A stretch of DNA of 26,721 nucleotides from Sphaerodactylus townsendi (lineage: Eukaryota): the NCBI RefSeq assembly GCF_021028975.2. It is one part of the record NC_059439.1 of this genome. One strand, 5' to 3'. How positions within the stretch are numbered: the stretch's first letter is position 1; every line of letters begins with the position of its first letter. Below the pieces are notes generated by a model. It searched no databases. It had not been told where the DNA came from and was given only the letters and a program-made list of their open reading frames with translations. Below are positions 1 through 26,721 of the stretch, one piece after another. A program made the position numbers and the translations under genes.

Positions 1-876
1 GGCACTTAGACTTCTGCTTTTCAACCCTCCCCCTTAAAATCTGTATACTTCAACCTTGACATCAGCCTTATTGAGTTCAGTACTATGTAAAGATGCCCTC
101 CGTGCCTTAACCTGTAGATTTGCCAGATCATGGCAGTCTGTGGCAATCTTTATTGCCTGCGACCATGCCTTGCAGCCAGGAAAGACGTGGGAAGGCCCCA
201 TGTCATGTGCACTGTGACATCACTTCCAGGGGAAAAAAACACAGAAAAGAAGGCACGCCACTCTAGGAATTGCCGGAAACTCTGTTGTAAACCATTTCCT
301 CCAGTTAGCTCAGGGGAAGTATACCTGGTTCTCCCTTCCCTATTTGATTGTCACATCAGCCCTGTGAGGTAGGTTAGGTTGAGAGCAGTTACTTGGCAAC
401 AAAACAAAGGCAGAAGGGGAAGATGGCAACAATCTTCCGTCGCAAGAAGATGTAGGAAAAAGAAAAGGGCATTGGGGCCAACCGTAAGTAGCTTCCATCA
501 ACCACTGGCGTTCCATTCTGGGAATGCCGCCATCGGATCCCCTTTGTGTGGAGTAAGCCTGTTTGGGCTATGAGGCAATTGTGTCAGCAGGAGGGCTTTC
601 AAATGACCCTCCTTTCCATAGTTTCCAGCGCCACCTTTGTCGCGCTGTCCCCACCTGTCTCCACATTCTCCCCCCCCCCCCGCAAAATCTGGATCGCACT
701 GTTAATCATACCACTGCAGAAAATTATGAATGAAATAAGCAAAGAGAAAGTATTGCCCTCCAACATTATTACTGTGTATTGTCGAAGGCTTTCACGGCCG
801 GAATCACTGGGGTGCTGTGTGGTTTCCGGGCTGTATGGCCGTGTTCTGGCAGCATTCTCTCCTGACGTTTCGCCTG

Positions 877-1141
877 NNNNNNNNNNNNNNNNNNNNNNNN
901 NNNNNNNNNNNNNNNNNNNNNNNNNNNNNNNNNNNNNNNNNNNNNNNNNNNNNNNNNNNNNNNNNNNNNNNNNNNNNNNNNNNNNNNNNNNNNNNNNNNN
1001 NNNNNNNNNNNNNNNNNNNNNNNNNNNNNNNNNNNNNNNNNNNNNNNNNNNNNNNNNNNNNNNNNNNNNNNNNNNNNNNNNNNNNNNNNNNNNNNNNNNN
1101 NNNNNNNNNNNNNNNNNNNNNNNNNNNNNNNNNNNNNNNNN
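877..1141. other. Assembly gap (other gaps: 4524-4791, 15095-15379, 17854-17991, 24386-24560)
   Basis: Runs of N, mostly next to repeat ends. Confidence 0.99.
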
Positions 1142-1414
1142 CCGCCCCATCCCCGAAGGGCAAACAAAAGCAACAGTACAAAATAGTTAAAACATTAAAA
1201 GCAGCCGTAATTAATAATTATCAGGAAAATGAAAATAAGAGTGGGTCCAACATCCTAATTTCAAAATTCCCTCCCCCCCCCCAGAGGGTGGCATGGGGGC
1301 CTCGGTAGATGACCAGTGACCCAGATGTCAGGGTCAAACGAGGACCAAACAAGGAGCCAAACAGGGGGGGGCACCACATCAGCGGCCGGTACCTCCAAAG
1401 GCCCGACGGAACAG
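1142..1414 (-). mobile_element. L2-like LINE 3' fragment
   Basis: Shares CATCCCCGAAGGGC, an A-rich tract and a CCTCCAAA-GCCCG-GGAA-AGC segment with the L2 fragment at 2213-2710. Confidence 0.55.
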
Positions 1415-1783
1415 CTTCAGAGGATCATGAAGATGCCAGCCACAGAGGCAGGCGAAACGTCAGGAGAGAATGCTGCCAGAACACGGCCATACAGCCCAGA
1501 AACCACACAGCACCCAAATTATTACTGTGTTGTATAGGGTATCATATGATTTAGGCGAAGATCTATTATGATAATCATCGTTTCATACCATGATATCCCT
1601 ATTTACTGTTCAAAATGGTTGCTATCCTCTTTTATTGTTTGTTATATTATATAAATAAGAAATACCAAACTTAAATTGGCTGCCAGTGTGTATTGGAACT
1701 CTGCCATTAGATACTGGAGAGGGTTTGGGATGCACAGAGATGTAATAGGTCCACTTGAGCCAGCACATGATCTCCAACCAAGA

Positions 1784-2782
1784 GTCATAGAATCATAGAG
1801 TTGGAAAAGACCCCCAAGGGCTATCAAGTCCAACCTCCTGCCATGCAGGAACACATAACCAAAGCACTCCTGACAGATGGCAGAGAAATTGGATTATTGC
1901 CACAATTAATGATCGATGCACAAGGGGACAATTGCAATACAAGAGGCATGTGATCACTCCAAACTTGAGGGGAGACCACAACCTTATCAATAACATTAAA
2001 ATCCTGACAGATGACCATCCAGCCTCGGTTTAAAAAGCTCCAAAGAAGGAGACTCCACCACACTCCAAGGTAGTGCATTCCACTGTCGAACAGCTTACTG
2101 TCAGGAAGTTCTTCCTGATGTTAGGGTGGAATCTCTTTTTCTTCACCTTGAACCCATTCCTCCTGGGCCTAGTCTCTGGAGCCGCAGAAAACAAGCTTGC
2201 TCCCTCACCAATATTCATTCATTCATTCATTCATTCATTCATTCATTCATTCATTTATTTATTTATTTATTTATAGGCTGTCTCATCCCCGAAGGGCTCG
2301 AGGCGGCTCACAACATGACTGTTTCCAGAACAGTAAATCAATATAACATAAAATCTAACTCATTAAAATTCAGCAGCAATTAAAACAATAAATACAGATT
2401 AAACAACAAGGTTGTGTAAAAACACACACACAGGCGCCCGGTCTAAAGGCCAAAGGAGAAGGGAGGAGAGGCAGGGCCCAGGATGGAATCAGGGCCCTAC
2501 CAGGATGGAAAAGGCAGCTTAGTTCTGGTTTCAGTGGGGGGCAATAGAACCGCGGCCAGCCCCTCCAAAAGCCCGGTGGAATAGCTCCATCTTACAGGCC
2601 CTGCGGAATTCACCAAGGTCCTGCAGGGCCCGGACAGCTGGAGGTAGAGCATTCCACCAGGCAGGGGCCAGAGCCGTAAAGGCCCTGGCCCGGGTTGAGG
2701 CCAGCCGCATATGACATCCCTTCAAACATCTAAACATGGCTATCATGTCACTCTTAACCTTCTCTTCACCAAACTAATCATA
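1784..2782 (-). mobile_element. CR1 LINE 3' fragment, split by a ~122-bp insert (1880-2001) and an L2 insert (2213-2710)
   Basis: CATAGAATCATAGA is the reverse complement of the CR1 (ATTCTRTG)n tail. The minus-strand translation MIAMFRCLKGCH / IGEGASLFSAAPETRPRRNGFKVKKKRFHPNIRKNFLTV matches the CR1 ORF2 C-terminus. Confidence 0.85.
2213..2710 (-). mobile_element. L2 LINE 3' end with (ATTC)n(ATTT)n tail, nested in CR1
   Basis: RARAFTALAPAWWNALPPAVRALQDLGEFRRACKMELFHRAF resembles the L2 ORF2 C-terminus. Microsatellite tail at 2213-2274. Confidence 0.75.
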
Positions 2783-3549
2783 TGCAGTCCATGTGGCACA
2801 CTGCACGGTGTACCGGCTGTCAAGCGCATGCAGCTGCCTCATAAGGATTCAGGCAGTTTGCTTCTTGGCTTGAGAACCTTGCTGGGTCACCATAAGTATT
2901 GATGGTGCGTTCCACCACCACCTTGTTAATAACATCTCACTGAGCCTCTATTAAGGTCCCAGGACATCTCCACCCCCTACCCTCTGTTGGCAACACAAGG
3001 CTGATGGATGAATGCCCGGCAGTTGCCCATCTTCCCTTTGATGTGCTCGTGAATGCTACTTACTAGGGTTGTTGCCAGTTAGAGATGGGCCTGGGACCTG
3101 CAGGAGATACCTCATGCAGTGACTCATCTGTTTCCTCCCTTTTTTGCAATGTACAAAAATATAATCGCTCTTCAGAGGGAGATCATATCTGGCGTTCTTT
3201 CCGGCAGCAGACTGGCAGCCACTCCAGCCAGTCAGTTCGAGACTGTGGATGATCTTTCTGTCACTGGCTGGGATGGCTCAGTGTGATCCCATTTCAAACC
3301 CTGATAGCTTTATGTTCTACTCGTGCTCTGCAACCAGGTGGGGCTTGGAGATCTTCAGAATTTGTAGCTGATCTTCAGACTACAAAGATCAGTAGCCTGG
3401 GAGAAAATGGCTGTTTTACAGTAGGCACTCTATGGCAGTTTACAGGTGCATACCCTGTAGAGGGCCCACCTCACCCTAAACCTTGTTGTCACCAGGTTCC
3501 ACTCACAAACCTTCAGAAGTTCTCCAACCCTAAGGTGATCATCCTAGAG

Positions 3550-3697
3550 CAGGGGTAGGGAACATGCGGCTCTCCAGATGTTCAGGAACTACAATTCCCA
3601 TCAGCCCCTACCAGCATGGCCAATTGGCCATGCTGACAGAGGCTGATGGGAATTGTAGTTCCTGAACATCTGGAGAGCCGCAGGTTCCCTACCCCTG
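3550..3697. mobile_element. Near-perfect palindromic hAT (Charlie-like) MITE
   Basis: CAGGGGTAGGGAAC...GTTCCCTACCCCTG, self-complementary around GGCCAATTGGCC. The flanks TCCTAGAG/GGCTAGAT fit the NNCTAGAN target preference. Confidence 0.85.
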
Positions 3698-3810
3698 GGC
3701 TAGATCTTAGTCCTGGGGTCTCTTTAAAAAATGGTTTAGGCCTAGAAAGTGTGATAATTATGGTTTCCTAGAGCATATAGACTAGAGAGTGTTTGTCCCA
3801 TCATTACTGA

Positions 3811-3985
3811 TATGTAGCGTTTAGAGTACCGCAGTAAAACTGGGATGACCCAGATTCAAATCTCTACTTAGCCATGCAGTTCGAAACCATTTGTTCCGTG
3901 ACTAACCTGGTGGCCCAACCCACCTCGCAGGGTTGTTGTGAAGGCAGAATGTGCAAATGGAAAGCAAAGTACGAGCTCCCTGCAT
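3811..3985 (+). mobile_element. Degraded MIR/Squam3-like tRNA-derived SINE
   Basis: Eroded A/B boxes and a CCCAACCCACCTCGCAGGGTTGTTGTGAAGG core like that of the younger SINE copies. Confidence 0.5.
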
Positions 3986-4164
3986 GAAGGGGGAGACAAA
4001 AGTGTCAACAATGAGGGGCAGAACTACACCTGGCCCATCCCTCGTACATGTTTGATGATGTTTAAAGGGTTCCTAGAGCAGGAGGCAAAGTATAAGGGCT
4101 GCCCTTCCTCATCCTAGCCAGTGAGTCAATTTGCTTAAAAGCATGAGCAGTTGTGTAGCAGTAA

Positions 4165-4183
4165 TGTGTGTGTGTGTGTGTGT
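4165..4183. repeat. (TG)n microsatellite
   Basis: Direct dinucleotide repeat. Confidence 0.95.
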
Positions 4184-4202
4184 TTAAAGTGGCAACAAGT
4201 CA

Positions 4203-4343
4203 GGCCCCTTCCGCACACGCAAAATAATGCGTTTTCAAACCACTTTCACAACTGTTTGCAAGTGGATTTTGCTATTCCGCACAGCTTCAAGGAGCACTGA
4301 AAGCAGTTTGAAAGTGCATTATTCTGCGTGTGCGGAATGAGCC
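4203..4343. mobile_element. ~140-bp MITE, PIF/Harbinger-like
   Basis: Imperfect TIRs GGCCCCTTCCGCACA...TGTGCGGAATGAGCC. 3-bp TSD TCA (4200-4202 and 4344-4346). Related copies at 6207, 8012, 8732, 14317 and 22691. Confidence 0.8.
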
Positions 4344-4791
4344 TCAGAGCCAATTTATAGCAATCCCAGCAAGGGGTTTTGAAGCGAATGAGAAGGAGAT
4401 GGGGTTTGCCATGGTCTTCCTCTGCAGAGCCTCCCCTCCAAGTGCCCACCCTGCTTGGCTTCCAAGACCTGCTAAGTTCTGCTAAGACAGGACTATACCA
4501 TGTGACCTACCCTCCTATCTACANNNNNNNNNNNNNNNNNNNNNNNNNNNNNNNNNNNNNNNNNNNNNNNNNNNNNNNNNNNNNNNNNNNNNNNNNNNNN
4601 NNNNNNNNNNNNNNNNNNNNNNNNNNNNNNNNNNNNNNNNNNNNNNNNNNNNNNNNNNNNNNNNNNNNNNNNNNNNNNNNNNNNNNNNNNNNNNNNNNNN
4701 NNNNNNNNNNNNNNNNNNNNNNNNNNNNNNNNNNNNNNNNNNNNNNNNNNNNNNNNNNNNNNNNNNNNNNNNNNNNNNNNNNNNNNNNNNN

Positions 4792-5064
4792 CCACCTTTC
4801 TCTCCTGTAAAGAGACTCGAGGTGGTTTACAAGCTCCTTCCCCTCCCTCTCCCCACAACAGACACCTGTTGAAGTTGGTGGGGCTGAGAGAGTTCAGAGA
4901 GAACTGTGACTAGCCCAGGGTCAACCAGCAGGAATGCAGGAGTGCGGAAACAAATCTGGTTCACCAGATAAGCCTCTGCCACTCAGGTGAAGGAGTGGGG
5001 AATCGAACCCGGTTCTCCAGATTAGAATCCACCTGCTCTTAACCACAGCACCACGCTGGCTCTC
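4792..5064 (-). mobile_element. Squam3-like tRNA-derived SINE
   Basis: The minus strand starts GAGAGCCAGCGTGG and has B box GGTTCGATTCC. The body is shared with about ten copies in the window. Confidence 0.85.
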
Positions 5065-5414
5065 CAAAACTTAGCCCATCATAATGGACGTTCCTATTGC
5101 AAGTCATAATTGCTGGGTTTGAAAAGTTTGAATCGGCCTCCCCTGATCCCAGCTGTGGTTAGTCAGCGGCAAGTAACAGGTGCGCCAGACCTGCTGAGGA
5201 ACACTCCTGTTCTTGCAATACCAACCAGAACTGTGTGCAAGCATTAAACAATTGGTTCGGGTCCCAGTCCATCTCGCCAGTCTCTAATCCAGCCCTGCGA
5301 AACCCCTTCCTCTTTATTGCTCTCATCGATGTCCCATCAAGGAGACCTGTGAAGAACCCCCCATCCCGGCTGAACCCCCCCCCACATCTTATCATCAGGA
5401 CCAGCTGTCTTGAC

Positions 5415-5630
5415 ACTCACCCTCTCCTCTTGGCTTACAAATCTCTTCGTCTCCAGCCGCAGGTGCACGAGTTCTCCAGCCGCCTGTGTCTCCAGCTTTT
5501 TCTCATCTAACTGATCTCCTCACCTTTCTGAGAAGCGACTTTCAGTGGAAGTGGTTGGCTTGTTTATCTTTTTTTTTTCGGCTGTGTCTCCCCCCCCCTT
5601 CCCCGCCCCCAGCTCCAAGAGGAAGTTCTT
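5415..5630 (-). promoter_or_regulatory. Putative myeloid-type promoter and non-coding first exon of a gene lying to the left
   Basis: PU.1-like AAGAGGAAGT 5617-5626, GC box CCCCGCCCC 5601-5609, ETS GGAAGT 5547-5552, and a minus-strand donor AGG|GTGAGT at 5421/5420. The sequence is not a recognisable repeat. Confidence 0.35.
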
Positions 5631-5874
5631 CGAAGTTGCAGAAGAGTTGAGTAACTGGTGGCAAGAAAGGGAGTTGAGTTACCAAGGAGGCCGAGAGTGC
5701 AAACTAGGAAAGTCTGGGGTCCGGCAAAGACTCTCCGTTTCGGCACTGAACTGAACAAATGACGTATTTCTGAGGATCTAAGGAGAGTCTTGAAGAAATC
5801 TCCCTTTATCTCCTATTTTAGTGGCCTTCAAGGCACAGGGAAGGACCCTCAGGTAGGCTTCAGAGTCCTCATAT

Positions 5875-6010
5875 CAGTGGTGGGATTCAGCCGGTTCGCA
5901 CCACTTTGGCAGAACTGGTTGTTAAAATGGTCCTTGTAAACAACCAGTTGTTAGATTATTTGAAACTCACCACCAGAACCAGTTGTTAAATTATTTGAAT
6001 CCACCACATG
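5875..6010. mobile_element. Small hAT-like MITE with a duplicated right end
   Basis: CAGTGGTGGGATTCA...TGAATCCACCAC. The AACCAGTTGTTA(G/A)ATTATTTGAA unit occurs twice. TIR related to 19563-19967. Confidence 0.7.
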
Positions 6011-6206
6011 CAGCTTCCACCAAATGTTTCTCCCTGTCCTTTGGAAGCACCTGGTCACATATGGAGAACCAGTTGTCCTTTCCGCACAAGTCACTTGAAA
6101 CGTTTCTAAAATGTTCTCAGTCCCCTCCCCCTTATCATGACACATGTCCTCGCTCACCCCCTTGAAACGATTCATGGCTGCCATTATGTGCTTTTTCCTT
6201 TTCTGA

Positions 6207-6347
6207 GGCTCATTCCTTACACACAGAATAATGCACTTTCAAACTGCTTTCAGTGCTCTTTGAAGCTGTGCGGAATGGCAAAATCCACTTGCAAACAGTT
6301 GTGAAAGTGGTTTGAAAACACATTATTTTGCATGTGCGGAAGGGGCC
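6207..6347. mobile_element. Harbinger-like MITE (reverse orientation of 4203-4343)
   Basis: Near reverse complement of 4203-4343. Confidence 0.85.
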
Positions 6348-7085
6348 TTGATTCGTTGTTGGAAGGAAGCATTGATTCGTTGTTGAATCAATGCTTCCAT
6401 CTTTCCCAGCTTCTCGCTGCGATTCTCTATACCTCATATAGAGAAAGCCTCAAAGATTGCGCCCCCCAAAAACAAACAAAATGGTAAAAATAAACAGGCC
6501 GGGGGGTGGGGATGGAATGAGCTGAGAAAATGGTGCCAAGGAGGACGTTTCGGGACAGCGTAGAGGTGTGGAAAACATAGCAAATAGATCGCATAGCAAT
6601 TGAAGACGTTTTGAAAACATTTCAACCAAAGAATCGTCGACAAAGGAGATCCCTTGAACATGTTTGAGGCTGGAAATAAAATGTTTTTGGGATGTAAAGG
6701 GGGAAAAAACCCAGTGGGAACTCCACAGAGGCAATGTTAGATTTCCTGCCTCAGAACGTTTAATTTGGTTTAGTGGGTCCATAGCTACTATCTGCTGTTA
6801 AAAAGAACTGGTTGGGCAATTCCTTTTCAGATCTCATCTACTGGCCCCTGAAAGGTCCTAAGGGTCAGAGCGTTTTTTAAAACATCCCCGGAAGTCTTCA
6901 TCGTACTGGATGTTACATTAACAAAGAAAAAGGGATGGTGGGGCAGGGTGGAGGAATTAATTTAAAAAAACCCAGCTTGTAATTTGTAGTAACTTGAAAC
7001 GCAGCAAGTGTTATACAGATGGAATTTGCTGTGATTTTGCCTGAGGTAAATCAACTCTACGACTGCTGCGTTAGGTGTTAGGACA

Positions 7086-7379
7086 AAGAGAAGAGGAGTT
7101 TGGATTTATACCCCACATTTCTCTCCTATAAGAAGACTCAAGGTTCTTTACAAGCTCCTTTCCCTTCCTCTCCCCACAACAGACACCTTGTGAGGCAGGT
7201 GGGGCTGAGAGAGTCAGCGAGAACCGTGACTAGCCCAAGGTCACACCCAGCAGGAATGTAGGAGTTGGGAAACACATCTGGTTCACCAGATAAGCCTGTG
7301 CCACTCAAGTGGAGGAGTGGGGAATCAAACGCGGTTCTCCAGATTAGAATCCACCTGCTCTTAACCACTATACCACGCT
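7086..7379 (-). mobile_element. Squam3-like SINE
   Basis: Highly similar to 4792-5064, with a (CTT)-type tail. Confidence 0.85.
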
Positions 7380-7729
7380 TGGTAGTTTCCCTTGGCTGAT
7401 TGTGATGGGGACCCTAGATATAAATAGCAGGGATTTTTTTAAATAATAAATTTACTTTCAGGTCAGAACAGGCTATATATTTGAATAAACAGCGGGTGTG
7501 AAGGTCGAGCTAGAAAGTGTGACACAACGTGCCTCCCCCGGGATATTCTAGTTTGGCCACCTTTTTCCCATAAGTCTCCTTTGCTTTTATTGGCTACGTG
7601 GCAGGCAGAAATTCCCAGAGGTGGGGCAGCTTTCCCTAGCATGGTGATGCACTTTCCAAGGGAATTTCTGCCTACTCATCAGCCATTTGGAAGGTGTGAA
7701 TGTAGTTCTTTTTGCATGACTTGGACCTG

Positions 7730-7945
7730 TAGGCAGGGAAGGTTAGGAAAGGCAGGGAAGGTTAGGAAAGGCGAGAGCCTTGCATGAACCAACCTTGCTC
7801 CAGGGTGGTGACACAGCGTCCCCTGGCGCTGGTCTGGTGCCGGAATGTGACTCAGAGCGCGTTCACTTCCTGTTGTGGCACTGAGAACGTTCAGCAAGAG
7901 ACGGTGTGCAAGAGACGCCTTGAGCGTTCAGCAAGAGACGCCTTG
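7730..7945. repeat. Short tandem duplications
   Basis: AGGCAGGGAAGGTTAGGAA occurs twice (~7731-7770). CGTTCAGCAAGAGACG / GCAAGAGACGCCTTGAGC units occur at 7888-7948. Confidence 0.8.
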
Positions 7946-8011
7946 AGCCAGGAAGATAAGTTGCATCAAGGAAGACTTCCCAGTCGCAAGAGAGAATTCC
8001 CTCTCCTGTAA

Positions 8012-8141
8012 GGCCCCGTCTGCGCATGCAGAATAATGCACTTTCAATCCACTTCCACAATCGTTTGCAAGTGGATTTTGCTATTCCGCACAGTAAAATC
8101 CAGCGGCAAGGTGGATTGAAAGTGGATTGAAAGTGCATTAT
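8012..8141. mobile_element. Harbinger-like MITE, second subfamily, right TIR truncated
   Basis: GGCCCC...GCAGAATAATGCACTTTCAATCCAC...GTGGATTGAAAGTGCATTAT. Confidence 0.75.
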
Positions 8142-8833
8142 AATCCAGTTCTCTGGATTATAGTCCTCCACTAACCACTACATTCTGCTGACTGCAAAGA
8201 ACACTAGGATGATATTTATGAAATGCTTCGAATCCCGAAAGGAGTATATAATTTCTAAATGTTATTGTTTTGCAACTATTTAGATTTATAACTCAGCTCT
8301 TCCCCCTGTAAACACCCCCCCCAAATCTGTTTGCATAAAAATGTAGGCATATGGGTATAAAACAGGTGGTTTATTGCAAACAACCCAAGACAAATAATCA
8401 CAGACGATTCACGGACATGGAGGATCTTCAAACACGATCGCTGTTCTGCAGATGGCAGGAAGGTTGTGCACATTCCTCAGTCAAAAATGCAAACCTCTTT
8501 TGGACCGCGCAACTAGCTGATAATCCAGGAATCTCATGCAGATGCTAGCTGAATAGATCGGCCAATGATTTGTCCCACGGGCATATCCATAGTCTGTTGT
8601 AGCTTATCACTAACAAAGAAGGTTAGAAATACTCCGGAGACTACCCGAAAAATGTGGAATGTTATCGGCAGGAAGCTACCTCAATTGGTCACATCGTTAA
8701 AAAACAATCAGTTAAACATTTACAAATTATAGGCCCCTTCCGCATATGCAGAATAATGCACTTTCAATCCACTTTCACAATTGGCATGCTGTGTGGTTTC
8801 CGGGCTGTATGGCCGTGTTCTAGCAGCATTCTC

Positions 8834-8876
8834 TCCTGACGTTTCGCCTGCATCTGTGGCTGGCATCTTCAGAGGA
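8834..8876 (-). ncRNA. Minimal type I hammerhead ribozyme motif (mirror copy)
   Basis: Exact reverse complement of 8921-8963. Confidence 0.75.
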
Positions 8877-8920
8877 TCTGAAGATGAGGATCCTCTGAAG
8901 ATGCCAACCACAGATGAGGA

Positions 8921-8963
8921 TCCTCTGAAGATGCCAGCCACAGATGCAGGCGAAACGTCAGGA
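8921..8963 (+). ncRNA. Minimal type I hammerhead ribozyme motif
   Basis: TCCT-CTGAAGA-T-GCC-[13 nt]-GGC-GAAA-C-GTC-AGGA. It has the CUGANGA and GAAA boxes, stem I TCCT/AGGA, stem II GCC/GGC, a palindromic ACGT stem III and a GUC cleavage triplet ending at 8959. Confidence 0.75.
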
Positions 8964-10613
8964 GAGAATGCTGCTAGAACACGGCCAGACAGCCCGGAAA
9001 CCACACAGCACCCCAGTGATTCCGGCCATGCAAGCCTTCGACAATACACTTTCACAATTGTTTGCAAGTGGATTTTGCTCTTCCGCACAGTAAAATCCAG
9101 CTGCGGGGTGCATTGAACGTGGATTGAAAGTGCATTATTCCGCATGTGCGGAAGGAGCCTAGAATAGAATACTTTATTTACGGTCAATGACCAAATATGA
9201 AGGAACCTAAGAAAAGCACAGCGTTCCCCAGCCCATTTTCTAGCAATTGCTTTGAACATTCAATGCACTAATTGACATAAAATTTACATGGTTTAGTGCT
9301 AGACTAGAGGTGACTCCCTAACCCCCCCAAAAGTGCCAGGCAACTTCCCCAGATCGAGATTGAATGGGAAAGACAAGGAAGCGGTGGGAGGGCAAAATGG
9401 CGGCTCAGCTCGGGACGCTTCACAGCAGGAAAATCCATGCGTAAACTAAAAACCATGACAAGATCTCCCAGTGAAGCACAGCCACTGCGTAAGTAGTGCA
9501 TGTGTAACCCCCATGCTCAGAATGGGTTGACCCAGAAAGGGGTGGAGACTCAAAGCAGCAGAAGGCTGCAGAGCTCATGTAGTTTGGAGGAGACAAGGCT
9601 ACCAGACTCGGACCTTGGTTGTATAAGCCCTTAGCACCTTGTTAAGGTAACTGCAATGTTGTTGGGAACTACTGAAAAGGTAGTTGTTTATTTTTGCTAT
9701 GTTGTAAATGTTGGAGTTTATTGTTTCAGGGTTTCTTTTTGTGGTTGTAATGGGTGAGAGTTCTCCTGGAAACCTTCATCACGTTGAATCCTGTTCACCA
9801 AGCCCTTGGAGTCTTCAGGAGCCAACCCACTTGCAAAGAAGAATTGGACTTGGCAGTATCAGTAGACTGTAAATATAAGGACTTGAAAATGCAACCTGAA
9901 CAGGACCTTGAAGTGTGATGTTAAATGTTGATGTTTGATGTTATATGTTAAGAAAGTAAAGCATTTTGTTTTTAAAATTTGTTGTTGCAAACTCATTCCA
10001 AGTTCTGCCCCACAGAACCCACAGTTAGAGGTTACACATGCATACACGGGAACAGAGAGGATGACATGGATACTATTGAAACTCTAACTTACGGAATATC
10101 TAGTGTTTCCCTTGTTACAGAATGACATATTTTCTTCCTTTGTTTATGCTTATATTCATACTGCTCCTTTTCATACCCTTATTATCCATCACATTTTTAA
10201 AAAATCCCATCCTTCCTCCAATGAGCTCAGGACAGCACACACAGTCCTTCTCTGCTCTTTTCATTCTCACAACAACCCTGCGGAGTAGGTCACATGCAAC
10301 TCGTTCAGAATCCCCCCGTGAACATCGTGGCTTAAGCGAGGGCTTGAATTTTGTCCCCCACCCCAGTTTCAGAAAGCCAGTGACATCATTATAAATATTT
10401 TCTCGTAAAGCTTTGAATGTTTTGAAAAAGAAAGTCGTTCAGCTTTGTAGTGTAGACATGGTCACGGCGCCTCTCCAGAGGCCAAGTGTTTCATGCGAGG
10501 ATGAGGAAACAGTCCTCACAGACGGAATCCTGCGTCGAAAATTACAGTGAGTTGGTTAAAGAGGGGCTTAAATCTGGCACAGAAGGGTTGACCCATTGCC
10601 TGCCCTCTGGGTC

Positions 10614-11675
10614 TTAGTCAAGCCCATCGCAACCTCCTAGCGGCTGTTCTTCAAGGATCACAGCGGCCCCTGGCACGACCACCACTGAGTCTTTGGCCAA
10701 GTTTTTCAACGATGGAGTTCTCTTAGCCAGCCCCTCAGATGCTCCCTCAAAGAACTGGGCAATGAAGTTGGCCCCCGAGGTCTTTATGAGGTTCCCGGCA
10801 GCAAAGACGTAAAGGACAGGGTTGATGCTACTACTTAAGAAAGCCAAGGCCGTGGCTCCCGCTCTCCCGCTCTTCCAAGCCTGGCTTAGCTGATCAGCGG
10901 TCTTCCCTGACGCCATGTTTGATGCCACCTGGATCATGTTCACCACGTGATAGGGCAGCCACAGGACAACGAAGCAGATCACTATGGCAACAATGAGCTT
11001 CTCGGTCCGAGCCCCTTGCCTTCTCCTCACCCCCCTGAGGCGTATCAAGATGGCGGAGTAGCACCCGAGGATGATGGTGAATGGGATCACGAAGGCCACC
11101 ACCGTTTCTAGGGTGAAATGGAAGATGGCCAGGCCCGGCCTGGTGTGGCAGGGTTCACAGATATGATGACCCAGGAAGGGATCCTTCAACACTTGGCGGA
11201 AGAGGAAGGCTGGGGCGGAGAGCATGCTGGCGGCCAGCCAAATCCCTGTCAGGATCTTGACGACCAAGTGCTTCTTGCGGATGGCTTGGGAGAAGTAGGG
11301 CTTGTTGACCGCGAGGCACCGGTCCACGCTCATGAGCGTGATGATGAAGATGCTGGCGAACATGTTGACGCAGCAAATGTAGTACACGCCTTTGCAAATG
11401 GCCGCCCCGAATAGCCAGTTCTTGAAGGTGAGGAAGAGGATGAAGAAAGGCGTCAGGAGTAGCACCACCCCGTCGGCCACGGCCAAATTGAGCACCAGGA
11501 TGCAGGTGACCGAGCGGTGGCTCGGTTTCATCTTCCACAGGATACTCCAGATGACAAAGAAGTTCCCTGGGAGGCCGATCAGGGCGGCCAAGAGGAGGAA
11601 GACGATCCCTGCGACGCTGGAGGTTGGGGAACTCAGGAGGGTGCTGTTTCCTGAGGTTTGGTTGCAAGGGTTCAT
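10614..11675 (-). CDS. LTB4R2: Leukotriene B4 receptor 2-like class A GPCR (353 aa, single coding exon)
   Basis: Seven hydrophobic helices with GLPGN, LAVAD, DRC, FVIPF, LWLPY and NPVLY motifs. The segments FLLLAALIGLPGN, K-VYY-C, LET--AFV-PF and RAG-TALAF-SSS-NPVLYVF-AG resemble mammalian BLT2 more than BLT1. ATG at 11675 in GCCATCATG context. N-terminal sequons NQT and NST. Confidence 0.88.
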   Translation of the reverse strand: MNPCNQTSGNSTLLSSPTSSVAGIVFLLLAALIGLPGNFFVIWSILWKMKPSHRSVTCILVLNLAVADGVVLLLTPFFILFLTFKNWLFGAAICKGVYYICCVNMFASIFIITLMSVDRCLAVNKPYFSQAIRKKHLVVKILTGIWLAASMLSAPAFLFRQVLKDPFLGHHICEPCHTRPGLAIFHFTLETVVAFVIPFTIILGCYSAILIRLRGVRRRQGARTEKLIVAIVICFVVLWLPYHVVNMIQVASNMASGKTADQLSQAWKSGRAGATALAFLSSSINPVLYVFAAGNLIKTSGANFIAQFFEGASEGLAKRTPSLKNLAKDSVVVVPGAAVILEEQPLGGCDGLD

Positions 11676-11703
11676 GATGGCCGCGGGCGGAAGGGACGAT
11701 GCC

Positions 11704-11730
11704 CTGTCAGAAAGGAGAAAGGCAAGAAGG
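11704..11730 (-). other. Splice acceptor for the LTB4R2-like coding exon
   Basis: The minus strand reads CCTTCTTGCCTTTCTCCTTTCTGACAG|GGC, 28 nt upstream of the ATG. This implies one or more upstream 5'UTR exons. Confidence 0.75.
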
Positions 11731-12057
11731 TTTAGAAACACAATGCTGGAAGCCCCCCTCCACCTCCCAGTTCTGTGAATGGAACAAATTATATTATTTT
11801 CCCTTGAGTGAAGGCATTTGGCTTGTTTTTATTTTGTGTTGGCCTCCTTCTCACATTTCTCTGTCACCCTTCATCCAAGACATTCCAGGTGGAAGGCAAC
11901 ATTTTTCTCTCTTTCCATTTTAGTCTCTGTGAGGTGGTTGAGGCTGAGGTAAAGTTGCCAGCTTAGGGTGGGTAAATTCCTGGTGATTTTGGGGGTGGAG
12001 CTTGGGGAGGGGCAGGGTTTGGGGAGGGGAGAGTCTTCAGTGGGGTATAAGGTCATA

Positions 12058-12892
12058 GAACATAAGAACATAAGAACAAGCAAGATGGATCAGACCAGAG
12101 TCCATCTAGTCCAGCTCTCTGCTACTCACAGTGGCCCACCAGGTGCCATTGGGAGCTCACGTGCAGGATGGGAAAGCAATGGCCTTCTGCTGCTGCTGCT
12201 GCTCCCAAGTACCTGGTCTGTTAAGGCATTTGCAATCTCAGATCAAAGAGGATCAAGATTGGTAGCCATAGATCGACTTCTCCTCCATAAATCTGTCCAA
12301 ACCCCTTTTAAAGCTATCCAGGTGAGTGGCCATCACCACCTCCTGTGGCAGCATATTCCAAACACCAATCACACGTTGCGTGAAGAAGTGTTTCCTCTTA
12401 TTAGTCCTAATTCTTCCCCCCAGCATTTTTAAGTGGATGCCCCCTGGTTCTAGTATTGTGAGAAAGAGAGAAAAATTTCTCCCTGTCAACATTTTCTACC
12501 CCATGCATAATTTTATAGACTTCAATCATATCCCCCCTCAGACGTCTCCTCTCCAAACTAAAGAGTCCCAAACGCTGCAGCCTCTCCTCATAAGGAAGGT
12601 GCTCCAATCCTTCAATCATCCTCGTTGCCCTTCTCTGCACTTTTTCTATCTCCTCAATATCCTTTTTGAGATGTGGCGACCAGAACTGAACACAGTACTC
12701 CAAGTGCGGTCGCACCACTGCTTTATATAAGGGCATGACAATCTTTGCAGTTTTATTCTCAATTCCTTTCCTAATGATCCCCAGCATAGAGTTTGCCTTT
12801 TTCACAGCTGCCATGCATTGAGTTGACATTCCCATGGAACTATCAACTAAGACGCCCAAATCCCTTTCCTGGTCTGTGACTGATAGCACTGA
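12058..12892 (-). mobile_element. Young CR1 LINE 3' fragment (frameshifted ORF2 C-terminus), nested in an older GTTGCCA-type MITE (~11952-12940)
   Basis: ERDLGVLVD...AAVKKANSMLGII...LYKAVVRPHLEYCVQFWSPH...LERRRLRGDMIEVYKI. (TTCTTATG)n tail. Confidence 0.95.
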
Positions 12893-13419
12893 TAAGACTG
12901 ATAGCATAGTGTCCACCCTCAAAGTCAGCCATTTTCTTCAACGGTCTAATTCTCCAATGATCTAACTCAGTGTAAGGCAGCTTCAAGTGTGCCCCAGAGG
13001 TAAGGCAGAAGTACCTAGGAGCAGTGAGGGAGGGAGCTCAGTGAAGATGCAGTGCCCACTGTCCACTCTAGGGCTTCTGTTATTCCTAAACTCAGTGGTA
13101 TACCATAGAGTCTGGTCTTTGAAGCTGCCATTTCCTCCAGGGGAACCAAACTCTGTAGCCTGGAGAGCAGTTGTAATTTCTCCAGAACTTCAGCCCTCCC
13201 CTGGAAACTCGGTAACTCATAGTTCAGCTGAAGGTGCCAAACCAAAAAGTGGAGTGGTTACATCACTTCTGAGCCCTTTGTGATCGCTACAAAACAACAG
13301 CACAAAGACAAAGTCTGTCATTTGAAGGGACGTGTTTGTCATGACCCAACCAGGATTGCTGAGGAAAAACATTGCAACATGCTAGTATAAAAGCTGAGGG
13401 TGTTGTAATTTGGTAATAT

Positions 13420-13500
13420 TACAAAAGACCAGTGTCATTGGAAAAGACAATAATGCTAGGAAAAGTTGAAGGCAGCAGAAAATGAGGAAGACAATGGATC
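13420..13500 (+). mobile_element. RTE/BovB-like LINE fragment
   Basis: TCATTGGAAAAGACAATAATGCTAGGAAAAGTTGAAGGC reads SLEKTIMLGKVEG, typical of the RTE-BovB ORF end. Confidence 0.65.
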
Positions 13501-13589
13501 ACACCGAGACCCTGTGTGGTCGCAACTTTATGGTGTGGCATTGGGATTTTGCAACCATTTTCAGTTATTTCTGACTTGCAACTGCTTAA

Positions 13590-14160
13590 AAGGAAGGATA
13601 CTTTTGGGGAATCTGAAAGCTACTTCTTATTAACTAAAAGGGGCATTAAGTAGATTAGCCCGAATAATTGTGTAGAAAGGACAATAAAAGGGAACATGGG
13701 CTATGGATTCTATGCAATTCTTTTTGCTCCACACTGGCTCTTTCCGCTCCATTGGCATTGCTAATAATTGTATCTAGCAGCTAAAAGAACTTGCTCTCCC
13801 ACACAATTTTTAATCCCATTCGAGCAGGGTCGCATGGCCCACTACTTACATTTTCTAACTAACCCCTGCTCAAGGAGAGCCTTCACAATTGCTAGATTCA
13901 ATGTCATGCCCTCTGCCTTACTACATGGCAGGTTTAAAAACCTGGAAAAATCTAAAAGGTTATGTAGCTGTAATTCTAACGTAGTTGAAACATTGGCTTA
14001 CCAGCTATTACATTGCACCAAATTTGCTAAAATTAGATCTAAAGATGTCAATCTACATCCTCTCTTCCAATCCCAGTTAACAGATTTGATTAGATTATTT
14101 CTCTTGTTGAATAACTCTGATTTGTTGCTGTTGTTCTATTTAGCCAATAAAGGCTTTGCT
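13590..14160 (+). mobile_element. Degenerate non-LTR retrotransposon ORF2 C-terminus (RTEX-like)
   Basis: RRAFTIARFNVMPSALLHGRF...RLCSCNSNVVETLAYQLLHC, a C-x-C...E...C zinc-knuckle-like end. Boundaries are approximate. Confidence 0.6.
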
Positions 14161-14316
14161 TTGCTTGCTTGCTAATAATTATTATCATTCACACGAGGAC
14201 ACGAGTTCCAAATCTATTACCTCATATGCTGTGTTTGGTTGAGGATTTTTGTAAAAAAAAATTCTGTGGTATTTGCAGAAATGGATATTGATTGGGATAT
14301 TGCAGAATGGGATTTA

Positions 14317-14457
14317 GGCCCCTTCCGCACACGCAAAATAATGCATTTTCAAACCACTTTCACAACAGTTTGCAAATGGATTTTGCTATTCCGCACAGCT
14401 TCAAAGAGCACAGAGAGCAGTTTGACAGTGCATTATTCTGCATGTGCGGAATTAGCC
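14317..14457. mobile_element. Harbinger-like MITE
   Basis: Near-identical to 4203-4343. Flanks TTA/ATA. Confidence 0.85.
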
Positions 14458-14702
14458 ATAGATTGACTTTACAGTTTGCCTTTCTCGTAGACTCAAGGCA
14501 GATTACAAAATTATAAAGAAAGCACTCGGAATAGTATAAAACAAACAATAAGCAGTGTAAGAAGGCTGGATTACGAAGATAGAAAAGAGTGCTATAAAAG
14601 CAGCGTAAGACAAATAAGAAATACAAAGACTGGATTTCAGAAATGAGAAAACATGGCAGTGAGAACAGGATCCCGTAGGTGTGTAAAGTTCTGTCAATTC
14701 AC

Positions 14703-14787
14703 AGGGAGAGGAAGGGAAAGGAGCTTGTGAGCCACCTTGAGTCTCCTCACAGGTAGGGTATAAACCCAAACTCTTCTTCCTCTTCTT
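14703..14787 (+). mobile_element. Squam3-like SINE 3' fragment
   Basis: GGGAGAGGAAGGGAAAGGAGCTTG...AAACTCTTCTTC tail. Confidence 0.75.
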
Positions 14788-14794
14788 GCGATGC

Positions 14795-14965
14795 CATAGA
14801 CTTTTCAAGGCAAGAGATGAACAGCGGTGGTTTTGCCATAACCTTTCTCATAGCAACCCCAGACTTCCTTACTGGTCACCAATTCAAGCAGTGACCTAGG
14901 CCGACCCTGTTTAACTTCTGAGGGCTGATAAGATCAAGCTCACTTAGGCCCTTCAGGTCAGGGCG
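14795..14965 (-). mobile_element. 5S rRNA-derived SINE (5S-Sauria-like)
   Basis: The minus strand GATCTTATCAGCCCTCAGAAGTTAAACAGGGTCGGCCTAGG resembles 5S rRNA GATCTCGTCTGATCTCGGAAGCTAAGCAGGGTCGGGCCTGG. An RTE-like GGCAAAACCAC tail follows. Confidence 0.6.
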
Positions 14966-15380
14966 AGATAATGTACACAAATGCAAATAACAAATAGTCT
15001 TGGCAAGCCAGCCTCCAGAAAGACTGAAGGAATCATGCTTTCCCTTGATATTCCCGCTGTCCCTTCCACATTTCCCTGCTGTTATGTTTAAAAGNNNNNN
15101 NNNNNNNNNNNNNNNNNNNNNNNNNNNNNNNNNNNNNNNNNNNNNNNNNNNNNNNNNNNNNNNNNNNNNNNNNNNNNNNNNNNNNNNNNNNNNNNNNNNN
15201 NNNNNNNNNNNNNNNNNNNNNNNNNNNNNNNNNNNNNNNNNNNNNNNNNNNNNNNNNNNNNNNNNNNNNNNNNNNNNNNNNNNNNNNNNNNNNNNNNNNN
15301 NNNNNNNNNNNNNNNNNNNNNNNNNNNNNNNNNNNNNNNNNNNNNNNNNNNNNNNNNNNNNNNNNNNNNNNNNNNNNNNT

Positions 15381-15586
15381 AGCATTGGGGAAACAAATCC
15401 AGTTCACCAGAGAAGAGTCCACTCCTCAAGTGGAGGAGTGAGGAATCAAACCTGATTCTCCAGATTAGGCACAAATTTGGCCAGGAGAAGAAGAAGAAGA
15501 GTTTGGATTTATATTCCCCTTTCTGTCCTGTAGGAGACTCAAAGGGGCTTACAATCTCTTTGCCCTTCCCCCTCACAACAAACACC
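15381..15586 (-). mobile_element. Two Squam3-like SINE fragments (15381-15467 and 15484-15586)
   Basis: Both match parts of the full-length copies. Confidence 0.8.
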
Positions 15587-16200
15587 CAATAATCATCATC
15601 CTAACTCCGTCTGCCAATGGGGCCAGCGGGCATTCGTTCCGCTCGAGGGAGAAAAGACTTACATGAGGACCGACCGCTGTCTGGTGCAATCCGGAGAGAG
15701 GTTCTCTGGTCACCTCCAGCCTGTCATTCCCCTTCTTGGAGGAAAAGAAAAGTCTCCCTCTTTGAGAGTCTCTGTCCTGGATGCTTTGCACGTCTAGACT
15801 GGAAGCTGGAATGAGGTTGGGTAATGGAAGAGCAGGGAGGGGCCGGCAGGCTGGCTTTGGCACCGACCTCTGGGGTTTCAGTCACCACTCACATCTTGAC
15901 TTCCAAGTTGGGACTTGCTGGAGGGAGAAGGCCACACCCCAGTTGCTGAGTGGCTTGTGAGTCTCTGGCACAGCTCTGCCGTTCTTGTCGGATCCTTTCA
16001 TTCACAGAAAAGAACACGAGCCGTGCCCGGGATGGAAGTGGCTAGACCACAAGAGGATGGGTGCTCGGGGCTGATAAAAGGGCCCATCGGAACCATTGGG
16101 AGGAGGTGTTCTGGAATAAACAGACGACATACTGCAGCATGTAAGAAGAGCCTTGCTGGGTCAGACCAAGGGTCTGTGGAGTGCAGCCTCGTCGTTCTCA

Positions 16201-16335
16201 TAGGGTTGCCAAGATCCAGGTGGGGGCTGGAGAGCTCCTAGAATTACAGCTGATCTCTCTCAATGACAGAGATCAATTCCCCTGTAGGAAAATGGCTTCT
16301 TCAGAGGGTGGCCTCTATGGCATTTGACCCTGCTG
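16201..16335. mobile_element. TAGGGTTGCCA-terminated hAT-like MITE fragment (relatives at ~3330-3540, 13080-13230 and 19143-19360)
   Basis: Shared GATCA-T-CCCCTGGAGAAAATGGC...GAGGGTGG-CTCTATGGCA-type core across the copies. Confidence 0.6.
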
Positions 16336-16656
16336 GGGTCCCGGGAAGGAGGAGGGGTGTGGCTGGACCTTGGCGCAACGTGTGCACGCCACCCAGGCAG
16401 GCCTTGGCCCAGGCACTGCACGCACGTTGCGCCGAGGCCCAGCTGTACCCCGTCTCCTTCCCTGAAGTGTGGGGGTGATTTTTCTGCCTTTATGTGACTC
16501 CCATGTGGGCACTTGAGGCGTTTGTATCCAGATGTCCGCATGGCAGCTACGCCACTGGCATACACCACATAGGTTACGTCTAGGTGCATCATGTACAAGG
16601 CAGAAGGATTGGATCCACCAAGCAAATACCCACCTGTGCCCGTTCCCTTGTGTTCC

Positions 16657-17421
16657 ATGGGAATGTCAACTCAATGCATGGCAGCTGTGAAAAAGGCAAA
16701 CTCTCTGCTGGGGATCATTAGGAAAGGAATTGAGAATAAAACTGCAAGGATTGTCATGCCCTTATATAAAGCAGTGGTGCGACCGCACTTGGAGTACTGT
16801 GTTCAGTTCTGGTCGCCACATCTCAAAAAGGATATTGTAGAAAAAGTGCAGAGAAGGGCAACGAGGATGATTGAGGGACTAGAGCGCCTTCCCTATGAGG
16901 AGAGGCTGCAGCGTTTGGGACTCTTTAGTTTGGAGAGGAGACGTCTGAGGGGGGATAAGATTGAAGTCTATAAAATTATGCATGGGGTAGAAAATGTTGA
17001 CAGAGAGAAATTTTTCTCTCTTTCTCACAATACTAGAACCAGGGGGCATCCATTGAAAATGCTGGGGGGAAGAATTAGGACTAATAACAGGAAACACTTC
17101 TTCACGCAACATGATTGGTGTTTGGAATATGCTGCCACAGGAGGTGGTGATGGCCCCTAACCTGGATAGCTTTAAAAAGGGCTTGGACAGATTTACGGAG
17201 GAGAAGTCGATTTATAGCTACCCATCTTGATCCCCCTTGATCTGAGATTGCAAATGCCTTAACAGTCCAGGTGATCGGGAGCAGCAGCAGCAGCAGGCCC
17301 TTGCTTTCCCATCCTGCATGTGAGCTCCCAAAGGCACCTGGTGGGCCACTACGAGTAGCAGAGCGCTGGACTAGATGGACTCTGGTCTGATCCAGCTGGC
17401 TTGTTCTTATGTTCTTATGTT
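16657..17421 (+). mobile_element. Young CR1 LINE 3' fragment flanked by a 34-bp direct repeat
   Basis: ORF2 C-terminus near-identical to the 12058-12892 copy. Tail TTCTTATGTTCTTATGTT. Repeat at 16623-16656 and 17422-17455. Confidence 0.95.
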
Positions 17422-17991
17422 CAAATACCCACCTGTGCCCGTTCCCTTGTGTTCCCAGTGTAACTGCTAGATGCGGAATCAAACCATCAAACAGTGTTAG
17501 ATCAATGTCCTACTGTTTCCATTATAAAAGCCTATTTGATAGTGACTTTTATCCTTCCCCTCCTGGTTTTTGTGTTAGTGTACGGGGGTTGGATACAGCC
17601 ACTGAGTCATTCTTACAGAAGGATCCGCAAAGGTAGCTCAGCTGAGTCAGTCAGTTTGGAGCAACCGAGGACAGGGCTGAGAAGAGACCGTGGCCTGCGT
17701 CACAAAGCAATTCTTCCATCATTAGGACGGGCGAGGAGTGGAGACCCTGCTGAGGCTGTCTCATTTTCCAGACATTGTCAGTAGGTTCAGAAGGCTTCAT
17801 TTTATCAAAGTGGGCTTTTGTGCACTGGAAAAGCAAACAACTCAGAAAATTGCNNNNNNNNNNNNNNNNNNNNNNNNNNNNNNNNNNNNNNNNNNNNNNN
17901 NNNNNNNNNNNNNNNNNNNNNNNNNNNNNNNNNNNNNNNNNNNNNNNNNNNNNNNNNNNNNNNNNNNNNNNNNNNNNNNNNNNNNNNNNNN

Positions 17992-18276
17992 GGATTTGAT
18001 ATCCCCCCTTTCTCTCCTGCAGGAGACTCAAAGGGGCTCTCACAATCTCCTGTTCCTTCCCCCCTCACAACAAACACCCTGTGAGGTGGGTGGGGCTGAG
18101 AGAGCTCCGAGAAGCTGTGACTAGCCCAAGGTCACCCAGCTGGCATGTGTGGGAGTGCACAGGCTAATCTGAATTCCCCAGATAAGCCTCCACTGCTCAG
18201 GTGGCAGAGCTGGGAATCAAACCCGATTCCTCCGGATTAGATACACGAGCTCTTAACCTCCTACGCCACTGCTGCT
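17992..18276 (-). mobile_element. Squam3-like SINE, second subfamily
   Basis: Head AGCAGCAGTGGCGTAGGAGGTTAAGAGC is shared with the 24099 copy. Confidence 0.85.
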
Positions 18277-18972
18277 GATCGGTCTTGCGCTCCCACCCCC
18301 TGAGAAGACTGATACACCGGAAAATATATCCGCTCGCATGGATATACACTGCCTAATTAAAAATCATTAAAGAAACTTTAATGGCCAATTGATGTAATTT
18401 CAATTCAAATTTATTTAAAATTACAGTCAGAGACCAGCACATACAAAGCCGACTGGTGGATATTACAAGTGTTATTAAAACCAATACAAGGTAAAATCGT
18501 TCCTTGTTAACCTAAAATTCACGATTACATTTCTATTTCTATGCTACAATTGCAAGTAAAACCAGTAAAGCTAAAATACCATTTAAACAATCCATAATAT
18601 CCTTAAAATTCAGGCCTAGTCATAATTTTTTTCTCTTTATTTTTACAGTACCCTGAAGCAAATTTGGCTACTGTTATTTCTTTGTCTGTTCCATTAACCA
18701 AAATTGAGATGACGGTTAGCCAACTGATGTATTAGTTCCCTCTAAGAAAAATCCATGATACAGAAAGTTTGTAGCCATGAACCAGCATCCTCAGACAAGT
18801 CTGAAGTGAGTATTTCATGCTCTAGGCGACGAGGACCCTTTTTTTTGTATTTCATTTTCAGCAAGACTTTGTGTCTATATGTGTGTAAAGCGTTGTCGAG
18901 TCCCAGTCGACTTCTGTTGACTCAGGAGAAAGTTAATGTGCAAGCTGGATTTGATAAATGAATGGAGGGATC

Positions 18973-19050
18973 TCACTTTGGCTGGATAGGAGTATATTGA
19001 GAATGTGAACGGACAGGAAATAGTTGATGACAATCATTCCTTTGGGAGAC
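18973..19050 (-). CDS. Ig-like receptor, candidate terminal cytoplasmic exon (VSQRNDCHQLFPVRSHSQYTPIQPK*)
   Basis: Acceptor TTGCTTTTAATCTTTTTCAG|GTC. Phase 0 matches the TM exon donor. Contains SQYTPI. Confidence 0.5.
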   Translation of the reverse strand, partial: VSQRNDCHQLFPVRSHSQYTPIQPK

Positions 19051-19562
19051 CTGAAAAAGATTAAAAGCAAGTGATTGAAGACCTCTGTCGATCCTATTAC
19101 AGGAATGAAATCTTATGCAATATCCTGACTTCTACATTCTCTGGGGTTGCCACTGCCTCCAGGTAATTCTCCAGGAATTGCAAATAAGCTCAATTCTACA
19201 CTGATCAGTACCCCTGGAGAAAATGGCAACTCCAGAGGATGGACTCTGTGGAATTACACCTCTGCTGAGCGATTTATCCTCCCCAAACTCTCCAGGTAAT
19301 GCCCCACCCCAAATTTCCAGGAATTCACCAAACCAGAGTTAGCCGCCCTGCAGGCAACCCACAGTTTGCTATGGCAATCCCGATGAATCAGCCCTTTTCA
19401 GAAAAACGACATCATGTCAAGCAGAGCCGGGGTTGTCTGAAGGAATACAGTGTACAGTTGAAACCAAAGTTAATTTGGCGATGAAGAACAGTTGGGGAGG
19501 GGGCAAACAGAGGTAGGCTGGGACTCAGGGTGGCTGGAAGCCACGCTGCCAATAGTGCACAC

Positions 19563-19967
19563 CAGTGGTGGGATCCAAAAATTTTAGTAACATGGTGGTG
19601 GGATTCAAACTGTGGCGTAGCACCAATGGGGCTGGGCGGGGCACGACAGGGGCATGGCCAGGCATTCCGGGGGTGGGGCATTCCAGGGTGGGGCTGTGGC
19701 AAGGATGCAGCTGCTGTGCCGGTCCTTGGGTCCTTAGGCGGGAAACAAATGCACGCAGGCGCAGGCTGCCACGCACGCCGGTGCACCTCCTGCTAGACGG
19801 CTTCAAGTTCTGTGCGCTACTGCTGAGAGGTGTGAGGGGGCGTAACTAAGGCAAAAACCACGGGGCAAAATCACCAATTGGGGTAACCCCCCCCTCGGCA
19901 ATGTAATATCACACAAATAATTGAAGTAACCCACTGAACCCAGAGAACCTGCTGGATCCCACCCCTG
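19563..19967. mobile_element. Non-autonomous hAT element
   Basis: TIR CAGTGGTGGGATCCA / TGGATCCCACCCCTG. Perfect 8-bp TSD GTGCACAC (19555-19562 and 19968-19975). Confidence 0.9.
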
Positions 19968-20247
19968 GTGCACACTTTAGATCTCACCTGCAGTAGGGTG
20001 AGGGTAGGTAAGGTTGCAGATTTGGGGAGGTGGACCCACTGGGGACAGAAGAGCGGGAGGTAGACAGTTCTGCTGCAGGGAGGGGCTGCCGCATAGCAGG
20101 AGAGCGCTTGTTTTGCCTGCAGAGGTTCCTAAATTCAATCTCTGCCCCCTTCAGGTGGTACAGTTTCAGGTGGTCAGTGCTGGAGAATGAAACCTCAGGG
20201 GAGCAGTTGCTGTTCAGAGAAGGGACTGATGTATAGGATGTGACTCA

Positions 20248-20764
20248 GGTCGATTCCGCACTTGCATTTATCGACCTAAGTTCGAGCTGCGTTCGGCCTA
20301 AGTGCTCCGCACAACCACTGGGATCGACGTGGTTTTGTACCAGCTTCGCTCCGTGTAACGGTCAAATTTCCGACTCCAGTTGGGAACTACTACTTTTTCA
20401 GGGAACCACGCTCGAACTCAGCTCGATTCCAGTAAAGTGCGGAATCTCTGGTGCCAGGAGTCCCCCATTCAGCCAATCACAGCTGAGTGTTTCGGGCATG
20501 CTACAGCCTAGGCCAATCAAAAAACGCCACCTTCGTCCCTCCATTCCTGTGGCAGTTTTTTTAATAACGTGTGTGGGGATAGACGGAACATGGCCGTAGA
20601 ACAGTAGCCAATCGGAACGGAGCGGCGAAGAGGTACAGGATGGTTCTGCCCTCCGAGCTGGGATCAAGCTGGTTGCAGTGGGGAACAACAATGGCTTCGA
20701 CCTAGGTCAGTACCCTTCTCAGGGAACTGGGTTGAACCTATTTTACTCATGTGCGGAATCGCCC
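20248..20764. mobile_element. Non-autonomous PIF/Harbinger-like element, CpG-rich
   Basis: TIR GGTCGATTCCGCAC / GTGCGGAATCGCCC. 3-bp TSD TCA on both sides. Shares the TTCCGCAC core with the 140-bp MITEs. Confidence 0.8.
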
Positions 20765-21067
20765 TCAGTGTCAAACAGTGTCAAATAGTGTCTTAGTCTT
20801 CATTCAGCACCCCATTTGAGCCAATCCCTGTTTCTGAGACGATCTCCTGTACAAACCCCGTTGGAAGAAACCACAACTTTCCTAATAATTTCAATTCACC
20901 TAGCCCCACTTTCAATAGTATGCACGTGTGTTTGGCCTTCCACCACCTGCACGGAAATGTTTTGGGCCAGCCCTGTGTGCTAATGTCCTCCTGCTTTGGT
21001 GTGGGGTGAGGTGAACTCTCAAACCTGAGTCATGGGGCTTCTATAGAAAACCCCAGAGAGAAGACCT

Positions 21068-21352
21068 GAGAGCCAGCGTGGGGTAGCGGTTAAGAGCAGG
21101 TGGATTTTAATTTGGAGAACCAGGTTTGATTCCCCACTCCTCCACCTGAGTGGCAGAGGCTTATCTGGTGAGCCAGATGTATTTCTGCACTCCCGCATTC
21201 CTGCTGGGTGACCTTGGGCTAGTCACAGTTCTCTCAGGATTACCTCACAAGGTGTCTGTTGTGGGGAGAGGAAGGGAAAGGAGTTTGTAAGCCACCTCGA
21301 GTCTCCTCACAGGAGAGAAAGGTGGGATATAAATCCACTCTTCTTCTTCTTC
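21068..21352 (+). mobile_element. Squam3-like SINE
   Basis: GAGAGCCAGCGTGG head and (CTT)n tail. Confidence 0.88.
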
Positions 21353-21358
21353 ACTTAC

Positions 21359-21453
21359 TTTTGGTAGGAAATAGTAGTGGGTGATTAAGAAGATGAGACC
21401 ATTGATGGTGAAGAAAGCCCCACCAGTGGCCATTATCCGTATCCAACTGATGC
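21359..21453 (-). CDS. Ig-like receptor transmembrane exon ((G)ISWIRIMATGGAFFTINGLIFLITHYYFLPK)
   Basis: Acceptor CTCTCTTCTCGCCACCTCACTAG|GC (phase 1, fits the preceding Ig exon), donor AAA|GTAAGT, hydrophobic helix. Confidence 0.72.
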
Positions 21454-21823
21454 CTAGTGAGGTGGCGAGAAGAGAGTTGCTGGTTATATGAGGTAAAGAA
21501 AAGCCGCCACATTTGTAACGTCTTCTGCTGAATGGGCCCAGGTGCCTTGACTCACCACGTCAGACTTGCAGACTCTAGTTCAATTCCCCCAGAGGCTATT
21601 AGTCATGGTTACGGAATCGCTTTCAGTGATTTACTGTCCTTATCTCACACCTATCTTTAGAAAATCTTGTGAGATAATTAGCTGGAAGCATCACGGGTTT
21701 CCTCCCCTCTCTCTCAGGCCCGCCAAATTCTGTAGAAAGAACGGCTTCATTCTTAAAGCGCAGAACTCCCTGCCTCCTAATGCAGTTCTGGCGGCTCATT
21801 TATCTTTAAACAAGTATTGAATC

Positions 21824-21944
21824 GGTTCTGGTGGGTTTTCTGGACTGTGTGGCCATGGTCTGGTGGAGATCCACCAGACCATGGCCACACAGCCTGGAAA
21901 ACCCACCAGAACCAGTTGAATCTGACCGTGAAAGCCTTCGACAA
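21824..21944. mobile_element. Short palindromic Penelope-like insertion, second subfamily
   Basis: 44-bp inverted arms 21824-21867 and 21870-21913. Same AAAGCCTTCGACAA terminus. ACAAGTATTGAATC is repeated at 21810-21823 and 21941-21954. Confidence 0.75.
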
Positions 21945-21970
21945 GTATTGAATCAATTAAAAGTAAAGTT

Positions 21971-22348
21971 AACATAAGAACATAAGAACAAGCCAGCTAG
22001 ATCAGACCAGAGTCCATCTAGTCCAGCTCTTTGCTACTCGCAGTGGCCCACCAGGTGCCTTTGGGAGCTCACATGCAGGATGTGAAAGCAATGGCCTTCT
22101 GCTGCTGCTGCTGCTGCTCCCGAGCACCTGGACTGTTAAGGCATTTGCAATCTCAGATCAAAGAGGATCAAGATTGGTAGCCATAAATCAACTTCTCCTC
22201 CATAAATCTATCCAAGCCCCTTTTAAAGCTATCCAGGTTAGTGGCCATCACTACTTCCTGTGGCAGCATAAGAAGTGTTTCCTTTTATTAGTCCTAATTC
22301 TTCCCCCCAGCATTTTCAATGTATGCCCCCTGGTTCTAGTATTGTGAG
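21971..22348 (-). mobile_element. CR1 3' fragment nested in the tail of a Sauria-like SINE
   Basis: Near-identical to 12059-12460, with a 28-bp internal deletion. Confidence 0.92.
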
Positions 22349-22614
22349 TTTCCCCTTCAGTTGTGTCTGACCCTGGGGTACCACTGCAGTGATTTTATTG
22401 GCAAGCCGTTTTTGTGGCGTAGTTTGCCATTGCTTTCCCCAGCTATTCTTTACCCCGTAGATATGAGCTAGGTACTCATTTACCGATCAAGAAATGGATG
22501 GATGGCTGAGTTGATCATGAGCCAGCTGCCAGGATATCTGACCCACAGGGGGCTCAAACTCCTGACCGTGTGAGTGGCAGTGCAAGCACTTAACCACTAC
22601 GCCACATGGCTCCT
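22349..22614 (-). mobile_element. Sauria-like SINE (tail remnant at 21960-21970)
   Basis: The minus strand reads GGAGCCATGTGGCGTAGTGGTTAAG...CAACTCAGCCATCCATCC...GGTAAAATGAGTACC...GCAATGGCAAACTAC. ATTGAATCAATTA is repeated at 21947-21959 and 22622-22634. Confidence 0.7.
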
Positions 22615-22690
22615 TGAATCAATTGAATCAATTAGTAGAGGACAAATGTTATGAATGTTCATTGGTCATGATGGCTAAAGGCAGTTCCGG

Positions 22691-22820
22691 GGCCCATTCC
22701 GCACATGCAGAATAATGCACTTCCAATCCACTGTCGCAATTGTTTGCAAGTGACTTTTGCTATTCCACAAAACTGCAGAATGGATTGAGAGTGCATTATT
22801 TGGCATGTGCGGAAGGGGCC
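22691..22820. mobile_element. Harbinger-like MITE
   Basis: GGCCCATTCCGCACATGC...GCATGTGCGGAAGGGGCC. Confidence 0.85.
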
Positions 22821-23043
22821 TGGGTTTCACAGGGGCTGTGTCATTCACATGGTTTGGTCACACCCCCACTGTCCAAGCAGGGCTAGAGAAAGCTTGCTCT
22901 TCCCAGAACTACAGGGGGCCGCCCTTTCCCTTCCCCTCCACTTTTTATAGCCCTGCATCCGAACAGGTCGCTGTGTTTTGGAACAGCTAGCAGGGAGAAA
23001 CACCTGTTGCCCCTCCGTTGGGCAACAGAATGTGGGATTAGAT

Positions 23044-23563
23044 CAGTGATAGCGAACCTTTTCGAGACCGAGTGCCCAAATTGCAACCCATAACCCACTT
23101 ATTTATCGCAAAGTGCCAACACGGCAATTTAACCTGAATACTGAGGTTTCAGTTTAGGAAAAAACGGTTGGCTCTGAGGCGCACGTTACTTGGGAGTAAG
23201 CTTGGTGGTAGTCGGTGACTTTGCTTTGAAGCAACCATGCAACTCTTCCAACGGGTGAATCATGACCCTAGGAGGGTTTACTCAGAAGCAAGCCCCATTG
23301 CCAGCAACTGAGCTTACTCCCAGGTAAAGGATCATGCTTTAGTTCTTCGCGTGAAAATCAGTGGGGTTTAACAGCGCTTGACAGGGTTACCTACACTGCT
23401 TCCCCAAAACTAGGTCTTAAATTTAATGCGAATAATCGAGCCCAGAGGCCCAGGGCAACCTAGATGTGTGGGCGGGGGGGGGGGGCGACTCTGTTTGCGC
23501 GTGCCGACATAGAGGGCTCTGAGTGCCACCTCTGGCACCCGTGCCATAGGTTCGCCAGCACTG
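23044..23563. mobile_element. Non-autonomous hAT element inserted in an old CR1 3' end
   Basis: TIR CAGTGATAGCGAACCT / AGGTTCGCCAGCACTG. Perfect 8-bp TSD GATTAGAT (23036-23043 and 23564-23571). Confidence 0.9.
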
Positions 23564-23729
23564 GATTAGATGGACCTTTGAATTCATCTAGCAGGGCTAT
23601 GCTTATGTGCTCATATCCACCACTAAATGGAAGCAAGACTTGGAGCACAGAGGAGCAGGAAGTTGGGAAGGCAGGGCAGAAGGAAGAAAAATACTCTCAG
23701 GAAGTGGTCAGGGGTGACCCATAACTTAC

Positions 23730-24035
23730 CTGCTGGCTCAATGAAGACAGGGTCACTCTTCTTAGAGCGGACATTTCGCCCAGAACGAAACTGGATATAG
23801 GCACACATGAAATTCCCTGTATCTTTTGGCGCTGTGATGTTCAGGTTGTACATGTCAGTTGTGTTAGTATCTTTTGGGGACTTCCAAGCCTGGATGGTCT
23901 GCCTGTCTCCAAAGTACTGGAATTCCGTGATGTTGGTCTCTCCAGGTGGAGCGGAACACACCAGAGTTACATGGTCTCCCCACGTATACCGCGGGAGTGC
24001 TTGATTCAGAGAGAGGGATGGTTTTTGGGGTGCTT
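23730..24035 (-). CDS. Ig-like receptor, membrane-proximal C2-type Ig domain exon
   Basis: Acceptor CTTTCTCTCTTGCAG|AA and donor CAG|GTAAGT, 306 bp, phase 1-1. Reads (E)APQKPSLSLNQALPRYTWGDHVTLVCSAP...YNLNITAPKDTGNFMCAY...SKKSDPVFIEPA, with both Cys and the D-x-G-x-F-x-C motif. Confidence 0.88.
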
Positions 24036-24098
24036 CTGCAAGAGAGAAAGGACTGGGTTTTTTTTCCCTTGTAACGCAAAATTATTTTTTGGCTCCAA

Positions 24099-24385
24099 GG
24101 AGCAGCAGTGGCGTAGGAGGTTAAGAGCTTGTGTATCTAATCTGGAGGAACCGGGTTTGATTCCCAGCTCTGCCGCCTGAGCTGTGGAGGCTTATCTGGG
24201 GAATTCAGATTAGCCTGTACACTCCCACACACGCCAGCTGGGTGACCTTGGGCTAGTCACACCGGGCTTCCTCAGAGCTCTCCTCAGCCCCACCCACCTC
24301 ACAGGGTGTTTGTTGGTGAGGGGGAAGGGCAAGGAGATTGCAAGTCTCCTCTGCCTGAAGCCCCAGCAGGAGGAGAAAAGGGGGA
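24099..24385 (+). mobile_element. Squam3-like SINE, second subfamily
   Basis: GGAGCAGCAGTGGCGTAGGAGG head. Runs into a gap. Confidence 0.88.
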
Positions 24386-25117
24386 NNNNNNNNNNNNNNN
24401 NNNNNNNNNNNNNNNNNNNNNNNNNNNNNNNNNNNNNNNNNNNNNNNNNNNNNNNNNNNNNNNNNNNNNNNNNNNNNNNNNNNNNNNNNNNNNNNNNNNN
24501 NNNNNNNNNNNNNNNNNNNNNNNNNNNNNNNNNNNNNNNNNNNNNNNNNNNNNNNNNNNNCATGACCGAGACCTGGACAAGGAAAGGCAAAACCGTCGCC
24601 TTAAGAATGGAATGAACTCGTGTCTGGTTTGTGACACAATGTCCTTTCTAGTGGTTGCTTCCTGCTCCGTATGCCTGCAGAACTCTTTCAAAAAGATTCA
24701 CCCTTTCTGCCTTGAAGTAGCTGATTTGTAGCCCAAGTGTACCAACCAGCTGCGAGAGAATTTGAAAGCTTCAAAGGCAGGCCAGAGCGGCGGGACGACA
24801 TGAACCGGTCTTTGCTGCCACCCTGTGGCTCATGTATACTCTCACCAAGCTACACCCCTCTCCTTTTCTGCAATTTCACCACCAGCGGCTTGCTAATAAC
24901 GAAAACAGAAGTTGCAACAAGTAATTTTGGGTCTGAGGGGCCAGGAATCTCCCCCAACATCAAAGTGCTGAGAGGGAAACTTTTACTTTCTCTGTGGAAG
25001 GCTGGCAGCGCTACGAGACAGAGAAAATACCTAACCTCACTCTGCTCCTCTTCAGCAAATTGTTTTTTTAGCATGAATGGGAAGAAAGGGCAGGACTAGG
25101 GGCTGATCCAAGACAGA

Positions 25118-25420
25118 CCCAGCGTGGTTCAGTGGTTAAGAGCAGGTGGATTCTAACCTGGAGAGTCAGCTTTGATTCCTCACTTCTCCACCCGAGTGGC
25201 AGAGGCTTATCTGGTGAACCAGATGTGTTTCTGCACTCCCACATTCCTGCTGGGTGACCTTGGGCTAGTCACAGTTCTCTCAGAACTCTCTCAGCTCCCC
25301 CCCCTGACCTCACAGGGTGTTTGTTGTGAAGGGGGAAGGGAAAGGAGATTGTAAGCCCCTTTGAGTCTCCTGACATGAGAGAAAGGTGGGGTATAAATCC
25401 AAACTCTTCCTCTTCTCCTC
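25118..25420 (+). mobile_element. Squam3-like SINE
   Basis: CCAGCGTGGTTCAGTGGTTAAGAGCAGG head and CT-rich tail. Confidence 0.88.
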
Positions 25421-25477
25421 TCAAAAAAGCCTTTATGAGGATTTTTTTCAACCCCTTAGTTTGGCACAAATTTGGCC

Positions 25478-25740
25478 AGGAGGAGGAGGAGGAGGAGGAG
25501 GAGGAGGAGGAGGAGGAGGAGGAGGAGAAGAAGAAGAACAGGAGGAGGAGGAGGAGTTTGGATTTATATCCCCCCCTTTCTCTCCTGCAGGAGACTCAAA
25601 GGGGCTTACAATCTCCTTGCCCTTCCCCCCTCACAACAAACACCCTGTGAAGTGGGTGGGGCTGAGAGAGCTCCGAGAAGCTGGGACTAGCCCAAGGTCA
25701 CCCAGCTGGCATGTGTGGGAGTGTACAGGCTAATCTGAAT
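25478..25740 (-). mobile_element. 5'-truncated Squam3-like SINE with an expanded (GGA)n/(GAA)n tail (25478-25556)
   Basis: The body matches 17992-18175. Trinucleotide repeat tail. Confidence 0.88.
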
Positions 25741-26003
25741 GCAGGAGTTTGTAAGGAGACTCACCAGCAGCTATGCTGCAAATTTGGTGCCTCATGAGGC
25801 AGGTCTACCGGAGTTTTGTCCCCTTCTTGGTCACCCACCAGCTTCTACAGCAACAGCAGTAGATTTTGGGTTGCAGGGGGTCATATTTGGAATCCTAGGG
25901 CACACTTTTAATACAATCAGGAATACCCAAGGTAGACTAGCAAAGGGGTTTGGGATAACTAGGTTGCTTGGATTTACCCTTGGCAAACATCCTGGATTAA
26001 TGC

Positions 26004-26275
26004 ATTGTCGAAGGCTTTCACAGCCGGATTCAACTGGTTCTGGTGGGTTTTCCGGGCTGTGTGGCCGTGGTCTGGTGGACCACGGTTTGATTTTCCCATT
26101 CTGCCACTTAGCTGTGGAGGCTTATCTGGGGAATTCAGATTAACCTATGCACTCCCACACACGCCAGCTGGGTGACCTTGGGCTAGTCACAGCTCTTCGG
26201 AGCTCTCTCAGCCCCACCTACCTCACAGCGTATTTGTTGTGAGCGGGGAAGGGAAAGGAGTTCGTAAGCCCCTTC
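26004..26275. mobile_element. Penelope-like terminal fragment (26004-26079) fused to a Squam3-like SINE body (26081-26275)
   Basis: ATTGTCGAAGGCTTTCAC...TCTGGTGGA matches the reverse complement of 21870-21944. The sequence then continues as SINE from the B box. Confidence 0.75.
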
Positions 26276-26317
26276 TGAATCATTCCACTCTTCTCCACCA
26301 GTGTAGGGGGCACCCAC

Positions 26318-26611
26318 CTGTCACTTCCAAGGTGATCTCTTCGCTTCGCTGAGATCGGACCTCTTCGCTAGCATTCCACTTCCAGTATTCACAGCTGAAA
26401 GTTTCATTTTTCTCCTTTTGAACAGAGACGTACAGCGAGCTGCTCCAAAAGCCAATCACATTTACCTGGGACATCACAGACCCACTCTTGTCAAAGAATC
26501 TGTATCCGTTCACCTGCTCTTTTATCTTAGCAGTACAACTCAGCTGTACCTTTTCACCTTCATAATACTGGTGATGTTTGGGAGACACAGAAATTTCAGG
26601 GGGAGATAGTT
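26318..26611 (-). CDS. Ig-like receptor, upstream C2-type Ig domain exon
   Basis: Acceptor TCTCTGTTTCTTTTCTGGAAG|AA and donor CAG|GTGGGT, 294 bp, phase 1-1. Reads (E)LSPPEISVSPKHHQYYEGEKVQLSC...ETFSCEYW...SQRSEEITLEVT. Confidence 0.85.
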
Positions 26612-26721
26612 CTTCCAGAAAAGAAACAGAGAGGAATATGGGTTAAGGGCAAGGTATAGGAGGAACACATGGTGGCAATTCTAGGAAGCTATGCTAACAT
26701 TTCTCCATGGTATATCATGTA

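Follow-up and report, generated by a model that had tools for sequence, protein, structure and literature searches.

A 263-bp insert with opposed hammerhead motifs in Sphaerodactylus townsendi: very probably a short, ordinary Poseidon insertion

In a window of 26,721 nucleotides (the whole stretch of DNA that was analysed) from Sphaerodactylus townsendi, we studied a hairpin-shaped insert that carries hammerhead motifs on both strands. The insert very probably consists of two head-to-head ORF starts of the Penelope-like element (PLE) Poseidon, one with and one without a tail, which likely arrived in one insertion event and have likely been inert since. We therefore regard 8784-9046 as a real, ordinary short Poseidon insertion, and not as a new self-copying ribozyme element. 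The identity of the arms, the one-sided tail, the 14-bp target site duplication and the uncut ribozyme sequence in both arms were observed directly.

Anatomy of the insert and Poseidon origin of its arms

The host element and the parts of the insert are as follows.

8732-9161, no strand assigned: hairpin-shaped host MITE, split by the insert
8770-8783, plus strand: left copy of the 14-bp target site duplication (direct-repeat comparison)
8784-8786, no strand assigned: three extra bases at the tail-less end, forming a 6-bp palindrome with the next three bases
8787-8878, minus strand: inverted arm without tail, Poseidon element -12 to +80 (A of ATG = +1)
8838-8872, minus strand: minimal type I hammerhead of the left arm (descriptor)
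8879-8886, plus strand: first stutter, an 8-base restart that folds back onto 8864-8872 (DNA hairpin, -8.8 kcal/mol)
8887-8916, plus strand: second stutter, a tandem repeat of 8917-8946 (30 bp, one mismatch) that lacks the GAAA half
8917-9010, plus strand: direct arm, Poseidon element about -14 to +80
8921-8963, plus strand: minimal type I hammerhead of the direct arm (stem I 8921-8924/8960-8963, core 8925-8931, stem II 8933-8951, ACGU 8955-8958)
8931-9046, plus strand: Poseidon ORF start, first 38 codons, aligned to residues 1-39 of protein P0018
9011-9046, plus strand: 36-bp tail, on one arm only, with its end at +116 (tail as defined in the available text of PMC8557442, PMC3846280 and PMC11167929)
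9047-9060, plus strand: right copy of the 14-bp target site duplication (direct-repeat comparison)

The 14-bp direct repeats enclosed 263 bp (8784-9046). Once this insert is removed, a hairpin-shaped MITE of about 155 bp closes without a seam; about five more copies of it lie within the window. The arms 8787-8878 and 8919-9010 (92 bp) were complementary at 91 of 92 positions. The longest exact inverted stretch was 69 bp, as compared with at most 14 bp in 200 base shuffles. The predicted hairpin fold of the insert reached -205.8 kcal/mol (z = -22), and none of 200 shuffles folded as well. The earlier note on this DNA had described the insert, its duplication and its nesting in a MITE, as well as the arms with one mismatch and stuttered partial cores between them. 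The direct repeats and the restored MITE confirmed the former, the mismatch was placed at 8809/8988, and the stuttered cores were found at 8878-8886 and 8887-8916. Given that several paralogous joints reach position 8881, CAG may be the native reading immediately 5' of the pivot and would be a putative splice acceptor.

A hammerhead descriptor run over both strands of the whole window yielded exactly two motifs, plus 8925-8959 and minus 8872-8838, that is, one complete motif per strand. The pairs of stems I and II were confirmed letter by letter, and stem III is reduced to the palindrome ACGU. Both motifs show the core CUGANGA, GAAA, an NUH cut site, stems I and II and the palindromic stem III remnant of minimal type I hammerheads, the type to which the earlier note had assigned them. 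Its claim of a complete hammerhead in each arm stood as far as the presence of both motifs goes; these are complete in the sense of the minimal type, which needs a partner. The Rfam hammerhead models that it had proposed as a check gave no hammerhead family among 14 matches at E ≤ 1 or 5 at E ≤ 10, presumably because the motif lacks stem III. The Rfam matches were hairpin-shaped miRNA look-alikes below the gathering scores, alike in shape only, and a reading of the insert as a miRNA gene was considered and rejected.

The frame 8931-9050 matched the N-terminus of P0018 in a pairwise comparison (E = 1e-14, 26 of 39 residues identical). P0018 is an Anolis carolinensis protein of 836 amino acids with an RT domain by Pfam; a GVY..YIG motif near its C-terminus was read by eye in the alignment, GIY-YIG having no Pfam match. 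It was reached through a chain of searches, in which all relatives of the arm ORF were drawn from organisms other than the source. Phmmer with the 40-residue frame returned 11 matches, none with an RT domain; a profile of six sequences returned six matches, P0014 among them; and P0014 as the query led to seven longer matches, five of them with RT. Two phmmer matches, P0004 and P0006, look like chance matches. A single-sequence homolog search with the 40-residue frame gave no match among six candidates, the exact 38-base motif had no occurrence in metagenome contigs, and neither of the two matches to the peptide patterns in viral contigs was confirmed. L001, the sole pass among 125 candidates of a metagenome peptide scan, was rejected as a chance match inside a bacterial gene without a hammerhead.

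At the nucleotide level, the Methods section of PMC11167929 gives a Poseidon_Ac RNA to which 8922-9046 could be aligned gap-free, with 106 of 125 letters alike (by eye, hand count). The ribozyme core contains the ATG at 8931, with C3 and G8 upstream of this start codon, and the predicted cut after 8959 falls 26 bases past the ATG triplet. This layout is that of Poseidon_Ac in the available sections of PMC11167929, where the ORF starts at stem II, C3 and G8 stand before the start codon and the cut lies 26 bases downstream. According to the same sections, RT mainly starts at bases 111-118 of the ORF, and the tail lies between two start sites. The long-arm end (+116) falls inside the published priming site (+111 to +118), and the short-arm end (+80) leaves a 36-base tail; a second RT start site at about +80 is assigned from the tail length only. 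Homology to an ORF with RT plus GIY-YIG at its C-terminus, a hammerhead over the start codon and an inverted truncated copy with a tail at one end were thus found together. The Penelope-like origin suggested earlier was borne out by the P0018 match and the Poseidon_Ac alignment.

Poseidon_Ac (PAc) of Anolis carolinensis, Penelope/Poseidon clade, is the closest system for comparison (PMC11167929, in the parts available; P0018). It shares with the insert the ORF start (about 85% of bases by eye), the hammerhead over the start codon with the cut 26 bases after it, a 3' end inside the RT start region and an optional tail. Unlike Poseidon_Ac, the insert belongs to another family, about 15% diverged, with other bases just 5' of stem I and an A-A mismatch in stem II. 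It also carries no RT or endonuclease, being merely an inverted pair of 5'-truncated ends.

Copies in the window and joints in contigs

Three further Poseidon copies were located in the window.

778-1517, no strand assigned: second inverted copy, same subfamily, with a 13-bp duplication, a tail on the left arm and a GGATC pivot at 1423
21824-21940, no strand assigned: third inverted copy, second subfamily, with a 12-14-bp duplication, a tail on the right arm and no hammerhead
26004-26079, minus strand: single arm with tail, second subfamily, no hammerhead

The Poseidon family makes up about 2.6% of the window. All three inverted copies have one tail, a 12-14-bp duplication and a pivot at GATC. 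In two of the three the pivot lies just 5' of the ribozyme (GGATC), and the three junctions are all different. The junction of 778-1517 has one extra base (A) and no stutter. In this copy, C3 and the 5' strand of stem I are missing from the right arm, and an N run and a different repeat split the left arm; this repeat, 1142-1414, is similar to 2532-2589, and we take it to be the 3' end of an L2-type LINE. The pivot of 21824-21940, placed from a contig loose end at 8963, falls some 10 bases downstream of the cut, which leaves this copy with no ribozyme. The second subfamily is about 80% alike; its two copies, 21824-21940 and 26004-26079, share almost the same truncation point, which lies downstream of the cut site. 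Each of the three inverted copies has a duplication whose first 3-4 bases match the end of the element tail (9047-9049, 774-777 and 21941-21944). This match is a possible priming microhomology, although the available text of the Anolis Poseidon study describes priming without homology (PMC11167929).

Among other repeats, hairpin or inverted-end elements were noted at 3544-3703 (160 bp) and 20244-20765 (about 520 bp, with MITE-like ends). Three copies of one LINE-like 3' end, presumably CR1-like, lie at 12051-12840, 16652-17429 and 21971-22348; two of these flank the 5' region of a receptor-like gene in inverted orientation. A search of the DNA for tRNA genes found none.

To place the insert in its family, the contigs of 4 of 20 listed sequencing runs (organisms A, A, B and C) were aligned to 8450-9450 at 88% likeness. 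Summed contig depth on the arms reached about ten million in run X1, as compared with 60-73 on the flanks, and across the four runs and three organisms arm depth was about 100,000 times flank depth. Although summed contig depth is no copy number, these values show that the family is very large and dispersed in each of the three organisms. Over the spacer, X1 depth was 25,022 at 8888, relative to a single-copy level of 60 (about 400-fold) and to 3.7 million at 8988. The spacer excess over the flanks indicates that similar stutter junctions recur, and the hairpin at 8784-9046 may have siblings.

The contig joints gave a view of these junctions. Of 27 rows listed (15 + 12; a further 1528 and 788 exist), nine joined the left arm to the right arm; nine MITE rows, seven head-to-tail rows and two element-to-MITE rows were set aside. 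The nine head-to-head joints, from paralogous copies, had nine different junctions. One arm ended between -2 and -17 in eight of these nine listed joints, while the partner end ranged from -12 to +63. Since element sequence 5' of about -15 is absent from the window, copies that extend further upstream appear as loose ends, which biases this count.

Some joints are worth describing separately. Joints 8868>8958 and 8876>8958 can be read as an arm that starts at the cut product (8960), with 8881>8961 one base off (runs X1, X3 and X4); microhomology of 2-4 bases explains them equally. Joint 8881>8811 (8881>8986 on the opposite strand) corresponds to a head-to-tail repeat of about 74 bases that holds the hammerhead. 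It was strong in the organism A runs, weak in X6 and absent in X4, and an array of this kind might allow a dimer ribozyme to assemble in cis, in the manner of a retrozyme. In three organisms, joints 9012>9047 and 9013>9047 connect element ends without the tail to this very MITE position at loci other than the insert; MITE position 9047 may be favoured as a target. Further joints bypass the insert and most likely stem from other MITE copies.

Predicted proteins carried the same element ends. The N-terminus of P0014 is the peptide of the antisense arm (12 of 14 residues identical, same end point), followed by a long Poseidon ORF, and P0010 was called across a fold-back with another junction. In P0009 the Poseidon ORF start was called as the N-terminus of a caspase-domain protein, and in P0015-P0017 as the C-terminus of Pogona CCDC170 isoforms. 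These fusions are either gene-call artefacts or exonised element ends.

Origin of the inverted arrangement

An inverted 5'-truncated copy next to a direct copy, with a 30-40-bp tail on one end, is the layout of EN+ PLEs in the accessible parts of PMC8557442 and PMC3846280. The rotifer examples in the latter have inverted pLTRs, a 31-bp tail, 8-10-bp duplications and junction palindromes. The insert shares with this unit (PMC8557442, fig. 2 legend; PMC3846280) the inverted and direct copies, the tail, the junction palindrome and the duplication. It differs in being extremely short, both copies stopping within about 15 bases of the ribozyme, in its two spacer stutters and in its 14-bp duplication, as compared with 8-10 bp in the rotifer examples.

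For the single insertion event, we propose a sequence of steps. The RT-endonuclease of the element would have cut the two strands with a 14-bp stagger. From each nick, a cDNA was likely started at one of the element's two internal sites (+116 and about +80), and the synthesis of both would have broken off early, close to the GATC immediately 5' of the ribozyme. Of the two cDNAs, the longer may then have slipped back twice at GATG microhomologies to give the stutters, although which spacer bases were templated is a guess. Finally, the two cDNA ends would have been joined through a few matching bases. The same letters fit equally well with a single cDNA that folds back at GGATC and then switches template. 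LINE-1-type twin priming on one RNA was rejected, since the two arms copy the same region. The Poseidon_Ac protein nicks and extends both strands in vitro, is a predicted dimer and has uncut RNA as its main substrate, according to the available text of PMC11167929. The sections at hand of PMC3846280 favour self-priming on an antisense template, contrary to two-nick priming, and no two-nick or twin priming for Penelope elements was found in one search of mostly open-access literature.

The first alternative is a variant of the same explanation, from which it differs in the pivot mechanism only. Here, an ordinary Poseidon scar would have a pivot programmed by sequence: a short RNA or a strong RT stop lies near -12 to -17, and the palindromic GATC folds the cDNA back. 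We give it an appreciable, though less than even, chance. The arm end between -2 and -17 in eight of the nine listed joints, the GATC pivot of all three inverted window copies and the stop of P0014 at the same place point in this direction. In addition, 8879-8886 is an exact fold-back product, and the available part of PMC3846280 reads junction palindromes as self-priming. However, the end count is subject to the bias described above, the unextended cDNA end forms no stable hairpin (-0.2 kcal/mol), and fold-back alone leaves the two fixed outer ends (+80 to +83 and +116) unexplained. The common inversion point of the earlier note thus survived as a preferred stop 5' of the ribozyme (two of three window copies, eight of nine listed joints), but not as a fixed junction, since the partner ends vary. 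Within the listed joints, the question that it had posed, whether the inversion point is fixed across copies, found the same divided answer, with the preferred stop on one side and nine different junctions on the other.

It is improbable that the insert represents a non-autonomous hairpin family able to propagate itself, whether the Poseidon protein reinserts the fold-back whole or the MITE carries it along. This reading could draw on the two window copies that pivot at the same GGATC, on the 400-fold spacer depth, on the intact look of the MITE ends and on the existence of non-autonomous PLE derivatives (PMC8557442 and bioRxiv 10.64898/2026.07.22.740005, as far as available). For such a family one junction would be expected, but all nine listed joints differ, as do all three window copies, 778-1517 having an extra A and no stutter. 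Spacer depth in X1 was less than 1 in 100 of arm depth, and the C at 9031 is private to the 8784-9046 copy, 99% of the depth reading A. Furthermore, 21824-21940 has the same layout without a ribozyme, and P0014 carries the inverted end before a long ORF. The varying partner ends (-12 to +63), the ribozyme-free pivot and P0014 together make the separate family advanced in the earlier note unlikely. A search of mostly open-access literature found no paper on a separate fold-back hammerhead family.

An assembly artefact, namely a fold-back chimera of a high-copy repeat, is very improbable: the locus is spanned by none of the contigs from the four runs and such structures trouble assemblies (PMC8557442, available text), but the clean 14-bp duplication restores the MITE, the tail is on one side only, the arms differ by one mismatch and two more window copies have the same anatomy.

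Opposed ribozyme motifs and the neighbouring gene

In the sections of PMC4209133 available (2014), metazoan PLEs carry minimal type I hammerheads, dual motifs on opposite strands and 100-700 bp apart are reported from Schistosoma, and a lone minimal motif did not cleave. The motifs of the insert resemble these hammerheads in the core boxes, the extra base between 9 and 10.1, the G10.1-C11.1 pair, the palindromic 15.2-16.2 and the missing stem III loop. They differ in being about 50 bases apart and in the short stem II (3 bp, mismatch, 2 bp). Like non-LTR retrozymes (PMC7229834 and bioRxiv 10.64898/2026.07.22.740005, in part), the insert is non-coding and PLE-derived and has a type I hammerhead. 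Unlike these head-to-tail elements, which hold at least two complete motifs on one strand, it is arranged head-to-head with one complete motif per strand, and a retrozyme assignment was rejected on this ground. Both the paired opposite-strand hammerheads and the inverted copy with a one-sided tail are therefore layouts already described in the available text of these sources.

Because of the head-to-head order, either strand transcribes the antisense arm first. Forcing the ribozyme fold (stems I and II, open core) raised the energy by 43.6 kcal/mol on the plus strand and by 72.1 kcal/mol on the minus strand above the hairpin, in calculations that ignore proteins. The cost was 36.4 kcal/mol for a plus-strand RNA terminating directly after stem I and 5-10 kcal/mol for a transcript whose start lies in the spacer. 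With one complete motif per strand, a dimer in cis is impossible, and the predicted dimer fold in trans had -17.3 kcal/mol, as compared with -28.4 kcal/mol for the best co-fold. The ribozyme motifs are thus predicted to be locked inactive inside the hairpin, and read-through RNA is predicted to form a 92-bp double-stranded hairpin without cleavage. The competition between cleavage and hairpin formation envisaged in the earlier note is not supported by this order, motif number and fold cost.

The neighbouring gene provides the context for read-through.

10614-11675, minus strand: LTB4-receptor-like ORF, context neighbour

Its stop codon lies about 1.57 kb from the insert, in agreement with the 1.6 kb given earlier; the ORF, called BLT2-like earlier, may be either BLT1 or BLT2, and its best solved-structure matches are BLT1. 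Three AATAAA hexamers (9717, 9687 and 9173) stand between the stop codon and the insert. A functional locus, in which the minus-strand hammerhead cuts read-through RNA of this gene, is extremely improbable. The left-arm motif does have the orientation of the gene; its core is intact, and it sits 1.7 kb beyond the stop codon. However, the antisense arm is made first, the ribozyme fold is most costly on this very strand, no second complete minus-strand motif exists and the hexamers precede the motif. The lone minimal motif that did not cleave (PMC4209133, available text) argues in the same direction. The order of the arms, the fold cost and the single motif per strand make the cutting of read-through transcripts, as the earlier note had proposed, unlikely.

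As one of a very large dispersed family, the locus is of little individual weight. Its long hairpin could feed small-RNA silencing of the Poseidon family. As a class, such copies could be used to test the origin of inverted pLTRs and tails, an open question in the available text of PMC8557442 and PMC3846280. They could also test hammerhead cutting in vivo: the Anolis ribozyme cut only with its protein, and cutting in vivo was not seen in RNA-seq (PMC11167929, in part). It is conceivable, though rather doubtful, that tiny inverted pairs form a fossil record of the Penelope insertion reaction, in which two nicks would prime two cDNAs from two start sites, the majority would stop at one fixed position 5' of the ribozyme, and a subset would start exactly at the hammerhead cut. 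If this were true, arms starting at the cut would be genomic evidence of in vivo cleavage by vertebrate PLE hammerheads.

Follow-up and report, generated by a model that had tools for sequence, protein, structure and literature searches.

KIR2DL4 is a dual-type receptor. In paired receptors, a charged transmembrane (TM) helix together with a short tail is a hallmark of the activating members (PMC2413239; PMC3601082). Docking on FcR-gamma through an outer Arg and through an FxxD/NT core have been treated as properties of separate TM classes (PMC2413239). According to PMC13107469, CD89 engages the Asp pair of FcR-gamma through an Arg near the helix top. CD16A, CD64 and Fc-epsilon-RI couple through FxxDT or FxxNT, which lies in the lower half of the TM, and the Thr of this motif forms part of the CD16A contact. 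NxxR at the start of the TM marks activating LRC receptors (PMC6557307), and the TM signature of classical activating FcRs is (M/L)Fxx(D/N)TxL (PMC2413239). Innate receptors of reptiles have so far been thinly described. We analysed a stretch of 26,721 nucleotides from the gecko Sphaerodactylus townsendi (part of NC_059439.1, assembly GCF_021028975.2; hereafter the window), in which one gene encodes a TM with features of both docking modes. This helix, nearly unchanged across tetrapods, would allow a direct mutational test of how the two modes are related.

Exon structure and gene model

The gene lies on the minus strand, and its features are given here in transcript order:

26318..26611, minus strand: Ig domain 1 exon, 294 nt, phase 1-1, Pfam Ig_2 E 4.5e-7
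23730..24035, minus strand: Ig domain 2 exon, 306 nt, phase 1-1, Pfam Ig_2 E 1.9e-7
21359..21453, minus strand: transmembrane exon, 95 nt, phase 1-0, with W229-x-R231 (outer end), GG and F240-x-x-N243 (core)
18973..19050, minus strand: last coding exon, 78 nt including TGA, phase 0, 25 residues, with the loose ITIM-like SQYTPI
18636..18641, minus strand: putative poly(A) signal (sequence AATAAA), some 330 nt 3' of the stop

The four exons are real. As the first-pass annotation of this DNA had proposed, they have canonical sites and phases (1-1, 1-1, 1-0 and 0-stop) and join into one Ig-Ig-TM-tail frame. This frame has 0 internal stops and encodes 256 aa. All acceptors of the predicted exons end in AG, with 15-16 pyrimidines among the preceding 19 bases, and the predicted donors are GTGGGT, GTAAGT and GTAAGT. 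The sequence features listed in that annotation were likewise found: P-x-I/L-S starts, aromatic strands (YRFF and FQYF) and S-x-x-S-E/D ends in the Ig exons, WIRIM and FFTINGLIF in the TM exon, SQYTPI in the tail, and several sequons, of which the joined protein has five (N94, N105, N158, N181 and N189). Both Ig exons scored above the curated Pfam Ig_2 cut-off of 27 bits (30.4 for Ig1, 31.6 for Ig2). The joined residues are identical to residues 27-282 of the RefSeq prediction XP_048372742.1 (S. townsendi); since RefSeq already predicts them, the gene is uncharacterised and not, as had been thought, hidden.

The annotation had also placed a signal peptide and any further domains beyond the right edge of the window. 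Full-length orthologue models bear out the signal peptide, which alone precedes Ig1 in them, and additional Ig domains past the edge are therefore unlikely. In protein models, a difference of 13 residues between Paroedura isoforms points to a second signal exon of 39 nt, which would lie outside the window, and the signal peptide is apparently split across two exons. The N-terminal 26 residues of the S. townsendi RefSeq model do not resemble a signal peptide (their best 9-residue hydropathy was 0.99, versus 2.1-3.2 in 7 orthologues), so the 5' end of this model is probably wrong, an error made easy by several assembly gaps inside the window.

This N-terminus could also mean that the gene is impaired in S. 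townsendi or mainly yields another product, whether lacking a signal peptide, carrying an intron read-through tail or secreted after skipping of the TM exon. By computation, such skipping brings a stop 5 residues on; Eublepharis has a TM-less isoform among its models (P0168), and a repeat starts a few bases past the TM donor, all of which would fit. We nevertheless consider this reading very unlikely, as the four exons are open with good predicted splice sites, the query branch in the tree described below (0.32) resembles that of Eublepharis (0.33), and the assembly gaps offer a ready source of a mis-modelled 5' end.

Contigs from 4 of 8 sequencing runs were compared with positions 18600-24150, from the Ig2 exon to the tail exon; all 15 contig joints listed, of 3660, fell in repeats. 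In run X4, whose kind is not on record, pieces covered 18858-19050 and 23729-23978 and ended at predicted splice sites, with depth present at 19026-19030 and zero at 19063. As this was a single run of unrecorded kind, with no joined contig among those listed, it was not counted as splice evidence.

The transmembrane helix and its possible partners

The TM core is far better conserved than the Ig domains, with a median identity to the query of 68%, compared with 33.5% for D1 and 47% for D2 (n=22). Arg231 and Asn243 were kept in all 27 orthologue records (query included). The TM Arg is thus conserved, as the reading of the first-pass annotation required, and its description of the Ig receptor as uncharacterised, LRC/FcR-like and polar in the TM is upheld. 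In the polar-TM class at large, which includes caecilian and alligator proteins, 47 of 50 distinct TM strings had the Arg and 48 had the Asn. A whole stretch, GG-S/A-FF-x-I/L-N-x-x-I-F, is conserved.

Neither published signature for FcR-gamma coupling describes this helix. Only 3 of the 27 orthologue records had NxxR at the TM start, as did 2 of the 50 TM strings; the query has S-W-I-R, so the NLIRM-type context suggested earlier for the Arg does not hold. The classical FcR signature (M/L)Fxx(D/N)TxL was found in 0 of 27 orthologue records, the query (F-F-T-I-N-G-L-I) retaining FxxN alone, and the residue following the TM Asn, in 48 strings, was mostly G (33) or S (10), with T in a single one. 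The residue right after the TM Arg was Glu in 24/50 strings and Asp in 7/50, either of which could neutralise the Arg. The most hydrophobic 19-residue window starts at 232, and since Arg231 sits just outside it and adjoins Trp, it may be an interface anchor only.

The reading that we favour, with moderate confidence, is a short-tailed activating receptor that would couple to FcR-gamma, with a lineage-specific extension of the tail. The exons encode a type I membrane protein with two Ig domains and an invariant Arg and Asn in its helix, likely an activating leukocyte receptor signalling through an ITAM adaptor, most likely FcR-gamma. Clustering by ligand would recruit the adaptor dimer via Arg231 and/or F240-x-x-N243; phosphorylation of the ITAM would follow, and after it activation of a Syk-family kinase, and inhibitory paralogues would balance the response. 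The ligand may be not IgY but a surface protein, either self or from a pathogen. This reading gains from the TM Arg and Asn (27/27 records), the short tails (22/27), the scarcity of an ITIM (1/27), the conservation of the TM in the wider class and the paired make-up of the family described below. It is weakened by the mismatch with both published TM signatures, the position of Arg231 and the acidic residues after the TM Arg.

The signature mismatch would also be expected if the conserved TM bound another partner, such as CD3-zeta, DAP10/DAP12 or a multi-pass subunit of the Fc-epsilon-RI beta kind, or if it paired with itself via its GG/Asn face. In favour of such a partner, the whole GG-to-F stretch is conserved, beyond the need of one basic contact, and the Arg and FxxN fall on separate faces of an ideal helix, with 120 degrees between Arg231 and Asn243 and 180 degrees between Arg231 and Phe240. 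However, a helix-top Arg and a lower-half FxxN are each known gamma/zeta contacts (PMC13107469), and the central Lys of DAP12 type is not present in the TM; we therefore regard this alternative as unlikely. A homodimer prediction for D2+TM, run without an alignment, scored 0.00 and gives no evidence either way. Searched alone, the TM returned 0 PDB sequence matches, and its ESM Atlas rows were all below 0.8.

The cytoplasmic tail

SQYTPI is the single S-x-Y-x-x-I in the 32-residue tail of the gecko protein, 25 residues past the TM. Tails were at most 20 residues long in 22 of the 27 orthologue records. The orthologues are all predicted models, and gene prediction performs poorly on short tail exons (PMC6557307). 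The model tails of Eublepharis and Paroedura have similar first residues and then stop after 6-7 codons.

The first-pass annotation had read the gene as possibly bifunctional, a reading that by its own terms depended on the Tyr motif being conserved in orthologues, which it is not. A functional dual receptor, at least in Sphaerodactylus, would combine FcR-gamma coupling with recruitment of SHP-1/2 by SQYTPI. The motif does fit the loose consensus at its distance from the TM, and chance rates are low: a loose ITIM occurred in 353 of 16,141 (2.2%) overlapping stop-free 25-codon non-coding stretches (YxxI/L/V in 9.8% of them) and in 3.5% of tail shuffles. In a related organism about 95% alike, the motif keeps Ser and Tyr, with Ile changed to Val, among the differences listed (40 of 322, and 12 of 27 indels), and a turtle paralogue with a polar TM plus a Tyr tail (SDYYSV) shows that the two occur together in the family. 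On the other hand, SQYTPI was present in the query alone (1/27) and absent from 26/26 other orthologue records; it does not conform to the stricter L/VxYxx consensus, and the tail of CHIR-AB is long and carries two ITIMs of the L/VxYxx type (PMC3601082). Among the same listed differences, all 5 changed tail codons of the related organism alter the residue, 3 of them within the motif, with no silent change in the tail. The gecko tail also lacks detectable homology to the turtle Tyr tail, a relationship that was rejected when 298 shuffles scored as high among 900 scored sequences. We thus judge a dual function very unlikely in the gecko gene, and the turtle paralogue is the better dual-type candidate.

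The ITIM-like motif probably arose by chance in a tail extension specific to the lineage. By chance, too, an equally good ITIM (VAYKLL) is given by an unspliced TM donor reading through into the intronic repeat. As the motif is not conserved, the dual-receptor claim for this single gene matters little; the finding of interest is the hybrid TM type, together with its family.

Family, ancestry and comparison with known receptors

In a midpoint-rooted tree of 36 chosen rows, built without a LILR or FCRL outgroup from the last 215 residues before the TM (a region that mixes domain types in paralogues), the query grouped with squamates, turtles and birds in a clade with support 100/99. Since turtles and birds share this clade, the gene is not confined to lizards, as had been supposed. 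The clade belongs to a wider family of paired Ig receptors in tetrapods, which includes ITIM paralogues with an uncharged TM as well as the polar-TM class. Of 66 other TM-bearing matches with a family domain score of at least 60 (including 4 polar-TM proteins missed by the TM anchor), 29 had an ITIM consensus, often two. One 14.76-Mb Pelodiscus contig held 15 of 73 matches, with both receptor types. The sole mammalian match among the 73 (best 8000 candidates scored) came from musk deer and has Tyr motifs that we label LILR-like (E 4.8e-10, 19% coverage, hhalign identity 19%).

The Ig domains point in more than one direction. Among PDB sequences the top match was human FCRL5 (best single stretch i-E 5.4e-9), with scores that sum across its many repeated domains. 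Fold searches used a predicted model of the Gekko kuhli orthologue (TM pLDDT 55-65), and the best fold matches (VIA) were CHIR-AB1 (Z 13.4, rmsd 1.9, 91 aligned), PirB (13.1) and LILRB4 (12.6), which are tied, FCRLA (10.7) and FCRL5 (9.8) being lower than the LILRs. Foldseek E values of 4e-10 to 4e-8 were spread over LILR and FcR alike without separating them. In the ESM Atlas the nearest feature clusters were HIDE1 (C19orf38), Allergin-1/MILR1 and PECAM1 at 0.95-0.96, and because the top rows are tied they name no family. Pfam PF17737 (Ig_C19orf38) on D2 reached 18 bits (E 0.0037), below its cut-off of 23.2, and was not among the matches of the whole protein (P0005) at E 0.01.

A diverged LRC or FCRL branch, already counted in genome surveys, is quite possible as the ancestry of the family, a matter apart from mechanism. 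The FCRL5 sequence match and the CHIR-AB1, PirB and LILRB4 folds favour it, as do database names such as FCRL5-like, A1BG-like and IGSF1-like (peroxidasin-like also occurs) and the 35 putative NK Ig-like receptors reported in the painted turtle genome paper, whose accessible text does not give their sequences. Against it, identity to the best-matching families is about 20-30%, sequence and fold favour different families, and the TM fits the signature of neither. The only neighbour gene found in the window was BLT1-like, which is not among the LRC flanks named in the accessible text of PMC6557307 (TTYH1, LENG8, RPS9 and TSEN34); of the genes linked to FCRL/XFL in that of PMC2413239, no SLAM/CD2, IGSF9 or DUSP23 was found within the window.

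More tentatively, and in our view doubtfully, the gene may be the conserved framework member of a paired-receptor complex of tetrapods that has been overlooked and lies apart from the LRC and FcR loci. This complex would have expanded in turtles and shrunk in squamates and birds, and would be defined by a third type of adaptor-coupling helix (LRC-type outer Arg plus FcR-like FxxN core), conserved from caecilians to birds. If so, the hybrid helix could be a relic linking the two known modes of FcR-gamma assembly, and in birds in which CHIRs have not been found the family could be a source of activating Ig-like receptors, perhaps with IgY as a ligand. A limited literature search found no description of the receptor family or the hybrid TM type, and neither is described in the available text of PMC4646688, PMC13337447 and PMC4016189. 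The analysis also draws attention to a family of paired receptors whose members go under assorted misleading names in databases.

Of the described systems, HIDE1, MILR1 and PECAM1 are near in ESM Atlas clusters, but the gecko D2 stays below the Ig_C19orf38 cut-off. The gecko protein resembles the dual-type receptor CHIR-AB in combining a charged TM (R231) with a Tyr motif, here a single weak one missing from the other orthologue records. With FCRL5 and XFL it shares a Y-x-F-F/Y strand replacing Trp, phase-1 Ig exons and, at family level, paired activating and inhibitory forms. Unlike the gecko gene, XFL activating receptors have NxxR-type TMs with TM and tail in one exon (PMC2413239). Signal peptide exons are 30 and 21 bp in FCRL/XFL, a pattern obeyed by only a fraction of XFL genes (PMC2413239), whereas the second is apparently 39 nt in the gecko family. 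Activating LRC receptors (LILRA, CD89/FCAR, GPVI, OSCAR and NKp46) and CHIR-A likewise have two C2-type Ig domains and a signal peptide over two exons, as the gecko family apparently does. The Arg near the outer TM end, ITIM paralogues and short orthologue tails are further likenesses to the LRC receptors, from which the gecko gene differs by having no NxxR, an added core FxxN and a BLT1-like neighbour, with family identity of just 15-25% in structural alignments. Domain matches to the classical FcRs (CD64, CD16A and Fc-epsilon-RI alpha) are weak (E about 0.02-0.05), but the lower-TM F-x-x-N of the gecko resembles the FxxNT of CD64, with Gly/Ser in place of Thr and an outer Arg in addition.

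Gene model and relatives

The four minus-strand exons proposed in the first-pass annotation were confirmed, with AG acceptors, GT donors and pyrimidines at 15-16 of the 19 positions before the acceptors:

26318..26611, minus strand, first Ig domain (D1; exon Ig1)
23730..24035, minus strand, second Ig domain (D2)
21359..21453, minus strand, transmembrane (TM) helix
18973..19050, minus strand, tail

Joined, they encoded 256 residues with, as had been claimed, no internal stops; five N-glycan sequons were present, and both Ig exons exceeded the Pfam Ig_2 cut-off. The product was identical to residues 27-282 of P0005, the RefSeq prediction 'uncharacterized protein LOC125444375' of Sphaerodactylus townsendi (XP_048372742.1); the supposedly hidden gene is thus already modelled, and it belongs to a familiar kind, that of paired Ig-like receptors. 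The N-terminus of P0005 was not signal-like, whereas those of seven orthologues tested were, so the true 5' exons lie outside the window and the RefSeq 5' end is probably mis-modelled. Any further domains had been placed past the right edge, but full-length orthologue models had no Ig domain ahead of Ig1.

Homologues came from three homologue searches plus a scan across 1.84 billion representatives (best 150 of 177 matches at E 0.001). Among the matches listed, the family occurred in geckos, other lizards, snakes, birds, turtles, alligators, caecilians and a frog. In a midpoint-rooted tree of 36 chosen rows with no outside outgroup, the query grouped with two-Ig proteins of squamates, turtles and birds (support 100/99) and geckos clustered together (100/100); the receptor is present in lizards, as proposed, but not restricted to them. 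We use 'orthologues' for members of this two-Ig clade, which has two copies in some species. A duck orthologue was present (P0018); the portion of PMC3601082 available records CHIR homologues as not found in duck. Hints at neighbouring genes come from fused gene models in which a family member is combined with an olfactory-type 7TM domain (P0216), a vomeronasal receptor (P0266, Anolis) or an ASPP2-like protein (P0238, Malaclemys). The P0184 cluster (Alligator sinensis) holds a family member with a submitted GenBank accession, QKE59414.1, which may have been annotated in some study.

No description of the family or its TM type was found in openly licensed PMC papers and bioRxiv, nor any paper on the motifs or four locus ids in the same literature; the accessible parts of PMC4016189, PMC4646688 and PMC13337447 did not describe it. 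The painted turtle genome was reported to hold 35 putative NK Ig-like receptors (PMC4054807, in part), which may overlap our family; no list of them turned up under the terms searched in two text supplements of that paper.

The tail and its ITIM-like motif

The bifunctional reading, which combined a polar TM with the tail motif SQYTPI, was not supported. SQYTPI was the sole ITIM-like motif among the 27 orthologue records, 22 of which had tails of at most 20 residues. Among 16,141 overlapping stretches of 25 stop-free codons from the non-coding part of the window, 353 (2.2%) held a loose ITIM by chance and 9.8% held YxxI/L/V. In favour of the motif, a related organism about 95% alike kept its Ser and Tyr and replaced Ile by Val; against it, all five changed tail codons altered the residue, three within the motif (both among 40 of 322 difference rows). 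Against true dual signalling (activating plus inhibitory), SQYTPI also fails the stricter L/VxYxx consensus and is single, whereas CHIR-AB has two ITIMs (PMC3601082, available portion), and we consider this reading very unlikely.

Eublepharis and Paroedura models had tails opening with residues similar to the query and stopping after 6-7 codons, which supports genuine use of the last exon and suggests that the tail was extended in Sphaerodactylus. Two splicing variants were considered, the first involving a repeat:

21245-21358, minus strand, repeat beginning just after the TM donor, which we take to be SINE-like

Read-through from the unspliced TM donor into this repeat would give 37 residues holding VAYKLL, by accident a better ITIM consensus than SQYTPI. 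Skipping the TM exon (23730 to 19050) shifted the frame, with a stop after five residues, and would yield a secreted two-Ig form; in Eublepharis, one isoform model (P0168) lacks the TM. That the gene is impaired or alternatively spliced is the least probable reading considered.

Elsewhere in the family (domain score at least 60), ITIM-consensus tails were found in 29 of 66 other TM-bearing matches, often with two motifs; the 66 include four polar-TM proteins missed by the TM anchor. One 14.76-Mb Pelodiscus contig carried 15 of the 73 matches of one homologue search, with both receptor types. A turtle paralogue group (P0232-P0235, P0240, P0242, P0243, P0245 and P0247; 9 rows, or 17 records counting isoforms) spanned several turtle families, was placed outside the query clade in the 36-row tree, and combined a polar Arg/Asn TM with a 62-64-residue tail containing SDYYSV. 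For the dual-type idea, this group makes a stronger candidate than the gecko gene does. Homology between the gecko and SDYYSV tails was rejected, none being detectable.

Genomic neighbours and family placement

10614-11675, minus strand, intronless BLT1-like ORF (leukotriene B4 receptor 1; 353 aa; E 3.7e-72 to BLT1)
12407-12907, minus strand, reverse-transcriptase-like 3' fragment
16591-17160, plus strand, reverse-transcriptase-like 3' fragment
about 21960-22340, reverse-transcriptase-like 3' fragment

The three fragments were similar to one another and are presumably CR1-type LINE. The BLT1-like ORF, the sole neighbouring gene found in the window, shared the strand of the Ig gene and lay some 7 kb downstream of it; two sites read by eye, one acceptor-like near 11706 and one donor-like near 15663, may mark a 5' non-coding exon. 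The accessible parts of PMC2413239 and PMC6557307 name no BLT1-like gene in the flanks of the LRC or FCRL loci.

Sequence comparison favoured FCRL5 (best single stretch 5.4e-9; whole-protein scores sum repeated domains). CHIR-AB1 (Z 13.4; rmsd 1.9 over 91 residues) was the best fold match of a Gekko kuhli orthologue model (mean pLDDT 80, TM 55-65), in a tie with PirB and LILRB4, and the nearest ESM Atlas entries were HIDE1, Allergin-1 and PECAM1 at tied scores. The proposed likeness to LRC/FcR receptors was supported, but without either published FcR-gamma signature.

The membrane helix compared with known receptors

The TM Arg (eight before FF) and Asn were present in all 27 orthologue records and Trp in 26; median identity to the query was 68% in the TM core, 33.5% in D1 and 47% in D2 (n=22). 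Across the wider polar-TM class, which takes in caecilian P0053 and alligator P0044, Arg was kept in 47 of 50 distinct TM strings and Asn in 48. The gene probably encodes an activating receptor in which Arg231 and/or F240-x-x-N243 would engage FcR-gamma, the adaptor, cell type and ligand all being putative.

Of the two published FcR-gamma-coupling signatures, NxxR belongs to LRC and Xenopus receptors, whereas classical FcRs have (M/L)Fxx(D/N)TxL (PMC2413239, PMC6557307, accessible parts); the former occurred in 3/27 orthologue records and the latter in none. The query TM fits neither yet has part of each. The Thr position of FxxNT was mostly Gly or Ser in family strings, an acidic residue directly followed Arg in 31 of the 50, the query Arg bordered the hydrophobic stretch, and its angle to Asn on an ideal helix was 120 degrees, all of which count against simple docking on FcR-gamma. 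Another membrane protein as the partner is unlikely, and we favour FcR-gamma. One family member, P0215 (Mauremys), has the outer Arg together with F-F-V-I-N-T-L-I, in which the FxxNT of CD64 is complete.

In the available text of PMC13107469, CD89 has an outer TM Arg, as does the query family, and CD64 has FxxNT, of which the query TM keeps FxxN. The gene would work like an activating LRC/FcR-type receptor while being assigned to neither family.
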